Source: Escherichia phage vB_EcoP-101114BS3
Sequence record: MZ234015.1
Reading direction: 5' to 3' (one strand)
DNA length: 64,000 nt
Part shown: one piece after another, positions 1 through 64,000 of the stretch
Numbering within the stretch: position 1 is the first letter of the stretch
Layout: the number at the start of each line of letters is the position of its first letter
The notes under the pieces: model-generated
Databases searched by the model: none
What the model was told of the DNA's origin: nothing
Seen by the model: the letters and a program-made list of their open reading frames with translations, nothing else
Translations under genes and position numbers: made by a program

Positions 1-126
1 AATGTCATACATAAAATACTTATGCACAACTTTCCAATTCTCTCGATAGAATTCATCGAAGGTTGGGTAGTACTTAATAGGTATGCCATGAATACGATAG
101 CGTGTGGGTGTTGTCTTTTTCTTCAT
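1..126 (-). CDS. hypothetical protein, partial (N-terminus in window, continues past window start)
   Basis: ATG at 126 on minus strand preceded by AAGGA; frame open to window edge ([20 protein letters not shown]...). Confidence 0.4.
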
Positions 127-150
127 AAGTCATCCTTAACTTACTTTACA

Positions 151-375
151 TTAAACTACACAGAATAAATACATTGCTGTTTCAGGGGAAGGTATGTGGT
201 CACTAGGATATCTAACCCTAATCCACTCATCATCTTCTGCTACATAATAAGCCCAATAAGACCCATTTTCATTAATAAAGAACTTGAAGGTACAACCAAA
301 GATTTGGTTATTGTGTTCCCATACTGCATGAAACTGAGTAACACCTTCTGGTATTGTAAGTTCCGCTCTGATCAT
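151..375 (-). CDS. hypothetical protein
   Basis: 74-aa ORF, 4-nt overlap with upstream gene. Confidence 0.45.
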   Translation of the reverse strand: MIRAELTIPEGVTQFHAVWEHNNQIFGCTFKFFINENGSYWAYYVAEDDEWIRVRYPSDHIPSPETAMYLFCVV

Positions 376-632
376 TGTATTCCTCTCTCCTTTAGAGCTT
401 TAAGCAAACCGTTGTGGTTAGCGGCACAGGTTGTATAAGTGTCCTGATACCACTCGAGTGTTGTTGCAAGTGCTACTCCCTGTCCACTCTGAAGTAAAGG
501 GAGGTCTACATCACATTCAGCTTTTAGGTTTGTTGGTAAGGGCATTAGCTGCCTGCTGTTGTCGCTCGTTGAACAAGCTGACATACTCATCACTAGCACA
601 CACATTGTAAAAAACTGGCTTAGTCTTTTCAT
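372..632 (-). CDS. putative o-spanin (outer-membrane lipoprotein, Rz1-like)
   Basis: Signal peptide with lipobox-like VMSMSAC, Pro-rich mature part with Cys; overlaps 3' end of i-spanin candidate in another frame. Confidence 0.5.
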   Translation of the reverse strand: MKRLSQFFTMCVLVMSMSACSTSDNSRQLMPLPTNLKAECDVDLPLLQSGQGVALATTLEWYQDTYTTCAANHNGLLKALKERGIQ

Positions 633-864
633 AATGCATCTCTTTGTAAATAGTTTCCGTGTTCTTCTTCCAGTTAGATAAACCAGTCAGAACTTTCTGA
701 GCCACTTCATCAGCAGCCTTAGCTCTCTCAACCTCAATCTCTTGCTGTTTCTTCTCATGGTCAAGAGCATTACTATCACTTCTGTATTGCTCAAACTTGA
801 CACCACCAAAGAAAATAATAGCTGTGAAAATAAGAAAGCCTATATTGTTTTGAAGCTTTTCCAT
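517..864 (-). CDS. putative i-spanin (Rz-like)
   Basis: N-terminal TM helix (IGFLIFTAIIFFGG) then charged coiled-coil region; start moved to MEKLQ. Confidence 0.5.
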   Translation of the reverse strand: MEKLQNNIGFLIFTAIIFFGGVKFEQYRSDSNALDHEKKQQEIEVERAKAADEVAQKVLTGLSNWKKNTETIYKEMHYEKTKPVFYNVCASDEYVSLFNERQQQAANALTNKPKS

Positions 865-880
865 TTTAACTCCAACGAAA
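855..880 (-). terminator. rho-independent terminator (minus strand)
   Basis: Perfect 7-bp stem AGCCACC/GGTGGCT with CGAA loop followed by U-run on minus strand; downstream of 924..1664. Confidence 0.6.
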
Positions 881-923
881 AAAGCCACCCGAAGGTGGCT
901 AAGCTATTACAAGGAGAGATTCA

Positions 924-1664
924 TTAGAAAGGGCTGTCATCTTCTTCAAAGGTAGACTGCGGCTCTTCGTTAATAGTAGGGATACTTGGAGTAGCATCTT
1001 TCTGTTCAGTATCAGAAGCTTTAGTAACTTCACGACCAGCCAGAGGGATGTTCTTAGCATCATTAGCTTGGGTCAGAAGATTACGTTGGAATGGGAAGAT
1101 TGCTTGATAAGCAGCCAAGTTAGCATCAGTCTCAGCATACGGTTCGAAGAAGATCAACTCACTACGAGGGGCACCTACAGCATCACGATATTTGGTAGGG
1201 ATTGGAGTGATACTCTTAATGGAGTTTTTCTTCTCACCAGCTTTGTTTACATAGGAATTAACCAGAATGTTAACAGGCTGACCTAGCAGCATATCTTTAA
1301 ACCAACCCAAATCACCTTTCAGTGCTTGAACACTTGGGTCGATCATTTTAATCAGATTCAGAATACCAGAGTTCTTAGCTCGTGGGTTTACGTCGAAAGT
1401 TTTAAACTGGCAAGCAGGACGAGGGTCCAGAGGTTTGCCTTCATTATCAGTCCCTGTTGCATCTACGCCAATCAGCTCAAAAGCTAAGTCCATACGGAAA
1501 GCTGGGTTCTTAGGGGTAACTGCTTTGGTCTTAGGGTCAATCCAAGGGTCACGATTGTGAACACCTAAACCTACAACACGAACAATACGTGCTTCGTACT
1601 CACCATCAGGGATTACATCGTAGTTGGATTTACGGGATACAGACAGTTCAGGGATCATAGACAT
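924..1664 (-). CDS. putative ssDNA-binding protein (acidic C-terminal tail ending in Phe)
   Basis: 246 aa; C-terminus EEPQSTFEEDDSPF resembles SSB / T7 gp2.5-type acidic tails; strong terminator after gene. Confidence 0.4.
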   Translation of the reverse strand: MSMIPELSVSRKSNYDVIPDGEYEARIVRVVGLGVHNRDPWIDPKTKAVTPKNPAFRMDLAFELIGVDATGTDNEGKPLDPRPACQFKTFDVNPRAKNSGILNLIKMIDPSVQALKGDLGWFKDMLLGQPVNILVNSYVNKAGEKKNSIKSITPIPTKYRDAVGAPRSELIFFEPYAETDANLAAYQAIFPFQRNLLTQANDAKNIPLAGREVTKASDTEQKDATPSIPTINEEPQSTFEEDDSPF

Positions 1665-2078
1665 ATTAATATTTCCTTATATAAATTTAAGATTGTTGCT
1701 CTCTTTGAGCGGTTTGTATACTATATACATTACACTTATACAGATAAGGTTCTATTATACTATAACCTTTTTGGTAGTAGATAATGACAAGTAGTAATGT
1801 ATATATGGTATAGCTAGTAAAGCTATTGCAGGCTTGTATATTGGGCAATCATTGTAACCCTTGCAAGTACCGAAGGGCAGGAGACACCTGCGAGATAAAA
1901 TAGAGAATTAAGGAAATCCTTGATTTAGGTTGTAGGGACTCCTAGGGACTTTGATTCTCTATTTAAAAGAATATTAATTACTTACTACCTAAATAATTAA
2001 CTAACTTACTTAAACCAAACTCAAGAATAATAGATAAAAAGATTATTCCTAAGAAAGCTAAAAAGTAAAGGATATAAG

Positions 2079-2699
2079 TTACCATTCAAGTAAACCTTTA
2101 AAGTTAGTTTGTTCTACTATCCTCTGATAAGGTAAGTTAGATTCTGCTTGTTTGCTTAACACCTCTTGTACTTTATCAGTAATTGAATAATCTTTTTGTA
2201 ATAAAGAAGCTACCCACTCTTTCCTACTTTCCAGTTCTTTTCTAATCTCTTGCAGAGACACAGCTCTGTAATCAATTTGTTCCATAGAAGTACAGAAGTA
2301 TCTCCAATCTCTGATAGTAGAATTATGAGTATGAGCATAGATATTATACTTTCCTCTCATTTCATCAGAGTGAATAGGAATATGAGTTACCCAAAACTCT
2401 TTGTACTTATAATCACCACTGATGTGTCTAAAGACTTTCATCATATCAGGGAGAAGTTCTAATCTGTCATGGTTTCCTAAGACAAGATGTTTCTCTCCTT
2501 TTACTTCAGCGATAATATCAAGTGCATATTTCTCAAACACCCAATCACCTGTAAAGAAAGTTTTATCACGTTTAGTAACATGGTCAAACGCTGCTAAGAT
2601 AGCTTTGTCGTGTTCTTCAATACTACTAAACTTCTTCCTAAAGTTACAGATGTTACGATGGCCTAGGTGACCATCACCTGCAAAATAAACTTCAGCCAT
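2079..2699 (-). CDS. metallophosphoesterase (calcineurin-like phosphatase family)
   Basis: Motifs GDGHLGH, GDW, GNHD, AHTH in canonical order. Confidence 0.75.
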   Translation of the reverse strand: MAEVYFAGDGHLGHRNICNFRKKFSSIEEHDKAILAAFDHVTKRDKTFFTGDWVFEKYALDIIAEVKGEKHLVLGNHDRLELLPDMMKVFRHISGDYKYKEFWVTHIPIHSDEMRGKYNIYAHTHNSTIRDWRYFCTSMEQIDYRAVSLQEIRKELESRKEWVASLLQKDYSITDKVQEVLSKQAESNLPYQRIVEQTNFKGLLEW

Positions 2700-2928
2700 T
2701 CTCGTATGTGTCCTCGTAATATGAGTAGTTGAAGGATTCAGCTTTCGTTTCAGCCTCCTCCCTATCGTCTGTTTCTAAAATAACTCTCCAGCCAAAACCC
2801 TCAGGATACTCAGCCCCTTCGTCTAGCCAGACTTTATATCGTTTAGATAGTGCAACCATCGCAGATGTAATCTCCACTGAGTGACTCTTGTAGGAGGCGA
2901 GATTGTTCATCTGACACCAGTTTGTCAA
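2692..2928 (-). CDS. small acidic protein, paralog of 3427..3642
   Basis: Shared VW(L/F)xE...GW..IL.TDD.EEAE...Y.YYE pattern; start may be internal. Confidence 0.45.
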   Translation of the reverse strand: MTNWCQMNNLASYKSHSVEITSAMVALSKRYKVWLDEGAEYPEGFGWRVILETDDREEAETKAESFNYSYYEDTYENG

Positions 2929-3046
2929 CCTCCTCTTTCAGAGCCATAAGGTCAACAAAGGTTAGTAGCTCATGCCGGTCAGCAATTATTTGGTATTTGT
3001 AATCACTGATGTGCCCTACGGTTTGTGCGACGTAAATATTAGACAT
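2843..3046 (-). CDS. hypothetical protein
   Basis: 67-aa ORF in compact minus-strand operon. Confidence 0.4.
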   Translation of the reverse strand: MSNIYVAQTVGHISDYKYQIIADRHELLTFVDLMALKEEVDKLVSDEQSRLLQESLSGDYICDGCTI

Positions 3047-3270
3047 TATAAGATCTCCCTTTGTTTAGCGTTAATGACTGACATTGCTGTGATTGGATTA
3101 TTTGTTCCGAGATACTCTAGAACAGGTGGACTGCTAACTGGTTTATCAGCCTCCACATAATTCTTAACCTTGCCACCAAGAACCGCTAGAGAAGCCTGAG
3201 CTTCCGCTTCATCATAGTGAATTCGGTCAACTGTTTTCTTTCCAATCCTATAAGTGTGAACGTAAATCAT
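3046..3270 (-). CDS. hypothetical protein
   Basis: 74-aa ORF. Confidence 0.4.
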   Translation of the reverse strand: MIYVHTYRIGKKTVDRIHYDEAEAQASLAVLGGKVKNYVEADKPVSSPPVLEYLGTNNPITAMSVINAKQREIL

Positions 3271-3473
3271 TTAACTTCCTCAATATCAACTAATTCAAAA
3301 CTTCCTATTTCTTCAAGCTTAATAATCTCTTTAACTTTCTCAACAGCTTTAATAGGGTTTTCTTCTTCTACAACTTTACACCCTGATACTTCAAGACTGC
3401 CTGTTCCACGAAGGTATAAATTCAACTTATAAACTACTTTGTAGTATCTCATCGTGCTCCCAATTTCTTTCAT
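3267..3473 (-). CDS. hypothetical protein
   Basis: 68-aa ORF, 4-nt overlap with neighbour. Confidence 0.4.
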   Translation of the reverse strand: MKEIGSTMRYYKVVYKLNLYLRGTGSLEVSGCKVVEEENPIKAVEKVKEIIKLEEIGSFELVDIEEVK

Positions 3474-3642
3474 AATATCCAGAGTTGTAGTTTAGGGCGC
3501 ATTTCTCGGCCTCTTCTATGTCGTCTGTGTTTAGGATATTAACCCAACCACCAACTTCATCAAAACCCTCTTCTACCTCATTGAACCACACGCTGTATTT
3601 CTTCATCTTGATAAGACCCTTCCCCAATCCTTGATGTAACAT
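3427..3642 (-). CDS. small acidic protein, paralog of 2692..2928
   Basis: Shared motif with 2692..2928. Confidence 0.45.
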   Translation of the reverse strand: MLHQGLGKGLIKMKKYSVWFNEVEEGFDEVGGWVNILNTDDIEEAEKCALNYNSGYYERNWEHDEILQSSL

Positions 3643-3778
3643 CGACCATCAACCCACTTGGTCTCTGATTTAAACTTTTGAGAGATTCTTGTTTCACAGT
3701 CTTCTTTACTGTAATCACCAAGAGCATCCATCACCCAAAGAAACAGAGCAATTACAATAGACCAGATTAGAAACTTCT

Positions 3779-4171
3779 TCATCGTATCACCAGAGGCTCT
3801 TCAGAGTACACAGGAGAGGTTATTTCTACCGGAGGTGCTGCTCTAAGGTCATTAAGCCTTACGCCCTTCAGCATACCATCTAGGTGGTCCATTTTAGGGA
3901 TACCTACAGGGAAGTCATCAATCCAAACATCCACAAAGAAACCCAAGCTCTGAGTGACGGAATCCTTCTGAACACCATTGCAAAAGATAACAGGAATATC
4001 TAGACTTGCTGCATCTGCTAGAAGCTCCTCATTTGAATACCCATTAGGTTGAGCAAAACGATAGGTGACAATACGTACATCATGTCCACGAGATTTCATA
4101 AGACCTACAATGTGGGTCCACATCTCTTTGTCCACTGTAAAAGTGTCATCATAATCTAAACCAATATTCAT
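3779..4171 (-). CDS. HAD-superfamily hydrolase-like protein (possible nucleotidase)
   Basis: N-terminal IGLDYDDTFT matches HAD motif I DxDxT. Confidence 0.45.
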   Translation of the reverse strand: MNIGLDYDDTFTVDKEMWTHIVGLMKSRGHDVRIVTYRFAQPNGYSNEELLADAASLDIPVIFCNGVQKDSVTQSLGFFVDVWIDDFPVGIPKMDHLDGMLKGVRLNDLRAAPPVEITSPVYSEEPLVIR

Positions 4172-4182
4172 ATTAGCCTCTT

Positions 4183-4210
4183 AGACAAGAAAAGCCACCC
4201 GAAGGTAGCT
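4183..4210 (-). terminator. terminator-like hairpin (minus strand)
   Basis: AGCCACC-CGAA-GGTAGCT stem-loop (1 mismatch) followed by U-rich tract on minus strand; same sequence family as 855..880. Confidence 0.45.
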
Positions 4211-4455
4211 TATTTATTCTGTGTTTCCAGTTCGCTGATACGAACTTTCAAACCGTTAATCTCAGCCTGAGCAGCTTCTAGTTTAATTAGAGCTTCTTCA
4301 GCGTCAGCTTCTGTTTGAAGAACCGCAGTGGTTAGTTCGTATAAAGCTTGGCGGAGAGAATCTTTTCCCATAGCATGAATCTGTGCAACAAAGAATTGCT
4401 TACCTTCCGTGGTTTCCAAAGTCTCTTTTAATTCTTTAGATGTTAAAGTCATCAT
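4210..4455 (-). CDS. hypothetical coiled-coil protein
   Basis: 81-aa ORF, helical heptad-like sequence. Confidence 0.5.
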   Translation of the reverse strand: MMTLTSKELKETLETTEGKQFFVAQIHAMGKDSLRQALYELTTAVLQTEADAEEALIKLEAAQAEINGLKVRISELETQNK

Positions 4456-4622
4456 TACTCCCTTTCATAAATTTTAAGAACTGTACCGCCATCTGCTTCA
4501 ATCTGAGCAACTACTTCATCGCGCTCTTCATCAGAATAAACCAGTTGGTTGTGAAATTTGCCTGTACTATCTTGGAAATACACATTCCATTTTGGAGCAG
4601 GTTTACGAATCAAATCCATCAT
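4449..4622 (-). CDS. small hypothetical protein (57 aa)
   Basis: Below ORF-track cutoff; AGGAG 8 nt upstream of ATGATG; stop overlaps next start. Confidence 0.35.
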
Positions 4623-4834
4623 TGATCTTTCTCCTCTCGTTCAACCCATGTATGGAAAAGCTCCCCATACACTTTGGCATCATCAAAACGTCCTTCTTCC
4701 TGTGCGAGTTTTTGTTGCTTCAAGCACCATTCAGAACTTTTTACTTCTTCCACTTCCTTGTCTCCTTAAAAAGAACTAATCAATAAGACTAGTTCATTTC
4801 ATAATACGATTCAGCTCTTCCACTGAACTAATCA

Positions 4835-5146
4835 CTACTTCTCCACCACAAAGAGGTTAACTTCAATGAAAGTTTCGTATTGTGTTGACTCCTGCTTACG
4901 GGTGTAGTAGAAATGACGACCTTCTAATGCACCTCCGTACTGAGTGGCACATCTTTTAACCATCTCTTTTATCACATCTACAACTGATTCGCCTTTCCAC
5001 GGACGTAACCCCTGAGTTGGGACTTTTGCTGTACAGGTTACTTGTGTGTAACCTACATCTTGTAGAGATATCTCAAGAATCAGCTTTGCCCAAGCATCAA
5101 AATTAAGCTTGGGGTTATATTTAACTTCAGTTTTGATATCAATCAT
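4835..5146 (-). CDS. hypothetical protein
   Basis: 103-aa ORF directly downstream of polymerase gene. Confidence 0.5.
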   Translation of the reverse strand: MIDIKTEVKYNPKLNFDAWAKLILEISLQDVGYTQVTCTAKVPTQGLRPWKGESVVDVIKEMVKRCATQYGGALEGRHFYYTRKQESTQYETFIEVNLFVVEK

Positions 5147-6993
5147 TAGTGAGTATGATTCCAGTTTAATCCAATCTTACAATCTGATGCAAGAGGACAT
5201 TCCATCTTGAGGTATTCCCCTGCTTTACGAACACATTCTTCAGTGAGGGTACGAAGTTTGTTAACATCATCACGATGTACAGTGAACTGTCCTTCATCAT
5301 GCATGTCAATAACCTTCGCACAACGAACACCATCCCGCTCAATCCATTTATTGAGGAATAGCATTGCATACTTCATAACAATCGCCCCAGCGCTCTGTAA
5401 GAGTGTATTTAAGGCTTTATGGACCATAACCTTTCCAGTTGCATCTCTTCTCATTGTAATACGACGTCCATCCACACCGTAGATATATCCACTTTGCGCT
5501 TTCTCTGTCATACGTTCAATAAGGATTGCAATACAAGGGTTCTCTGCTAAGAATCTTGCTCTCATGATAGCCCCTTCGTCAGAGCCACCACCTACAATAC
5601 TTCCTAACTTAGCGTCACCTGCCCCATAGTTAAAGGCATAGATAAACGTTTTAGCATTATCACGAGTAGGAAGGCCAGCAAGTTTTTGGTTATGTGAGTG
5701 AATATCTCCTTCTAAAAGAATATCTCTATACATAACAGCAGAAGCTAGACCACGTTCAGCTTCTCGTTTCTTAGCCGGGTTGTTTTCTCGCTCTGCTTCA
5801 GCGAGCATCTCACGACATTCTTTAATAAGGTAGTGAGCTAGCATCCTCAGCTCAAGACCAGAGCCATCGTAACCTAAGAAGATTTCACGACCAGCAGGAA
5901 CATAGAACTTATAGGCACCTACGGGTTTGTCTTTCTTGCCCGGTTTTCCCACTTCGTAGATAATGTTAGTACCCTTTCGTACGTAACACCCATCAGGGAT
6001 ATGGTTGGTAATGATGAAAGGATGGTTATGACTATCGTCTGAGGAATAGTCAGATTGAAAAAGACTGCGGCACTCGTGACCAAACAAACCGCGAGAAGGA
6101 ATATTAACAACAATGCGATGTTTAAAACGAAATGTCGGAGTAGCGCAGCTATTAGCTTCGGCGGACAACTTACCATCTTTACGTTCCTTGTCGATAAGCC
6201 CGCTAATCAAACCTAGCCTGTGAGCCGCTACAACGCGTCTCTTAAGCAAACTTCCTACACCCCCTAGCTCACCCCCAAGCCCCTCTTCAAGAGTCTCCTC
6301 AAGGTTTGTAGGGGCTGTGGGCCACTTGTTTGATGTAGCCAAAGCTTTTTTGATTTCATCAAAGGTTACAGGTTTCTTCCTATTCGGATTAAGACCTAAA
6401 CCACTGACGTAGGCTTTCATGTAGTTGACAGTGTGATAACGGAAATGTTTATCCAAAAATCTTCGGATATCAGCATCTATCATCTCCGCTGTCTGTTTCT
6501 CTTTAGCATTACCTCGAATCCAAGCAGAATACCATGCAGAGTATGTACCATACTTCTTCATAGCTCTACGGATTTCAAATGTATTCCAAGGTTTCTTAGA
6601 ATAATTCCACTCTGGAGGTATGAAGCCCTCATCCATCAAGGCTTCTTTAATACGTGCATCTTTCGATGGGTCGAAGTCTACATACTCAACGCAAGTAAAC
6701 GCCCCACCGATATCTTCTCTTTTAAGACCAACCCTATCGCAATAGAGCTGAGGCCACTTCTGTAAAGCACCTGATTTCTTAAAAGGCTTAGCATAAGTTG
6801 AACCATCCACCCGCATTTTAGGGAGGAGAGGAATCAGTTCTTTATCAATATTGACAATAATCTCTTTGAGAAGGTGAACAAACCACCGAGCGTTTCTTCT
6901 GTTGAAGTTGACTCCATGCTTCGCTTGTTTTGAGATTATATCAGCGACTGTCATCTCCGTTATGAAAGGTAACTTATCAGGGTTATCCATCAC
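5146..6993 (-). CDS. DNA polymerase, family A (polymerase domain only)
   Basis: Motif A DGSGLELRMLAH, motif B RDNAKTFIYAFNYGAG, motif C VIDMHDEGQF; no exonuclease motifs in this ORF. Confidence 0.9.
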   Translation of the reverse strand: MMDNPDKLPFITEMTVADIISKQAKHGVNFNRRNARWFVHLLKEIIVNIDKELIPLLPKMRVDGSTYAKPFKKSGALQKWPQLYCDRVGLKREDIGGAFTCVEYVDFDPSKDARIKEALMDEGFIPPEWNYSKKPWNTFEIRRAMKKYGTYSAWYSAWIRGNAKEKQTAEMIDADIRRFLDKHFRYHTVNYMKAYVSGLGLNPNRKKPVTFDEIKKALATSNKWPTAPTNLEETLEEGLGGELGGVGSLLKRRVVAAHRLGLISGLIDKERKDGKLSAEANSCATPTFRFKHRIVVNIPSRGLFGHECRSLFQSDYSSDDSHNHPFIITNHIPDGCYVRKGTNIIYEVGKPGKKDKPVGAYKFYVPAGREIFLGYDGSGLELRMLAHYLIKECREMLAEAERENNPAKKREAERGLASAVMYRDILLEGDIHSHNQKLAGLPTRDNAKTFIYAFNYGAGDAKLGSIVGGGSDEGAIMRARFLAENPCIAILIERMTEKAQSGYIYGVDGRRITMRRDATGKVMVHKALNTLLQSAGAIVMKYAMLFLNKWIERDGVRCAKVIDMHDEGQFTVHRDDVNKLRTLTEECVRKAGEYLKMECPLASDCKIGLNWNHTH

Positions 6994-7006
6994 CCACTCC
7001 TTATAG

Positions 7007-7360
7007 TTATTGGTATATTAAGTCTGTGAATGCTTGGTTGTCTTCAACAATATCTAAAGCTTCATATGAATCAGACAATTCATCCACATAAAAGACTGCT
7101 GGAATATCTTCTGCTCGCTGTCTACGAGATTCCCTTTGTTCATTGATATTTCTTTGAACCTGTGCAAGTTTCATACCCCACACCTGCTCATACAACTCTG
7201 GATATTTGTCACTAACCACTACATAATTTCGAGCTGGTTGGTTTCTATTAATCTTCGCTGTCAACTCAATAAACTGGCGAAACTCTTGAATAGAGAGGTT
7301 GTCATGAATATTATCCCATTTGAGAACGCAGTGACGTTCTAGGCATTGAGGTACTGGCAT
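7007..7360 (-). CDS. hypothetical protein
   Basis: 117-aa ORF. Confidence 0.5.
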   Translation of the reverse strand: MPVPQCLERHCVLKWDNIHDNLSIQEFRQFIELTAKINRNQPARNYVVVSDKYPELYEQVWGMKLAQVQRNINEQRESRRQRAEDIPAVFYVDELSDSYEALDIVEDNQAFTDLIYQ

Positions 7361-7363
7361 AAC

Positions 7364-7633
7364 TTACTCCACTGTCGGGAATGGTTTTAGGTTGTTCATG
7401 GCTGTACGAACATCAGCACAGATTTCAGGATCACGATAAGAGAGGAATTTACCATCCTTACCACGAATCATTACATTAGTCCGTGATGTTTTATTAGGCA
7501 ATAAAGAAATCCCTCCAATAAGATGGTTGGTAGGGTGTTGTCCTTGATTAACCTTGTAGTCATGAGTCTGAGCGTCACCATTAAAGAGATGATCACGAAT
7601 TTGGATTAAGCTAATCTTCATATTATGCACCAA
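7364..7633 (-). CDS. hypothetical protein, tandem paralog of 7623..7874
   Basis: Shared SRTNV.IRG.DGKF.S.RD and NLKPFP motifs. Confidence 0.5.
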   Translation of the reverse strand: MVHNMKISLIQIRDHLFNGDAQTHDYKVNQGQHPTNHLIGGISLLPNKTSRTNVMIRGKDGKFLSYRDPEICADVRTAMNNLKPFPTVE

Positions 7634-7874
7634 AGTTAGGGAAAGGTTTCAGATTTTCAATAGACTTAGCAATACGCTTAGGAACAGCCTTATCACGGAA
7701 GGAGATGAACTTTCCATCAGGACCACGAAGGGCTACATTAGTACGAGCTGTTGTTTTGTTAAACTGAATCATCTCAACAGAGCTTGTAACATTTTCTACA
7801 GGAAAAGTATAGCTCTCAGTTGTGTTCAGAGAAGGGAGGAAATCAGTTACAGTGATGTAAGTTACTTTAGACAT
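7623..7874 (-). CDS. hypothetical protein, tandem paralog of 7364..7633
   Basis: Start moved to MSKVTY (RBS AAGGT upstream); shared motifs with neighbour. Confidence 0.5.
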   Translation of the reverse strand: MSKVTYITVTDFLPSLNTTESYTFPVENVTSSVEMIQFNKTTARTNVALRGPDGKFISFRDKAVPKRIAKSIENLKPFPNFGA

Positions 7875-7892
7875 ATTTATTACCTTAGGTTC

Positions 7893-7925
7893 TATAAAAG
7901 AAAAGGCCACCCGAAATGGGTAGCC
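7893..7925 (-). terminator. terminator-like hairpin (minus strand)
   Basis: GGCCACCC-GAAAT-GGGTAGCC stem-loop with U-tract on minus strand. Confidence 0.45.
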
Positions 7926-7930
7926 TTATA

Positions 7931-8248
7931 TCAACTTGAGCTTAAAGCTCCTTTGCGACCGCCTGCTGATTTTCCAGCACGATCTCCACTTTTGCCGCCG
8001 TTCGAGCGATTTCGAGAGACTGATTCAACACGTAAGTTACTTGACGCATTAGAACCTCCCGACTTGATTGATCGTTTGTGTCCAACATCTTTACCTCGGA
8101 CAGCAGCTTTTCCATCGCGCTTTTCAACGATGCGACGTGCACGGTGGCGCTGAGCATCTCCGCTCTTGCTACCAACGCCGGTCTCACCCCTTGCGATTGC
8201 AGTTCTTCGTTCTTGTGCATAATCACGTTTCGCCTTATCGGTCATCAT
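7931..8248 (-). CDS. basic Arg/Lys/Gly/Ser-rich protein
   Basis: Strong RBS AAGGAG before ATGATG; preferred over overlapping alternate-frame ORF 7942..8226. Confidence 0.45.
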   Translation of the reverse strand: MMTDKAKRDYAQERRTAIARGETGVGSKSGDAQRHRARRIVEKRDGKAAVRGKDVGHKRSIKSGGSNASSNLRVESVSRNRSNGGKSGDRAGKSAGGRKGALSSS

Positions 8249-8292
8249 AACTCCTTAATATATCAGTGTACACTAAGGAGTATACATTATGT

Positions 8293-9030
8293 TTATGATT
8301 TTTCAGATTCCATTGCTTTAACAATAGCTTTACAGAAACCTGAACGAACAATATCATCCGATTCGCCATCTACTAGAGCGGCAAATTCAAATAACTGGTG
8401 ACGGTAGATGAAATCAGTAGCCCAATCAAGACCGCTCTCACCACGCATGTCGTGCTGGTTAGTGTCCCCCATGCAGAACATCTGAGAGGTTTCACCAAGA
8501 CGTGTCATGATTGAATATGCTTCATCAGGAGTAGTGTTCTGGAACTCATCAACAATCACGATAGCATCGTTGAACGAGCGACCACGTAGATATTCCAGAG
8601 GTACGAACTCAATATTACCATTACCTACTTGACATTCGTAGAAACCTTTACCGTAGCGCTGAGTAATAACATCAACGATTGGCATTAGGTATGGTTCAAA
8701 CTTCTCACGAAGCCCACCGGGAAGTAATCCAAGACTATTACCCATACCAACAGCAGGTCGGCTTAGGATAATCTTCTCAATCTTCCCACTCTTCAGAGCA
8801 TCAATCACTGTAGAAGTGATTACGAAGGTCTTACCACAACCAGCAGGAGCATCTGTGAATACAACCTGTTTGGTTTTAATTGCATCAAGCAGCTCACTCT
8901 GGAATTGGTTCTGAGGTACTACCGGCTTAGCAAGAACTACTTCTTCAAATTCCCGCTTTCCTTTCTTGGTGACGAGAGCTTCACGACGTAATTCTCTCCG
9001 TGATGCTTTCCGAGATTCTCTACGACTCAT
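8293..9030 (-). CDS. phoH: PhoH-like ATPase
   Basis: Walker A APAGCGKT and PhoH-like architecture, 245 aa. Confidence 0.85.
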   Translation of the reverse strand: MSRRESRKASRRELRREALVTKKGKREFEEVVLAKPVVPQNQFQSELLDAIKTKQVVFTDAPAGCGKTFVITSTVIDALKSGKIEKIILSRPAVGMGNSLGLLPGGLREKFEPYLMPIVDVITQRYGKGFYECQVGNGNIEFVPLEYLRGRSFNDAIVIVDEFQNTTPDEAYSIMTRLGETSQMFCMGDTNQHDMRGESGLDWATDFIYRHQLFEFAALVDGESDDIVRSGFCKAIVKAMESEKS

Positions 9031-9208
9031 TTCCTACCTCCGTGTTCTTCATATAAGAAGCTACAGGATTTACACTCTGAGCAATGGATACCTATAACCT
9101 TAATTTCGACAAACTTCTTATTCTTCCCTTTAGTCGGGGAGCCTTTGGCAAGCTCCCGTATTACTTTCGAGTCCAAATGGAGAAGAGTTGATTCACATTT
9201 AAAACATT

Positions 9209-9529
9209 TCAGATTGATTTGTCCTTATGTAAACGGTATACTTCAGTAGCCATACAAGCTATACGCTCGTCATGTGGGAGATGCATACCAGTAGAGCCGT
9301 TCCATCCTTCGAACTCTGAATCAAAGAATCCAATAGGCTCGGGATACATCTCTTGCAAGGTGGTTAAGTCATCAGCCACTTGTTGCCACTTATCGTCAGA
9401 CCAGATTGGGTCATCCAACCAATAATACAAATAGGAGTGGATAAGCATCTGTGTTCTATGTCGTTTAATCACTTCAGCAGGACTGATTTCATTTCCGTTA
9501 CCAGTCCTAAATGTATTATTGTTGATCAT
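9209..9529 (-). CDS. hypothetical protein with LigA domain-Ia-like motif
   Basis: SYLYYWLDDPIWSDDKWQQVADDL resembles YLYHVMDAPEIPDAEYDRL of NAD-dependent ligase domain Ia; only 106 aa. Confidence 0.4.
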   Translation of the reverse strand: MINNNTFRTGNGNEISPAEVIKRHRTQMLIHSYLYYWLDDPIWSDDKWQQVADDLTTLQEMYPEPIGFFDSEFEGWNGSTGMHLPHDERIACMATEVYRLHKDKSI

Positions 9530-10005
9530 TCCAAAACCCTTTCTTCTAAATCATAAAAGATTTGATTTGTCCCATTATTCTCAACAAGCACTGTTCCATT
9601 ATCTAGCAGGGTAGCAACTTGGGAATAAGGAATGTTCTTTAACATCAGAGCATTAATGGTCGGCTTGTTTTTGAAGTAAGCGACAGGCTCAACATAGAAG
9701 GAAATCCCACGACTTCCTTTAATTGGGGTGCTTGAAGATAGAACCCAAATTGTTTCTGGCTTGTCTATTTCCTTTTCAACACCAACCTCAACAAGAGAGT
9801 CAGCAGCGAAACCTACAGGACGCCTAGAAGAACCAAGCAACCGAACATATCCCGGTAATTTTGACATATTAGACCAACTACCAGTGTTTTCATTAAACAC
9901 AGGTCTTACATCACCATATGCCCAAACCAGATTATCATAGTCACGGGCTATGTATTTAACCCAATCAGGAACATCATACTCCCTTCCTTCAAAAATAGCT
10001 TTCAT
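9526..10005 (-). CDS. hypothetical protein
   Basis: 159-aa ORF. Confidence 0.5.
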   Translation of the reverse strand: MKAIFEGREYDVPDWVKYIARDYDNLVWAYGDVRPVFNENTGSWSNMSKLPGYVRLLGSSRRPVGFAADSLVEVGVEKEIDKPETIWVLSSSTPIKGSRGISFYVEPVAYFKNKPTINALMLKNIPYSQVATLLDNGTVLVENNGTNQIFYDLEERVLE

Positions 10006-10200
10006 TTAGATAACCTTGTGCTTATAGATGTTAGGGTTGTAGTAATGCAACCAGTTTATGTATTGTTTCTGTTCAAGGTAGTGTCTGCAATCATGACAAA
10101 AAGCATGACCCAAACCTGTTTCCTCGTTCAGCTTGAAGTTGATAAGAAGCTTCTGCTTTTGACAGAAGCTACATGCTTTAGTGGGCTTCACGTAATGCAT
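10006..10200 (-). CDS. small Cys-rich (zinc-ribbon-like) protein
   Basis: CSFC...CHDC motifs; start uncertain because the long ORF overlaps thyX. Confidence 0.35.
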   Translation of the reverse strand: MHYVKPTKACSFCQKQKLLINFKLNEETGLGHAFCHDCRHYLEQKQYINWLHYYNPNIYKHKVI

Positions 10201-10828
10201 CCCATGAGATTGGGAAAAGTTTACGAAGCTCTTCATCAACAGTTGATGCGAACACTCGTACTTCATACTGAGCATGGTCGGACAGTCGCTGACGACATAA
10301 CTCTGACCAGCCATATAAAGAACCTGTCCACACCCACTCAGTGATCATACCTTGAGGTAGAACGAATCGGGCTTGCTCTGGAGCAATAAACTTAATCAAC
10401 TCATCATATGACTCAAGAGCTGTTTCATATGCCCGATTAATCAGAACTAGTGCAGAGTTTTGCGCTCCCGTGGTGAGGAGATTCCCCGCACCTGCATGGA
10501 GGTCCGAAGGTCTTTCAAAAATCTCTTTAGGGATGAAGAGTTCAACTGCTCCATCTTTATACCGCCGGGACATTTCGTTCCACGAGAATCCAACTTGATG
10601 CTTGCCCAGCTGTCTCGCAATTGCGATTGGCGCTTTGCATCGGAAGCTAATTGTCGGATGGCGGAATGGTGTGACATGCTTTTCTCTGGCAAGGAACTTG
10701 ATAAGGCGTTCATCTCGTTCATTTAACTCTCCTTCACGAGTAACCCCAAAGGAAACTCGAGCTGCATTAACAACAGATTTATCAGAACCCATTGCTTCAA
10801 TTAGTGTTGCTTGTAATTGTTCGTTCAT
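10178..10828 (-). CDS. thyX: flavin-dependent thymidylate synthase ThyX-like
   Basis: ThyX-like APIAIARQ...H..GFSWNEMSRRY; canonical RHR is KHQ here. Confidence 0.8.
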   Translation of the reverse strand: MNEQLQATLIEAMGSDKSVVNAARVSFGVTREGELNERDERLIKFLAREKHVTPFRHPTISFRCKAPIAIARQLGKHQVGFSWNEMSRRYKDGAVELFIPKEIFERPSDLHAGAGNLLTTGAQNSALVLINRAYETALESYDELIKFIAPEQARFVLPQGMITEWVWTGSLYGWSELCRQRLSDHAQYEVRVFASTVDEELRKLFPISWDALREAH

Positions 10829-10842
10829 CCTTGAATTCTTCC

Positions 10843-11058
10843 TTAGTAATGAATCTTTTTATAAATCAGGTTGCTTCCACTTTCTGTTTCAATCCCTTTC
10901 TGGATTGTAATCTTAGAAGCACCGGTATTAGCAATTTTTAAAGCTCGTTTAAAGCGGCGAGCCTCTCTCCGTGTTGTGTATGAGGAGAAGCTAGGGATTG
11001 TACTATCAAAATTAAACCACTTAACTACCCAAAAAGTAATCCAAGGTTTCTTTTCCAT
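10843..11058 (-). CDS. small protein, TRQEAR-motif family (3 copies)
   Basis: Paralog of 12923..13138 and 13138..13350. Confidence 0.5.
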   Translation of the reverse strand: MEKKPWITFWVVKWFNFDSTIPSFSSYTTRREARRFKRALKIANTGASKITIQKGIETESGSNLIYKKIHY

Positions 11059-11059
11059 A

Positions 11060-11335
11060 TTAAATACCTTTCAGAGCTGTATCTAAAAACGCACGGAGGT
11101 TTGATTCAGTTTGCATACCGGACAAGCTGTAGTGAGCACCACTGTTCATGTTAGGAACCACAAAGGCTGGGATACTGCGAACACCATATTCAATGGCTCG
11201 CTCTCGACCATTACCTTCAGAGATATTTACTTCTTCAACTTCTACGTTGTAATCAGCTACAACTTTCTTAAACACAGGAGCCATAGCTGCACACGGAGCA
11301 CAGGAATTACTATAAAACTTAATTACTTTACTCAT
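11060..11335 (-). CDS. thioredoxin/glutaredoxin-like protein
   Basis: CAPC active-site motif near N-terminus; start moved to MSKVIKFY with AAGGA RBS. Confidence 0.7.
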   Translation of the reverse strand: MSKVIKFYSNSCAPCAAMAPVFKKVVADYNVEVEEVNISEGNGRERAIEYGVRSIPAFVVPNMNSGAHYSLSGMQTESNLRAFLDTALKGI

Positions 11336-11525
11336 TTTATTCCTTGTTAATAAACAGATTGATATGACGTTGGGTAGCAGGAACAACAATAAAAGATTTA
11401 TACTGACCTTTTGCTAAGTCATGAGCAATCTTCTTTGTCTGACTAAGACCCATTACACAGCCACTAACAATAATAGCATGTGCTTGTAGCTCTTCAGGTA
11501 GGTTTAGTTTCACTCTTTGGGTTCC

Positions 11526-11711
11526 TTATAGCATACAAAGAATAATAACAAGAGGTAGTGTTATAGCAAAATGTACCAGAACAACACTACCTAGCTTGAT
11601 AGCTTTAACATCCTCTTCTGCTGGGTTTTCTTTAATTGCTAAATTTCGAGCTTTATATATAACAGTACCAACTATTAACGACCACACGGCCCACACAATC
11701 AGTGAAATCAT
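11526..11711 (-). CDS. small membrane protein, tandem paralog
   Basis: Two predicted TM helices; similar to 11721..11942. Confidence 0.45.
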   Translation of the reverse strand: MISLIVWAVWSLIVGTVIYKARNLAIKENPAEEDVKAIKLGSVVLVHFAITLPLVIILCML

Positions 11712-11720
11712 ATCAAACCC

Positions 11721-11942
11721 TTATGCAGTCAACAGGTGGAGAAGGAAAGGAATGACAACAGAGAAGACTACCAGAGCAATGCTGCCATGTTTAATGGGTT
11801 TAGCGTCATTCGGGTTCTCTTTAAGCATCTGTTTCTGAGCTACATAAACGATACCGCCAACAAAAATTGCCCATACAGACCATACGATTGCTGAAAACAT
11901 ACTCATATCCTTATAAAGAAGTTCGCCCCACCTCTTGAACAA
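11721..11942 (-). CDS. small membrane protein, tandem paralog
   Basis: VWSVWAIFVGG...KENPNDAKPIKHGS pattern shared with 11526..11711. Confidence 0.45.
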   Translation of the reverse strand: MFKRWGELLYKDMSMFSAIVWSVWAIFVGGIVYVAQKQMLKENPNDAKPIKHGSIALVVFSVVIPFLLHLLTA

Positions 11943-11963
11943 AGAGACAGGGCGGAGGTTTGA

Positions 11964-12530
11964 TTAGTAAGACACATCACCACTGGAGTGGGACATGTTG
12001 CTCTTGACGAAGTAACAGAACTTGCCAAGACCTTCATTAATTTCTTGAAGCATACTCTGGTCCACTGGATAGGTGCACAAGTCTGAATCAAACTCATCCA
12101 TCTTCTCAATGATACACATAAGAGTCATGCACATGTCGGAAAGCATACCGTCCATGTCAAGATCAGCGTTACCTTCTCGGAACCAAGCATGACCTAAATA
12201 ATTACTAGCAGTAGCATCCACTTTAACACAATGAAAGCGCATACGCTCTGCTATTCGGTCGCCTGCCTCACGAGCATAATCTTCTAGTTCATCGAACATA
12301 CCATGAACACCTTGGAAACCAGCTCCAGAGACGTTCCAGTGGTAGTTCTTTGCTTTGATGTGTAGAAGTTCAAGGTTAGCTTGCACACCACACAAGATGT
12401 GTTCTAAGCTGTTACCGCTAATCAGTTTATTCATTCCCTCAAGACGAGAGATAGAAGAGTCAGTAGCAGAGAATGGGTTGCTAGAACCCACTCGTGTTAG
12501 TTCTGGTAAGTCGAAGACATTATTATGCAT
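11964..12530 (-). CDS. Dps/ferritin-like protein
   Basis: HWNVSGAGFQGVHGMFDE...AER matches Dps ferroxidase-site signature; start uncertain (12530 or 12434). Confidence 0.5.
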   Translation of the reverse strand: MHNNVFDLPELTRVGSSNPFSATDSSISRLEGMNKLISGNSLEHILCGVQANLELLHIKAKNYHWNVSGAGFQGVHGMFDELEDYAREAGDRIAERMRFHCVKVDATASNYLGHAWFREGNADLDMDGMLSDMCMTLMCIIEKMDEFDSDLCTYPVDQSMLQEINEGLGKFCYFVKSNMSHSSGDVSY

Positions 12531-12870
12531 TAGGTGCATCCCCTTCTAAGTTAGTTGAATTAGCTACATTACGAGCAATGTTATCCATGACCTGCTGTGT
12601 AATAACAATGCAATTCTGAGGGTCTACTGATTTAGAACGCCCCATCTCAGGGTCATAGACTTTGACTCGCTTGGCTGTTGAGCCAGTAACTTGCAACACT
12701 TTGAGAAGATAGCCTTGGTTTCCAATAGACCATGCAACAACATCACGATTCTTGATATAACGACCAAGCATGTCACGATGATAGAACTGCTGCATAACTT
12801 TAGCTTTGCTAATCTCTTCAGATGGCGGGGCCACTTTACTCAAATCTAACATAACTCTCTCCTGTTTCAT
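12523..12870 (-). CDS. hypothetical protein
   Basis: 115-aa ORF. Confidence 0.5.
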   Translation of the reverse strand: MKQERVMLDLSKVAPPSEEISKAKVMQQFYHRDMLGRYIKNRDVVAWSIGNQGYLLKVLQVTGSTAKRVKVYDPEMGRSKSVDPQNCIVITQQVMDNIARNVANSTNLEGDAPNA

Positions 12871-12922
12871 ACAATATTCTTATACTGTATATACATTTGA
12901 GAGTTATCATATCTACTACCAA

Positions 12923-13138
12923 CTAGTAATAAACCTTGCTGGATATGAATCCAGCACTGTTATGGATATTTTCAATCCAACGATGAATCTCCACCTTTTC
13001 AGCGATTCCTAAAGCTTTTGTAGCTTTTATAGTTTTCTTAGCAAGACGAGCCTCTTGTCTTGTGTTGAATAATTGAATACAATCACCACCAAGAGCTTTG
13101 TTAGCCCATTTAGTACGAACTGCCCATAATTTATCCAT
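12923..13138 (-). CDS. small protein, TRQEAR-motif family
   Basis: NTRQEARLAKK...KVYY C-terminus. Confidence 0.5.
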   Translation of the reverse strand: MDKLWAVRTKWANKALGGDCIQLFNTRQEARLAKKTIKATKALGIAEKVEIHRWIENIHNSAGFISSKVYY

Positions 13139-13350
13139 TAGTAATGTACCTTTCCGCTGATATAGAAACGACCTGATTTAAAGTCTTGAGCTTTGTGGAT
13201 AGTGATCTTATTAATTGTGCTTTCACAACTTAATAAGAACTTCTTATGAGCGCGAGCTTCTTGACGGGTATTCCTAATACCCATTGACTCTGTACCACTG
13301 CTCCAGTGAATACGAACTACCCAACGTCTTTTCATTGTTCCAAACTCCAC
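13138..13350 (-). CDS. small protein, TRQEAR-motif family
   Basis: NTRQEARAHKK...KVHY C-terminus. Confidence 0.5.
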   Translation of the reverse strand: MEFGTMKRRWVVRIHWSSGTESMGIRNTRQEARAHKKFLLSCESTINKITIHKAQDFKSGRFYISGKVHY

Positions 13351-13541
13351 TATCTGTCAACCGATTTAGGGACAAACTGCATTACACAGACCTGACTACG
13401 AGGGAGATTTATTTCACAAGCGGCTCTTCTCGTCTCAATCTTAACGCTAGAATCTGGACCAACGTTAGATATAAATACTCCCATAGCAAATGCCCCAACT
13501 ACAAAACCTATAGCTAAGTAAGTAGCTTTTTCTTCTTTCAT
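13350..13541 (-). CDS. small membrane protein
   Basis: 63 aa with hydrophobic helix. Confidence 0.4.
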   Translation of the reverse strand: MKEEKATYLAIGFVVGAFAMGVFISNVGPDSSVKIETRRAACEINLPRSQVCVMQFVPKSVDR

Positions 13542-13546
13542 CTTGG

Positions 13547-14080
13547 TTATACACCCTTAGATGCAACTACACCATTACTGCCGTTGTATCGACCCTTCAC
13601 TGCATAAGAGTCATCACCAGCGTGAGAGTGTTCGAACATAACCATTTGACCAACACGCATCCCAGCACGAACTCGTAAGCTATGATTATGGGTAACGTTA
13701 TGAAATTCAAAGGTTAGTTTACTGCTGTTAAACCCTGCATCAGCCCAACCAGCATGGAGGTGGTTTAAACCACAACGAGCCATTGAGGAGCGAAGTACAA
13801 ACAGGCTTGAGATGTTATCTGGAAGGTTAAACTCTTCCATTGAGTGCGCTAAGAAGAATTGCCCCGGAGTGATAACAATACCATCTTCAGGGATTTTTAC
13901 TTCTTTCCACTTGAGGTTTTCTTTAGCATCAATGTCAACAATTCCGTCAGCCTGTTCTTCAACAAGGATAGTATCACCAATACGGATATCCACGCTAGCA
14001 GCGTTAACATATTTATGCTCCGCATCTAAAAAGCCATTATCAATAACGCTGTGTAATTCTTGAGAACCTAAAAGACTCAT
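13547..14080 (-). CDS. dcd: dCTP deaminase (dUTPase superfamily)
   Basis: Dcd-like LRSSMARCGL and C-terminal pattern, 177 aa. Confidence 0.8.
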   Translation of the reverse strand: MSLLGSQELHSVIDNGFLDAEHKYVNAASVDIRIGDTILVEEQADGIVDIDAKENLKWKEVKIPEDGIVITPGQFFLAHSMEEFNLPDNISSLFVLRSSMARCGLNHLHAGWADAGFNSSKLTFEFHNVTHNHSLRVRAGMRVGQMVMFEHSHAGDDSYAVKGRYNGSNGVVASKGV

Positions 14081-15540
14081 GAGTTTCTGTTTCCTTGTAC
14101 AGATGATGCCAAATTATTAATCATGTTACGAGCTGTTTCACGAGATAGTGTAACACCTGCTAAGTTGTTATGAAGCTCACCAGATAGCTCACGAGCAGCA
14201 GCTCGAAGTTCTGTACCAAGTGTAGTATCGGAGTGAGCCAAACCATTACGACGACTATAAGGTCGAGGAGCTTCGTTAGCGTCATTAGCCAATGATGCAA
14301 AACCAATATGAGCAGCTTCACGAGACGCTATAGTTGACACTCGATCTTCCGTAGGGGTTGGCAAATCACCAACTTCTACACGTTCTATATCACCAGCACG
14401 TAGACCCTGAACGACTGAGCTTACTGTTTCCCATGAACGACGAGAACGCTGTAAATCACCCATTGACGGAGAAGAAGCAGGTCGAACAGTTACTCCACCT
14501 GTATCATGAGTGACATGCCATGTACGAGTATCCATTCCAGAAGAGCGTGCACTACCAAAACTGCCAGTGAAAGTGTCACGAGGTGCCATTGTAGGAGGAA
14601 CTGCGAATCTTTCCTGTTGCCAAGAATCGCGTCTGTTAGTTCCCGGAGTCCAAGGCTGCGTGATTGCTTCAGCACCTATAGTGGTTAATCCGCTAGACCA
14701 TTCTGTCTGTAGGTTAACTTCCTCGTCCAGATAACTACGACCCCTTTCCTGAGGAATGTTTAATATAGTTTCCATCATCTTCAGGGTATAATGACGACGC
14801 TGATTCTGATATAAATTTACACCAGCCATAGGTCCAACTAAATCACTAATCAGGTGAACTTCTGGCTCACCGAAAGCTCCCATTGCAAGGTGCATATATT
14901 CGGTAGAACTGCTATAAACTGCAACAGTTGCTTCAGGCCACTTCTTGTGAACATACTTCATTTCACGACCAGATACCACAGGAATGTCACGAGTGTATGA
15001 CATTGCAAACAAACCTTCGTTTGACACATACATGTCATCAAGAGACATGAACCCCTGACAGATCATAGGAAAGCGACGGCTTAAAGTATCCATATCCAAA
15101 GGTAGATTAATCATCATCTGGATTTTAACTTGATCAATCTCAATTTCCAGAATCTCTTGGAAAGTGAAAAGTGCTTCAGCGTAAGTTGTCCCACTAACAG
15201 GCTGAACTAGGCGAGATGTAGTTTGAAGCCCTTTACTCTCTGTCCAAGACAAGAAGTTGTCAAGGAACAGTGCAGCATTCATCACGTTAGCAGGGTTGTT
15301 TTCCTGACGGGTGTTCCAACGAAACCCTCCTTGGACTAGGAAGATATCCACATCATTCGGAGTTCGGTTCTGGAAGAACGTATCACGGATAGCACCACCT
15401 GCAATAACAGGGTAGATACCATCAGGAACTACGTTGTCTCTGATCAGATTGCGAATCAGATCAAGCCCTACGCTGAGGGCTTCTCCTTCTTGAAGGTTTA
15501 ATTCAGACAATGGAATCTTAATCATTTCTACATTTTCCAA
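14077..15540 (-). CDS. Pol-beta-superfamily nucleotidyltransferase (CCA-adding-enzyme-like head) with long low-complexity C-terminal region
   Basis: VIAGGAIRD...DVDIF motif; C-terminal ~180 aa Ser/Arg/Thr-rich. Confidence 0.55.
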
Positions 15541-16076
15541 TTTAGAGATGGGGGATTCTTATAATCAAATCCAGCCATTTGGCAAAGACACATGTAAACC
15601 TTAACTGTCAAGTTAACGTCTTGCTCACAATACGTGAACATGTCTTCAGTGAATGCATCCCATGCTTCTTCCTGTTCACCATAATCACCCTTCAGCTCTC
15701 CCAGAAATTCGCCCCATTGCTTGAGGCCATGACCGCGAGGGCCATGTCTAGGGTCGCCTTTGGGGTATTCTGGACTATCACCAATACGGTCAGGCTTGAG
15801 ATATCTACTCAGGCACAAAGTATCGAAGACGTTAAAGCGAAAAGGTATCACATGAGAATAAAACTTAAACAAAGCAGGAAGGTCAAAATCAATAATATTG
15901 TGACCTATTACTACATCAGCTTCTTTCAGTTTGTGTAGTGCTTCTTCAATTTGGTGAGGGCGATACCCCCACCGCTCTCCAGATAATACATCAAATATCC
16001 AGATACACCAGACATTCTGAATACCATCATAGAGATTATCACCCTCGATATCAAACGCATACAGTTTCTTTACCAC
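15528..16076 (-). CDS. 3'-5' exonuclease (DnaQ-like), stand-alone
   Basis: Exo I FDIEGD, Exo [10 protein letters not shown], Exo III YCEQD. Confidence 0.8.
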
Positions 16077-17860
16077 GGACGTGCCTCCCCTTCCTGTGCA
16101 AGTAAGGAAGCTGCATCCTCTCCATTGGTAACGGTAAAAGGATGCTCTTCATCAACTTCATGATCTTCTCGTTCTACAAGACGACCTGTTTCGTTAATGT
16201 ATTTGGTATAGCAAACCCCTGTCTGTCCATAGTTACGCTCTTTGAGCAGTCGTATGATTGACAAGTTTTTACCTAACCCATCCGCTTGTTTGTTACGTTC
16301 AAAACCAATAATACACTGACACCAGCGCATCAATGAACGTGAACCAGTAAACTGTACTTCTTTAACCTGACCACCTTCTTCGTGAGGTGCACCACCTGCC
16401 GGAGCGTTCAAGTGAGATAATACAAAAGCAGTGAAGTCTAATTCCTTACACATACCAGCAAGCTCTGAAGCAATCTTGCTGATTTCTGTGTTTACCTCAG
16501 ATGGGGTTAAGTGAGATACCAATGCAGTGATGTTATCAAGAATGATAAATTTACACTGATTCTCAACTACCCAAAAGCGAATACACTGCTTAATGTCTTC
16601 CCACTCGTTCTGCCCAAAGTTGTCATACAAGAAAAACTTATCAGCGTATCGAAGTGCTTCATCTCGTAGCTGGCTTTCTTCGTACTCAACATCTGGTCGG
16701 TGGAATGGAATAGATGCAGATTTACCTGCAATGTTCTTAACAGACATGCCTACCTTCTCTTCCAAGAAGAAGCCACCACCATTAAAACCATGCTCAAGGC
16801 AAAGCCATGCTACTAGTTCGTGTGCGATTAAGGTTTTACCTGAACCAACACCACCGCCGATTGCAACCATCTCTCCCCAACGAATACCAAAGGTCATGTC
16901 GTTAAGAGTTTTCCACGGATAAGGAATACCCCATTCCGCTTTCTTCAGAGCATCTTCGAGGCAATCAAAAACTGTAACAGCTCCAGCAGGAGATTCCCGC
17001 TTAGCTGAATATTTCAGATTGTTGAAAAGCTCTTGACCTCTCCCTGCAAGTAACATGTCGTTTGCATCTTTGATTTCCTTTTCTTGTCCGTTATAAGTGA
17101 ACGTACCTTTTGGAATCCTTGCAAACTTAACATGCGGGTACAGAGAACGACCCTTAGTTAAAGCAATCTCACCTGCATCATCATTGTCCATGCAGAGTAC
17201 AATCTCCTCGAAACCATTAATAAAATCACGGTTTCTTGATAATACAGAAGAGATTGAACCTGCACCGAACGGAAGAGAGACGCAAGCAGGTTTGATGTTA
17301 GTTGCGTTTGTAAACGCGGTAAGTACGTGGAACCCAGACATACAAGAGAGAGGATCTTCAAAGATGAAGAGTTTCTTGTTGTATACGTCACCACGTTGTG
17401 CTTGAGCCATACCAAACAAGTCGGCTTCTTTCACATTACCTACATAATAGAACTTCTTGCTGTCTAGAAGTTTTACTTCATATCCAACAATGTTCCCATC
17501 ACGTTCACGAGGGAAGAAGTAGCTGTCAGGAGTTTGACCATCTGTTTGGCTTAAACCGATACGGCATCCATAACGTTCAGATACAGCTTTAGGAATTAAG
17601 CGACGAGTCAACTCTCCCTGAGGAAGCTCTAAGCAATCGTCTAAGACTTCTCGGAGTTCTTCAGGGGACAGCTCTTTCTTTTCATTAGGAGTGGGCGTCG
17701 TTCCTTTCTCGAAGATTTCATACGCACCACATCTGTTACATGAACCCCACTCCTCACCGGACTCTTCATTTCGGAAGAGAATCATGTGATTGCGGGTCTT
17801 ATCACGACCATGAGAGATACACTCTTTACAGCCTGTGTCTCCCAAAATGATCTTTGACAT
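16070..17860 (-). CDS. primase-helicase (T7 gp4-like)
   Basis: N-terminal Cys4 zinc finger, TOPRIM-like region, Walker [10 protein letters not shown]. Confidence 0.85.
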
Positions 17861-17895
17861 GCTCTATCCTCCTTGGAATTCCTTGAGCAATCTTC

Positions 17896-18102
17896 TTAGT
17901 AAAACGATCGTATTTCTTCCCACACATCATCTTGCAAGTTTCTAAAACCCTGCAAGGTTTGCTTTGTTCTGTGAATAAATTCTTCAGAGTGCTTATCAGG
18001 TGTGAGCATACTGACAAACTTTTCATAGCGATTAATCTTCCACCGCATCTTCAAGTAGTCAGATTCCAGCTTTCTTAACTTCTGCCTGTCAGTTACTGTC
18101 AT
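17896..18102 (-). CDS. hypothetical protein
   Basis: Start moved to MTVTD to limit overlap with upstream gene. Confidence 0.35.
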   Translation of the reverse strand: MTVTDRQKLRKLESDYLKMRWKINRYEKFVSMLTPDKHSEEFIHRTKQTLQGFRNLQDDVWEEIRSFY

Positions 18103-18520
18103 CCTTCTCACCTGCCAGATATGCTGTCCAGTCACCAGATTCAACCAGAACATCTTGTTCTTCGTCGATGTGATAAATCCACGCTTCCACAGTTTCACCG
18201 CTGTCCAATAATACTGGAATCAGTGTACGCTTGTAAAAGGTGTATGGGTTATCATTACCACGATGACCTTCCAGACCGTCATACGGACCTTCCAGACCAG
18301 CTTGGGTTGTTTCAAAGACTTCTACACGAACAGGCTTACCATTGCTGTCATGCTCCAAAGATACACTTGGGAAGTATGCTGTGCAATACTGATACAGGTT
18401 ACAGTTGTTTACTGTCCACCCTTCACCAATAGACACACCACCTGCACGAGCATTGATAGCGTGGTTGTGTTGACCTTTACGAAGAGAACCATACGTTGCA
18501 ACTAATACTTTATCAGACAT
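18089..18520 (-). CDS. gamma-glutamyl cyclotransferase-like (AIG2/GGCT fold) protein
   Basis: N-terminal VATYGSLRKGQ motif typical of GGCT/AIG2-like proteins. Confidence 0.6.
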   Translation of the reverse strand: MSDKVLVATYGSLRKGQHNHAINARAGGVSIGEGWTVNNCNLYQYCTAYFPSVSLEHDSNGKPVRVEVFETTQAGLEGPYDGLEGHRGNDNPYTFYKRTLIPVLLDSGETVEAWIYHIDEEQDVLVESGDWTAYLAGEKDDSN

Positions 18521-18524
18521 TACA

Positions 18525-18722
18525 TTACCTTTTGTTTAAAATTTCTTTTGTACAAGAAGTCCCGTTACACACGAGAACTGTTTGAGTTATAGAATCGACA
18601 ACTGTTACATGGCTGCCGCATTGAGTTATGATTTGACCTCTCCCTGAATCTTTAGAGATGCATTCATCAGCGGCGATCGCTGACACACTGAATAAGGAGA
18701 GGAAAAATAGAATCTTTTTCAT
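18525..18722 (-). CDS. small secreted Cys-rich protein
   Basis: Signal peptide MKKILFFLSLFSVSAIAA; 4 Cys in ~45-aa mature part. Confidence 0.5.
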   Translation of the reverse strand: MKKILFFLSLFSVSAIAADECISKDSGRGQIITQCGSHVTVVDSITQTVLVCNGTSCTKEILNKR

Positions 18723-18728
18723 GGCTGC

Positions 18729-19145
18729 TTACCAATCATGTTGGAAACCAGAATATCCAGAGAAGATGATTGATCGGATTGGCTTTTCAGGGAATCCTTC
18801 AAAACATCCCTTAATGGCTTTCTTGGTTTCATCAGAAATTGACTCTTTTTCACCAAACCAATATTCTTCAAAAATATCAGAGAAGATATAAGTTCGGTAT
18901 CTTTCCAAGTCATAAAAACCTTCCACTGCACTTGTAACAGCTCTACTAATTACACTTGAAGCTACAGGAAATAAGTCACCGTGTTCCAGAAACAAGCACC
19001 AACGATCAAAGAGAGGAATCTCTTCATCTTTCAGAAGACTTTCTAACTCTTCCTTTGCCTCTTTCTTGTGCTTCTCAAAGAGGTTTTTGGAATACTCTAC
19101 ATCTAAGATACGACTTTTAAACATATCCAGTTTATTATTAACCAT
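18729..19145 (-). CDS. hypothetical protein
   Basis: 138-aa ORF. Confidence 0.5.
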   Translation of the reverse strand: MVNNKLDMFKSRILDVEYSKNLFEKHKKEAKEELESLLKDEEIPLFDRWCLFLEHGDLFPVASSVISRAVTSAVEGFYDLERYRTYIFSDIFEEYWFGEKESISDETKKAIKGCFEGFPEKPIRSIIFSGYSGFQHDW

Positions 19146-19202
19146 TTTACAACCTCTAGTTAAATTCGAACTAGCCTCCTCTTTCGAAGAGGCTAAAGCA
19201 AA

Positions 19203-19388
19203 TTATTCTACTTCGAAGTGTTTGATCACACCAGTCAGTACATCAGATTGGAATGTACCCACTAGCTCTGTACCTCGGAAAAAGTTAACACTTGTTCCAA
19301 GTGATTCAAAGCGATCTGCTTGAATGTCCAGAGATTGAATATTTCCTTCTGCTGACATTGTACGAAACATGATTGTGTATTTATTCAC
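19203..19388 (-). CDS. hypothetical protein
   Basis: 61-aa ORF. Confidence 0.35.
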   Translation of the reverse strand: MNKYTIMFRTMSAEGNIQSLDIQADRFESLGTSVNFFRGTELVGTFQSDVLTGVIKHFEVE

Positions 19389-19627
19389 AGACTCGTTACT
19401 CCCTTATCTGCTTGTGCAATTGCGATGATACGCTCAGCACATTCCATTGAATACTTATCACCTCGTTTGAGGAAGGTGATGATTGCAGAGAACTGATTAC
19501 CAATCATTCTCTTATTTGTGATACCAAACTCTTCACAGAGTTGGTTGATAGCTTTACGAGAGCCTACAATCAGAGGCTCTTTTTCTTCGGTCATTCCACG
19601 GCTGATCAAATCTTCGATAGACAACAT
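19385..19627 (-). CDS. hypothetical protein
   Basis: 80-aa ORF. Confidence 0.45.
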   Translation of the reverse strand: MLSIEDLISRGMTEEKEPLIVGSRKAINQLCEEFGITNKRMIGNQFSAIITFLKRGDKYSMECAERIIAIAQADKGVTSL

Positions 19628-19653
19628 TACAAATTCCTTTTTGTTTAATTTAA

Positions 19654-20889
19654 TTACAGAGTTACTGCTACTTCGCTACCTTCAACATTGACAGACTCTA
19701 ACTTGCGAGGGTTATGAATCTGGACTGGATTGACCGGAACGTTCCAACCACTGCGGTAGAAGTTACGACCATCACAGAACAAAATGACATTGGCAGACAT
19801 TGCATTCGGTTGAAGGTTGTTGTGGACGTGACGGATATCTGCAATCCAGTAACCACGAGACAAAGTGTAACCAGTAGGTGCATTACGAATAGTTTGAGTA
19901 TTCATCTGACCTTCTAGCTGCATTTCTTCAGGAACTACATCTACCGAATCAACCGGCTGTGCTACTTGTCCTTCCAGTGCAAAGTTTTCATCATCAGCAC
20001 TTTCAATATCATCCACTAACTCACCGTCTCCATCTTCAATCGGAGTCTGGTAAACCACTTTATACTGAGGAGTATAGAGAGGGTTCTGAGCTTTAACAAA
20101 CTCAAGAATGTTATGACGGTAGGTATCCAGAGTTGTACCAGTCAGGCCCGGTGCTGTATTAACTTCCAGTACCCACGCTTCTTGACCTTTGGTGATAATA
20201 TCAACTGCACCGAAATCCAGACCCATTGATTCAACAGCTTTCACTGCATTGATCAGAGAGGCGTCATTCGGAGCATCTGTGAAGGAGCTTGAGTAAACCC
20301 AGCCAGTGTGGTGATTACGAATATCTTCACGATAGTTAGGGTCTTCGCGATAACCATTGCGACGAATCTTCTTCTGAACATAGGTGATTACACCTTTGAA
20401 CACATGGACACGCCACTCACGACGTGGGCCTTGAATGCCTTTAGTGTACAGTTCAGCTCGACCAAGACCATCACCCGGTTCTACAACAACAATGCCCGAA
20501 CCAGAGTGACCAGTCAGCTCATGGCGCTCATACACAATATTACCAGTGTTTGACCACTCTTGAGCAGTCTCTTGAACATCTGTGTATTCCACAGTTTTAA
20601 CACCTGCTTGGTCCATCACGCTGAAAGCACGACGTTTGTTCGCTGCCATATGTAAGGCTGCGGTACGGTTAAGGACGGTTGCAGAACCAAAGAATGATTC
20701 AGGATAGCGACGGTTCCCGTAGTTAACAACCACATCACCTTCACGAGAACGCCAGCGGCTATTCTCTGAAAGAAGACCCATCACGTTAGCATTGATGCGT
20801 TCATCACGGATAGTATCACTGATAGCAGATACTAGAGCGTTAACAGAATCAGACGGGCCATACGGAAGAACACGGATACGAGTAGTCAT
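19654..20889 (-). CDS. ATP-grasp family ligase
   Basis: ATP-grasp C-terminal signature WVLEVNTAPGL; 411 aa. Confidence 0.7.
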   Translation of the reverse strand: MTTRIRVLPYGPSDSVNALVSAISDTIRDERINANVMGLLSENSRWRSREGDVVVNYGNRRYPESFFGSATVLNRTAALHMAANKRRAFSVMDQAGVKTVEYTDVQETAQEWSNTGNIVYERHELTGHSGSGIVVVEPGDGLGRAELYTKGIQGPRREWRVHVFKGVITYVQKKIRRNGYREDPNYREDIRNHHTGWVYSSSFTDAPNDASLINAVKAVESMGLDFGAVDIITKGQEAWVLEVNTAPGLTGTTLDTYRHNILEFVKAQNPLYTPQYKVVYQTPIEDGDGELVDDIESADDENFALEGQVAQPVDSVDVVPEEMQLEGQMNTQTIRNAPTGYTLSRGYWIADIRHVHNNLQPNAMSANVILFCDGRNFYRSGWNVPVNPVQIHNPRKLESVNVEGSEVAVTL

Positions 20890-20891
20890 TT

Positions 20892-21122
20892 TTAGATACC
20901 TTTTAGTTTAAGAATTTCGTTACGACAGGATTGAATTTTAGCTTCGATTGCCCAATACTCAGCGAACATTTCGTCTTCTTGGGCATCGCTTGGAGAGTCG
21001 ATTAAGTTAAAAGCAAACGGATACAGCTTTCGCTGCTCCGTTACCAGTTGTTGAAGTCGGAGTTGTTGATACTCCAGCATTGTCAGGTGAGGCTTAGCTC
21101 CCTTGCTTGACATGAGGCTCAA
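20892..21122 (-). CDS. hypothetical protein
   Basis: 76-aa ORF between ATP-grasp and GATase genes. Confidence 0.4.
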   Translation of the reverse strand: MSLMSSKGAKPHLTMLEYQQLRLQQLVTEQRKLYPFAFNLIDSPSDAQEDEMFAEYWAIEAKIQSCRNEILKLKGI

Positions 21123-21327
21123 CTTTAATCCCCTTCATTTTAACATAGTCAGCCAACACGTTATTGATAACGGTTGGAAAAGGGATTTCTACTGGAGAGT
21201 CAACCAGCTTCCCAATACCTTCTTGCATCCACTTCTGGATTGCTCGGAGGTTATCACATCCTGTGCTTGTCATCGGAATACGGCGGGTAGTTACCACGTT
21301 ATCCAACATCAGTTTACGAACTTCCAT
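21094..21327 (-). CDS. hypothetical protein
   Basis: 77-aa ORF. Confidence 0.4.
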   Translation of the reverse strand: MEVRKLMLDNVVTTRRIPMTSTGCDNLRAIQKWMQEGIGKLVDSPVEIPFPTVINNVLADYVKMKGIKVEPHVKQGS

Positions 21328-21338
21328 AACTATACCTC

Positions 21339-23372
21339 TTAGTGTTTACCTTTACAGTAATCTGAATTACAGATCACCCTGTTTTCTTTGTTCAGTGAGC
21401 AAGTTTCTGCATCACGCCACGGAATTTGTTTATAACAGACTGCACAAAACCCAATTGAAGTCCAGAGGGCTTTTGTAAACTCAGCTGTTCGTTGTCCATC
21501 GTAACTGACAACTGTTTTTCGGAGAGAGGTTGACTTTTCTGGAAATGTCTCCGCTTTCTCAGCGGGTACCTCCTTTGGGGCATTCTTTGGACCATAAACA
21601 GAGATGGCATAAGTATCACCACCACGTTTTTCCAAATACGAATTAGGAACATCTGCAAGTGTGATGTCCCCTGAACGTTTTGCTGAGCTGACCATTACAA
21701 TCATACGGCTAAGCATACGTTCATCAACACGAACAGCTACTTCAGGACGACGTGGGTTGGTTGTGTCTACTGCTTTAGTCCAAATATAACCTTCAGATAG
21801 AGTAACATTCTTTACTTTATCTTTGATTTCTTTGGAGCAGATATAACAAACGTCTTCACCACGAAGTTTACTCATTTCGTTGTCAAACTCGAAATCAGTC
21901 TTGACTTCACCACAGATAGCACATACACCCAAAGGCACATCTTCTTCCTCTTCAGAGGTTTTAGATAACGCTTCGAAGCATTCTGGATGCCAGTATGCCT
22001 GATAAGCAAACACAGCCTTACGAGCATCTTTCCAGTCAATGTGCTTATCACAACCACCACAGTCACCATGAGAGTGAGATTCCCAGAACTTACGAGTGAC
22101 TTCTACACCATTCTTAGTGATGAAGGAGTCCTCTGCATCAAAAGGGATATCATCATCAAAATCAGCAGTAGTGCTTTGAGGCTCCTTATCTGTAGCATCA
22201 ACAAACAGCCCTGAAGTTAGTACGAGGCGAATCATACTGTCCACTTCGGAGATACAAGCAATCGTCCCGCGATATACTACCTTTGGGTTTTCAAGAGCCT
22301 TAAGATATTCATCTTTGGCTACGTTGTGAACATCCCCTTCGACATACTCTTGAGCTTTATCATCGTAGATGTAACCAACCATCTTACCACGATCTGTGTT
22401 GTTATAAGCATGGAACTCGTGAGGAATAATATCCACACGACCATCACGACGATAAGGAAGACCGCGATCGGCAGCCAGTTTGTTCTGGTCTTCAATCGCT
22501 TTACGACGACGAATGTCTCCGCTTGTCACGCCGGGCTTGTCGTCTTTGTTTCCGTAAATGTCGCTTGTGCTGCTGCTTGATTTGTTTGTCTGTTGGTTCT
22601 GATAAAGAGAGGAGTTCGAGTAATAGCCGCCCCAGCGACTCGTTACCGTAAAAACCGGAAGCGTGTGCTCCACCTCTTGAACCAGAGTCATACGACTGTT
22701 AGACACATCAAAGATATACTCAGTTCCCACTTTACATTCGAAGTGGTCATTGATATGGTTCTTATGGGACTTAGAACGCTCTAAAATCCACATAAGCATA
22801 GCTTCTTCAGAAGCTCCAAACCAATCCAAACCACAGCGGGCTAGGTGGAAAGGACGCTCATCATTACGGATAATGTGAAGTGTGTTGTCTTTAGCATCAT
22901 GCCAAATCAAAGTGAATGCACCATCCAGTTTTTGGATAGTCTCTGCTGCTCCAATGGTGTTAATTGAGTGGCAGATGTTTTCACTATCAACTTCGAAACG
23001 CTTACTGTCAGGAAGGAGATCTTGATCTAACAGGGTTCCATTATGAACCAGAGTAATATCCCCGTGAGTAAATGGGTGAGCATTTCGAGCATTGACAGCC
23101 CCACGAGTGGCATGTCGGCTGTGACCAACAATCCACGAAGGAGGAACTACGTAGTTCGTAAGCCCTTTGGTAATATTTGTATATTCTGTCTGGAGCATAA
23201 AAGCATAAGAAGGAAGAGCTTCTTTATAAGAGAAGACTTGCTTTTCACCTTTACGCTGACCAAACACACCAGTTGAGTGCTGTCCACGGAAAACACCAGC
23301 ATACAGAAGTTGGTTGAAAATGTCCAAATCTGCTGAGGTCATGTTGCCGCCAGCTAATACGATACCACAAAT
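21339..23372 (-). CDS. class II (Ntn) glutamine amidotransferase domain fused to Cys-rich zinc-ribbon region; predicted AUU start
   Basis: In-frame CGIVLAGGN...RGQHSTGV...LVHNGTL upstream of first ATG matches MCGIV...RGQD..G of class II GATases; only non-stop codon before Cys is ATT at 23370..23372; AGGTGG 8 nt upstream; C-terminal CxxC pairs. Confidence 0.65.
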   Translation of the reverse strand: MCGIVLAGGNMTSADLDIFNQLLYAGVFRGQHSTGVFGQRKGEKQVFSYKEALPSYAFMLQTEYTNITKGLTNYVVPPSWIVGHSRHATRGAVNARNAHPFTHGDITLVHNGTLLDQDLLPDSKRFEVDSENICHSINTIGAAETIQKLDGAFTLIWHDAKDNTLHIIRNDERPFHLARCGLDWFGASEEAMLMWILERSKSHKNHINDHFECKVGTEYIFDVSNSRMTLVQEVEHTLPVFTVTSRWGGYYSNSSLYQNQQTNKSSSSTSDIYGNKDDKPGVTSGDIRRRKAIEDQNKLAADRGLPYRRDGRVDIIPHEFHAYNNTDRGKMVGYIYDDKAQEYVEGDVHNVAKDEYLKALENPKVVYRGTIACISEVDSMIRLVLTSGLFVDATDKEPQSTTADFDDDIPFDAEDSFITKNGVEVTRKFWESHSHGDCGGCDKHIDWKDARKAVFAYQAYWHPECFEALSKTSEEEEDVPLGVCAICGEVKTDFEFDNEMSKLRGEDVCYICSKEIKDKVKNVTLSEGYIWTKAVDTTNPRRPEVAVRVDERMLSRMIVMVSSAKRSGDITLADVPNSYLEKRGGDTYAISVYGPKNAPKEVPAEKAETFPEKSTSLRKTVVSYDGQRTAEFTKALWTSIGFCAVCYKQIPWRDAETCSLNKENRVICNSDYCKGKH

Positions 23373-23449
23373 TTTCTAATCCACCTGAAGGGTAAACCCT
23401 TTCATCTAATTAACCTTTAAATGCGCCCTGTATAAGAGCGCCCGTTGTG

Positions 23450-24550
23450 TTACAGCAGTCGTTCTAATTGCATTTCCAGATGGTCTGGAATATAACCAGT
23501 GACGTTATCATCACTGCTACCTGATTCACGCATCAATGCAAACATGTGACGAATTTCACGAACCGTTGCGATTCGAGTGCTTTCAATCTGAGGGGTGTAG
23601 TAGGTCATGATCTCTTCGTAGACACTGTTGGCATTACCGCGCACATATCCCAAGAAACCATAGAAGTCATTCATATCACGTAAGTTGATAAGGACTTCAC
23701 CATCAGGGCCAGTCTGTTGCACACGAACACGACCAACCAAAGTTACAGATTGCTCACGACAGAAGAGAATATCACGAGCAAGACGATACCCTTCAGTGAG
23801 ATCACTGTCTCTTGGAGTATAGTCTAGGGGTAGATGTTGAATCATAGGAGCGAAGCGCAGCTCATTCAACTTCTCAACATAAGCTTCATTGTCTAAATCT
23901 GCATATTCAACAGCCAGTTTCTTGAGAACCAAGAAGCGGTTGACCAGATTCAGAAGTTGGCTCTTTTTCCACTTCGGCTCTGAGATACGGAACTCAACAG
24001 AACCAAATTGAGATAGAGGCAAAAGATTAAGGGAGGTGTATTTATCCCAGCTATTAACAAGAGAGTGGAAGAAAGCTTCCCCGTCTCGGTTGAACGCTGA
24101 CGAAGCATTCATAACTTGTGCTTGAACGACAGCAAAAGCTGGACAGAAGTTGCTACGATAGCGATGGTATCCAGAACATTTGAACATCATCTTTTCATAG
24201 AACGTCCATCCAAGAATAACTTTCTTAAGGATATTACTATCAGCGTCACGCATATCCATATGAACGTGAGTGGAGCAGCGCCAAGTTCCCTCGGCTCCAG
24301 AATCCTGTACTGCTTCACTCAGATTGTTAATAGCACGAAGTAATTCTTCACCGTTGTAAGGTCGTGCACATACTAATTCACAACCATCACGAAGAGAGCC
24401 ATCTTCAGTACAAACCCACATATCAGCGTCAATGTCAGTTGTACCTTCGACTTCTAACTCAATACCAACACCACACTGAAAAGCAATACTTGGATGCGGT
24501 TCAGATAAGCGAGGGTTACGGTATCCAAAAACTTGTGCTACGGTTGTCAT
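23450..24550 (-). CDS. amidoligase-like enzyme (carboxylate-amine ligase, glutamine-synthetase-like fold)
   Basis: GVGIELEVEG and STHVHMD motifs as recalled for Amidoligase_2-type enzymes. Confidence 0.6.
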   Translation of the reverse strand: MTTVAQVFGYRNPRLSEPHPSIAFQCGVGIELEVEGTTDIDADMWVCTEDGSLRDGCELVCARPYNGEELLRAINNLSEAVQDSGAEGTWRCSTHVHMDMRDADSNILKKVILGWTFYEKMMFKCSGYHRYRSNFCPAFAVVQAQVMNASSAFNRDGEAFFHSLVNSWDKYTSLNLLPLSQFGSVEFRISEPKWKKSQLLNLVNRFLVLKKLAVEYADLDNEAYVEKLNELRFAPMIQHLPLDYTPRDSDLTEGYRLARDILFCREQSVTLVGRVRVQQTGPDGEVLINLRDMNDFYGFLGYVRGNANSVYEEIMTYYTPQIESTRIATVREIRHMFALMRESGSSDDNVTGYIPDHLEMQLERLL

Positions 24551-25173
24551 AATGATTCCACCAACTCTACATTATATGATGACAGGTCTGAAGAAATATG
24601 CTTGAACTTCTCCAGAAGGTTTAAAGATTGACGACCATTGTCGCCATAACCAGCTTCAAGAAGCACGTTTCCAACGTAAGCCCCTTTGTAATAAACTTTT
24701 CCATCGACAGGATTGATATAGATGAAACGAGTAACCAACCCTTCAAACTCTGGATTAAACAGGTTATACACCAAATCACCCGGAATCGAACGTCCGAGAG
24801 AAGGTGGAGTACCACGAAGTTTATTCCCCATCAAGCCTTTAGCTCGCTGACGAACAGGGTTGATATGGGTCCAGCTCACCACGTTATTACCATGCTGAAG
24901 GTATCCTACATCTGGAGACTCCAGAATGAGGCTGTGATCAAACACTGGGATATTACTAACAATCTGACGTTCAAACTGACCTTCGGAGTTTTTAGTCCAG
25001 CGTTCCGCCTCAAACACTAAAGACATTTCAGCGTCGTGTGAGTAGTCGTCGATATCAAAGTTACCTTGCTGACGAACATCAAGCACATATAGAGGGAGGT
25101 TTTTACCATCAGGTGATCGCTGAGCAATCCATGTTCCACAATAATAGTGTTGAAAATCTCTTAACAAGCTCAC
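24547..25173 (-). CDS. hypothetical protein in ligase cassette
   Basis: 208-aa ORF, 4-nt overlap with amidoligase gene. Confidence 0.5.
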   Translation of the reverse strand: MSLLRDFQHYYCGTWIAQRSPDGKNLPLYVLDVRQQGNFDIDDYSHDAEMSLVFEAERWTKNSEGQFERQIVSNIPVFDHSLILESPDVGYLQHGNNVVSWTHINPVRQRAKGLMGNKLRGTPPSLGRSIPGDLVYNLFNPEFEGLVTRFIYINPVDGKVYYKGAYVGNVLLEAGYGDNGRQSLNLLEKFKHISSDLSSYNVELVESL

Positions 25174-25182
25174 AATATCACC

Positions 25183-25989
25183 TTATACAATCTGGAGTTT
25201 AGAGGAGAATTTATCTGCTTCTTTAACATCGTTACTGTTGATGATGTTGTGAAGCTTTTCAATTGGAAGGCGAGAGTGAAGTGACATCAATACTTCCATA
25301 TCACAGCCTTGAACAACCTTATCAACTTGCTCATAAACAAACTTGCGGGTTGACTTCTCGCCAATCCAGAAGTTAGAAAGAGAACGATATTCAATACCGT
25401 AATCCTTGTAACGAATGGCAGAAGCCTTTCCGTATAACTCTTTACGACGAGTGTCTTTATCCATGATTACAGCTGGCAAGGACAGGAAATAATCACACAA
25501 CACACCCAACATCATTTGAGTTTGTCGAGTAATCTCTAAAGTCCCGGAGACACCAAGGTGCACATGACCCCCAGCAGTACGCAAACCCTTATTAGTTGCG
25601 ACCGGTGAAGGGTTCTTTTGTCCAGTGAAGGCATTGAAATCAGGAGTACAACCAAATACAAAGGCTGACGGATGGAAAGATTCAAGCTCTTCTGAAGTGA
25701 ACACATGAGAGCTAATCCCAAGTGCTGCCTCCATGCCACGTTCATTGAGAACTTTGTTAGTCAGATCAATACCACGCTGAATGTTATCATCAAACGCTTC
25801 AAACCCTTCCTGTGGGTTAATATCAAACTCGGCCAGAACGTTGTCTTCTTGAAGACGAACATCAGGAGCCAGATCAATTTTATTGTCTTTAGAACAGCCC
25901 AGCTTACCAGCCACAGAGGTGATAATACCGGAAGCAGTACGAACAAACATTTCAGGGTCAGAGCCAATAAGGAAAGCGCGCTTAGTCAT
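25183..25989 (-). CDS. second amidoligase-like (COOH-NH2 ligase-like) protein
   Basis: GSDPEMF and GGHVHLG motifs parallel those in 23450..24550; start moved to MTKRAF. Confidence 0.45.
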   Translation of the reverse strand: MTKRAFLIGSDPEMFVRTASGIITSVAGKLGCSKDNKIDLAPDVRLQEDNVLAEFDINPQEGFEAFDDNIQRGIDLTNKVLNERGMEAALGISSHVFTSEELESFHPSAFVFGCTPDFNAFTGQKNPSPVATNKGLRTAGGHVHLGVSGTLEITRQTQMMLGVLCDYFLSLPAVIMDKDTRRKELYGKASAIRYKDYGIEYRSLSNFWIGEKSTRKFVYEQVDKVVQGCDMEVLMSLHSRLPIEKLHNIINSNDVKEADKFSSKLQIV

Positions 25990-26932
25990 TGTAATACTCC
26001 ACGAGTTCATCAAAAAGGGAAACAACACGAGCACCAGCTTCTTCTGGTGTCATTGAGGAAGGTACTGCTTGCATCAGACGTTCGATAAAACTTTGAACAG
26101 TAATTCTGTCCATACGCTGATCTAATACTTCTCGCTTGTGACCTGCACAAGTTGACCAGAGACGTAACCACTCACTCATACTCTCATAATGGTCAGGGTC
26201 TTGGTCACGACGACGTGCCATACGACGGAGAACTCCATCATTATGGTTTCGTACATAACCATCTCGGTTGTCATCAACACCGAATACATTCTGAACCCAT
26301 ACGTTTTCAGAAAATTCATCAGTGGTGCAAATTAATGGCAGAAATGCAATTGCACTCATGTCGCCATCAAAATAAGTCGCTGCTGACTCATCGGTTGAGT
26401 CTACGTCATTACTATAACACCAGCGACCAAAGAAGTTACGACTTAAACCAGCTAAGCGTAGAGCTAAACCGATTCGTTGTCGCTTAAGCAACTCTTCCTT
26501 GTCTTGTACGCCTTCCTGAAGGAACTCCATTCCATTAAAATCACCATCCAAATAGCTACGGATGGTCATTAGTCCAGTAAACACCTTGTCTGCTGGATGG
26601 TTTCGAAGGTTCACGGCAATAGAGTTCACCGAAGTGACAGAGAACATATCTTTATAGCAAGACATTGAGTTAAAAATGTCTGTTGCTTCAACTAAAGCTC
26701 TTTCGATATCTTTAGCTGGTACGCCATAAAAATTGTGAGGCCAGAAGTTAATAACTTCAATTTCTGAAGTTCTGTCACGAAGGCTTGTTCGGTTACGACT
26801 TTCACCGTTAATGTCTGTAACAGAATACATGTGCATACAGTTAAAAGTACCAAAGCAAGCTCTTCCTTTGAACACTGACTCACCGAAATCCTCTGCCGGT
26901 GTTACCGGAGCAATCGATGCGGAGATTGACAT
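25982..26932 (-). CDS. hypothetical protein in ligase cassette
   Basis: 316-aa ORF, no motif recognised. Confidence 0.55.
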   Translation of the reverse strand: MSISASIAPVTPAEDFGESVFKGRACFGTFNCMHMYSVTDINGESRNRTSLRDRTSEIEVINFWPHNFYGVPAKDIERALVEATDIFNSMSCYKDMFSVTSVNSIAVNLRNHPADKVFTGLMTIRSYLDGDFNGMEFLQEGVQDKEELLKRQRIGLALRLAGLSRNFFGRWCYSNDVDSTDESAATYFDGDMSAIAFLPLICTTDEFSENVWVQNVFGVDDNRDGYVRNHNDGVLRRMARRRDQDPDHYESMSEWLRLWSTCAGHKREVLDQRMDRITVQSFIERLMQAVPSSMTPEEAGARVVSLFDELVEYYND

Positions 26933-26940
26933 ATTCGCCT

Positions 26941-28158
26941 CTATTTATTAAAGAATAATTTTTCCATAATGGTTTCCCACTCTTCTGAGGGGAGGGTTGA
27001 GAACCCGTTTCCGTGAAGCCTGTTTGTCATGCAACTAATAATATTGTACATGTTGTAGCTTCGGGTGGATTCTGTTCCATTGTTCCAGTTATAACCGAAA
27101 ACAATTTTATCGAAGGAGGTTTTATCCGTAGTTACTTCTCGGATGAACTCAACCAAGAGCGATTTCTCTGTGATGACCGCACGTTCACCATCTGGCAGAT
27201 TACAATACTGAGGAAGAAGAATTGGTAAGAACATCGAATTGTTCACTCGACAATCACGAACATCTTCACTGCGATAGATTAGGCTTGAGAAGTCTTCATC
27301 ACGCAGGTGTCCTTCACCTTCAGTGTATTCACACTGTCGCCATTTGGTCTGACGAGGTTCAATCATTGTACTACCAACGCCTACTGTATACAGAGACGCT
27401 TGGAAGATACACGAGTCGTAATCATTCCCTGTTAAAGCAACTTGCTCATTGCCGAACACATCCACTGAAGAGTTAATCAGTCGGCTGAATGCAAGAGAGG
27501 CTAGTGGAGACCAACCTTTCTTATACATCTTGTTCAGCATTTCATACACAGCAGATTTTTCATCATCTGTATAGAATGTACGATTCAGCATCAGATAGAA
27601 CAGAGCGCGATCAGCAGGACAACCATCAGTACAAACACCCATGAATCCTACTTCATGCCATACCAGACATGAGTCAGAATCTTTATCCATGAATGCTTCA
27701 AAGGCTTCCATTACAGCCCTGTCAGTAACATCAGGACGGTTGTTTTCTTCTGCCCATGTTTCTACATGAGAAGGAGGACGAGGGTCTCCATTCTCCACCC
27801 CTTCGCGGAAATATTGAGTGGTAATAGGCTTTTTATCACCATAACGTTTTACACCATAAGCGGGAAGGTGTGTACCAGAGTTCCAGATGTACTTAATTTC
27901 GGACATAGGCATCATGTTTTCGAGAACGTTCTCTTCAGCAGTGCCTTGACGAACCATCATATTTTCACTCCACACCTTAATGCGGATATTCCAGCCGTAG
28001 TTGCTGTCATACGTGTTATAATAATCAGGATCACCATCTTCATCTTCATCATAATCACCACCCTGATAGTAACCTGCTTTCAGGAAACCATAACAAGGAG
28101 GCCAGACGGTTACAACATCATCTGATTCTTTCCAGCTTTGAAGTGTTACAGGGAACAT
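26941..28158 (-). CDS. hypothetical protein in ligase cassette
   Basis: 405-aa ORF, acidic N-terminal region, no motif recognised. Confidence 0.55.
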   Translation of the reverse strand: MFPVTLQSWKESDDVVTVWPPCYGFLKAGYYQGGDYDEDEDGDPDYYNTYDSNYGWNIRIKVWSENMMVRQGTAEENVLENMMPMSEIKYIWNSGTHLPAYGVKRYGDKKPITTQYFREGVENGDPRPPSHVETWAEENNRPDVTDRAVMEAFEAFMDKDSDSCLVWHEVGFMGVCTDGCPADRALFYLMLNRTFYTDDEKSAVYEMLNKMYKKGWSPLASLAFSRLINSSVDVFGNEQVALTGNDYDSCIFQASLYTVGVGSTMIEPRQTKWRQCEYTEGEGHLRDEDFSSLIYRSEDVRDCRVNNSMFLPILLPQYCNLPDGERAVITEKSLLVEFIREVTTDKTSFDKIVFGYNWNNGTESTRSYNMYNIISCMTNRLHGNGFSTLPSEEWETIMEKLFFNK

Positions 28159-28169
28159 CTTTTACCTCT

Positions 28170-28532
28170 TTACTCTGCTACCAAAAGGCTCAGAGATTTG
28201 CGAATGTAGTCAATACTACGGAAGTTTCGATAGTTCTCTTGGAAGCGCATTTTTTCAAACTCTGCTTCCTGAAGCTCTACCTCTGCTGCTTTATATCCTG
28301 ATAAAGCTAAACTTACCACATCCTGAGGTAAGGTATTACGACGGCGAATAAGATATTTATTCGCTTTTAGTTTACCTTGTGCACGAGCCATTTTGGCCTT
28401 TGCCGCCTTGATACCATGAGAAATCCAAAGCAGTTGCTGTTTCAGATCTTCCTCATCCATACCACCTAAATCATTTGCTACTTTATGCAGCGTAGACAGG
28501 TTCACATGGCCTTTAATGGGGCGTAGGTTCAT
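28170..28532 (-). CDS. hypothetical protein
   Basis: 120-aa ORF. Confidence 0.5.
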   Translation of the reverse strand: MNLRPIKGHVNLSTLHKVANDLGGMDEEDLKQQLLWISHGIKAAKAKMARAQGKLKANKYLIRRRNTLPQDVVSLALSGYKAAEVELQEAEFEKMRFQENYRNFRSIDYIRKSLSLLVAE

Positions 28533-28696
28533 AACTTCTCCTGTTTGTCACATTGATTGGTTAGCCAGTTGTAAGACCCACTGTTGTTCTTGCTTAACTC
28601 GCAAGATGCAAAAGAGTACATCCTGACAAACCCCACAGTGGCTAAGCAAATAAAGATTGCTGCCAATAAGAATTTAGCTTTCAACTTATTATCCAT
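28529..28696 (-). CDS. small membrane/secreted protein (55 aa)
   Basis: Below ORF-track cutoff; hydrophobic KFLLAAIFICLATVGF; stop overlaps next ATG. Confidence 0.3.
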   Translation of the reverse strand: MDNKLKAKFLLAAIFICLATVGFVRMYSFASCELSKNNSGSYNWLTNQCDKQEKL

Positions 28697-28898
28697 ACAA
28701 CCTCTTCTTTGAGCTTAAAAAAGGACTCTCCTAAGAGAGCCAAGCTTTAAGGCCAATTAAATAGATATCACCCAATATCTGTGGATAACCTGCTCTTAAA
28801 ATATTCTATCCGACGGATGTTCGAGGATTATTCCTCTCCCTAGCATCGGCCCCATACGGGAAAGATTAAATTAAGTTTAGGTTAGTTGAGCCAGAATA

Positions 28899-28934
28899 GC
28901 TCACATAGCCCTCTGATACTCACAAGGGCTATAG
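28899..28934 (-). repeat. conserved stem-loop element, copy 1 (ATAGCCC-14 nt-GGGCTAT)
   Basis: Near-identical to 34537..34570; abuts stop of a GDxF-family gene. Confidence 0.5.
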
Positions 28935-28937
28935 ATG

Positions 28938-29186
28938 TTACTCTGTGGCTCCGTCGAATCGGAGGATTGCTGCTGGAACAGGGTATGCTTCCAGATCTTC
29001 ATCCAGTCGGTATAGATGCCCTGTACTTAAATTTACAGCTGTTACTGGCTTAGAGTGGCCTCCAGCCTGTATGGAAGGAACTCTGATAAAGAACTCTTCT
29101 GGATATTCAACAGAGTGGAACACACTTCCTGAATAAAGATCTTTTATTTTAGAAGTTTGTTTAGGAGTTTTATCAGCAATTTTCAT
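28938..29186 (-). CDS. small protein, GDxF-motif family (5 copies)
   Basis: Alignable with 34583..34813, 30577..30831, 30307..30573, 33392..33643. Confidence 0.5.
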   Translation of the reverse strand: MKIADKTPKQTSKIKDLYSGSVFHSVEYPEEFFIRVPSIQAGGHSKPVTAVNLSTGHLYRLDEDLEAYPVPAAILRFDGATE

Positions 29187-29419
29187 TACAGACCTTTCTT
29201 AGCACGATCTTTGGCAGTTTTGCCAGTGCGGATACGATGGGAAACATTAACCAGCTCGCCACCTTCGACGATGGTTACGCTTTTGTTTTTCGCAATATCA
29301 AACACAGTTTTCTCTGTGCCGCCCAGACGAATCTGTTTAGGCTCACTGTGGGTCTGAGTTGATTTAGACTGGAACTGGAACGGCTGACGGATGGCATCAA
29401 TTGCGCTAACTTTAGACAT
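29186..29419 (-). CDS. hypothetical protein
   Basis: 77-aa ORF. Confidence 0.45.
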   Translation of the reverse strand: MSKVSAIDAIRQPFQFQSKSTQTHSEPKQIRLGGTEKTVFDIAKNKSVTIVEGGELVNVSHRIRTGKTAKDRAKKGL

Positions 29420-29447
29420 GTTTTTATTACCTTACATTAAAGAGAGA

Positions 29448-29861
29448 TTAAACAACGAATTGGAACGCTTCGTATCCAAACTTGTATAAGAAATCGTGTT
29501 TGAACTTTACTACACGACCACGATCGCGGAAAGCTTTCAGGCGACTGCTGAACCCAACCATTGGCTCAGGGTCAATAGGGCTACGAATCTTCATAGCTAC
29601 AGAGTGCAGCTTGAAGCGTTTACCAGTGCTACAGGCCATCATCACATACTCCATACGAGTAGTCCAGATGTTGAGCACCATGCTTGTTTTCTCCGCTGAC
29701 CAACCAGTCTTGCGGGCGATTTCTTTATGGACATTAAGCTCCAAAGGAAGAGGGAATTGCTTGTTGAATGAAGCCGGATATAGCTTGACCAGAAGGTCAA
29801 TGTTTTCTTTATACGTTAAGTAAGCCAATTTCTTGCTTACGTTAGGGAATTTCCCAGACAT
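29448..29861 (-). CDS. ProQ/FinO-domain-like RNA-binding protein
   Basis: LVKLYPASFNKQFPLPLELNVHKEIARKTGWSAEKTSMVLNIWTTRMEY parallels ProQ N-terminal domain pattern. Confidence 0.45.
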   Translation of the reverse strand: MSGKFPNVSKKLAYLTYKENIDLLVKLYPASFNKQFPLPLELNVHKEIARKTGWSAEKTSMVLNIWTTRMEYVMMACSTGKRFKLHSVAMKIRSPIDPEPMVGFSSRLKAFRDRGRVVKFKHDFLYKFGYEAFQFVV

Positions 29862-30059
29862 TTTTGAAGCTCCAAAACAGCGCCGAAAAGAGAGGCGTCA
29901 TAGTAGCTAAAAGGAGGAGAGAAGAGGGCTTATTTACTTGCCTTTTTCTGTCCGTTAATGTACCAGATAACTGAACCGTCAGGCTGTCGTTGACCGAAGC
30001 CTTTCAAGTTAACCATTTCTTCTTCAGAGTAGGCACGTTTTCTCACTGATTTTCTCCTG

Positions 30060-30317
30060 TCAGTAGAAGGTGTGTGTAGAGTCGTCGTTCATAGATAACC
30101 AAACGAAGAAGACAATCACACAGAAAGCAATAATACCGAGAGTTGCAAGGATTATAGTGTTAGCTAATGTGATATCTAACACGCTTTGCAGATATATAAA
30201 GAACTGTACGACACCACATACCATCAGCACAACCCCAACGACAATGAGGAGCCAATATGTGCAGAGAAGGACTGCATCTAATAGTGATACATACTTTGGA
30301 TGATCTTTATGTCTCAC
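30060..30317 (-). CDS. small membrane protein
   Basis: 85 aa with two long hydrophobic segments. Confidence 0.5.
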   Translation of the reverse strand: MRHKDHPKYVSLLDAVLLCTYWLLIVVGVVLMVCGVVQFFIYLQSVLDITLANTIILATLGIIAFCVIVFFVWLSMNDDSTHTFY

Positions 30318-30573
30318 TGATCTTTTCCACTAAATCCAGAGTTGCTGATTCAAATACAACACCAACTACCATATTAGGTGCCATATTACGAACGTATCCG
30401 CTCTGCATAGACACGGCCCGAGAGTATTCAGAACCGTTAGAACTTTTGTTTACCTTCATGTAAAGGGTTTGCTCTTTATCTTCTTTCAGAGTAAAGAAAG
30501 AGCCGGGAAGAAGCCTCTGAACAGTCAGAGGGATATCTGCAACATGAGTCTTATTGATAGTAAGAACTGTCAT
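30307..30573 (-). CDS. small protein, GDxF-motif family
   Basis: LLPGSFFTLKEDKEQTLYMKV motif. Confidence 0.45.
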   Translation of the reverse strand: MTVLTINKTHVADIPLTVQRLLPGSFFTLKEDKEQTLYMKVNKSSNGSEYSRAVSMQSGYVRNMAPNMVVGVVFESATLDLVEKISET

Positions 30574-30576
30574 TGC

Positions 30577-30831
30577 TTATTCCTTAATAGTTGCTTCAGC
30601 TTTAATAGGAATAACAGCAACATCTTTACGAGGTGCTGTCGCTCGACCTGTGTTAAGGCAGGCTACAAGTCTATGCTCGTCCGCACCCTTGATGCAGAGT
30701 CGAGTTGAGAACTCAGTAGACAGCAAGATGTACAAATCATCATCTTCACTGTTAGGGTACATGAAGCAATCCCCAAGTCGTAAAGCACTGAGAGGTATTG
30801 CACTCTTACCTGCTGGTTTATTAACTTTCAT
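30577..30831 (-). CDS. small protein, GDxF-motif family
   Basis: LRLGDCFMYPNSEDDDLYIL...VAVIPI. Confidence 0.5.
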   Translation of the reverse strand: MKVNKPAGKSAIPLSALRLGDCFMYPNSEDDDLYILLSTEFSTRLCIKGADEHRLVACLNTGRATAPRKDVAVIPIKAEATIKE

Positions 30832-31107
30832 TTTACCACCTTTAGTTATGGACCAATTTATGAGAGAACTCTCGGAAGAATGCTTTCATAAATAGGGGGA
30901 GGGGACGAATCCTCCCATATCCTATTAATTAATATTGCATGTAAGATCTAACAATTCGATGCTGTAGTGGATAGCGTAAAACGCTTACCGGCATTAAACC
31001 CAGCCCATGAGGGGCTTATGTGAATAAAATGCTCAACATTGAGCGGTTAGTTGATAGGAGATCTGAAGTCCTATCTCAAAGGACTCTCGTAAGAATCCTT
31101 CACGATA

Positions 31108-31362
31108 TCACTTAGTAAGAAAGATTATCAACTTATCCGCTACCCAGCCTATTAACATAAGGACAGGTAAGAAGAAGATAAAGATCAGCATAAAAGGCCA
31201 GAAGAATATCACCGTCCAAATAGAAAGTATATCAGGCTGACCACTCCATGAGCAGTGGAAGAAGTTGTAGAGTGTATTGGTTTTGAAGCACCATTTAACT
31301 ACAATGGCTGCTAACCACCAACCAATAACATAAATCAGGAGGACATACGCTGCTGTAACCAT
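31108..31362 (-). CDS. small membrane protein
   Basis: 84 aa, hydrophobic throughout. Confidence 0.5.
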   Translation of the reverse strand: MVTAAYVLLIYVIGWWLAAIVVKWCFKTNTLYNFFHCSWSGQPDILSIWTVIFFWPFMLIFIFFLPVLMLIGWVADKLIIFLTK

Positions 31363-31589
31363 TCACCGTTCCATTGATAGTTGCGAGTTACCACGTTTCC
31401 GTGGATAAGGAAGTGCTGGCGGCGAAGGATATCTTTAACGTTGTAGTAGGCAGCGTTACCGAGATGACCTTCTTTAATAAGCCAACGAAGATTACGGATA
31501 TCAACCAACAGCATTTTTACTTGCTGTTGGCATGAAGTTTGAGCTGCTGTTTCAAGTAGAGCTTTCGTATCAGAATAATGACCGGACAT
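31335..31589 (-). CDS. hypothetical protein
   Basis: 84-aa ORF. Confidence 0.45.
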   Translation of the reverse strand: MSGHYSDTKALLETAAQTSCQQQVKMLLVDIRNLRWLIKEGHLGNAAYYNVKDILRRQHFLIHGNVVTRNYQWNGEWLQQRMSS

Positions 31590-31590
31590 A

Positions 31591-31917
31591 TCACCACTCC
31601 TTACCCTTTGTTGTTACAGAGCCACTACACTGTACACCACGGGAGATAAAGTCATAACGCGACCAATCACCTTGTGTCTCCATATCACGCCCTACATAAG
31701 CCTTCTCATCAACAGCACCGCCGTTGGAACAAGAAGCACCAGCATAACGCATATCAATTTCACCACTAGGAATCTTCTCCCCGCTGTGCCAACGGGAAAC
31801 ACAGACACCTTCTACCGATAATGCACACCATCCATCAGGACGATGCTGTACGCAGCCTGTAAGAGCTACACAGGCGATAAAGATACAGGTTAAGGTAATT
31901 ACACCACCCCAGCTCAT
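31591..31917 (-). CDS. Cys-rich lipoprotein
   Basis: Signal peptide ending in lipobox LTGC; 8 further Cys. Confidence 0.55.
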   Translation of the reverse strand: MSWGGVITLTCIFIACVALTGCVQHRPDGWCALSVEGVCVSRWHSGEKIPSGEIDMRYAGASCSNGGAVDEKAYVGRDMETQGDWSRYDFISRGVQCSGSVTTKGKEW

Positions 31918-32054
31918 AATCCCTCCTGAAGCGCCTTACGGCGGCTATCTCGCCAAGCCATCCATAGGTAGGTTTTAAGTTCTTCTCTTTCTTCTTCGCT
32001 GAACAAAGGAGAAGTAAAGATATCATCGAACCACTCATTAAACTCAGGGGTCAT
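31914..32054 (-). CDS. small hypothetical protein (46 aa)
   Basis: Below ORF-track cutoff; strong RBS AGGAGG; stop overlaps lipoprotein ATG. Confidence 0.45.
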   Translation of the reverse strand: MTPEFNEWFDDIFTSPLFSEEEREELKTYLWMAWRDSRRKALQEGL

Positions 32055-32193
32055 AAACCCTCCTATTTGATTTGGTGGACTATCTGGAATCGAACCAGAA
32101 GCTCACTAAGAAAGCAATTCCCACTGTTATAAAAGCACTTGCCTCAACAGGGATACACTAACTTTGGTGCCGCACCCATACTAGCCCTAAATG

Positions 32194-32269
32194 TGGTGCG
32201 CCCTACAGGACTCGAACCTGTAACCAATAGCTTAGAAGGCTACTGCTCTATCCGTTGAGCTAAGAGCGC
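32194..32269 (-). tRNA. tRNA-Arg (anticodon UCU)
   Basis: Hand-folded cloverleaf: 7-bp acceptor with one G-U, D arm GCTC/GAGC, anticodon loop CTTCTAA (U33, UCU, A37), T arm ACAGG-TTCGAGT-CCTGT, encoded CCA. Confidence 0.9.
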
Positions 32270-32277
32270 GGAATTGT

Positions 32278-32487
32278 TTAACTGAAGATACGCAAGGCCA
32301 CATCATGACCAATATGACCGGGAACTTTATGCTGCTCTATTTTCAAGCAGCGCTTACAGATACGAGATACACGAGACTCTTTTCTCTCTACTGGAGTGTC
32401 TTTAGCGTGAGTGATGTGTAGGTTTTCAGTGATCACCCACTCGTGTTTACATCCAGAATCTTCGGGCTTTTTCTTACGAAAGAACAT
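32278..32487 (-). CDS. small zinc-ribbon-like protein, tandem paralog 3 of 3
   Basis: Start moved to MFFRKKK (RBS GAGGTG); C.H..W ... C..C pattern shared with two upstream genes. Confidence 0.5.
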   Translation of the reverse strand: MFFRKKKPEDSGCKHEWVITENLHITHAKDTPVERKESRVSRICKRCLKIEQHKVPGHIGHDVALRIFS

Positions 32488-32495
32488 AACACCTC

Positions 32496-32660
32496 TTAGA
32501 TCAGATCTGTTTTCTTGTGCAGACCACACACTTTACAGCGAGAGTAGATACGCAACCCTTGTCGCTCTCTGTCAGTAAGTTTATTTGTGATCGTCAGTTC
32601 ATAAGTATGAAGATCTTCCCACTCATGGAAATGAAATAGACGTTTGAACCATTTGATCAT
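32496..32660 (-). CDS. small zinc-ribbon-like protein, tandem paralog 2 of 3 (54 aa)
   Basis: Below ORF-track cutoff; MIKWFKRLFHFHEW...CKVCG nearly parallel to 32670..32855. Confidence 0.45.
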   Translation of the reverse strand: MIKWFKRLFHFHEWEDLHTYELTITNKLTDRERQGLRIYSRCKVCGLHKKTDLI

Positions 32661-32669
32661 AATGATTCC

Positions 32670-32855
32670 TTAGATTACATCACGATGACTAATATCACCA
32701 CACACCTTACACTGAATAATGTAACGTGTGCCCTTGTCATTGTTCCCATCTGAATCCGTATAGACCAGAGGACGGGTGTTAATAATCTTCCAATCATGAC
32801 AATGGAAGACACGCTTTAGCCACTTAATCATATTAAGCACACGCCGGTAATTCAA
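32670..32855 (-). CDS. small zinc-ribbon-like protein, tandem paralog 1 of 3
   Basis: MIKWLKRVFHCHDW...CKVCG. Confidence 0.5.
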   Translation of the reverse strand: MNYRRVLNMIKWLKRVFHCHDWKIINTRPLVYTDSDGNNDKGTRYIIQCKVCGDISHRDVI

Positions 32856-33090
32856 TTAACTGAGGAGTACGACAAGGGCCATCCTCATACACACCTACCA
32901 GTGTTGGCATGTAAGGCCCAGCGCACTGGTATTCATCGAACAGTTCATTGTAAGTAGGCTTCCACTTCCAAGCCCACACATAACCCATTCGATCAATGGC
33001 AATGTAACGAGTGTTCAGAGGAACCTGCATCATCACATCACCAACTGCTATTACTTTCGTAATAACTGCTGCTCGGAAGTTTGTCTTCAT
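32833..33090 (-). CDS. hypothetical protein
   Basis: 85-aa ORF. Confidence 0.45.
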   Translation of the reverse strand: MKTNFRAAVITKVIAVGDVMMQVPLNTRYIAIDRMGYVWAWKWKPTYNELFDEYQCAGPYMPTLVGVYEDGPCRTPQLIELPACA

Positions 33091-33395
33091 GACTTTGCAG
33101 CCTCCATCATTTTATTCATTTTAGCCACACCTTTACGGATAAGAGGCATAAATTCATCAGCCAGTTCAGTGGATAAAAGTTTAAGCCCGCCTGATTTAAT
33201 ACCGTTCACCGCCTTCTCAACTTCATCCGACAGCAATGTCATTGTTAACCACGGGGATTTTATTACCACAGTAAAGCCCGGTTCATACCGCGAGTGACTG
33301 TAGGTGAACTCTAAATGAGTAACACCGGGCATCTTAGACATTTGAGCACGGATATCTACATTAGGGTTGCAGCGAGTTGAAGATGAAATTGTCAT
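33087..33395 (-). CDS. hypothetical protein
   Basis: 102-aa ORF. Confidence 0.5.
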   Translation of the reverse strand: MTISSSTRCNPNVDIRAQMSKMPGVTHLEFTYSHSRYEPGFTVVIKSPWLTMTLLSDEVEKAVNGIKSGGLKLLSTELADEFMPLIRKGVAKMNKMMEAAKS

Positions 33396-33643
33396 GGCGC
33401 TTTAATCTCAATCTGAACGTTGACGACGAATACAGTATGGTTTGCACTGTACACTGAAGTGCCTATGATTGGCTTATCATCACTGAGGATTTCAACAGCG
33501 TGCTCAAGGTTAATCTTCAGATGAAGACGCCCTGATTCCATGAAGAAATCACCAGCACGTATCTCACCGAACTTAGCTGGCACACCGATAGAGGGTATCA
33601 GTATGTCAGTGCGACCTTTACGGTCAAATAAACGATTGAACAT
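33392..33643 (-). CDS. small protein, GDxF-motif family (divergent)
   Basis: IRAGDFFMESGRLHLKIN motif. Confidence 0.45.
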   Translation of the reverse strand: MFNRLFDRKGRTDILIPSIGVPAKFGEIRAGDFFMESGRLHLKINLEHAVEILSDDKPIIGTSVYSANHTVFVVNVQIEIKAP

Positions 33644-33652
33644 ATCACCCCC

Positions 33653-33862
33653 TTATGTAATATCAACCTCAAACCAACAGGTAAGAGCTTTTTCATTGTT
33701 GCGTTTTGGCTCAAAGGATTTAACAACCGATAACACTCGGCGCTGTTCTCCATCAAACCAGATAGTTTCATCTTTTTCAGGGAGTAGGTTGTGTGCAGCA
33801 CAAACAATCTCACCTAGTACAACCTGTCTGCCATCTTGCTTACGAACTAAACGAATGTTCAT
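33653..33862 (-). CDS. hypothetical protein
   Basis: Start moved to MNIRLV (RBS GAGAGG); upstream part of ORF overlaps a terminator-like hairpin. Confidence 0.4.
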   Translation of the reverse strand: MNIRLVRKQDGRQVVLGEIVCAAHNLLPEKDETIWFDGEQRRVLSVVKSFEPKRNNEKALTCWFEVDIT

Positions 33863-33942
33863 AACAACCTCTCTTGTTAGTTTAAGTAAGAGTTGTCCCT
33901 TAATTAAAACAACAAAGGCCACCCCTAAGGGCAGCCTCTTAT

Positions 33943-34158
33943 TTAAGCGCAAGCACTACGCAGTTTGTTATTCAAGAAGCGATCTTCTGCATTATACAGG
34001 AATGCATAGAACAACTCTTTTGCTACATCCCGATCGCAATTGAGACATTTAGAGATCTGTAACAACAAACCATCACGACTATTAGGATGGTCAATTATCG
34101 CAAGACGAATAATCTCACGAATACCAATGTCATGCTCAGCCGCCATAGAACCAATCAC
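33943..34158 (-). CDS. hypothetical protein
   Basis: 71-aa ORF; start uncertain. Confidence 0.4.
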   Translation of the reverse strand: MIGSMAAEHDIGIREIIRLAIIDHPNSRDGLLLQISKCLNCDRDVAKELFYAFLYNAEDRFLNNKLRSACA

Positions 34159-34536
34159 CCTGACGTTTACGAATGTTAGTTGTCAGACGAAGCATGGCAG
34201 ACTCAATCTTCAGAGCACCATTTGCTACTGCATCCATACGTTCAGGACGGTTCATACGTTTGGTTGTCTTTTTCATAATGTTCTCTCTTTATTGATGGAG
34301 GCAGGATTGCCAGTTAATATAAAGGGAAGCCCTACACGTTAAGACTTCCGCTTGTACAAACTGTCGAGAACTCTCTACCCCTAGATTGTTCTCTATCCCA
34401 AACCGATACATACCCCTACATATCGGAAAGCTGTTCGAAAATTAACAGGTTTTAGTCTATCACCGGATGTTTGAGACAAGTCTCGCCCTAGCGGTGAGCC
34501 ATATGGCGTTGAGATTATAGTTAATTGAGGAACACC

Positions 34537-34570
34537 CTCACATAGCCCTCTGATAAACACAAGGGCTATA
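34537..34570 (-). repeat. conserved stem-loop element, copy 2
   Basis: Differs from copy 1 at only 2-3 loop positions; 12 nt after stop of 34583..34813. Confidence 0.5.
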
Positions 34571-34582
34571 AGTCGATGTTAC

Positions 34583-34813
34583 TTAACCATTAATATGAGT
34601 TACTTGAACATCAGGTACAGGGATAACTTCATGGTCTTCCTGTAATTGGAACAGTGTCCCCTGACTAAGACCAACCACACGATGCATATCGTTAAGTCTA
34701 GTGTCTGTCTTTAGGTAGACATTTTCAGAGTTAGTTGGTAAACGGAACACATCGCCCGGACGTAACTCACTGAGCTTTTTAGTAACAACTACAGAGAAGA
34801 GATTAATTTTCAT
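34583..34813 (-). CDS. small protein, GDxF-motif family
   Basis: LRPGDVFRLPTNSENVYLKT...VIPVP. Confidence 0.5.
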   Translation of the reverse strand: MKINLFSVVVTKKLSELRPGDVFRLPTNSENVYLKTDTRLNDMHRVVGLSQGTLFQLQEDHEVIPVPDVQVTHING

Positions 34814-34969
34814 TTGATTAACACCAAATCAGTACGACGTTCGAAGGAAGGGGAGGATTCACCATTCCACTGAACAAGATAACAGAGAACACCATCAATC
34901 GTTGTTCTCCGACGAATAACACCTGTAACAGTTCCACCAACAAGACGAACGGTGTCGCCAACGGTAAAT

Positions 34970-35275
34970 TTAACCTTTGAGCGCATCTCCTGTTTCCTCA
35001 TTCTGGCGTTTAATTTCTTCAGTGAGTTGCTTATTAAGATCTTGAATACGCTTAATCTCCCAACCCAAAGAAGCCAAACGATCGTTACGTGCTTCGATTT
35101 GTTCCTGCATTTTAAGTAATTTGGAACGAACATCAGCATTAAAAACTTCTTCTTGCTTAAGAAGGAACTCGTAACGACGCTTCCAGCTTGCTGATTTATT
35201 TCTTAAAATAATAAACCCTAGAGTAGAAACCGTTACAGTGAGTACGAAAAGGAACTTATAAACCTCTAAAGACAT
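34970..35275 (-). CDS. membrane-anchored coiled-coil protein
   Basis: N-terminal TM helix then heptad-rich region. Confidence 0.45.
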   Translation of the reverse strand: MSLEVYKFLFVLTVTVSTLGFIILRNKSASWKRRYEFLLKQEEVFNADVRSKLLKMQEQIEARNDRLASLGWEIKRIQDLNKQLTEEIKRQNEETGDALKG

Positions 35276-35476
35276 ATCTTTATCCTCTTAAAGTAAGATA
35301 TTATAAGAAATATTATTTAGAATTTATTATTTCTAAACTTAATTCCTATCAATAATTTTCAGAGGTCTATATACAGTCATTACCTCTGGTCCCAAATCAC
35401 TTCCACTTTTTACAGAGAAAATCATAAGTGTGTGATTTATAAGGAAATTTAGTTTGTCAATATTGGCACTTATGAA

Positions 35477-35863
35477 TCAGTCACGGGAGCTGTTATTGAA
35501 CACTAAATCACCACAATACATCGGATTGGTATACCACTTTGGCACCCCTTCGCTCTTACTCTGAAAGTATGTACCGCTGTACAAAGGCACATAACCTTTC
35601 TTCAGTGCACGCCTTGCAAGCCGCTCGCTCTCTCTGATTGATTTCTTTATCAGAGGGTTATCATCACGAATTAGCTTTACATAACGCTTAAAAGGTTTCT
35701 CCTTCTTTAATAGGACGGGTATCCACTCGAACTGGTTTCGTTGATTTATAACCTGCTCGGCAGTCAGTTTTCGTTGTGACATTCTGTTTATTACGGTATC
35801 CGCTACTAATGCTTTGCAAGCGGTTGGCTGATTCCCTGCCTCATAATAAATAGTCAATGTCAA
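35477..35863 (-). CDS. cell-wall hydrolase (SleB/Hydrolase_2-like), candidate endolysin
   Basis: TIYYEAGNQ...VADTVINRM...QFEW pattern. Confidence 0.55.
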   Translation of the reverse strand: MTLTIYYEAGNQPTACKALVADTVINRMSQRKLTAEQVINQRNQFEWIPVLLKKEKPFKRYVKLIRDDNPLIKKSIRESERLARRALKKGYVPLYSGTYFQSKSEGVPKWYTNPMYCGDLVFNNSSRD

Positions 35864-35913
35864 AAGTAGCTGGGCTGTCGTTATCAGAACTTACTACCCC
35901 CTTGTTTTACGGG

Positions 35914-35942
35914 CATAAAAAAGCCCCATCCGAAGACGGGGC
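35914..35942 (-). terminator. terminator-like hairpin (minus strand), one of several in 35.9-36.15 kb
   Basis: GCCCCATC-CGAA-GACGGGGC with U-run on minus strand. Confidence 0.4.
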
Positions 35943-36180
35943 GACCTGAAAGAGTGAACATGACCTCACTCATTTAAGAATCCTCGTAAAGACTCTTAAA
36001 AAAGAGGCCTCGTTAAAGGCCCGGTCAAATGACCATCCAATAGGGATTGAACCATGCCAATGATTCACAAAGGGAGTTCCCTTTAGGTATCACTAGCTAC
36101 GCAAAAAGCCGCACAAAGGCGGCAGACAAAGACGCTCAAGAAGAGCGTCATAGTAGTTGACCACTGGTCCAGAAGAGGGC

Positions 36181-36624
36181 TTACTTAACTCTTGCTGTTT
36201 TGAGTGGGTCAATATATTTTTCAACTCCCCACTTATGTTTACTATCAGCGTAGAAAACATCTGGTGCACATTGGCTAGTAGTAGGAAATGCTTTCGGTGG
36301 CTTAGTGCTACCTTTATTCTTCTGCTTACCTTTAGTGCGACCATTACAAAAGATTTCTAAACGTTTTTCTTGTTCTGTTTTTGCTGCACCATTGGTTAAC
36401 AGAGAACGCTTGTGATCAGCAAGAAGAAGCGCATCAGCACGATGAACACGACGACCTAACACCTTCGCTACGGTAGAAGGTTTATGTTCTTGAGCGGCTT
36501 GTTTGATAGCTCTTCGTTTAAGGCTACGTTTGCTAATATGGTTAACAGCGGCTGGCTTTTCTTTTTCCAGCTCATTCATAGAGAACACTCGTCCGCCTTT
36601 CATGCTGATTTTAGATTTAGCCAT
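36181..36624 (-). CDS. basic protein (Lys/Arg-rich)
   Basis: 147-aa ORF. Confidence 0.5.
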   Translation of the reverse strand: MAKSKISMKGGRVFSMNELEKEKPAAVNHISKRSLKRRAIKQAAQEHKPSTVAKVLGRRVHRADALLLADHKRSLLTNGAAKTEQEKRLEIFCNGRTKGKQKNKGSTKPPKAFPTTSQCAPDVFYADSKHKWGVEKYIDPLKTARVK

Positions 36625-36694
36625 TGTTTTATTCCTTTCGCTGATAAATTATATCATGCAAGCCTTACCACATAGCAAGGCTTAACCAAATAAC

Positions 36695-36904
36695 TTAATC
36701 AATTAAACTAAACGATTTCCAACTACGTGTAATTGCTACCTTTTCGCCATCAAAGAGAACACTTACAGAGATCAGTTTACCGCGACAACTGGATACCGTG
36801 GTAATACGTCCGGTTAATGCCTTACCTTTATTCAGGTAGTGATAGCGGACACGACGTCCTAACAAACGAGTAGCTTTCTTCTCTAACGTGCTTAAGCTGG
36901 TCAT
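36695..36904 (-). CDS. hypothetical protein
   Basis: 69-aa ORF. Confidence 0.45.
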   Translation of the reverse strand: MTSLSTLEKKATRLLGRRVRYHYLNKGKALTGRITTVSSCRGKLISVSVLFDGEKVAITRSWKSFSLID

Positions 36905-37125
36905 TAAATAGCCCCTTTATGTTGGAGTGATCTTACACGACGATACATAACAGTTGATGCACTAATCGCCGCTTGTTTTCTTTCGTGCTCATGCTGATTC
37001 TTTCGAATCTTATCCATCTCGGCATCATTACGACGACGTTGTAAGATTCTGCTACATTTGCGATGGTTGTTATTAGCACGTGCTTTCTTACAGATAGGGC
37101 AAAGGTGGGATTGAGTTAAAATCAT
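36904..37125 (-). CDS. small basic zinc-finger-like protein
   Basis: CPIC...C motifs, Arg-rich. Confidence 0.45.
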   Translation of the reverse strand: MILTQSHLCPICKKARANNNHRKCSRILQRRRNDAEMDKIRKNQHEHERKQAAISASTVMYRRVRSLQHKGAI

Positions 37126-37346
37126 TTGCGAAGCCCTAACTTACGAAGGAATCGGCCTAGCTTAGTTTCCTGCGTGATAGTGTAAGTAACAGAGTTTTCA
37201 ATCAATGCTTGTTCTTGAATCGGCGACGGATACCACTCGCCAGTAAGAATGCATTTGCATTCGATTCCGTATTTATCGGTTTTACGATATGTCATGTTGT
37301 TGAGAATGTTACGATACATCTTAACTTCTGTTTTCAGTTTTGGCAT
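37122..37346 (-). CDS. hypothetical protein
   Basis: 74-aa ORF. Confidence 0.45.
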   Translation of the reverse strand: MPKLKTEVKMYRNILNNMTYRKTDKYGIECKCILTGEWYPSPIQEQALIENSVTYTITQETKLGRFLRKLGLRK

Positions 37347-37454
37347 GGTGTTTATCTCTTTTTAGTTTCTTTGATTAGTACACTGAATCAATGCACTAGT
37401 AAAAGAAAAGGCGCTACCCTTTCGAATAGCGCCTTATGTGTTCTTTATTGTTGG

Positions 37455-38357
37455 TTATGCTGCCTGTTGGCGTGCTGCCATGATTTCGGCAGCTTTGCGC
37501 AACACTTCTTCTTCTTCCTGCGCAGCTTTCTCGTTCGCTTTGATAGTTGAAGCATTTGAGATGCGACCACGAAGGTTAGACAATTTTTCAGTCATTTCGT
37601 TGATCGCTTTTTCCATTTCATCAGCGTATGAGTCCAGAGATTCAAGCTCTTTAGTCGAGGCATTAATCAGGTAGTCGTCGCTGATAGATACAGTTGATGC
37701 GGTCACTTTCTTAAGGAGTGAATCGAAAGTTTTCTTAACTTTGCCTACTTCTTCACTCAATGCGATAGTATTGTCAGAAGATGCGCCGTTGCGTTCATCT
37801 GCCAGTAGTGCCGCTTCAATACGGATTGCAGCCAGACGGTCAACCAGTGCATAAATATCCTGATTAAAGTTTTCGTTAACCTTCTGGTTGATTTGATTTG
37901 CTACCGGAACATTGTCGTTGCAACCTTTGTAGAATGCTGGGTTATCAACCTGCACGTCTTCACCTTTAGCAAAGCGTTCAAAGGAATTAGACCAGCGGGC
38001 GCGGTTTTGTTCCATTTTGGCCTTAACTTGTTCCGGTTTAGCATCCTCTTTCGCTTTCGCTTCACCTTCCAGATTAATCCATTTCTTTTTACCGTTCGCC
38101 CCGTCAGTGTTATATTTGATAGGAGTAAGGAAAGAGATTGCAACCGAAATTACATCTAAATCACGATAACGCTCAGTTAACAAGAAATCAACCGCCGCCT
38201 GCAATACATCCAGTTTCTTACCGTTGGTGCGGAAGTGCTGCAAATGGCCTAACAGGAAGTTAGAAACATCTTGTTTGATTGCCGCGTTGTTGCTACGAAT
38301 GTTGTTAGCCAGTGCATTAAAGCCGGATTCGTTAACCAGATTAAAAACTTTAGCCAT
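37455..38357 (-). CDS. hypothetical protein (300 aa), probably highly expressed
   Basis: Start moved to MAKVF (RBS AAAGGTG); codon usage rich in CGT/CTG; first gene after 1.3-kb ORF-free region. Confidence 0.6.
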   Translation of the reverse strand: MAKVFNLVNESGFNALANNIRSNNAAIKQDVSNFLLGHLQHFRTNGKKLDVLQAAVDFLLTERYRDLDVISVAISFLTPIKYNTDGANGKKKWINLEGEAKAKEDAKPEQVKAKMEQNRARWSNSFERFAKGEDVQVDNPAFYKGCNDNVPVANQINQKVNENFNQDIYALVDRLAAIRIEAALLADERNGASSDNTIALSEEVGKVKKTFDSLLKKVTASTVSISDDYLINASTKELESLDSYADEMEKAINEMTEKLSNLRGRISNASTIKANEKAAQEEEEVLRKAAEIMAARQQAA

Positions 38358-38366
38358 GATATTCAC

Positions 38367-39692
38367 CTTTCAATTGTAAGGGCACTATGCCCCGCTCTCT
38401 ATGAGCTTTTTAAGTCACTATTGACTTATCAATAATCACTCAATATCAAGTAATTATTGATAAGCGAGGCGGTCTTATCAGGAGTTAACCTTGCCGCCTC
38501 CTTATCCGTGATGTTTCATCTGGTATCTTTAATTAGTCGCTATAAATAAAGCCGACCTGATAGCGATGATCAATCATCACAATAAGGCAGTGCGTCCGAC
38601 TCTATTTAATTACTTTATCGTAACCGTCGGCAATATCGTCTACTTTGCTTTCGCTCCCGCCTATCCTTTTGTACTAACTCTCAATCGCTAACCATCGCCC
38701 ACTACGGGAGGTTATTGCGAAAGAGTCATTAGCCGTCTAATACATTGACGTTTTATATCTTTCAGCAGGTTTACTACATAAACTGATTATGTACGCCATC
38801 AATAGTGGCCTCAAATCATTCACATCGTAAACGTTCACACTAAACCTTATTGTTAAATAGCAATTTGCCACTTTTTAACCATTCACCGCCGCCCCCAATT
38901 GGGCGTTAATTCGTCGGATTTGCCTACCCTGATAAACTTCTTTCACTGTAGCACCTTGTTAGCGATGGCCGCCGCTACCCTTTAACCGTGGGCGATTAGT
39001 TTAGGCCGTTGCGTGTACTCAATGAATCCGTTTTATCAGTGGTGACGTTTCCAGTTAAGGGATTGTAAAAACTGTTTACCCTGATAATTTAGGGAGTCTT
39101 ACGCCGTTTTATCTGGTATGTTTTCCGATGGTTATTATCATCCAACATATTCAACCGATATAGGAGAATGTTTAAATTGTTAAAGAGCGGTAAATCTATC
39201 AGTGTGCTTTCTCACACTATGCAACTGTTAGCCGTTGTTACGCTTTTCTTAAGCGGTGAATTGCTTAAGTGTGCTCATTATGAATCATGCTGTTTTAGCT
39301 GTCAACCGCTTTTTTAATCTTTTTCGTCGTTCCCTTTATTGGGAGGATATATCAATCAGCTATATTTGATTGAAGATTAAGCGGTAAGGCTTAACTCACG
39401 ATTCATATTTTTAAAGAGCGGTGTTTCTTACTGCTTGGTGAACATTCTATCAGAGTATTTCACCTTGTCAACTCTTTTTATCATCTTCTTTTATTCTATT
39501 CCCTTATCTCGCTTGAATCTATGCGAAAGGGCAAGATGATAAATTGTTAAAGAGCGGGGCACTAAGTGCCGGATGTTTCAAGTCATCGCTGACCGTGTGA
39601 ACATCTTATCATAATGATTCGATGTGTCAACAACTATTTTTCGATTAATGCATCTTGATAAACTAGCGACCGTTAAGGCCGCTAACCTTACC
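38367..39692. other. 1.3-kb ORF-free, hairpin-rich region with repeated 17-mer
   Basis: No ORF of 60 aa or more in any frame; exact 17-mer AAATTGTTAAAGAGCGG at 39174..39190 and 39541..39557 plus partial copies; several perfect inverted repeats. Confidence 0.5.
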
Positions 39693-39893
39693 TTAGTTCA
39701 TACGTTTAAAGGTTAAATCTTTATCTGTACTTACCAGCGATAACACCGCAATAGCTTTGCCTTTATCGGCATCGGCTACCATCTCTTTTGCCTGCTGTAA
39801 TGTACTACCGACTATTCTCATAATCATGTTAGTAACGTTAATGCTAGTGCAAGTGATTTGCGTGTCTTTGCTTGAGAAGGTGTAGATGTTCAT
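39693..39893 (-). CDS. hypothetical protein
   Basis: Start moved to MNIYTF (RBS GAGGA). Confidence 0.45.
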   Translation of the reverse strand: MNIYTFSSKDTQITCTSINVTNMIMRIVGSTLQQAKEMVADADKGKAIAVLSLVSTDKDLTFKRMN

Positions 39894-40206
39894 TGATAAA
39901 TCCTCGTTATGGCATGGTTGAGAGTTTATCAAGATACACTAATCGAATTATTAAAGAGCAAGGCTAAACATCTAGCCTATCAGGAGGTAACTTACTGCAT
40001 CACGTCCTGATAAGATTCAATATACACTATCCTAAAACCGTTGCAAGTCTTTTTCTAAAATAATTTCACTTTCTTTTAGGCATAAAGGAACGAACACACG
40101 AATAACATCAAGGGAGGAAGAAAACAAGCTCTATAATCGAAATCTAGGCACATAGGAAGCATCCTAGCGAGCTAAACAGGGGCAAGATGTGCAATCACCT
40201 TAGAAA

Positions 40207-40232
40207 TGAAAAAAGCGCCTCAAAAGGGCGCT
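40207..40232 (-). terminator. rho-independent terminator (minus strand)
   Basis: AGCGCC-7 nt-GGCGCT hairpin with A6 run on plus side, i.e. U6 after hairpin on minus. Confidence 0.55.
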
Positions 40233-40252
40233 TAGAGAGTCTTACGGATTGG

Positions 40253-40579
40253 TTACGGATTGGTGCAAGTGCCGTTACCGGATGATATTTCGTTCATCGA
40301 CTCATCGAACAACGTCATGCTAGACCGCATCATGTGATCTATAGTGATTTGCTTTCCGGTAATTTCGTTAACAAGCATTGCAGACTTACTATCAACTATC
40401 TTGCTGTCGTAGTCGTTCAGGTCAATCAATACTACCTTGCTGGACTTCTTGCCAGTGTCGTAGTTTTCCATAAGATAGGTGCATTGCAGACCATCTAAAC
40501 TAGCCTCGTTGAATACGGCAGCATAGGACACGGAAGAAATAGCGAACAAAGCAGAACATACAGCTAATTTAATTTTCAT
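40253..40579 (-). CDS. secreted protein (signal peptide)
   Basis: MKIKLAVCSALFAISSVSYA signal-like N-terminus. Confidence 0.5.
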   Translation of the reverse strand: MKIKLAVCSALFAISSVSYAAVFNEASLDGLQCTYLMENYDTGKKSSKVVLIDLNDYDSKIVDSKSAMLVNEITGKQITIDHMMRSSMTLFDESMNEISSGNGTCTNP

Positions 40580-40671
40580 GATCCAACCCTTAAGCGGAAC
40601 GTGCAACAAAGAAAAACAAGTCATAGATAAATGCTATGATACAGAGAACTAACAGACAATGCAAAAAATAC

Positions 40672-40944
40672 TTATGTAACATTACTCACCACTTTATCTA
40701 GATGATCATCGAACGTTTCACAAATGGATTGCACTTCGTCAATATCTAGTAACAGACCGTGACGGGCAAAGAATTGAGCTAACTCAAGATAATCCGCACC
40801 AATAAGCATGACACCATTGAAAGGGGCGATCTTAACATCTTGAGATGTTACCAATAATAAATTACCAATATCAGCAATAGCGTCATAATTCAGCGTAACG
40901 CCTACACCGTAATTGTGTGTTTCAATAATGGCAATAGTTTCCAT
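40672..40944 (-). CDS. hypothetical protein
   Basis: 90-aa ORF. Confidence 0.45.
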   Translation of the reverse strand: METIAIIETHNYGVGVTLNYDAIADIGNLLLVTSQDVKIAPFNGVMLIGADYLELAQFFARHGLLLDIDEVQSICETFDDHLDKVVSNVT

Positions 40945-40946
40945 CG

Positions 40947-41195
40947 TTAATTATCCTCGACGGTTAGTAGTTCTTCCAGTGACAAACCGGATTTAACCAG
41001 CAAATCACGATATTCGTTAGCATCCATCGGATCGAGGCCGGATAATCGGGCAACGGTCATGCGTGCATGTGCTGAAGACAAGGAAGCTAAAGCACGGATA
41101 GGGATCAATACAAGCCCATATTTACCGCTGATAACTAAATCACCGTGCTGGATGCACATATGAGCATTTACTACGATTGCAAATGATTCATTCAC
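40947..41195 (-). CDS. hypothetical protein
   Basis: 82-aa ORF. Confidence 0.45.
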   Translation of the reverse strand: MNESFAIVVNAHMCIQHGDLVISGKYGLVLIPIRALASLSSAHARMTVARLSGLDPMDANEYRDLLVKSGLSLEELLTVEDN

Positions 41196-41692
41196 TGGAT
41201 AGCCTCACAATTAGCAAAGTTAATAAAGGTTGTATAAACTGCTACACCGTCATGATATGCAGTCGTAGCGAGTATGGTTTCACTTACATCACCATAGCTA
41301 ACGAGATTAGTTACAAACTGTAATTTCTCTTTCTCAACCTTCTGATACAGAGAATACGTCACCATATCGTGATCACTATCAGCACGTTTCAATTTAATGA
41401 CTGACTGAGTGCCGGATTTCTCGCCCAATGGGGTAAGAGTGACACGCACATTAGCGGTAGTGACTTCATTGAAGTGAACACGCCAGAATGCATCATTGCC
41501 ATCACTTCCAACGTCACGGCAAGCCATATCAGGAGCGTTCTTAAATGTGCTAACAAAAGATTGCAGACCAGTAGGAGCGGATAACCTCTTATCATCTTTA
41601 GCCTGCACATTGGTAGCGATAGCACTAACACCGATAGCTGCAACCAGTGCATAAGACGCTAGATTGATAGCCTGCATTGCTTTGATAGCCAT
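41192..41692 (-). CDS. secreted protein (signal peptide)
   Basis: MAIKAMQAINLASYALVAAIGVSAIATNVQA signal-like N-terminus. Confidence 0.5.
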   Translation of the reverse strand: MAIKAMQAINLASYALVAAIGVSAIATNVQAKDDKRLSAPTGLQSFVSTFKNAPDMACRDVGSDGNDAFWRVHFNEVTTANVRVTLTPLGEKSGTQSVIKLKRADSDHDMVTYSLYQKVEKEKLQFVTNLVSYGDVSETILATTAYHDGVAVYTTFINFANCEAIQ

Positions 41693-41970
41693 TATTACTA
41701 CTCCTGATAGATGAAAGATTGTTTGTCGTGTGTAGTTACTTAGGCTGATCAACCTTCACTACTCACTATCACCGCTAACTACTTTACATCACTGCTTCAT
41801 TAACGATAATTCAAACTACGATTGCAACTATATATTAAAGGAAAAACATGTCAACCACTTATTTTCAAACTCTTTCATAACTCACTGAATATAAAAGGAA
41901 TTTAATTTACTAAACTTTCTTACTCAGAGATACAGCTTACCAAATAGATGTTATTTTATAACACTTACAG

Positions 41971-42070
41971 AACGGGTAGCAGACCAACGGGATAGATAGA
42001 TGGGTAAGACGTGCCGCATAGGTTAGCCAATGGGTAAGAAGCCTAACGAGGAAGGGGAAACGGGTAGGAT
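41971..42070. repeat. iteron-like direct repeat array 1
   Basis: GGGTA at 41974, 42002, 42032, 42062 (spacing 28-30 bp). Confidence 0.5.
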
Positions 42071-42430
42071 ATAATGTAAGTTAGTTACAGGTAACAGGTC
42101 AGACCATGCGGTAATAAATTACCAGTCAAATTCCTACTCATCAAAAGAAAAAAGAAACGCTGAAAAAAGAAAAGAATAAAAGAAAGAATAAAAATAATAA
42201 CTAAAGTAAACAACTACCAGTCTAATGATACATACATCAATAATCCACTCATGAAACATTAACATAGGTTATTACTATTAAACTTGGGGTAGTGTGAGGA
42301 TTGTTATAATTGCATGGTGTTACCATTACTAACCTCACTATGATAGCCCTTACTATTAGCCCTCTTATTATCACCCCTTAACAGTACATCAGAGTCTAGC
42401 CTTTCATCCTTCCTTAACATGAGTAGAAGA

Positions 42431-42540
42431 AATACGGGTGGGATATTACTGGTTAGATATACATGGGTAAATAATGCATGTGTAATATCAATGGGTAGGG
42501 TATTTATGGGTAGGGATACCACTGGTAGCAGGTAGGGCAA
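42431..42540. repeat. iteron-like direct repeat array 2
   Basis: GGGT(A/G) at 42436, 42465, 42493, 42508. Confidence 0.5.
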
Positions 42541-42706
42541 GGCTTAGAGCTTAAAGGCTGATTGATTTCCTAAAGGCAATTGCATTGGTAATAACCCTTT
42601 TTTAAATGAGGACTCCCCCTTTTTAGGAAACGCGCTCGGAGAGGCTAGGTCCATCCGGTCAAATTGAAATTTTAAACTGTTATATATAAGCATAAGGAAT
42701 AACTTA

Positions 42707-42871
42707 ATGTGGAAATTGAAGATGATTATTCGTCAGATCAAATGTCAACATGAATACTACCCGATACGAATATCAAGAGGTGATGAACGATTACACGCTT
42801 ATTACAAGAGTACATGGAGATGTGCAGACTGTGGTAAGGTGAGGAATAGTAAATGGGTGGATAGGCCTTAA
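42707..42871 (+). CDS. small zinc-ribbon-like protein (54 aa), first plus-strand gene
   Basis: Below ORF-track cutoff; RBS AGGAA 8 nt upstream; C.H ... C..CG pattern like the 32278..32855 family. Confidence 0.35.
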   Translation: MWKLKMIIRQIKCQHEYYPIRISRGDERLHAYYKSTWRCADCGKVRNSKWVDRP

Positions 42872-42992
42872 CATGACATGGCCTTTATGGGTATGCCTTA
42901 ATGTGGGGTAGCCTTTATGAAGTCCCCTTTACTTCAGCGTACATGGGTTTATACATGGGTGGGCCTTTAGATGAGTACGCCTTTATGGGTTG
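42851..42992. repeat. iteron-like direct repeat array 3
   Basis: GCCTTTATGGGT at 42881 and 42979, related copies at 42911 and 42962, ACATGGGT at 42941 and 42953. Confidence 0.5.
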
Positions 42993-43021
42993 ATCACTCT
43001 CGTTTATCAGAGGAGAACAAA

Positions 43022-43271
43022 TATGTTTCTAGACTTTTTATCAGAGGTACTTCCCTACTTCCGCACTGAGAAATGTGCATTTGTATTTGATGAAGGGGAG
43101 GAGTCAATGACTTGTTTGGGTAGATTAGTAGACCTAGACGATGATGAAGATTTTGATGCTACGATGGACATTAGTTCATTGGGCTGGTTGTACATGAGAT
43201 GCTTTGTAAGTTACAAGGCTGAAACGTTTAAAGATTATCGCTATAGCGCTGAAGGAGAGAATGATGAATAA
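43022..43271 (+). CDS. hypothetical acidic protein
   Basis: Start moved to MFLDF (RBS GAGGAG). Confidence 0.45.
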
Positions 43272-43917
43272 TATGACAGGAACTAATACACTGAATGCAA
43301 TCTATGAGAACATGGGATGTAAAGGCGAGGTTGCTTACAATGGCTCACTCCGTCCTTTATCAGAGGACACTTTCTATCTGAATCGTGTTCATGAAACTAC
43401 TGGAGGTAAATCCCGAGTTGAGATGGTAAAACAACTGGCTCATGGTTCTGTGTACGGTTATGCTCCTTCAACCCGTGAAATATGGGAAGGTTTGATTCCT
43501 CGTACAGAAGCTAAAGATGTGAAAGACTATTTCACTGTAGCAAAAGAAGTTAAACGTAAGTGTCCATCCAATTTAGAAGTTGTTCCGTATGTAGCTGACA
43601 AACATGCACACCTACCGGACTATGCCCGTGAGATGATTGAGATGATTGAAGAAGCCGAGTATGAAGCTCTGAATAATTATTTAAATTCAAAAGATCAATG
43701 GTCACGTAATGTAGTAATTGATGAAGAAGGTAATGAAGTTGTAACGTGGGTGCATGTTAGTGAACAAGCTCTGGACCCCGAGCTTGAAGAATACAAAAAA
43801 TTTTTGGCGTCCTCTTCTTTTGAGGTAGAGAATGACAAATCTATTCCAGTTGGCTGGGAAGGTGAAACTGTAGCTCTCCAGACTTTGTTCAACCTACACG
43901 TAGGTGATGTAGATTAA
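43261..43917 (+). CDS. hypothetical protein
   Basis: 218-aa ORF, RBS AAGGAG. Confidence 0.55.
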   Translation: MMNNMTGTNTLNAIYENMGCKGEVAYNGSLRPLSEDTFYLNRVHETTGGKSRVEMVKQLAHGSVYGYAPSTREIWEGLIPRTEAKDVKDYFTVAKEVKRKCPSNLEVVPYVADKHAHLPDYAREMIEMIEEAEYEALNNYLNSKDQWSRNVVIDEEGNEVVTWVHVSEQALDPELEEYKKFLASSSFEVENDKSIPVGWEGETVALQTLFNLHVGDVD

Positions 43918-43928
43918 TAAAAGGCGTT

Positions 43929-43955
43929 GCCTCCTCTCGTGGGAGGCTTTTTGTT
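43929..43955 (+). terminator. rho-independent terminator
   Basis: GCCTCC-6 nt-GGAGGC hairpin followed by TTTTTGTT. Confidence 0.6.
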
Positions 43956-43982
43956 ATAATGATAATGTAGAAGGAGTATAAG

Positions 43983-44450
43983 ATGTTTGGAGAAAAAGGA
44001 GAACTCACGCCTGCACAGGTAGCTGAGATTACAGGAAGACTGCCCGGAGTAACGGAAGAACTTGAATCCAAGGGCATGGAACCAAGCACAGGGAAGTTCA
44101 CTAAAGGTAATAAATTTGGACGTCCCAAAGGTAGTAGAGGTAAATTGACACAGCTCATGCTCGATCGTGTTGCTGCTAGTCATCTGTCTCCCGATGAAGT
44201 GTTGATTCAGATTTATGAAGATCCAAATATTCCACCCGATCTTAGATTCAAGGCTGCAAGTAAAGTCGCTGATCTGGTATATCCTAAGGCAGCTTCTGTT
44301 GAGGTTAAGATTGAGGAAGAGAATGTAATCAATGAAGAATCACTGAACGCACAGATTCGAGACTTCTTGACTGGTGCACTGAAAGTGGATGTGCTACCTC
44401 CAGAGGACTCTGAGGACGCTGAAAAGGAGGAGGAAGCGGACGAGAGTTAA
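43983..44450 (+). CDS. putative terminase small subunit
   Basis: Position immediately upstream of terminase large subunit; basic N-terminal region, acidic C-terminus; no motif proof. Confidence 0.4.
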   Translation: MFGEKGELTPAQVAEITGRLPGVTEELESKGMEPSTGKFTKGNKFGRPKGSRGKLTQLMLDRVAASHLSPDEVLIQIYEDPNIPPDLRFKAASKVADLVYPKAASVEVKIEEENVINEESLNAQIRDFLTGALKVDVLPPEDSEDAEKEEEADES

Positions 44451-44516
44451 TAGGAATAGAGGGGAGGGTTCTTTTCGCGAGGGATCTCTCCCTTTTTTAT
44501 TTTATTGGAGGAATAT

Positions 44517-46058
44517 ATGTCGTTAGATAAAGAAATCTATGAAGCTCTAACTGGAGACAAGTTGAGTATAGAGGAAAAGAAAGCTTTGCTCAATATGTTA
44601 AAAGAAAGGGACCAGTGGAGAAAATATAACAAGATGTTGGCTTTTAAAGCTTACGACTTTCAGAAGAAATTCTATGCAGCAGGGTTGAAGCATCGCTTTC
44701 GATTCCTGTGCGCAGCTAACCGTGTTGGTAAATCTTACAGCGAGGCATACGAGTTTGCTTGTCATGTCACAGGTCGCTATCCAACTTGGTGGACAGGTTA
44801 CAGATTTAATCGACCTATATTGGCTTGGGCAGTAGGGATTACAGGGGACTCTACAAGAAAGGTATTGCAAAAGGAGTTGTTTGGAACACCTATCGGAAAG
44901 GATATGAATCTAATAGGAACAGGTGTTATTCCTCGTGATGCTATCGTATTGGACACGATAGAACGAGATGGGAACAAATTACAGATTGTACAAATTAAGC
45001 ATCAAAACGCGAGAGGCGAGTTTGACGGTTTAAGTACATTAGAGTTCCGTTCTACCCAACAGGGTGAACATACATTGATGGGTGCTACAGTTGATTATAT
45101 TTGGCTGGACGAAGAAGATCCATATGAATCTATGGCAATCTTCTCTCAGTGCGTAACACGTACACTTACAACTAAAGGTTTAGTTACTATTACAGCTACA
45201 CCAGAGAACGGTTTAACAGAGCTGGTGGATAAGTTTATGAAAGGTGAAGGAGATGAGAACACAGGTTCTCTGTATTTCCAGAATGCTTCTTGGTGGGATG
45301 CTCATGTAGATTTAGGTGGACATATCACTGACCAAGATATTAAAGACATGACTGAAGGTATTCCAACATGGCAGTTAGAGATGCGTTCAAAAGGTATGCC
45401 GTTGCTTGGTTCTGGTTTGATTTATGATGTATCAGATGACATGATTAAGTGTGATCCCTTTGAGATACCTGATACGTGGAAACGTGTTTGTGCTATTGAT
45501 ATTGGTATCGATCACCCGACAGCCGCTGTTTGGACAGCATATGATGCTAACACTGATACGATTTATGTTTATGACTGCTATAAAGAAGGTGGGTTTACTC
45601 CGGTGTACCATGCACCAGCTATTAATGGTCGTGGTCAGTGGATTCCAGTTATTCTTCCTCACGATGCCGATAATATTGAGAAGGGAAGTGGTTCGTCTGT
45701 TGCTCAATTCTATAAGAATGCAGGGGTTAATGTACAGAGTGAGACCTTCTACAACAAGATTGGAATGGATGGTAAGAAGAACTTCTTTGTAGAGCCGGGA
45801 ATTACTGATATTCGTGAACGTATGATGTCAGGTCGTTTTAAAATCTTTAACATTGCTTCGTGTGCTAAACTCTTTGAAGAGAAAGCTCGCTATCACCGTA
45901 AGGTTGGCAAGATTGTTAAGGAACATGATGACTTGATGGATGCTATGCGATATTCAGCTTGTTCTGTAACACATCGTGGACGTAGTAAGCATGATGCTAG
46001 TTATGGTAGTTCATCGCTTTATCAAGACAATATTAACAGATGGAATCAGACCTACTAA
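44517..46058 (+). CDS. terL: terminase large subunit
   Basis: Walker A ANRVGKS, Walker B IWLDEED, C-terminal nuclease-like Asp residues; start moved to ATG after GGAGG (ORF track began at TTG). Confidence 0.85.
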   Translation: MSLDKEIYEALTGDKLSIEEKKALLNMLKERDQWRKYNKMLAFKAYDFQKKFYAAGLKHRFRFLCAANRVGKSYSEAYEFACHVTGRYPTWWTGYRFNRPILAWAVGITGDSTRKVLQKELFGTPIGKDMNLIGTGVIPRDAIVLDTIERDGNKLQIVQIKHQNARGEFDGLSTLEFRSTQQGEHTLMGATVDYIWLDEEDPYESMAIFSQCVTRTLTTKGLVTITATPENGLTELVDKFMKGEGDENTGSLYFQNASWWDAHVDLGGHITDQDIKDMTEGIPTWQLEMRSKGMPLLGSGLIYDVSDDMIKCDPFEIPDTWKRVCAIDIGIDHPTAAVWTAYDANTDTIYVYDCYKEGGFTPVYHAPAINGRGQWIPVILPHDADNIEKGSGSSVAQFYKNAGVNVQSETFYNKIGMDGKKNFFVEPGITDIRERMMSGRFKIFNIASCAKLFEEKARYHRKVGKIVKEHDDLMDAMRYSACSVTHRGRSKHDASYGSSSLYQDNINRWNQTY

Positions 46059-46123
46059 AAATAGGGGAGGCTTTGTCCTCCCTTTAGTAGTTCCTTCCAA
46101 GCTATCACCGAGGGAGAGATTAG

Positions 46124-48367
46124 ATGGCTAAGAAGAAATTTAGTGAAGATGTTTTGGATGAATTACGCGTTGACCTTCAACGTCGATTCAATTATGCTCA
46201 AGGTTATGTAGACTTAGCTGTAAAAGGCTATGCTCGTGAGGCTTGGGAATACTTCTATGGGAACCTTCCTGCTCCAGTTACTGCTGGTAGCTCTAGTTGG
46301 GTAGACCGTACAGTATGGGAATCAGTGAATGGTACGCTCCAAGATATCATTAACGTGTTCTGTTCTGGTGACGAAGCGGTAACTTTCGTAGCCGATAACC
46401 AAGAAGATAGTGATGCTGCTGACGTAGCCACTAAACTTGTCAACCAAATTTTGTTACGTGATAATCCGGGATACAATATTATCTCTTCAGCGGCACAAGA
46501 GTGTCTGGTTACACGTAACTCTTTTATTAAATATTATTGGGATGAACAAACTTCTACCCAAACAGAAGAAGCAGAGGGTGTTCCTCCGGAAGCTTTGGCT
46601 GCATATGTCCAAGGTTTAGAAGCTGGTGGGCTTCAAGATTTAGAAATCTTTACCACTGACAACGAAGATGGTACAGTGGATGTTAAAGTAACTTACAAAC
46701 AAACAGTAAAACGCGTTAAAGTAGAATATGTTCCTTCAGAACAGATTTTTGTTGACGAACATGCTACCTCTTTTGCAGATGCTCAGTATTTCTGTCATCG
46801 CACACGTAAATCTAAAGAAGATCTGGTTGCTATGGGCTTCCCTAAAGATGAAATTGAAGCTTTTAATGACTGGACTGATACAATGGACACCACTCAATCT
46901 ACTGTTGCATGGTCACGTACTGACTGGCGTCAGGATATAGATTCAGATATCGGTGTAGACACTGATGATATCGCTTCTATGGTTTGGGTTTACGAGCATT
47001 ACATCCGTACTGGTGTACTGGATAAGAATAAAGAAGCAAAACTCTATCAAGTTATTCAAGCAGGTGAGCATATTCTCAGTTGTGAAGAAGTAACTAGCAT
47101 TCCTTTTGTAACATTCTGCCCTTATCCTATTCCGGGTTCATTCTATGGACAATCTGTTTATGATATCACCAAAGATATTCAGGATTTGCGTACCGCTTTG
47201 GTTCGTGGTTATATCGATAACGTAAACAATGCTAACTATGGTCGATATAAGGCGCTTGTAGGCGCGTATGACCGTCGTTCTTTGCTAGACAACCGTCCGG
47301 GCGGTGTAGTAGAAATGGAGCGTCAGGATGCGATTGATCTCTTCCCTTACCACAATCTACCTCAGGGTATTGATGGCTTACTAGGAATGTCAGATGAGTT
47401 GAAAGAGACTCGTACTGGTGTTACTAAGCTTGGTATGGGCATTAACCCTGATGTGTTTAAGAATGATAACGCATATGCAACTGTTGGATTGATGATGAAT
47501 GCTGCTCAGAACCGTCTCCGTATGGTCTGTCGTAACATTGCTCACAACGGTATGGTTGAATTGATGCGTGGTATTTATAATTTAGTCCGAGAAAATGGTG
47601 AGGTTCCTTTACAAGTACAAACCCCTCGTGGTATGGTTCAGGTTCATCCTAAACAACTGCCTGCTCGTCACAATCTACAAGTTGTTGTAGCTATCTCTCC
47701 TAGCGAGAAATCAGAACGTGCACAGAAACTCATTAGTCTGAAGCAATTAATTGCTGCTGATGCTCAGTTAGCACCTCTGTTTACTCTGGAGCAAGATCGT
47801 TACATGACTGCACAGATCTTCGAGTTGATGGGAATTAAAGACACTCACAAATACTTAATGCCTCTGGAACAGTATCAACCGCCAGAACCTTCTCCGATGG
47901 AAATCCTCCAGCTTGAGATGACTAAAGCACAGGTTGAGAACGTACAGGCTTCTTCTCAGAAGATGATTGCTGATGCATTCGACCAGCGTGAACGTACTAC
48001 GTTTGAACAGCAGAAAGCTGCGGACGAGTTCAGCTTACGTCAAGAAGAACTGCAATTTAAGCAAGAGAATGCTGCTGATCAGATGACTTTGGAGAATCGT
48101 AAAGAAGACAACAGTGCTACACTTGAACAGGCTAAGCACAAGTTGGCTCTGCTCCAGCAACAGGTCCGTCAGTATGAATCTGTACTTAAAGAATTGCAGA
48201 TGACTCTTAACCATCAGGTTGATGTTGAGAAAGTTGCAAATCAGGCTAAAATTCAAGATAAGACTTTGGAACTCCAAAAGAAAGAAGCAAATGAAACTAA
48301 GAAAGAACAGCAAAGTTCAATCAAAGATTCACGGATTCCTAACCGTCGTCTTGGTAGTAGAAAATAA
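46124..48367 (+). CDS. portal protein
   Basis: 747 aa directly after terminase, C-terminal coiled-coil/charged region. Confidence 0.7.
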   Translation: MAKKKFSEDVLDELRVDLQRRFNYAQGYVDLAVKGYAREAWEYFYGNLPAPVTAGSSSWVDRTVWESVNGTLQDIINVFCSGDEAVTFVADNQEDSDAADVATKLVNQILLRDNPGYNIISSAAQECLVTRNSFIKYYWDEQTSTQTEEAEGVPPEALAAYVQGLEAGGLQDLEIFTTDNEDGTVDVKVTYKQTVKRVKVEYVPSEQIFVDEHATSFADAQYFCHRTRKSKEDLVAMGFPKDEIEAFNDWTDTMDTTQSTVAWSRTDWRQDIDSDIGVDTDDIASMVWVYEHYIRTGVLDKNKEAKLYQVIQAGEHILSCEEVTSIPFVTFCPYPIPGSFYGQSVYDITKDIQDLRTALVRGYIDNVNNANYGRYKALVGAYDRRSLLDNRPGGVVEMERQDAIDLFPYHNLPQGIDGLLGMSDELKETRTGVTKLGMGINPDVFKNDNAYATVGLMMNAAQNRLRMVCRNIAHNGMVELMRGIYNLVRENGEVPLQVQTPRGMVQVHPKQLPARHNLQVVVAISPSEKSERAQKLISLKQLIAADAQLAPLFTLEQDRYMTAQIFELMGIKDTHKYLMPLEQYQPPEPSPMEILQLEMTKAQVENVQASSQKMIADAFDQRERTTFEQQKAADEFSLRQEELQFKQENAADQMTLENRKEDNSATLEQAKHKLALLQQQVRQYESVLKELQMTLNHQVDVEKVANQAKIQDKTLELQKKEANETKKEQQSSIKDSRIPNRRLGSRK

Positions 48368-48376
48368 GGATACTGA

Positions 48377-48613
48377 ATGAATACAAGACAGCAATTCAAT
48401 AAAGAGCACGCCGCCGCTTTGGCGGCTCTCAATCACAACGGCATTCTTGACGCAGCATTAGAGGCATTAAAAGAAACCCTCATGAGAGATATTGTATTAA
48501 CCGAGGCTCATGAGAATAAGAAACGCGAAGAGTGTTATCAAAAGTATAAAATGGTTGGTAGCTTAAAAGAGGTCATAAAAGCTGCTATCAATAATGCAGG
48601 AGATAATTCCTAA
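48377..48613 (+). CDS. hypothetical protein
   Basis: 78-aa ORF. Confidence 0.45.
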   Translation: MNTRQQFNKEHAAALAALNHNGILDAALEALKETLMRDIVLTEAHENKKREECYQKYKMVGSLKEVIKAAINNAGDNS

Positions 48614-49695
48614 TGGCAAATGATTATATTGACCCGAACGATTTTAAATCTTTCCTCCAACTAGACGACTTAAAAGGCTCCTTCAAAGAAGAGCTTAGTC
48701 AATTAGAATCAGAACGTGAACCAGAAGTGAACATTGATGATGAATTCCCAGAACAGTCTGAGACTTTTGATCTTGATGCTTCCGACCTTCTCGGTGATGA
48801 CGATACGTTAGCGTTCGAAGATGAAGATGGTTGGGAAGATCGTGAAGAGGAAGGCGAAGAAGAAGAGGAAGAGTCTGAGTTCTCTGATGAAGACGATGAA
48901 GAAGATGATTCCGGTGAAGCAGATCACGATGAAGCTGCTAACAGTGATGAAGATGGCGAAGAAGGTGAAGTCTTTGACGTAGATTATGAAACTGTTATCA
49001 CCCTTCCTGATGGTCGTGAGATGACTATTGAAGAGTTGTCTAATGGCTATTTGACTGGTGCAGAAATGTCCGAACGTGAGACTACTTTGCAGCGTCATGT
49101 TGAAGCTTTTGAAGAACGTGTTTCTGGCTTGGGTGATGTATTAGAACTAGCTGCCCTAGAAGCAGACCGAGTAATTGAAGATTACAACGGTTTTGATTGG
49201 GACAAACTCGCACAAGAAGATCCTCAAGCTTATGTAGAAAATAAACGTTTCTTAGAAAAATATACAGCTCGTCGCCAACAGCTTGAACAAGCTCAGCTTA
49301 AAATCAAGCAAGAAGCACTAGCAAAAGAACAACAGCTCTTCCAAGCTAAATGTACTGAGTGTGTAAGCGTACTTAAACGTGAGATTCCTAATTGGGATGA
49401 CAACTTGTATCAGAACCTGATGCAGTATGCAATCGACTTAGGTGCTACAGAAGAAGAAGTGCTGAAAGAGAACCGTCCGTCAATCTTCCTAGCTCTACAC
49501 AAAGCATACCAGTTTGATAAAGGTAAGCAGCAGGTGATGGCTAAGATTAAACGTCCCGGCTCTCCACGCAAGGTTGTGAAGTCCGATGCTTCTAAGTCTC
49601 GTTCTTCCAATACGCCAGACAACGCTAAGGTTGCCAAGGCATTCTCAGAGGGTCGTATTCGTCACGAAGATGCATTTAAGTATCTCGTAGATTAA
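48613..49695 (+). CDS. putative scaffolding protein
   Basis: Highly acidic N-terminal half, helical C-terminal half, position between portal and capsid. Confidence 0.5.
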   Translation: MANDYIDPNDFKSFLQLDDLKGSFKEELSQLESEREPEVNIDDEFPEQSETFDLDASDLLGDDDTLAFEDEDGWEDREEEGEEEEEESEFSDEDDEEDDSGEADHDEAANSDEDGEEGEVFDVDYETVITLPDGREMTIEELSNGYLTGAEMSERETTLQRHVEAFEERVSGLGDVLELAALEADRVIEDYNGFDWDKLAQEDPQAYVENKRFLEKYTARRQQLEQAQLKIKQEALAKEQQLFQAKCTECVSVLKREIPNWDDNLYQNLMQYAIDLGATEEEVLKENRPSIFLALHKAYQFDKGKQQVMAKIKRPGSPRKVVKSDASKSRSSNTPDNAKVAKAFSEGRIRHEDAFKYLVD

Positions 49696-49735
49696 TCGAC
49701 AAATTTATTTTTAATAGTATAGGAGCTAATATAAC

Positions 49736-50791
49736 ATGGCAAATCCAACTTTATTTGTATCTTACGACCAGAATGGTAAAAAACTTTCTTTTGCTAACTG
49801 GATTTCTGTCCTGTCTCCGCAAGACACTCCGTTTGTGTCTATGACTGGTAAAGAGTCTATCAATCAGACTATTTTCAGCTGGCAGACCGATGCTCTGGCG
49901 AGCGTAGATGCTAACAACGCCCACGTCGAAGGCTCTCGTGCTGAAGACGGCGAAATGAAACCGACTGTAATTAAGTCCAACGTTACTCAGATCCTGCGTA
50001 AAGTTGTTCGTGTTTCTGATACTGCTAACACCACCGCTAACTACGGTCGTGGTCGTGAACTGATGTATCAGCTGGAGAAGAAAGGTAAAGAGATTAAACG
50101 TGACCTCGAGAAAATCTTGCTGTCCGGTCAGGCTCGTACCGATATTCTGGCAGACCAGTATCTGACCAACTCTGCAACTGATCCTGCTGTTGTAGGTCAG
50201 AATGATACCTCAGCTGCTCGTAAGACTGGTGCTTTCCAGTTCCTGTGTGCACACAATGGTGTTGCTGGTGGTGTTGTTAAGAAAGAAGATGGTCCTGCTG
50301 ACCCGGATACTGGTGCAGTAACTGTTAAAGTTGCACAGAATGCTTCTAACCCGACTACTAACATCGGTTTTGATGAAGCTGATATCTTTGATATGACTCT
50401 GCAATTATATACCGCTGGTTCTGAAGCAGACATCATCATGATTAACCCTGCTCACGCTAGCATCTTTGCTAAGCTTCAGGAAAACTCTGTTGGCTCTCGT
50501 CAGCGTATCTTTGAGAACACCAAACAGTTCATCTATGAAGTTAACAGCATCACTGACCCGCTGGGCCAGAGCTATAAAATCATCGTTAACCGTTGGATGC
50601 CTGCTGATGCAGTTTACTTCTTCCGCAGCTCTGACTGGACTCAGATGGTTCTTCGTGCTCCGAAACGTACTGAACTGGCGAAAGATGGTTCTTACGAGAA
50701 ATGGATGATCGAAATGGAAGTTGGTCTGCGTCACCGCAACCCGTATGCCTCCGGCGTTCTGTTCACTGCTGCGGGAAAGGTGGCGGCGTAA
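49736..50791 (+). CDS. major capsid protein (zero-frame product)
   Basis: Position after scaffold; strongly biased high-expression codon usage; strong terminator downstream. Confidence 0.8.
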   Translation: MANPTLFVSYDQNGKKLSFANWISVLSPQDTPFVSMTGKESINQTIFSWQTDALASVDANNAHVEGSRAEDGEMKPTVIKSNVTQILRKVVRVSDTANTTANYGRGRELMYQLEKKGKEIKRDLEKILLSGQARTDILADQYLTNSATDPAVVGQNDTSAARKTGAFQFLCAHNGVAGGVVKKEDGPADPDTGAVTVKVAQNASNPTTNIGFDEADIFDMTLQLYTAGSEADIIMINPAHASIFAKLQENSVGSRQRIFENTKQFIYEVNSITDPLGQSYKIIVNRWMPADAVYFFRSSDWTQMVLRAPKRTELAKDGSYEKWMIEMEVGLRHRNPYASGVLFTAAGKVAA

Positions 50792-51315
50792 CAGTAGACA
50801 GTGTGACTGTTAGCCCTGCGTCTTTAGCAAGTCTAGAGACAGGGGCTACTCGGCAGTTCACTGCAAGCGCGGAGAAAAGTGATGGTTCTACCGAAACAAC
50901 TGGCTTTACTTGGTCAGTGACAGGAGGTGGTTCTATCACTCAGTCGGGTTTGTATACTGCTCCGAGTGCGTCTCAATCCACTGATGTATCCATTACTGCA
51001 ACTTTAGAAGGTGTTTCTGGAACAGCAACCATTTCTGAAATTGTTGCTCCTGCTCCTACTATTGTAGCTAAGGGTCCAATTACGGGTAAAACTGGTGGTT
51101 CCTCCACTAATTTCACTACCATGTTTACTGTAACTAATTCTGCTGCTGCGGATTACACGTTTGTTGTAACTCCTACAGAAGCTGGTACAGTAAGTGCAGC
51201 TGGTGCGTTAACCTTAGATGCTGCTGCAAGTGGCGAAGTTACTGTTCAAGCAAGTTTGACAGCTGATCCGTCCATCAATGCAACATGCACTTTTACTGGT
51301 GTAACACCTGCTTAA
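50773..51315 (+). CDS. capsid C-terminal extension via predicted -1 frameshift (Ig-like Big_2 domain)
   Basis: Slippery heptamer G_GGA_AAG at 50773..50779, 10 nt before capsid stop; -1 frame open to 51315 and encodes Big_2-like sequence. Confidence 0.55.
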   Translation, partial: GKGGGVTVDSVTVSPASLASLETGATRQFTASAEKSDGSTETTGFTWSVTGGGSITQSGLYTAPSASQSTDVSITATLEGVSGTATISEIVAPAPTIVAKGPITGKTGGSSTNFTTMFTVTNSAAADYTFVVTPTEAGTVSAAGALTLDAAASGEVTVQASLTADPSINATCTFTGVTPA

Positions 51316-51321
51316 AACTAG

Positions 51322-51347
51322 ACCCTGCCTTCGGGCGGGGTTTTTTC
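51322..51347 (+). terminator. rho-independent terminator
   Basis: 7-bp stem with TTCG loop followed by TTTTTTCGTTTT. Confidence 0.7.
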
Positions 51348-51416
51348 GTTTTAAGACCTATACAAGCCAGTGTGTAATGTATATTCTTTGTCTACATACA
51401 ACTAGGAGGACAATCT

Positions 51417-52169
51417 ATGGCGATGCCAGACGTTCAAAACCCAATTAATACCTACGGATGGCTTAAGAAGGCTGTGTCCCTCTGGGCTGACCGTGATGAC
51501 CCTGAATTTGTTAATCAAATTCCAAACTTTATTAACTTTGCAGAAAAGGAAATCTACCGTAATTTACGCATTCCTCCTCTGGAAAAAGAAGTCTATTTAG
51601 ATATTAAAGATGGAGTAGCTTATATTCCTCCTGATTACTTAGAAGCTCAATGGATGATGAGAGCTAAAGATGGTACAATCTTCCAAGTAACATCTCCGGA
51701 AGAGATTAGCTATCGTAGACAGCATGGAACAATTAACCCATCTCATTGGAATAATCAACCTGTTAATTTTGCTCGTTTCGGTAGTCGTTTCATTTTCTAT
51801 CCTAGTATTGAAGCAGATACTCCGTACTACCCTGATGATGGAAGCCCTTTGATTCCAGCAGAAAACTCAGTGATTCTTAGCTATTATGCAGACCCACCGG
51901 AATTCCATGAAGATACAGATACTAGTACTATTCTTACTATAGCACCGGAACTTCTTCTGTACTTCACCCTACGTCATGCTTGTCTCTTTGTTCAAGATGA
52001 TAATGGTGTTCAGAAATGGTCAGCATTAGGAAAAGCTATCCTTGATGAAATGGTAGAACAGAATAAGAAACAAGAGTACTCAGGTTCACCTATCGCAATT
52101 CCGAATAACATGACTCGACTTCAGAGCAGCTTGCCTGATATTTATGGTATTCGTACTTCTCGTGTATAA
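51417..52169 (+). CDS. virion structural protein (possible head-tail adaptor)
   Basis: 250-aa ORF between capsid and tail fiber genes. Confidence 0.45.
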   Translation: MAMPDVQNPINTYGWLKKAVSLWADRDDPEFVNQIPNFINFAEKEIYRNLRIPPLEKEVYLDIKDGVAYIPPDYLEAQWMMRAKDGTIFQVTSPEEISYRRQHGTINPSHWNNQPVNFARFGSRFIFYPSIEADTPYYPDDGSPLIPAENSVILSYYADPPEFHEDTDTSTILTIAPELLLYFTLRHACLFVQDDNGVQKWSALGKAILDEMVEQNKKQEYSGSPIAIPNNMTRLQSSLPDIYGIRTSRV

Positions 52170-52178
52170 GGAGATAAT

Positions 52179-54821
52179 ATGATCGTTTATAATAACCAAG
52201 CACCTGATGCAGTGAATAACGTTGGGCAGTTTGGTGCTACTGAAGGCTCTATCGGAGCTTACAAGCAAGCAGCAGAGTATGCAGCTGACTCCAAATATTG
52301 GGCACTGTTAGCGGAGTCTAAGTTTGGTACAATTGATGACTTGATCGCTGAAGTAGAGCGTCTGTATCAACAGGGTGTTCTGATGAAGCAGGATATCGAG
52401 GATCTTAAGCAGGATTTTAAAGATCAAGATGCTCGTCTGATGAGTTTGATTGCTCAAACTAACGCAGCGGTATCAGATGCGAATAATGCTGTAGCTCTAA
52501 TTAATCAGAAACTTATTGAAGTCCAGAACCAGCTTGACGTTCTGTTAGGAATGTCCGTTGATGTAACCACACTTCCTCCGGGAACTCCGGCTACTGGTTC
52601 TTTTAATCCTAACACTGGTGTAGTCTCTCTAGGTATCCCAGAAGGCGAACCCGGAAAGGATGGTTCTGTTAAGGATTTAGACACAGCTCCTACTGGTGTT
52701 CCAGAGCTAGGTGACTTGGGTTTCTATGTTGATAAAGATGACAATACCGTCCATAAAACTACTCTAGAGAATATTGCTAACTTAATCCCATCTGTTCGTT
52801 CTGTTTCTGTTAATGGGGGACCAGCTCTTGATGGAGAGGTTGCTCTAACAATCAACAAAGAGACAGTAGGTTTAGGAAATGTTCTGAATGTTGCTCAGTA
52901 CAGTCGTCAAGAGATTAATGACAAATTTGACAAGACTACCAAGACATACCAATCAAAAGCAGAGGCTGATGCTGATGCTCAGTATCGTCAAGTTGGAGAG
53001 AAAGTCTTAGTTTGGGAAGCTACTAAGTATGAATTCTACACTGTTGCTGCTAACAAAACACTAACTCCTGTTAAAACTGAAGGTAGAATCCTTACCGTTA
53101 ACTCCCGTTCTCCAGATTCCAGTGGTAACATTGACATTACCATTCCAACAGGAAACCCTTCTCTGTATCTTGGTGAGATGGTGATGTTCCCTTACGACCC
53201 ATCTAAGAATATCTCCTACCCAGGAGTTCTTCCTGCTGATGGTCGTCTGGTATCAAAAGAATCTGCTTCAGATTTAGGCCCATCCCTTGTCAGCGGACAG
53301 CTCCCTGTTGTTTCAGAAACTGAATGGCAATCGGGGGCTAAACAGTACTTCTCTTGGGGCAAGTTAGCAGACGGTATTACCGATGCGGATTCTACTAATT
53401 TTATCAACATTCGACTCCCTGATTGGACTGGAGGGGAGGCAATAAGAGCACCAGATTCTGATAAAGACTCTCAGTACAATGGGTCTGTACAGGCTCAGAA
53501 ACCTTATGTTGTTACTGTAAATAACCAAGCTCCTGATGAGATTACTGGTAATGTGAACATCTCCAGATCAATTTTAGGTGCTGCTTCTTCTGGAGCAAAC
53601 TCTGACATTACATCTTTATCTGGACTCACAACACCGCTATCCATCTCTCAAGGTGGTACTGGAGCTAAAGATGCTGCTGGTGCTCGTTCTAATTTAGGTC
53701 TAGGCTCAACAGCTACCCTCAATACAATACCTGTAGCCAATGGTGGCACAGGAGCAACTACTGTTGATGTTGCTCGTTCCAATTTATCCATAGACCGAAT
53801 AGATCAAGCCTCCGGGGAGAGTAAATTATTATCCCCTAACAAAGAAACCTACCTCTTTGTGGATAACAATGGGTGGGGCTGTTATAGTACCTCAGCTGGA
53901 AGGGTTGGTGATGTGGCTCTTTCTGTTGAAAGAGGCGGTACTGGAGCTAAAAATGCTGCTAGTGCCCGATCTAACTTGGGGTTGGGGAGTGTTTCCACTC
54001 TAGATAACGTCCCTATCGCTAGTGGTGGGACAGGGGCTGGAGATGCTGCTGGTGCAAGGTTTAATCTTGGGTTAGGTAACTCAGCCACAATGAATACCGG
54101 AACTAACAGTGATAATGTTCTTAAGGTTGGTGATTTTGGAATTGGAAGACCTGACGGCGCTCTTGTTTTTGATACTACTTCACAAGACCAACTTCTTGCT
54201 GGACTTGACACTTATGGGCTGTGTGTGTTTAGGAATAACCAACAAATAGCAGCACCTTGGGACATATGGAACTACTCCTCAAACCTTTTCTTTAGGGCGG
54301 GTGACACATATAGTATGATAAGTATTCCGTTTGAGTCTGCCGGTAAGATAAAAGTTTTTGGTGGTGCATCAGGCAGTGGGTGGAAAACCTCAAGGACGGT
54401 ATATGATACTGTAAATACAACTGTTGACGTCAATGGCTTTATCAAAGCAGCGTCACCAATAGTTAAGGTATTCCATGACGGAAGTTTTGAAACAAACGAA
54501 CAATCTGATGGAGTTAGTGTTAAGAAAATCTCCACCGGGGTTTATTTAATTTCAGGGTGTCTTGGTCTTAATTCTGATGCAGGGTGGGGTGGGGTAGATG
54601 GAGGTTTTGAAATCCCAATAGACCGAAACAAACAACCTAGAGTTTGGCTTGACTATGAGGTTAAAGAGGATGGTTCTCTTTTAATTAAAACTTATCATAG
54701 AACCCATTCAACATCCCCAGCTTTTGCTAGAAACGAGTTGGAAGGTTTTTCTGACGGAGACCCTGTTGACATTCCTAAGGATGCGTTCATTTCGGTTCGT
54801 GTTGAAATGCCTTCTAAGTAA
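52179..54821 (+). CDS. tail fiber protein
   Basis: Repeated GGTGA..AA.ARxNLGLG tail-fibre repeat motifs. Confidence 0.75.
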   Translation: MIVYNNQAPDAVNNVGQFGATEGSIGAYKQAAEYAADSKYWALLAESKFGTIDDLIAEVERLYQQGVLMKQDIEDLKQDFKDQDARLMSLIAQTNAAVSDANNAVALINQKLIEVQNQLDVLLGMSVDVTTLPPGTPATGSFNPNTGVVSLGIPEGEPGKDGSVKDLDTAPTGVPELGDLGFYVDKDDNTVHKTTLENIANLIPSVRSVSVNGGPALDGEVALTINKETVGLGNVLNVAQYSRQEINDKFDKTTKTYQSKAEADADAQYRQVGEKVLVWEATKYEFYTVAANKTLTPVKTEGRILTVNSRSPDSSGNIDITIPTGNPSLYLGEMVMFPYDPSKNISYPGVLPADGRLVSKESASDLGPSLVSGQLPVVSETEWQSGAKQYFSWGKLADGITDADSTNFINIRLPDWTGGEAIRAPDSDKDSQYNGSVQAQKPYVVTVNNQAPDEITGNVNISRSILGAASSGANSDITSLSGLTTPLSISQGGTGAKDAAGARSNLGLGSTATLNTIPVANGGTGATTVDVARSNLSIDRIDQASGESKLLSPNKETYLFVDNNGWGCYSTSAGRVGDVALSVERGGTGAKNAASARSNLGLGSVSTLDNVPIASGGTGAGDAAGARFNLGLGNSATMNTGTNSDNVLKVGDFGIGRPDGALVFDTTSQDQLLAGLDTYGLCVFRNNQQIAAPWDIWNYSSNLFFRAGDTYSMISIPFESAGKIKVFGGASGSGWKTSRTVYDTVNTTVDVNGFIKAASPIVKVFHDGSFETNEQSDGVSVKKISTGVYLISGCLGLNSDAGWGGVDGGFEIPIDRNKQPRVWLDYEVKEDGSLLIKTYHRTHSTSPAFARNELEGFSDGDPVDIPKDAFISVRVEMPSK

Positions 54822-54861
54822 ATTAACAATGCTCCCTTCGGGGAGCTTTAAGGAGATTTTA

Positions 54862-57009
54862 ATGTCTAGAGAACTAATGCCCAAATCTGGCATAATGATG
54901 CCTCATGTAGTTGTAACCAGAGATGCGGCTGTTGTTGGCGTTTCTACTGTAGATGGGGCCGCTGGTGCTATCAACTTAACAGAAAAATACCTTCAGAAAT
55001 CTGACGCTGAAGCAACCTATCAAACGAAAGCAGAAGGGGCTACTAAGCAATATGTAACCGACGCTATCAACCCCATTATGACAAATGCTCTTTTTAAAGA
55101 TGACCCCTTTGTTAATAATGACACACCTATTCGCTCTGGCGGTGGTAATGGTGTTGAATCGGTAGATATGATTAAAGTCACCCCTGAGAACACCATCAAA
55201 CTAGGGAGCTATGCTTCTTCTGTTCAGGGGGTTGAGATTCATTCTGCTGGTCGTCTTCAGGTTGTTGATCAGAATGATAGTGGTGTAGAAACTAAATACC
55301 CTGTGTATTCTAAGCGCTATCGTCCTGAGATTGAAGATTTACCTTTTGCTGCAATCGGTTCTTATGTTAAGGATTCAAAAGGTCGTACTGTTGGTGTAAC
55401 CCGTACCGGTATCAACTCTGATATCAAACAACTTACACAGAAAGTCACTTTTACTCAACCTGTAACCGTAGCCGATGCTGTAGGCGATTATGATGCAGTG
55501 ACACTGAGACAGCTTCGTAACAGTGGTGGTGGTTCTGGAGGTCCTACCATGAGTGGTATCTCGAACTTTGGTATCGGTGATTTCCACTTACGCGATAGTC
55601 GTGCTTTTATCCCAGCTTTTGAAGTAGTGTCTGATGGTCAGCTTTTGAATCGTGCTGATTATCCAGATTTGTGGGCTTATGCTCAACTGCTATCTCCAAT
55701 CGAGGATTCTCTTTGGTTATCTAACATCTACCAGAGGGGTAAATACTCTACGGGTAACGGTACAACGACTTTCCGTGTTCCTGACCGAAATGGTATTCAA
55801 GAAGGGTCTCTGAAAGCTCTGTATGGTCGTGGTGATGGTGGAGCTTCGGCTGCTAATGGTCAAATATTTGATTCTGCTGCTCCTAACATTTATGGAGATA
55901 TTGGTGGTGTTGTTGCTTATGGCCAGACTGGAGCTATTCTACGAGGTCAAGAGGAACAACCTCTCGCCCCTCAACCTTCAACTGGAAATGGTGTCTTGAG
56001 AGTTAGTTTAGACGCCTCAAAAGCAAGTCCTGTATATGGTCGTTCCACCGATGAAATCCTAACCCGTAACTTTGTTGGTGTTTGGACTATTCGTGCTCAT
56101 GGTGGTTTTACTGCTGCTAATACTTCTTGGTCTGTTGTTAACAGTGACACAAATCGTCCTCCTAAAGGAACTAAAGCTTCTAGCGGTTCTGTTGTTGCTG
56201 AATATAAAATTGGTTCAGAAGTAGAGGCTTCTACTACGCTCCAAACTGATGCTTATATCGACGGAGCTTATTATGGGATTATCAATGTTTATAATAAAAC
56301 CAAAGGAGTTACCAAGCAATTAGCTTTTGACGATTCTGGAACCCTGAACTCTGATAGATATGTTGCTCGGTTTGGGACATTGATGTCTTGGAGTGAAACA
56401 GGAAGTCGCAGAGGGACGTTTTCTACAGACAACCAAGGGATCGGTGCTAACTACTCTTTTAACTCTATACTGAGTGCTTCCCAAGCATCCCAAGGTGGAT
56501 ACAAAACTACTACCCATGTAGGGATGATTCACAATGATGCTGGAACTTTTGCTGATTCTTGTTGGCACGTAGCTGGGGATGAAGATAACAAGTATGGTTG
56601 TCGTTTAACTCTTCGACCAAACAGAAATGAGATTTATTACTACACTTGGCAGCCAAGTTCAACCGGAACTTATACTCTTGCTATGAATCCTGTATCTGAT
56701 GAAAAGTTGAAACATAACATCCAAGATATCTCTCCTGATGAAGCAATTCGTGCGATAAAAGGTTTGGATTTCAAATCGTTTGTGTACAACAATGATAATC
56801 AAGGAAGAACTCGTCGTGGTATCATTGCACAGCAGGCAGAGAAAGTTGAACCTCTTTATGTTAAAACTCGTAAATTCCATGACAACGATGGGGTAGAGCA
56901 GGAACAGAAAGAGTTGGATGCAACTCCAATGCTTTTAGATACCATGCAGGTTGTTCAAGATCTGCTGAAGCGTATTGAAGTTCTAGAAGCGAAGTTAGCA
57001 GAGAAGTGA
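54862..57009 (+). CDS. tail fiber/spike with C-terminal intramolecular chaperone (peptidase S74-like) domain
   Basis: C-terminal DEKLKHNIQDISPDEAI...GIIAQQ...coiled coil resembles autoproteolytic chaperone domains; start moved to ATG after AAGGAG. Confidence 0.75.
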   Translation: MSRELMPKSGIMMPHVVVTRDAAVVGVSTVDGAAGAINLTEKYLQKSDAEATYQTKAEGATKQYVTDAINPIMTNALFKDDPFVNNDTPIRSGGGNGVESVDMIKVTPENTIKLGSYASSVQGVEIHSAGRLQVVDQNDSGVETKYPVYSKRYRPEIEDLPFAAIGSYVKDSKGRTVGVTRTGINSDIKQLTQKVTFTQPVTVADAVGDYDAVTLRQLRNSGGGSGGPTMSGISNFGIGDFHLRDSRAFIPAFEVVSDGQLLNRADYPDLWAYAQLLSPIEDSLWLSNIYQRGKYSTGNGTTTFRVPDRNGIQEGSLKALYGRGDGGASAANGQIFDSAAPNIYGDIGGVVAYGQTGAILRGQEEQPLAPQPSTGNGVLRVSLDASKASPVYGRSTDEILTRNFVGVWTIRAHGGFTAANTSWSVVNSDTNRPPKGTKASSGSVVAEYKIGSEVEASTTLQTDAYIDGAYYGIINVYNKTKGVTKQLAFDDSGTLNSDRYVARFGTLMSWSETGSRRGTFSTDNQGIGANYSFNSILSASQASQGGYKTTTHVGMIHNDAGTFADSCWHVAGDEDNKYGCRLTLRPNRNEIYYYTWQPSSTGTYTLAMNPVSDEKLKHNIQDISPDEAIRAIKGLDFKSFVYNNDNQGRTRRGIIAQQAEKVEPLYVKTRKFHDNDGVEQEQKELDATPMLLDTMQVVQDLLKRIEVLEAKLAEK

Positions 57010-57098
57010 GATAAGCCCCTTCGGGGGCTTTTAGGAGTGAAACTGGTGAATAAGTAATGAAACTACTATATCCAAAAGGAAAATGAAAGGAGAAGAAA

Positions 57099-57317
57099 AT
57101 GAAAATGATGAAACAGGTAACTTATGGTCTAGCTTGCTTAGGGACAGGTTTTGTGATTTCCACAGCAGTACCTGTAAATGCAGTAGGCTCTCATTCTATT
57201 ATAGAAGCTCCTGTAGAGAAGCTTAGTTCTCAATGTAAACAAAGGACCATTCAAAATAATTTGGTTGTTATTTGCCCAGACGCTCAATCTTCAGCTCTGA
57301 GAAAAATTCTTCCTTAA
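57099..57317 (+). CDS. small secreted protein
   Basis: Signal peptide-like N-terminus, 72 aa. Confidence 0.4.
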   Translation: MKMMKQVTYGLACLGTGFVISTAVPVNAVGSHSIIEAPVEKLSSQCKQRTIQNNLVVICPDAQSSALRKILP

Positions 57318-57350
57318 TTGACCTAAAATAACAACAAAAGGAGGTCAAAG

Positions 57351-57842
57351 ATGGACGCTATCGCATTGCCGCCTATACAGATGAGCCTAAGTCCGGCTGG
57401 TATGGAGTTTATCATGAAGCATGAAGGCATGAGAACTAAAGCCTATAAAGACTCCGCTGGAATCTGGACTATATGTGTAGGGGCTACGCGCGATATGAAT
57501 GGGTATCCAGTAAGACAAGGATTAACGTATTCTATAGAGGATTGTCTAGCTCTGCTAGATAGAGACACACAAGACTCTGTTCGTGCTACTCAGAAAAACA
57601 TAAGAGTTCCTATGCTAGCTCATGAATTTGATGCTGTCACTTCTTTCAACTTTAATGTTGGTGGTGGTGCTTTGTCAGCTTCAAAACTTAGGAAAGTGAT
57701 CAACGGAGATGTGAAGGGTGATGTTTACTCAGAGTTCTTACGTTGGGATAAGATAACTGTTAAAGGTGTAAAGCAGCGGAGTCCGGGACTTCACAATCGC
57801 AGGGTTGCAGAAGCAAATCTATACACTACAGGAAAATATTAA
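57351..57842 (+). CDS. lysozyme (glycoside hydrolase family 24, T4-lysozyme-like)
   Basis: KHEG...AYKDSAGIWTICVG catalytic Glu/Asp/Thr pattern. Confidence 0.85.
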   Translation: MDAIALPPIQMSLSPAGMEFIMKHEGMRTKAYKDSAGIWTICVGATRDMNGYPVRQGLTYSIEDCLALLDRDTQDSVRATQKNIRVPMLAHEFDAVTSFNFNVGGGALSASKLRKVINGDVKGDVYSEFLRWDKITVKGVKQRSPGLHNRRVAEANLYTTGKY

Positions 57843-57854
57843 TGGAGGTGCCTT

Positions 57855-58658
57855 TTGGCTATCGAAACAACTGCGGTAGTTACTACCGATTTAAACCCCC
57901 TATACCCACGGGACAGGGATTATCTTTATGAAGGGGCTGCCCAGATACGACTGGTCAAACAAGTATTAATTAACACCTTTCCTAACATCACAGAGCCAGT
58001 TCAACTTGACTCAGATTCTTTCAACATCTTAGCAAACAAGGTTTCCTTTACTGGAGATTCTATGGATGTTGGAGGTTTGATGATCAAAAACTTAACTCCG
58101 GGAACTGGTGATAAAGATGCTGTAACCAAAGGTCAGATGGAAGCTTTCATGTTAAACTGGATGCAGAATAAACTCTATCGTATTGGGGCTTACTATATCA
58201 CTGAAGAAGATATCAACCCCGGAGATTCTAGCTCTCTTGGTTTTGGTTCTTGGGCTAAAGTAACTGGTGTTGTTATGGGTACTGGTGTTGTTAACCCTGA
58301 TGGCTCTGTTCCTAATGCTCAGCGTGTAGAGTTCCAAGCAGGTGGTACTGGTGGTCGTGTATTTAACACAATTCGTGCTGACAACATGCCTCTGACTACA
58401 ATCAATGGTTCTAGTTTTCAAGTTAGTTCTTATTCTCACTCACATAATATCACAATGGGTCGTGGAGATGCTAGTGGTCACAACAGCAGTCCTAATTGGT
58501 ATAGTCCGGGTGGTGGTTATACTCAGGTAACTGACACTAACACCCACTCTCACTCAATTACAGGTTCTGTTAGTTTTGGACGTGATGATGTATCGAGACA
58601 ACCCATCAACACTTTGCCGCCTTTCAGAGCAGCGCATATCTGGAGACGTATTAGCTAA
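57855..58658 (+). CDS. tail fiber-like protein with HxH motifs; TTG start
   Basis: SHSHNI and HSHSI motifs; only in-frame start after upstream stop is TTG at 57855 preceded by GGAGGTG. Confidence 0.5.
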   Translation: MAIETTAVVTTDLNPLYPRDRDYLYEGAAQIRLVKQVLINTFPNITEPVQLDSDSFNILANKVSFTGDSMDVGGLMIKNLTPGTGDKDAVTKGQMEAFMLNWMQNKLYRIGAYYITEEDINPGDSSSLGFGSWAKVTGVVMGTGVVNPDGSVPNAQRVEFQAGGTGGRVFNTIRADNMPLTTINGSSFQVSSYSHSHNITMGRGDASGHNSSPNWYSPGGGYTQVTDTNTHSHSITGSVSFGRDDVSRQPINTLPPFRAAHIWRRIS

Positions 58659-58667
58659 GGAGGAACT

Positions 58668-61600
58668 ATGGCGCTTTATCCAATAAAATCTTTAGGGGCT
58701 GTAGGGGTTATTGCTGACCAAGCTCCGACTGATTTAGCACCTAATGCTTTCACTAATGCTATCAATGCCCGCTTTGTAGAGCAAAGAGTTTTTAAGACGG
58801 GGGGCAATGCCCCTCTTTCTTATGTAGAAGAAGATAAAGAGATTACACCACTTTCTTTTATATCAATGCCTTTTGACTACTATAGTGCAGGTAATAGCTT
58901 TCTGATTGTTGGTACAGACAAAAAGCTATACAAGCTAACAGATGAAAGTTTGACAGATATTAGCCGAAAGGTTGCTACTGTCACAAAAAGAGCTTCCGCT
59001 TCTATTAAGATATATCCGGTTGTTTCTCAGATTGTTCCTAAAGAAACTTCTATTTCAATGAATTTCAATCAAACTAAAACCTTGGAAGTTTCTATTCTTC
59101 CTGAAGATGCTAATAACACAGCTTTAGTTTGGGAGGTTAGTAATTCTTCTTATGGTAAAGTAGAAGCTGACACCGAGAACCCTAAAACTGCAACCTTGAC
59201 GTCTTATGAAAAAGAAGGGAATTTAGTAGTTACTGTATCAACAGCTGATAAATCTATTAGTGCTCAGATTGCAGTAAACATCATAGATGGTGATTCTGGT
59301 ATCTTCTTAAGTCAGGATACAATAACTGTCCGCAAAGGTGGTAACACAACACTAACTGCTGTTACTGGAAAAACTCCTGTAACTTGGGTCTCTAGTAATG
59401 CTTCTGTTGTGTCTGTAACACCTAATGCTAATACACTGACAGCTACTTTGTCTGCTAATGGTGAGGGTACTGTAACAATAACTGCTGATAACGGAACTAA
59501 GAGTGCTTCTTGTCAAATTACTGTTATACCTCAGATAGACAGTATCACTCTGAGTCAGACAAGCGTTCAAATGAGCAGGGGTACTCAGTATGTTTTAACT
59601 GCTACGGTTAATCCTTCAGATGCTCCCAATAAAAGCATAACTTGGACTTCCTCTAATCCTGCCATTGCCACAGTTTCTGGAAATAGTACAGAAGCGGTAA
59701 TAACAGGGTTACTAGCTGGGTTTACTGAAATCACAGCTGTTACTCAAGAGGGTGATAGATCAGCAACCTGTACAGTGAGAGTTGATTTAGCTGGGAGAAT
59801 GATGCGAACTTCTGCAATGGCTTTATCAGAACCTGTTGTAGATTCTATACAAGAAGAAGAAACCAATAATACTCCTATCGAATCAGAAGAGGTTTTATAT
59901 TTTGTTAATGAGCCATCTGGAGTTGATACCTCAGGGATGTATGAAGGTAACAACTTCTATGATTACTCAAACGTCAATGATATGGAAGGTTTTGCACGAG
60001 CTGCACTTATGTCCAGCGATACTCCGTTGCAATCTTTATCACTAGATATCATCGATGCCTCTCTTGATGTTGGGGAAGATATTGTAATTACAGCCAATGC
60101 TTTGCCTGAGGGAGAGTATTTCTATCAGTGGACAGTGGACAAAGCAGGATATGTTTCAACCACATCTACTACCGGGAAATCTCTAAAACTGACAGCTATT
60201 CGTAAAGGTGAGATCAAAGTTACTTGTACTGCTAGTCAAATGACTCAGAAAGATTATGATGCTTTTGACGACTATCCTTGGTATCACACCATAATCTCTA
60301 ACTGTGCAGTGGCTACCACTCACTATGAAACACCACAGGTCAAAGAATTTGAATCTGAGTATTTCGTAGATCTTCCGGGATGGGGTGAGCAAACAGTCGT
60401 TGATAATGATGGCAACCCTTCTGTTAAGAAATTTAACTGGAAGTGTGAGCGTATTCGTGCATTCAACAACAGACTTTTTGCTCTGAATATGAGGGAATCT
60501 AATGCATCTGGTGTAACTACTCACTACCCTCTAAGACTTCGGTGGTCGAATTTCGCTAACGAAAACAAAGCTCCATCTCTTTGGGATGATTATGCTTATG
60601 ATCGTTTAACAACTTCAGACCTATCAGCAAACATTGTTGGTCAAACTGAGGCTTTGGAAAATGGGTACGCTGGGTATATAGATTTAGCAGATTCTAACGG
60701 AAGCTTGATTGATGTACTTCCTCTGAAAGATTACCTTTTTGTTTACACGGAGTTCGAAACCTACATTGGTTCTCCAACCAATAACACATATCAGCCTCTT
60801 ATGTTTAAGAAGCTGTTTAATGACTCTGGCATACTTGCTCCTGAGTGTGCAGTTGAAGTCGAAGGTGGACACTTCGTAGTAACTCAAAATGATGTGATCT
60901 TACACAATGGTGCATCTAAAAAATCTATAGCATCTAACCGAGTCAAGAATCTTCTCATTAATGAGATCTGTCTAGTAAACCCTCTAGCTACTAGAGTTCA
61001 CCTACACCAAGACAAGAAAGAGGTTTGGGTTTTATATGTAGGTCCGGGAGAGCCTAAAGAGAGTTTTGCTTGTAATAAAGCCGCTGTTTGGAATTATGAG
61101 TTTGACACTTGGTCTTTCCGTACAATACCATATGCTCAGTGTATTGGGTTAGTCGATCCACCAGTTCTTGAGAGAGGTCCAATCTGGGCAGATTTTCAAG
61201 AGATCACTTGGGATGATCCCTCTATTAACCAATTAGTCTGGAGAAAGGATGCTAATAACTTCCGTCAAAGGATTACAATAGTTGGCTCTTTCCTGAAAGG
61301 ATTCTATCAAGTGGATGTTGGTGCTCTGGATTACATCTATGATAGAACCAACGATAGGATTATAGAAAAACCTTTAGAAATGAGGCTAGAAAGAACTGGT
61401 ATTGATTTTGATAGTGTCACTAACGAGTGGAATCAAAAACATATTAATAGATTTAGACCTCAAGTCACTGGTACGGGTACCTATACTTTTGAAGTCGGTG
61501 GAAGTCAATTCTCAAACGAGTATGGACATAATCACTCAACTAAAGAGTTTAGGGTAGGCTCAGATCGTCATGTATCCGTGAGACTGAACCATCCATACCT

Positions 61601-61688
61601 ATTCTATAATGTTATAGATAATGATGTTAACAGTAATGCTTCTATGAATGGTTTAACTATAGAGTTTAGTGTTGGCGGTCGAAGATAA
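58668..61688 (+). CDS. large tail protein with tandem Ig-like (Big_2) domains
   Basis: Three to four Big_2-like repeats in residues ~120-380, 1006 aa. Confidence 0.7.
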   Translation: MALYPIKSLGAVGVIADQAPTDLAPNAFTNAINARFVEQRVFKTGGNAPLSYVEEDKEITPLSFISMPFDYYSAGNSFLIVGTDKKLYKLTDESLTDISRKVATVTKRASASIKIYPVVSQIVPKETSISMNFNQTKTLEVSILPEDANNTALVWEVSNSSYGKVEADTENPKTATLTSYEKEGNLVVTVSTADKSISAQIAVNIIDGDSGIFLSQDTITVRKGGNTTLTAVTGKTPVTWVSSNASVVSVTPNANTLTATLSANGEGTVTITADNGTKSASCQITVIPQIDSITLSQTSVQMSRGTQYVLTATVNPSDAPNKSITWTSSNPAIATVSGNSTEAVITGLLAGFTEITAVTQEGDRSATCTVRVDLAGRMMRTSAMALSEPVVDSIQEEETNNTPIESEEVLYFVNEPSGVDTSGMYEGNNFYDYSNVNDMEGFARAALMSSDTPLQSLSLDIIDASLDVGEDIVITANALPEGEYFYQWTVDKAGYVSTTSTTGKSLKLTAIRKGEIKVTCTASQMTQKDYDAFDDYPWYHTIISNCAVATTHYETPQVKEFESEYFVDLPGWGEQTVVDNDGNPSVKKFNWKCERIRAFNNRLFALNMRESNASGVTTHYPLRLRWSNFANENKAPSLWDDYAYDRLTTSDLSANIVGQTEALENGYAGYIDLADSNGSLIDVLPLKDYLFVYTEFETYIGSPTNNTYQPLMFKKLFNDSGILAPECAVEVEGGHFVVTQNDVILHNGASKKSIASNRVKNLLINEICLVNPLATRVHLHQDKKEVWVLYVGPGEPKESFACNKAAVWNYEFDTWSFRTIPYAQCIGLVDPPVLERGPIWADFQEITWDDPSINQLVWRKDANNFRQRITIVGSFLKGFYQVDVGALDYIYDRTNDRIIEKPLEMRLERTGIDFDSVTNEWNQKHINRFRPQVTGTGTYTFEVGGSQFSNEYGHNHSTKEFRVGSDRHVSVRLNHPYLFYNVIDNDVNSNASMNGLTIEFSVGGRR

Positions 61689-61693
61689 CAAAT

Positions 61694-61720
61694 AGGGGCT
61701 TCGGCCCCTTTTATTGTTTT
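61694..61720 (+). terminator. terminator-like hairpin
   Basis: AGGGGC-TTCG-GCCCCT followed by TTTTATTGTTTTT. Confidence 0.55.
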
Positions 61721-61735
61721 TAATTGGAGGTACTT

Positions 61736-62704
61736 ATGGGTGCTGGAGGTTTTCGAAAGAATACTGGTAGAAACAACACCACACTTCCGTACAATGTTGG
61801 TTTTCTAAACAATGTGCAGGATACAGAAACTTACAACGTTGCCGTCTATGATGAACTACAAAAAGTTAGTACAGCAACTAATCAGATGTTTCAAGCCATT
61901 GATGAAATACATGAAGAAATTGATGTTAGGATTAAAGCTCTTAATGCAATGAATCTTCAATTTGATGAACTTGAAAACAGAATTACTACAGAGATCGAAA
62001 CAGCTATTGCTGATATTCAAACACAGATGGGCAATCTGTCCACTGAAGATATTTGGGATAATTCAGTACAACCGCCAGTTAAGCTAGAAAGTTCTATGGC
62101 AGGGTTTAAAACTTCTATAGAAGGTAATGAGGTTAAGATACAATCTGTTGAGGGAATCGTAAACCAGCAGGGAGAGGAAATTGGCTTAGTTCAAACAGAG
62201 ATCTCTAATATCAATAGCAGCCTATCTTCTTATATGAAGCTATCTGACTACGAGGCTACGTGGGGGGTTAACTCAAATGTCAACGGTAGGTATGCTGGTG
62301 TCAAACTAACTAACAATGGCACGAACAGTCAGTTCCAAGTTACGGCTGATAAGTTTGTTGTGGGTGACGGTAACTCAGGTAATACACCTTTTGTGTTTGA
62401 AGGAGGTCGAGCTAAGATAGAGTTTGCTGATATTAAGAATGTCAATATCACAACTGCTCAGATTGCTAATGCTCGTATCCAGTTTGCTCAGATAGATAAC
62501 GTGTGGATTACTGATGGTCAGATTGCCAATCTTACAGCTAACAAGATCACTGCTGGCTCTATGTCCGGTTCTAACTGGAGACTTACAGTAGGTGGAGATT
62601 TTGTAATGGGTGGTACAGGCGGTTCTCAGTTATGGATGAACGGTAATAGAATAGATTTTTATGATGGGAGTGGAACTCTTCGCATAAGAATAGGGAGTTG
62701 GTAA
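61736..62704 (+). CDS. tail fiber/tail tip protein
   Basis: Start moved to ATG after GGAGG; coiled-coil N-terminal half and beta-rich C-terminal half. Confidence 0.5.
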   Translation: MGAGGFRKNTGRNNTTLPYNVGFLNNVQDTETYNVAVYDELQKVSTATNQMFQAIDEIHEEIDVRIKALNAMNLQFDELENRITTEIETAIADIQTQMGNLSTEDIWDNSVQPPVKLESSMAGFKTSIEGNEVKIQSVEGIVNQQGEEIGLVQTEISNINSSLSSYMKLSDYEATWGVNSNVNGRYAGVKLTNNGTNSQFQVTADKFVVGDGNSGNTPFVFEGGRAKIEFADIKNVNITTAQIANARIQFAQIDNVWITDGQIANLTANKITAGSMSGSNWRLTVGGDFVMGGTGGSQLWMNGNRIDFYDGSGTLRIRIGSW

Positions 62705-62705
62705 T

Positions 62706-63740
62706 ATGGCATATGGAATATGGACAAGACCTGTTGGTCCGGGTCCGGCGGCACCTGCTGACATTTACATTGATAGTGGTAGCACGTTTCCTCAACTCAA
62801 GAATAGAGTTAGCGGTAACTTTGCATTTAGTGGAAACATTTGTGACCTCCCTATAAACGGGTGGGATGGAAGTGGTCAAATAGTTATTGTCCCAACAGGC
62901 TCTGTGGTATGGGAAAGATACATACCGCCTAATGTGACCTCTGACGTATACTGGATAAATAACATCTCAGTTATTAATAACTCTACTTTTCGAGTTACTA
63001 TGGATTATAATGTTAATGGGTGGATATTTGATATGGCTTTTAATGTGTATCAGATATGGCCTAGAGCTAATAGAAACTACGGAATTACTTTTTCTAACAC
63101 AGCTGATTACTTCTCTATTTCTGACTCTGGTACTGTTGGTCAGTGTATCTGGGCTTGGGAAGGTGACATAAACGGCTCTCTTCAGATACCAGATATTGGA
63201 GGTTTTGATATGAGCCGGGCAACTGTTTATGCAAACTGGAGTCACGGAGGGGCTGGGTTGTTATATAACCCGTCTAACAGGGTTGTTTATGTGTACCAAA
63301 ACAGGTCTCACGATAACAGTAACACAAACCAAACAGGATATATTGGTGGTGTTAGGATTGCTGTTTTCTGCGATGGTTCTGTGGTACCAACTCACAACGG
63401 TGGCCTAAATATCTTTTCCCCAAATGGGTCTCAGTGCGTATTCTCTACCTACAGAACCCCTTTTAGTGTTGAGGGGTTTATGCCTATGAGTGGAGGTAAT
63501 ACATCTCTGGCCTATCCAATGATACCACTGTCTTATGGGGCTGGGGCTATACGAGGAAGTGCTAGTGGTTGGTACTTTCAACACACAAGATCTCATATGA
63601 TGAATGGATCTTCTTTTGGGACAGGGTATGGAAGAATGATATACTCTTGGTCAAATCAGTATGATCTCGGTGGTGGGGGTGCTCTAGGATTAAGTATTCC
63701 GGTATTAGACGCCAAGAAGATTTTTAGAAGCATACAATAA
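62706..63740 (+). CDS. virion structural protein (possible receptor-binding protein)
   Basis: 344 aa, Gly/Ser/Asn/Trp-rich, directly after tail fiber gene. Confidence 0.45.
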   Translation: MAYGIWTRPVGPGPAAPADIYIDSGSTFPQLKNRVSGNFAFSGNICDLPINGWDGSGQIVIVPTGSVVWERYIPPNVTSDVYWINNISVINNSTFRVTMDYNVNGWIFDMAFNVYQIWPRANRNYGITFSNTADYFSISDSGTVGQCIWAWEGDINGSLQIPDIGGFDMSRATVYANWSHGGAGLLYNPSNRVVYVYQNRSHDNSNTNQTGYIGGVRIAVFCDGSVVPTHNGGLNIFSPNGSQCVFSTYRTPFSVEGFMPMSGGNTSLAYPMIPLSYGAGAIRGSASGWYFQHTRSHMMNGSSFGTGYGRMIYSWSNQYDLGGGGALGLSIPVLDAKKIFRSIQ

Positions 63741-63749
63741 GGAGAGGAT

Positions 63750-64000
63750 ATGGATAGGATTTTAGGAGTTTCAGAACTAGACCCACTGGTTCAACAAGCT
63801 GCTAAGAAGTATGGTATTCCTGCTGCTCTTGTTCATGCGGTGATTCAGAGGGAGTCTAGTGGTAAACCCTCTGCCGCTTCAGGAACAGGGCCAGTAGGAT
63901 TGATGCAGATTAGTAAAGGCTTGGCTAAAGATTATGGATATAAACTTGAAGATAGGTTAGACCCTGCAAAGAATATTGACATGGGTGCTAGATATTTAAG
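63750..64000 (+). CDS. lytic transglycosylase (SLT) domain protein, partial (continues past window end)
   Basis: RBS AAGGAGAGG; VIQRESSGKP...GLMQI SLT motif. Confidence 0.8.
   Translation, partial: MDRILGVSELDPLVQQAAKKYGIPAALVHAVIQRESSGKPSAASGTGPVGLMQISKGLAKDYGYKLEDRLDPAKNIDMGARYL

Follow-up and report, generated by a model that had tools for sequence, protein, structure and literature searches.

The region between the leftward and rightward gene arms of this phage (positions 41,753 to 43,021 of the window, i.e. of the whole 64,000-nucleotide stretch analysed) is, as judged by homology to mapped phage ends, the genome-end or concatemer-junction region, with T7-style direct terminal repeats (DTRs), at which the two physical ends of the linear genome meet. 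It carries three arrays of a short polar repeat, and these repeats are real and conserved. On balance, we consider the heptamers to be probable binding sites, polar in orientation, for a protein that acts in packaging and in the processing of concatemers. The phage, which belongs to E. coli, is a phiEco32-like podophage of the genus Suseptimavirus, and MZ234017 is 100% identical to the window.

The terminal repeat and the concatemer junction

The window carries a single collapsed DTR copy, which lies inside the interval and is bounded by two cuts, and it therefore represents a concatemer junction in the order right-end unique DNA, one DTR copy, left-end unique DNA (Table 1). The right-end unique DNA contains the leftward early promoter, cluster 1 of the repeats and a polypurine tract; the DTR contains cluster 2 and a conserved core; and the left-end DNA contains the putative early rightward promoter, a gene for a small basic CxH...CxxC protein and cluster 3, with the terminase genes next. 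The preliminary description did not recognise the terminal repeat inside the interval, and it had named genome ends lying elsewhere as evidence that would count against it; by homology, the termini map within the interval, which favours a packaging or end-processing reading in general.

The assignment of the ends relies on relatives whose DTR ends have been located by restriction and primer walking (phiEco32), read drop-off (SU10), nanopore reads (YF01) and PhageTerm (Paul). In our alignment the DTRs of phiEco32, YF01 and Paul match 42398-42646 end to end, with CT/AG at both ends (the slash marks the cut). The same cut motif, AGAGKCT/AGS, is present at both boundaries, and a scan of the 64 kb for GAG[N]CTAG[CG] found it at these two places only. 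Both boundaries are kept in all of the 14-17 genomes compared (CT/AGCCTTTC on the left, GGCT/AG on the right). The records of relatives start and end within the flagged interval: those of SU7, NC-B and HC-25922 begin at the left DTR boundary, and that of the close relative NC-B begins and finishes at the bases corresponding to 42398 and 42646, respectively, the full repeat being present at each end of the deposited sequence. The source record has a terminal overlap of 55 nt only, which would place a second genome end at 42453; since 55 nt is a common assembler k-mer length, we infer that this end is an artefact.

The Kuravirus DTR (phiEco32, SU10, YF01, Paul; 193 bp) is homologous in sequence and shares both boundaries as well as the CCCTTTTTTA-N10-CCCTTTTTTA core described for SU10, whereas the DTR of the window is 249 bp long; lengths of 193, 206, 249 and 280 bp occur in the group as a whole. 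Relative to phiEco32, the extra 56 bp consist of two additional ATGGGTAGG units (42 bp) and one additional TAAAGGC unit, phiEco32 having one fewer of the latter, which accounts for the other 14 bp. The core itself falls in a block (~130-170) that is conserved across 30 DTRs and is recognisable in P59, GAP52 and PKM.Lu.22.1; it is the best candidate for an invariant terminase recognition site. The publications consulted (Savalia 2008 and Pavlova 2012 not among them) describe the core and the DTR, but make no mention of heptamer arrays, of a cut motif common to the two boundaries or of a polypurine tract.

Table 1. Features at and around the concatemer junction, in window coordinates (+, strand shown; -, complementary strand; a slash marks a cut)
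Feature	Position	Strand	Remarks
Sigma-70 early promoter of leftward arm, TTGACA-16-TATAGT	41827..41854	-	11/12 consensus match; points away from the repeats
Heptamer cluster 1	41972..42066	+	ACGGGTA 41972, ATGGGTA 42000, ATGGGTA 42030, ACGGGTA 42060; right-end unique DNA
Candidate phage sigma (gp36-type) promoter motif ATAATGTA	42071..42078	+	motif match; faces polypurine tract and DTR
Polypurine A-rich tract	42143..42215	+	core ...CGCTGAAAAAAGAAAAGAA... conserved across phage families
Solitary G-run copy CTTGGGGTA	42283..42291	+	114 bp before left cut
Left DTR boundary AGAGTCT/AGC	42391..42400	+	cut between 42397 and 42398; homologous to base 1 of phiEco32, YF01 and Paul (AGCCTTTC...)
DTR	42398..42646	+	249 bp; homology to mapped ends of phiEco32, SU10, YF01 and Paul
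Heptamer cluster 2	42434..42512	+	inside DTR; ACGGGTG 42434 (+36 from left cut), ATGGGTA 42463 (+65), ATGGGTA 42491 (+93), ATGGGTA 42506 (+108)
Inverted GCCTTTA copies (TAAAGGC) in DTR	42553-42559, 42572-42578	-	one fewer in phiEco32
Conserved DTR core CCCTTTTTTAAATGAGGACTCCCCCTTTTTAGG	42595..42627	+	ends 19 bp before right cut; invariant in alignment
Right DTR boundary AGAGGCT/AGG	42640..42649	+	cut between 42646 and 42647
Putative early rightward promoter region GGTCAAAT...TGtTATATA	42657..42692	+	literature proposal (SU10 S2 table); conserved
First left-end gene, 54-aa basic protein, CxH...CxxC	42707..42871	+	pI 9.9; phrog_7696
Heptamer cluster 3	42853..42991	+	heptamers 42853, 42887, 42943, 42955, 42985, interleaved with six GCCTT[TA]A units
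Putative small terminase (TerS)	43983..44450	+	adjoins TerL; annotated putative TerS in YF01
Large terminase (TerL)	44505..46058	+	Pfam Terminase_6N, Terminase_6C; phrog_2

Heptamer arrays, polypurine tract and promoters

The three clusters of a short direct repeat named in the preliminary description are all present and strongly enriched. Ten of the 30 plus-strand copies of ATGGGT in the 64 kb fall in 41855-43021, where ~0.39 would be expected (Poisson p = 1.6e-11, which holds after correction for 4096 hexamers), and none lies on the minus strand there. In its generalised form, A[CT]GGG[TG][AGT], the heptamer has 13 plus-strand copies in the interval (Table 1) vs 1 on the minus strand; no other 1269-bp segment holds more than 3 copies of the generalised core, and the clusters are the sole sites on either strand of the 64 kb with at least 3 copies per 300 bp.

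Cluster 1 lies 332-426 bp upstream of the left DTR cut, and its GGGTA cores (41974, 42002, 42032 and 42062) are spaced by 28, 30 and 30 bp, as had been described; this corresponds to ~2.8 helical turns and not to exactly three. Of the 14 genomes with flank sequence, 12 have three or four copies, 28-31 bp apart, at the corresponding position, Bas92 and Bas93 being those in which cluster 1 is missing. In cluster 3 the heptamers alternate with a second repeat family, GCCTT[TA]A, of which there are six direct copies (42865, 42881, 42895, 42911, 42963 and 42979) spaced 14-16 bp apart; GCCTTTATGGGT, correctly noted earlier as occurring twice in this cluster (at 42881 and 42979), is a member of this family. 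The number of cluster 3 units differs among relatives, and its first heptamer falls within the last codons of the conserved 54-aa ORF at 42707-42871; with this ORF in it, the inter-arm region is not wholly intergenic. A solitary G-run copy (CTATGGGG or CTTGGGG) is present 65-124 bp before the cut in 14 of 14 genomes compared.

Comparison with relatives reveals that the heptamers are conserved in position, strand and type. In each of the 15 relatives for which the left part of the DTR was available, heptamers lie at +36 and +65 from the left cut, with spacers that vary in sequence, and polarity is maintained in 14 genomes (6-15 plus-strand vs 0-2 minus-strand copies). Copy number changes by whole units; TH42, for example, has one extra unit in its DTR cluster. 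The relatives divide into ATGGGTA and ACGGGGA clades, the two substitutions switching in parallel at at least five homologous slots, which points to a trans-acting reader common to these slots or to homogenisation; 4E8, however, has ACGGGG in the DTR and ATGGGT in cluster 3, so a uniform heptamer type is not required. The difference in conservation between heptamer columns (1.51 bits) and spacers (1.19 bits) is moderate. Distant relatives, with TerS proteins only 45-50% identical, have a recognisable core and a GCT/AGC cut surrounded by short polar repeats of different sequence, i.e. ACTATG (12 copies) in P59, ATTGAGG (five) in GAP52, TGGCATG (five) in PJNS034 and GGCATG (nine) in LAh_8.

Several other roles for these sequences were considered and rejected. 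Relatives differ across 41855-42397 by indels whose lengths are not multiples of three, contrary to what would be expected of a coding region, and the ACGGGG form lacks an ATG, so the ATGGGT units are not start codons. The single canonical G-quadruplex motif of the 64 kb (42493-42515) is lost in most close relatives, and the single Rfam match is at chance level (E = 0.16; 19 bits vs a gathering score of 58). As RNA, neither the DTR (z = +0.44) nor the A-tract region (z = +1.53) is folded better than shuffled sequences, and a search for intrinsic terminators gave none.

The polypurine tract has a higher purine content than any other stretch of the window: 85% over 60 nt and 81% over 75 nt, against a mean for the window of 0.495 (sd 0.075). 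It has homologues in phiEco32, in P59 (a Proteus phage) and in GAP52 (a Cronobacter phage). Its A+T content is 80% and it ranks 4th-6th among the least stable duplex segments of the window; its earlier description as nearly pure and easily melted was therefore somewhat overstated. With respect to promoters, that of the leftward arm is invariant in relatives and is identical in sequence to the early promoter that the SU10 S2 table places upstream of CDS125; the putative rightward promoter lies under the threshold of our consensus scan. The motif ATAATGTA has five copies in the window, including that at 43962, which is the late promoter ahead of TerS known from the description of SU10; the copy at 42071 is conserved in the ATGGGTA clade only and is a possible promoter, as suggested by the motif match. 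We also asked whether cluster 3 could be the 'late promoter between CDS3 and CDS4' of the literature, but that promoter is the ATAATGTA copy at 43962, just before TerS.

Candidate readers of the heptamers and competing explanations

The favoured mechanism would have the heptamers act as multivalent polar binding sites for a phage protein, which would mark the junction and its orientation and would position the end-processing and packaging machinery at the left cut. Packaging would presumably begin there and proceed towards the terminase genes, as cosB directs for cosN in lambda. The cosB R sites of lambda and the pacL/pacR boxes of SPP1 are likewise several short repeats ~40-120 bp from a terminase cut, on the terminase-gene side; in the present case heptamers lie +36 to +108 from the left cut, with putative TerS and TerL 1.3-1.9 kb to the right. 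Oligomeric TerS proteins make several contacts flanking the cut, as at SPP1 pac and the lambda cos sub-sites. Two differences from these systems are that the ends here, being blunt DTRs, are neither cohesive nor of the headful type, and that there is no IHF site. In an array of this type the specificity of TerS would be expected to match the repeat. However, TerS proteins from the two heptamer clades share 90-100% identity, and the ATGGGTA to ACGGGGA switch is not mirrored in the TerS alleles: 4E8 combines a window-like TerS with an ACGGGG DTR, and ECBP2, TH43 and Bas88 combine the other TerS allele with ATGGGT. The suggestion in the preliminary description that the repeats are small-terminase recognition sites is strengthened as regards packaging or end-processing in general, but weakened as regards TerS reading the heptamers, because TerS is nearly invariant and does not track the switch. 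The invariant core near the right cut would be a likelier site for such a protein, and the reader of the heptamers may be a TerS of relaxed specificity or a different protein, e.g. the product of 42707-42871. The TerS assignment itself has weak profile matches to solved small terminases (7joq, E = 0.012; PaP3 6w7t, E = 0.18), with a poor AlphaFold model (pLDDT 64.5) that gave no Foldseek match. Two further observations stand against a packaging role, i.e. the distance of cluster 1 from the nearest cut (330-430 bp), which is far for a terminase site and where GAP52 has DnaA boxes, and the arrangement in Bas92 and Bas93, which have two DTR copies and lack the upstream array.

The product of 42707-42871 is a candidate heptamer-binding protein on the basis of its linkage and sequence, and this leads to a reading of the heptamers as its operators, with the protein coating the two genome ends and serving in end protection, in DTR pairing for concatemers or in early-promoter regulation, rather than in packaging as such. 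The 54-aa gene adjoins the DTR in 18 of 18 relatives checked, and the central and C-terminal part of the protein (PIRISRGDERLHAYY...CADCGKVRNSKW vs RKAYGDER...C[SK][KE]CGKL[KR]) tracks the DTR heptamer type in all 18 genomes, with the intervening markers (the right part of the DTR, the -35 area, a 31-bp insertion and the N terminus of the protein) being reshuffled between types. The protein is basic, and its single-sequence model is beta-rich with two metal-binding knuckles. However, given the close linkage of gene and repeats and the lack of independence among the genomes sampled, the allele association may reflect hitch-hiking; the model is of limited confidence (pLDDT 69.7), there is no Pfam family and no significant Foldseek fold match, and only one homologue was found in a large protein database. 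Moreover, the heptamers overlap neither early promoter, and in the distant relatives with polar repeats a homologue of the protein is not recognisable. We regard the operator reading as quite improbable. A terminal replication origin, which we hold to be rather unlikely, would make cluster 1 a set of initiator-binding repeats and the tract at 42143-42215 an unwinding or R-loop element, where a purine-rich rightward transcript, possibly from ATAATGTA at 42071, would form a stable hybrid priming the T7-like polymerase; it would resemble the promoter and AT-rich origins of T7, including the secondary origins beside its terminal arrays. T7-like replisomes start at promoter and AT-rich sites, and the replication genes here are T7-like (family A polymerase, gp4-like primase-helicase). 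The purine and A+T content of the tract, its conservation across families (P59, GAP52) and the promoter-like motif between it and cluster 1 are consistent with such an origin, as is the presence in GAP52 of five DnaA boxes (four of them perfect TTATCCACA on one strand) where cluster 1 lies here, some 200 bp ahead of the tract; no replication origin has been reported for these phages, a literature search on the phiEco32 origin having given no usable result. Yet an origin leaves the same heptamer in the DTR and in cluster 3 unexplained, the tract is not the least stable duplex of the window, and the ATAATGTA motif is missing from phiEco32 and the DnaA boxes from four other relatives.

The classical iteron origin that had been proposed fares worse. 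Direct repeats beside an A+T-rich tract, and the GAP52 DnaA-box cluster at the equivalent place, are features shared with iteron and DnaA-box origins, but the 7-bp cores (conserved core 7-9 bp) are too short compared with iterons of ~20 bp (~17-22 bp), the spacings of 28-30 and 13-15 bp are out of helical phase, there is no Rep-type initiator gene among the neighbours or replication genes, and neither DnaA nor IHF sites were found in the window region. It is also conceivable that the repeats have no sequence-specific function, having arisen by slippage and by unequal recombination because the terminal region is prone to recombine, and having been homogenised by gene conversion. The variable unit number, the mosaic and indel-rich surrounding DNA, the heptamer columns being little more conserved than the spacers, and the few copies in Bas92 and Bas93 are in accord with this, but it does not explain the strand polarity and fixed cut offsets in the 15 relatives with the DTR left part, the persistence of the array architecture across genera while spacers diverge, or the occurrence of comparable polar arrays, built from other motifs, in T7 and in distant relatives; we consider it very unlikely. 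A composite of the above readings, in which the 54-aa protein on the heptamers would form a telomere-like complex at both ends, cluster 1 and the tract would be a terminal transcript-primed (R-loop) origin, and the ATGGGTA/ACGGGGA and RISRG/RKAYG alleles would be a matched specificity pair, appears distinctly improbable to us.

Relation to the T7 terminal arrays and wider implications

The closest parallel to the binding-site arrays considered here is in T7 (NC_001604), in which CCTAAAG occurs three times in the terminal repeat (at 17, 41 and 60), in 8-12 copies just after the terminal repeat and in 2-5 copies before its right copy, on one strand and on a 13-bp lattice. These arrays were reportedly named SRL and SRR by Dunn and Studier in 1983 and, to our knowledge, have no assigned function four decades on; our literature search on them found nothing usable. 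In both phages a 7-bp motif is present in the left part of the terminal repeat, with arrays on both unique flanks; the copies are on one strand, their dense parts lie on a 13-15 bp lattice out of helical phase, and promoters adjoin the arrays. Both have linear genomes with short DTRs, a T7-like polymerase and a primase-helicase. The motifs, CCTAAAG in T7 and A[C/T]GGG[T/G]A here, are unrelated, so the arrays described here are an analogue of those of T7, not a homologue. The systems also differ in that the upstream array is 330-430 bp from the DTR here vs 70-145 bp in T7, in that the second family (GCCTTWA) and the polypurine tract are present here, and in their transcription, which employs host RNA polymerase with a phage sigma factor here and the phage polymerase in T7.

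Short DTRs of the phiEco32 type are routinely annotated, but the sequence elements by which the packaging machinery locates, orients and duplicates them have not been defined. The ~90 sequenced relatives constitute a natural experiment, with a concerted two-base switch, copy changes by whole units, a shared cut motif and one linked small protein that tracks the switch, and these features make the question testable. Should the telomere-like complex reading prove true, it would provide the first assigned function for a class of terminal repeats known since the T7 sequence. In a more immediate sense, the boundaries reported here correct misleading end annotations in related therapeutic-phage records, e.g. 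the '53-bp DTR' of SU7, the 55-nt overlap of the source record and the 194-bp repeat feature of NC-B, which does not start at the terminus.

Terminal repeat and cut motif

With its flanks, the interval 41753-43021 matches Escherichia phage vB_EcoP-101114UKE3 (MZ234017) at 100% identity, and a set of phiEco32-like podophages at 85-91%; the NCBI taxonomy places the species Suseptimavirus 101114UKE3 in the genus Suseptimavirus, subfamily Gordonclarkvirinae. Many relatives' records start or stop inside the interval, several with repeat_region features there, which was the first sign that physical genome ends are present: the equivalent of 42398 is the first base of the SU7, NC-B and HC-25922 records, and the NC-B record terminates at the equivalent of 42646.

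The direct terminal repeat (DTR) of the phiEco32-like group is already known. Restriction analysis combined with primer walking and sub-cloning located the 193-bp DTRs of phiEco32; the same length was obtained for YF01 (nanopore reads) and Paul (PhageTerm analysis), and in SU10 the reads break off abruptly at each end of the DTR. The terminal sequences deposited for phiEco32, YF01 and Paul share the start AGCCTTTC and the final GGCT, beyond which the unique DNA opens with AG(C/G). By alignment, the left end in the window is at 42398, directly preceded by AGAGTCT, and the right end, terminating in AGAGGCT with AGG next, is at 42646; the SU10 landmark CCCTTTTTTA-N10-CCCTTTTTA ends 21 nt before 42646, matching the publication. 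Since the ends of mapped relatives align to these two positions, the window DTR is, as judged by homology, 249 bp long, and on the same basis the genome termini map to the region flagged by the preliminary description. The extra 56 bp comprise two added ATGGGTAGG units and one added TAAAGGC unit; the 280-bp DTR of TH42 has one further heptamer unit, and that of 4E8 is annotated as 206 bp.

One motif, AGAGKCT|AGS, is present at both DTR boundaries (42391-42400, 42640-42649). Neither strand of the 64 kb has GAG[N]CTAG[CG] anywhere but at these boundaries, and 41693-43023 contains just two CTAG sites. On sequence grounds, AGAGKCT|AGS is a candidate terminase cleavage consensus.

The deposited record MZ234017 has the same 55 nt (window 42399-42453) at both ends. 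Because 55 nt is a common assembler k-mer length, we infer that this overlap is probably an assembly artefact and not a true DTR; the '53-bp DTR' published for SU7 may be of the same kind. The 194-bp repeat_region annotated for NC-B begins 56 bp inside the real repeat.

Polar heptamer arrays and junction layout

In 41855-43021 the + strand has 10 copies of ATGGGT and the - strand none, compared with ~0.39 expected (Poisson p = 1.6e-11). The generalised heptamer core, A[CT]GGG[TG][AGT], has 13 + strand copies in the interval; any other 1269-bp stretch of the 64 kb holds at most 3, and nowhere else, on either strand, do 3 fall within 300 bp. The three clusters of short direct repeats in the preliminary description are thus borne out, as is the spacing in cluster 1, measured at 28, 30 and 30 bp. 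Its observation of GCCTTTATGGGT twice in cluster 3 also holds at the sequence level, both copies being members of a second family, GCCTT[TA]A; cluster 3 contains six direct members of this family at intervals of 14-16 bp, and two inverted ones fall within the DTR. The sole canonical G-quadruplex motif of the whole window, considering both strands, is GGGTAGGGTATTTATGGGTAGGG (42493-42515), built from two adjacent heptamer pairs; it is kept in Bas87 only and so is probably incidental.

Promoters and polar repeats at the junction and in distant relatives
Feature	Position	Strand	Remark
Near-consensus sigma-70 promoter, leftward	41854-41827	-	corresponds to SU10 early promoter
Heptamer cluster 1 (right-end unique DNA)	41972-42066	+	generalised core
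ATAATGTA, match to phage-sigma (gp36-type) promoter motif	42071-42078	+	motif match, directly after cluster 1
Heptamer cluster 2 (within DTR)	42434-42512	+	generalised core
Heptamer cluster 3 (left-end DNA)	42853-42991	+	generalised core
Polar repeat, Proteus phage P59	2150-2600 of P59 segment analysed	one strand	ACTATG x12, also TGGCAT x4; near terminase genes
Polar repeat, Cronobacter phage GAP52			ATTGAGG x5
Polar repeat, PJNS034	non-coding, upstream of TerS	one strand	TGGCATG x5
Polar repeat, Aeromonas phage LAh_8	non-coding, upstream of TerS	one strand	GGCATG x9

The ATAATGTA motif, kept in the window's clade only and absent from the phiEco32 clade, faces across the polypurine tract (42143-42215) and the DTR. 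After it come the tract, a hypervariable stretch that includes tandem units of 15 bp, a solitary G-run copy and the left cut; then the DTR, containing cluster 2, inverted GCCTTTA units and an invariant core; and, right of the right cut, an early rightward promoter proposed in the literature, a small ORF and cluster 3. Further rightward lie an 82-aa ORF, a 218-aa protein, the putative small terminase (TerS) and the large terminase (TerL). Variability within the junction is highest at 42290-42397, where relatives differ by many indels, and three tandem 15-bp units (CTYACTAT...CC) occupy 42334-42378. The 218-aa protein (43261-43917) matches a PHROG family tagged 'ABC transporter' (E = 4.5e-95) and has no Pfam match; the label looks unreliable.

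The region had been described as inter-arm DNA with an easily melted A-tract. A conserved 54-codon ORF at 42707-42871 means that it is not wholly non-coding; no other segment of 60-75 nt in the window is as purine-rich as the tract (purine fraction 0.85 over 60 nt, 0.81 over 75 nt), but for low duplex stability the tract ranks only 4th-6th.

Heptamer polarity extends over 14 genomes (6-15 copies on the + strand versus 0-2 on the - strand), 12 of which have an upstream array made up of three or four copies at intervals of 28-31 bp; the remaining two, Bas92 and Bas93, have no such array. In the 15 relatives for which the left part of the DTR was compared, its heptamers occupy positions +36 and +65 relative to the left cut, with additional copies at +79/+92 or +93/+108. 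ACGGGTA is everywhere the opening copy of every cluster, whereas the other homologous slots have ATGGGTA in the window's clade and ACGGGGA in the phiEco32 clade. That the same two substitutions are repeated at five or more homologous slots points to a shared reader or homogenisation.

Family-level relatives have in common the polypurine tract, arrays, a C/T-rich core and a GCT|AGC cut, although their polar motifs differ. As distant relatives have their own one-strand repeats near the terminase genes, polar terminal arrays appear to be general among these prolate-headed podophages. T7 is built in the same way, with three CCTAAAG copies within its terminal repeat, more of them on a 13-bp lattice immediately past it and a smaller array ahead of the right copy; all copies, like the heptamers here, are on one strand. 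The position of the ATAATGTA motif recalls T7 phiOR. The polar arrays, cut motif and polypurine tract, of which we found no description in the part of the literature covered, provide a further example of T7-type terminal repeat architecture.

End processing or replication origin

The interpretation in the preliminary description, an iteron origin or alternatively TerS recognition sites, is partly supported: the interval belongs to the genome ends and to packaging, the proposed TerS specificity is not supported, and several hallmarks of an iteron origin are missing. The cores are short, the repeat spacing is out of helical phase, a Rep gene is absent, DnaA and IHF sites are absent from this region of the window, and the same repeat fills the DTR and left end. 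For the system as a whole, end recognition and processing is the best reading. The main rival is that cluster 1 and the polypurine tract form a terminal replication origin, which we retain because the tract is deeply conserved, because GAP52 has a five-DnaA-box cluster in place of cluster 1, and because the replication genes (family A polymerase, gp4-type primase-helicase) are T7-like, such replisomes starting from a promoter combined with an A+T-rich element.

In GAP52 (JN882286), four perfect DnaA boxes (TTATCCACA) and one inverted box lie within 180 bp, immediately upstream of the leftward early promoter, at about 1124-1312 of the sequence that joins bases 751-1432 of one genome-end segment to bases 1-1712 of another; a tract homologous to window 42143-42215 follows ~200 bp beyond. 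The DnaA-box cluster is missing in four other relatives and is unusual at the genome end of a lytic podophage.

Candidate readers of the heptamers

The obvious candidate reader is TerS (43983-44450), which is annotated in YF01 as a putative small terminase and, in profile searches, weakly matches small terminases of solved structure. Its identity across both heptamer clades is 90-100%, and its few substitutions show no correspondence with heptamer type: a window-like TerS is combined with ACGGGG repeats in 4E8, and the other TerS allele with ATGGGT repeats in ECBP2, TH43 and Bas88, which weakens the case for TerS as their reader. The invariant DNA element corresponding to the invariant TerS is the DTR core, 42595-42627.

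Immediately beyond the right end of the DTR, the first gene (42707-42871), found in all 18 relatives checked, encodes a basic CxH...CxxC protein of phrog_7696, 53-54 aa long across these genomes and, in the window, 54 aa with a pI of 9.9. A structural model built from a single sequence (pLDDT 69.7) had no significant fold match, and the protein falls in no Pfam family. Its central part (RISRG versus RKAYG) agrees with the DTR heptamer type in 18/18 genomes, and the markers between the two are reshuffled and recombined; linkage and shared ancestry could underlie the association. 4E8 (OQ689734, 1-700) is a recombinant, with ACGGGG-type heptamers in its DTR and an RKAYG-type small protein, together with ATGGGT-type repeats in cluster 3 and the window-like TerS, so mixed repeat types are viable. 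For Paul (MN045231), the CDS annotated at 104-415, CPT_Paul_001, has its start within the DTR. The call seems to be an over-extended version of the small CxH...CxxC gene, whose conserved start, MNLIKVF..., is much further downstream.

Follow-up and report, generated by a model that had tools for sequence, protein, structure and literature searches.

Evidence for a programmed −1 frameshift that adds tandem Ig-like domains to the major capsid protein of a Kuravirus-like Escherichia coli podophage

The stretch of DNA analyzed here (the window) comprises 64,000 nucleotides of Escherichia phage vB_EcoP-101114BS3 (MZ234015.1), a Kuravirus-like E. coli podophage; over the region compared, it is 100% identical to Escherichia phage vB_EcoP-101114UKE3 (Suseptimavirus, Gordonclarkvirinae). 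All of the features described below lie on the plus strand. The major capsid protein gene occupies 49736..50791 and encodes a 351-aa protein of HK97 fold that belongs to the SU10_MCP family (Pfam PF17236, 267 bits against a threshold of 24.1, E = 2.6e-79), and residues 1–351 of this protein match the SU10 major head protein, PDB 7Z45, with an E-value of 5e-222. The 3' end of the gene reads ...GCT GCG GGA AAG GTG GCG GCG TAA. G50773 is the third position of a codon of the 49736..50791 frame, so the heptamer GGGAAAG at 50773..50779 is read in the register X_XXY_YYZ, that is, as the −1 shift site G_GGA_AAG, and it is invariant in relatives. Nine nucleotides (50780..50788) separate it from the TAA at 50789..50791 that ends the short, major form of the capsid protein. 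The −1 frame is without a stop from 50674 to 51315, and in the DNA of the extension the other two frames hold 15 and nine stops. A slip on the heptamer would join 348 aa of capsid protein to the 178 codons of the −1 frame extension (50779..51315, TAA included), for a product of 526 aa. Just beyond the extension is an intrinsic terminator at 51320..51353, with a stem at 51320..51343 of ten pairs (six of them GC), a TTCG loop and a TTTTCGTTTTA tail; the records of SU10 and Privateer also have a terminator annotated at this point. A sequence-only reading of the window had placed the slippery heptamer correctly to the base, and its open frame of ~178 aa ending at 51315, its terminator and the length of ~526 aa that it predicted for the isoform are all borne out, as is its statement that the lambda G/GT frameshift uses GGGAAAG (PMC3296357).

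The heptamer by itself says little. GGGAAAG occurs four times in the window, where 7.0 ± 2.4 copies would be expected; the motif is not enriched and, being uninformative alone, its frequency was dropped as evidence. Of these copies, just the one in the capsid gene lies in register within a long ORF, three codons from the end of that ORF and with a −1 continuation of 178 codons; the remaining three are in no long reading frame. Two other heptamers had been flagged in the open stretch 45445..45792 and were set aside, as we infer that this stretch is an alternative frame of a larger ORF. G_GGA_AAG is known to be highly shift-prone in E. coli (PMC5009743), and the significance of the site derives from its context and conservation, not from the heptamer alone.

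Conservation was assessed over 19 distinct Gordonclarkvirinae junction sequences (drawn from 11 IMG/VR loci and from GenBank records), together with Privateer and vB_CsaP_009, which are more distant. All 19 junctions have the heptamer in register, and so do Privateer and vB_CsaP_009, where the capsid protein is 58% identical, the heptamer sits at the same gene end and the extension is a different one (I-set plus Big_2). Insertions and deletions between heptamer and stop in the Gordonclarkvirinae junctions are always multiples of three. In the SU10 record, a 1-nt insertion around record position 8420, which may be real or a sequencing error, ends the −1 frame after 11 codons, and PMC9965538 describes this loss as the only one in the group; heptamer and frame are intact in all of the other relatives examined. 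Among the aligned relatives the extension is homologous at 66%–97% identity, and its dN/dS of 0.19–0.29, at dS of up to 1.5, indicates purifying selection. A protein search with the extension matched 25 close relatives, from which a 22-sequence alignment was built. No full-length capsid-Ig fusion was found among these 25, as would be expected, since gene-calling programs pass over frameshifts.

The extension matches PHROG 13745 ("Ig domain containing protein") with an E-value of 1e-80. The match to Big_2 (PF02368) is barely above its cut-off when the 204-aa ORF is searched (24.0 bits versus 22.8, E = 3.7e-5), and the two halves of the extension searched separately fall under it, at 18.8 and 17.2 bits. 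Scores are higher in relatives (34.5 bits for KarlSchell, 48.9 for SE131). An AlphaFold2 (AF2) model of the extension made from the 22-sequence alignment has a pLDDT of 96.7 and is all-beta with two domains; the single-sequence model, at pLDDT 55.7, was unusable. In the model, a Gly-Gly-Gly linker at the start of the extension precedes Ig-like domain 1 (approximately residues 4–88, 50788..51042), which is followed by Ig-like domain 2 (approximately residues 91–178, 51049..51312). The top Foldseek match of this model in the PDB is the tandem Big_2 pair of LigA (8gyr, E = 1e-10, TM 0.58), and it also matches the 894-aa major capsid protein of phage Paul (E = 2.5e-21). The profile of the extension further matches the Ig-like repeats of a teneurin-like protein (E = 6e-8) and residues 378–459 of T5 pb6 at an E-value of 0.02. 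On the strength of the model, the extension can be assigned with high confidence to two tandem Big_2-type Ig-like domains. The Big_2 signature cited in the sequence-only reading, VTVSPASLASLETGATRQFTASA...TWSVTGGGSITQSGLYTAP, is indeed present, but it had been taken to mark one Ig-like domain rather than two.

These features very probably reflect programmed −1 frameshifting by the ribosome at the 3' end of the gene for the major capsid protein, giving rise to a minor capsid-Ig isoform. Most ribosomes would read GCG GGA AAG GTG GCG GCG TAA and stop there, yielding the HK97-fold capsid protein of 351 aa, while a minority would slip back by one base, with the P-site GGA re-pairing on GGG and the A-site AAG on AAA, and would continue through GGT GGC GGC GTA... 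to 51315. The resulting isoform would consist of the capsid protein minus its last three residues, the glycine linker and the two tandem Ig-like domains. This isoform should co-assemble with the short form as a minor component, its Ig domains presumably displayed on the outer face of the prolate head, where they probably provide weak adhesion to cell-surface carbohydrate. If the same heptamer in lambda G/GT is a guide, where the efficiency is about 3.5% as quoted in PMC9965538, slipping may occur at a few percent. Given the 715 subunits of the SU10 capsid, slipping at 3%–10% would put some 20–70 long copies in each head, with a predicted mass of ~55 kDa beside ~38.5 kDa for the short capsid protein. 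The predicted tryptic N-terminus of the extension, GGGVTVDSVTVSPASLASLETGATR, starts right after K348 and could be obtained only from the shifted product. The junction between capsid and extension is predicted to read ...FTAAGKGGGVTVD..., and a peptide GGGVTVDSVTVSPASL... is the predicted marker of a fusion, as opposed to an Ig protein that is started separately.

What this work establishes directly is the shift signal with its register and conservation, the constraint on the extension as coding sequence, the lack of an initiation signal for it, and its fold; the signal for a capsid −1 frameshift adding Ig-like domains is real and well supported. The programmed frameshift put forward in the sequence-only reading is thus supported: the heptamer is conserved, the extension is under purifying selection, there is no start with a Shine-Dalgarno sequence, and the same shift has been published for close relatives (PMC4281155, PMC7881722, PMC9965538). 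It is accordingly not new for the Kuravirus-like group. The frameshift was described in 2014 for SU10, citing phiEco32 (PMC4281155), in 2021 for Privateer (PMC7881722) and in 2023 for the whole Kuravirus-like group, with isoforms of ~500–550 aa, in an analysis that included the phage under study, by its match to vB_EcoP-101114UKE3 (PMC9965538).

Production of the long form and its presence in virions are suggested by the literature on these relatives. Privateer gives two bands on SDS-PAGE, and its minor long form was found in virions by mass spectrometry (PMC7881722). The mass spectrometry of SU10 lists "CDS 9+10, 55.4 kDa" (PMC4281155), and its cryo-EM map has no density for the Ig protein (PMC9509320); SU10 is not a fair test of the Ig isoform because of the insertion that closes its −1 frame. 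For YF01, SDS-PAGE is reported to have shown no larger band (PMC9965538), a point, like the missing density in SU10, against the long form. The GenBank records of Paul and YF01 annotate a joined CDS, and the Paul record carries the note "Frameshift at GGGAAAG", for which it cites phiEco32 (PMID 18294652).

At the 5–9-nt spacing downstream of the heptamer no stimulatory structure is seen, except for a weak, invariant helix of 7 bp. A stimulatory RNA structure or an upstream Shine-Dalgarno-like element is frequent at −1 frameshift sites, yet neither is obligatory, and lambda G/GT is not known to need one. The 7-bp helix is AU-rich and lies at 9-nt spacing; being invariant it offers no covariation, and it competes with a much stabler hairpin. 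Extending its lower stem (50780..50819) was tried and rejected, as changes in ECBP2, StefiGeyer and AnnaHegner break the pairing and are uncompensated. No Shine-Dalgarno-like motif was seen upstream of the heptamer on reading the sequence, and the 76-nt region around the slip site folds no better than its shuffles (z = 0.26). That region includes the stem-loop proposed by the SU10 authors (CTGCTGC/GTGGCGG, PMC4281155), which contains the slip site; we have not adopted it because a helix there would melt before the ribosome arrives.

A well-supported hairpin lies at 50805..50858 within the coding sequence of Ig-like domain 1. It has a ΔG of −26 kcal/mol and a z-score of −3.94, and none of 200 shuffles folds equally well. 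Across 16 distinct sequences, pairing holds in 94.3% of cells. Covariation is limited to one pair that appears as GC, UA and AU without mismatch and a second that appears as GC and UG with one break. The hairpin lies 25 nt 3' of the heptamer, and with a start at 25–28 nt it is not at the canonical stimulator spacing. No description of it was found in the frameshift papers on this group. We regard it as a candidate distal modulator; that it could tune how much of the long capsid protein is made relative to the short one, and that the C-terminus of SU10-type capsid proteins is a recurrent recoding hotspot, is a tentative suggestion that we think rather doubtful.

Could the Ig ORF instead be a separate gene, started at the GTG at 50803 (170 aa), either independently or through termination-reinitiation by ribosomes coming off the capsid gene, and encoding a free decoration protein that binds noncovalently? 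It is annotated separately in the RefSeq and GenBank records of the phage under study and in those of most relatives. The GTG is only 12 nt past the stop of a very heavily translated capsid gene, so coupling is physically possible, and the authors of the SU10 cryo-EM study regarded gp10 as possibly a loosely bound minor capsid protein (PMC9509320). However, no Shine-Dalgarno sequence precedes any of the four candidate ATG, GTG or TTG starts of the −1 frame in 50674..50960, the GTG at 50803 among them, and this GTG is not kept: it is ATA in 172-1 and pEC-N1203, and GTA in ECBP2, KarlSchell, YF01 and others. A separate initiation site for the Ig frame is what the sequence-only reading had named as speaking against a frameshift. 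The annotated Ig starts in relatives are at nonhomologous positions, up to ~140 nt downstream, and database gene calls for the ORF vary from 110 to 254 aa. Between heptamer and GTG the −1 frame stays open, and the residues encoded there, V4–D7, are invariant in the −1 frame of relatives. In the AF2 model, strand A of Ig-like domain 1 (residues 6–12) begins upstream of the GTG (residue 9), and a protein started there would be cut into that strand. The restriction of indels between heptamer and stop to multiples of three is a further point against a separate gene, which we judge improbable.

Less probable again is a relic signal, in which heptamer and frame persist and the long isoform is not incorporated in virions or has no role, as is apparently the case in SU10. 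That phage has lost the open −1 frame and yet is viable with a uniform capsid, and the comparable 10B product of T7 is dispensable. Against this, the low dN/dS over an appreciable dS speaks for sustained selection on the extension, heptamer and frame are preserved in the remaining relatives examined, some of which (KarlSchell, YF01 and Paul) have an enlarged extension, and no other member of the group is said to share the SU10 loss. Transcriptional slippage, in which RNA polymerase would change the frame in the transcript, has nothing specific in its favor beyond the short G3 and A3 runs at the site, and we give it almost no weight. Such slippage needs homopolymer runs of ~7 or more bases (reviewed in PMC5009743). 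The longest run at the site is three, and transcriptional slippage is rejected for lack of a long run; the motif, moreover, matches a tandem-slippage heptamer exactly and is correctly placed relative to the codons. The frameshift on the ribosome is the reading that we retain.

For this genome, the only practical result is an annotation correction. RefSeq lists PQC43_gp012 as the major head protein and PQC43_gp013, started at its unsupported GTG, as an "Ig domain containing protein"; these entries would be replaced by the short capsid protein and a joined 526-aa product. Unlike those of Paul and YF01, the records of this phage lack the joined product, and the same correction applies to most Kuravirus-like records. 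A specialist would find nothing surprising in a capsid frameshift, and the case is one more instance of a known theme, in which recoding puts Ig-like domains on virions and slip efficiency sets the stoichiometry. Much as T7 10B is used for display, this C-terminal attachment point might serve in engineering these coliphages, which are therapeutic candidates.

Compared with its Kuravirus-like relatives in Gordonclarkvirinae (phiEco32, SU10 as first described, Paul and YF01), the phage shows no mechanistic difference: the gene is the same, GGGAAAG stands at the homologous codon, the shift is in the −1 direction, and the homologous Big_2 extension ends at the same terminator. The size of the extension does differ, with 178 aa here versus 459 aa in KarlSchell and ~545 aa in YF01 and Paul, whose long isoforms are 892 and 894 aa, respectively (PMC9965538). 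The Proteus phage Privateer (Grimontviridae) likewise combines an SU10-type capsid protein, a terminal G_GGA_AAG, two Ig-like domains and then a terminator; its stop, however, directly follows the heptamer (a 0-nt spacer versus nine here), and its extension is nonhomologous. Gene 10A/10B of T3 and T7 is again a podophage case in which a −1 shift near the end of the capsid gene yields a minor, C-terminally extended subunit, although the capsid family is unrelated at the sequence level, the slippery site is different and the T7 extension is not Ig-like. Condron et al. are said to have found in 1991 that the T7 frameshift needs distant 3' sequences. The T3 10B extension is Ig-like (PMC5009743, PMC9965538). 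Lambda G/GT shares the identical G_GGA_AAG and the same host translation apparatus; the gene is a different one, its product is a tail assembly chaperone absent from the virion, and there is no Ig domain.

The same end can be reached without recoding. Salmonella phage SE131 has an in-frame 586-aa fusion of capsid protein and Big_2, joined at the homologous ...NPYASGIL... point of the SU10-type capsid protein, and obtains its stoichiometry from two capsid paralogues, one short and one long; Salmonella phage 7-11 has an in-frame major head protein of 585 aa. In T4, Ig-like domains are likewise found on the capsid surface, but on Hoc, a separate decoration protein that binds the capsid. Different clades appear to add Ig-like domains via G_GGA_AAG, via G_GUA_AAG/A_AAG, or by in-frame fusion and duplication. 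In Aeromonas LAh-like phages, the apparent Ig attachment is via the noncanonical G_GUA_AAG/A_AAG site and is not annotated. Another clade has A_AAA_AAG at the same place, with a −1 extension of 42 aa.

The major capsid protein gene (49736..50791, plus strand) encodes a 351-aa protein with a 267-bit match to Pfam SU10_MCP and a full-length match to the SU10 major head protein (PDB 7Z45; E 5e-222). Its neighbours encode an SU10-type portal, scaffold protein, adaptor and tail fibre, and the 1.7-kb capsid region is 100% identical to that of Escherichia phage vB_EcoP-101114UKE3 (Suseptimavirus, Gordonclarkvirinae). The gene ends ...GCT GCG GGA AAG GTG GCG GCG TAA. The slippery heptamer GGGAAAG (50773..50779, plus strand) lies in the X_XXY_YYZ register of the capsid gene, with the TAA stop (50789..50791) 9 nt past it. 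The -1 frame is free of stops from 50674 to 51315, and a slip at the heptamer gives 348 + 178 = 526 aa. Directly after this extension stands a terminator-like hairpin with a T-run (51320..51343, plus strand), in agreement with the terminator proposed by the sequence-only reading, whose heptamer position, open -1 frame to 51315, 178-aa extension and 526-aa isoform are all correct. It is very likely that a -1 frameshift produces this 526-aa capsid-Ig isoform, an interpretation supported by register, conservation, dN/dS, the lack of a start signal and fold, and by earlier reports in relatives.

The heptamer by itself is no more than chance would supply, as four copies of GGGAAAG are observed in the window versus 7.0 expected; it is the context that carries the weight. 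One of the four, the capsid copy, lies in register within a long ORF, three codons before its end and with a long -1 continuation, and the remaining three are in no long frame. Two different heptamers in the stretch 45445..45792 were also flagged by the scan and were set aside on the inference that a larger ORF is read there in another frame. In its two remaining frames, the extension DNA is interrupted by 15 and 9 stops. Comparison with five relatives puts the dN/dS of the extension at 0.19–0.29 at dS up to 1.5, marking it as translated and constrained; the value for the capsid body is 0.09–0.10.

RefSeq treats the same region as a separate "Ig domain containing protein" gene, PQC43_gp013 (50803..51315), initiated at a GTG at 50803. 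That GTG lacks a Shine-Dalgarno sequence, and a search for the independent start that the sequence-only reading had set against its own proposal found no Shine-Dalgarno sequence before any ATG, GTG or TTG in the -1 frame (50674..50960). The position of the GTG is ATA or GTA in many relatives, the starts annotated in different relatives are non-homologous, and database gene calls for the ORF range from 110 to 254 aa. Moreover, extension residues V4–D7, which lie 5' of the GTG, are invariant and lead into the first beta-strand (residues 6–12) of the predicted fold. The RefSeq start is thus unsupported, and translation by frameshift is the reading we retain. The adjacent PQC43_gp014 (about 51285..51377), a 30-aa "hypothetical protein" overlapping the last part of the extension and crossing the terminator hairpin, is probably a spurious gene call.

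Taken together, Pfam, PHROG, profile, AF2 and fold matches identify the extension as a GGG linker followed by two Ig-like domains. The Big_2 identity first suggested for it holds (24.0 bits for the whole Ig ORF versus a threshold of 22.8, and the AF2 fold), but the single domain does not: the Pfam match resolves into two weak half-hits, and AF2 with 22 sequences predicts two all-beta domains at a pLDDT of 96.7, versus 55.7 without an alignment. PHROG 13745 ("Ig domain containing protein") matches the extension at E 1e-80, and a profile built from six extensions finds Ig-like repeats in a teneurin-like protein (E 6e-8; residues 4–75) and residues 378–459 of T5 pb6 (E 0.02; extension residues 93–174). 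Among solved structures the fold is closest to a tandem Big_2 stretch in Leptospira LigA (8gyr; E 1e-10, TM 0.58), and among viral proteins to the 894-aa product annotated as major capsid protein in phage Paul (E 2.5e-21).

Among 22 Gordonclarkvirinae junctions gathered (19 distinct), GGGAAAG occurs at the homologous codon in all, and the spacer between heptamer and stop varies by 3-nt indels only, preserving both frames. Privateer and vB_CsaP_009, of a different family and with capsid proteins 58% identical to this one, share the heptamer, placed directly before their stop, whereas the 169 aa that follow in their -1 frame (I-set plus Big_2) are not homologous to the extension here. Salmonella phage SE131 instead carries tandem capsid paralogues of 312 aa (1985..2923 of its locus) and 586 aa (3001..4761), the latter with Big_2 domains joined to it in frame at the homologous site, ...NPYASGIL..., where this phage frameshifts; the pair represents another genetic route to two capsid forms. 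The 585-aa major head protein of phage 7-11 is also among the fold matches of the extension, and these natural fusions in SE131 and 7-11 show the capsid-Ig polypeptide to be the selected product.

G_GGA_AAG is indeed the lambda G/GT site (PMC3296357), as the sequence-only reading stated, and PMC5009743 counts it with the heptamers that are highly prone to shifting in E. coli. No canonical stimulator was found around the slip site, a region that folds no better than shuffles. The sole helix at 9-nt spacing, UAACAGU/ACUGUUA, is invariant and hence beyond covariation testing, and its ACUGUUA is also claimed by a far more stable hairpin (50805..50858, plus strand) in the part that encodes the first Ig domain. 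This hairpin begins 25 nt 3' of the heptamer, versus a usual spacing of 5–9 nt, and has a dG of -26 kcal/mol (z -3.94; 0 of 200 shuffles fold as well). In an alignment of 16 distinct sequences, its stem positions are paired in 94.3% of cells. One pair, joining a synonymous Ser third position with the second position of a variable codon, occurs as GC (6), UA (6) and AU (4) with no mismatch, and a second as GC (12) and UG (3) with one break. Because these sequences share ancestry and also served to derive the structure, we regard the hairpin as probably real; it was not found described in the literature examined on these phages. A slip efficiency of a few percent would be expected, with perhaps 20–70 long-form copies among 715 subunits, the number reported for the SU10 capsid. 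As T7 10B, T4 Hoc and the Ig-domain studies reviewed in PMC5009743 suggest by analogy, the Ig domains may be displayed on the capsid exterior and mediate weak carbohydrate adhesion.

The capsid frameshift is a correct rediscovery of a feature already known for the group. Mirzaei et al. (2014; PMC4281155) recognised GGGAAAG in the gene for the SU10 major head protein and put forward a fusion to the Ig-like CDS10 "as in phage phiEco32"; their MS results include a 55.4-kDa "9+10" species. In Privateer, Corban et al. (2021; PMC7881722) described the same signal, saw two bands, detected the minor form by MS, and regarded the feature as conserved in phiEco32-like phages. The 2023 YF01 paper (PMC9965538), which lists 101114UKE3 in the Kuravirus-like genomes, described two capsid protein forms across that whole group, including the heptamer, the shift to the -1 frame and isoforms with an Ig-like domain, some 500–550 aa long. 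A joined CDS is annotated in the GenBank records of Paul and YF01, the former noting "Frameshift at GGGAAAG" and citing PMID 18294652. What remains is that the record of this phage, like most of the group, annotates two separate CDSs, together with two modest leads, the distal hairpin and the diverse recoding solutions at the SU10-type capsid C-terminus.

In SU10 itself, the Ig protein left no density in cryo-EM (PMC9509320), and the YF01 paper points out a TAG 39 nt downstream in the -1 frame (PMC9965538). Alignment reveals a single-base insertion in SU10 (KM044272), CACTGTCTACTG versus CAGTGT-GACTG, at about 2605..2612 of its locus, homologous to about 50800..50806 here and just past the slip site. 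Through the insertion, the -1 frame meets a stop after 11 codons and the Ig ORF shifts to the 0 frame, behind the capsid stop, which explains both the TAG and the uniform appearance of the capsid in cryo-EM. The 2014 MS table (PMC4281155) gives "9+10" 22 peptides and 50.3% coverage, and gp9 (the major head protein) alone 23 peptides and 78.1%; by our arithmetic the residues covered are about the same, so the entry is no proof of extension peptides. SU10 is thus a probable natural loss of the frameshift product, and is no evidence against frameshifting in other phages.

Other capsid loci were also seen. In Aeromonas phage LAh_8 (loci L007 and L025; about 3910..4190) and three IMG/VR contigs (L022–L024; 2410..2930), the capsid gene ends CTG AAG GTA AAG GCG (or CCC) TAA and the -1 frame runs into Ig-like domains (Big_2, 119 bits, in L022; I-set in LAh_8, whose record gives the extension as a "putative tail protein" of its own). 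This clade lacks a canonical heptamer and has only G_GUA_AAG or A_AAG 3 nt before the stop; it probably uses an unannotated, non-canonical -1 frameshift. IMG/VR contig 3300033688_000038 (2421..2555) has a dnaX-type A_AAA_AAG 3 nt before the stop of its SU10-type capsid gene and a 42-aa, Pro/Val/Lys-rich -1 extension. Aeromonas phage APT65 (1069..3927) has three genes in tandem, each of about 310 aa and annotated as major head protein, and tblastn finds four matching places in its record; no frameshift signal was found at the end of the last of the three.

Window and GenBank record are circular permutations of each other (window position = record position + 42398), so that the record ends fall inside the window at about 42398/42399. 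They lie in a stretch of about 1.2 kb (about 41750..42990), between minus-strand genes and the plus-strand structural genes, that has no ORFs of at least 80 aa. An 801-bp probe over this junction was not found in one piece in near-identical records. A single tRNA-Arg (anticodon TCT; 32194..32269, minus strand) matches the one tRNA given for this phage in the 2023 group table (PMC9965538).
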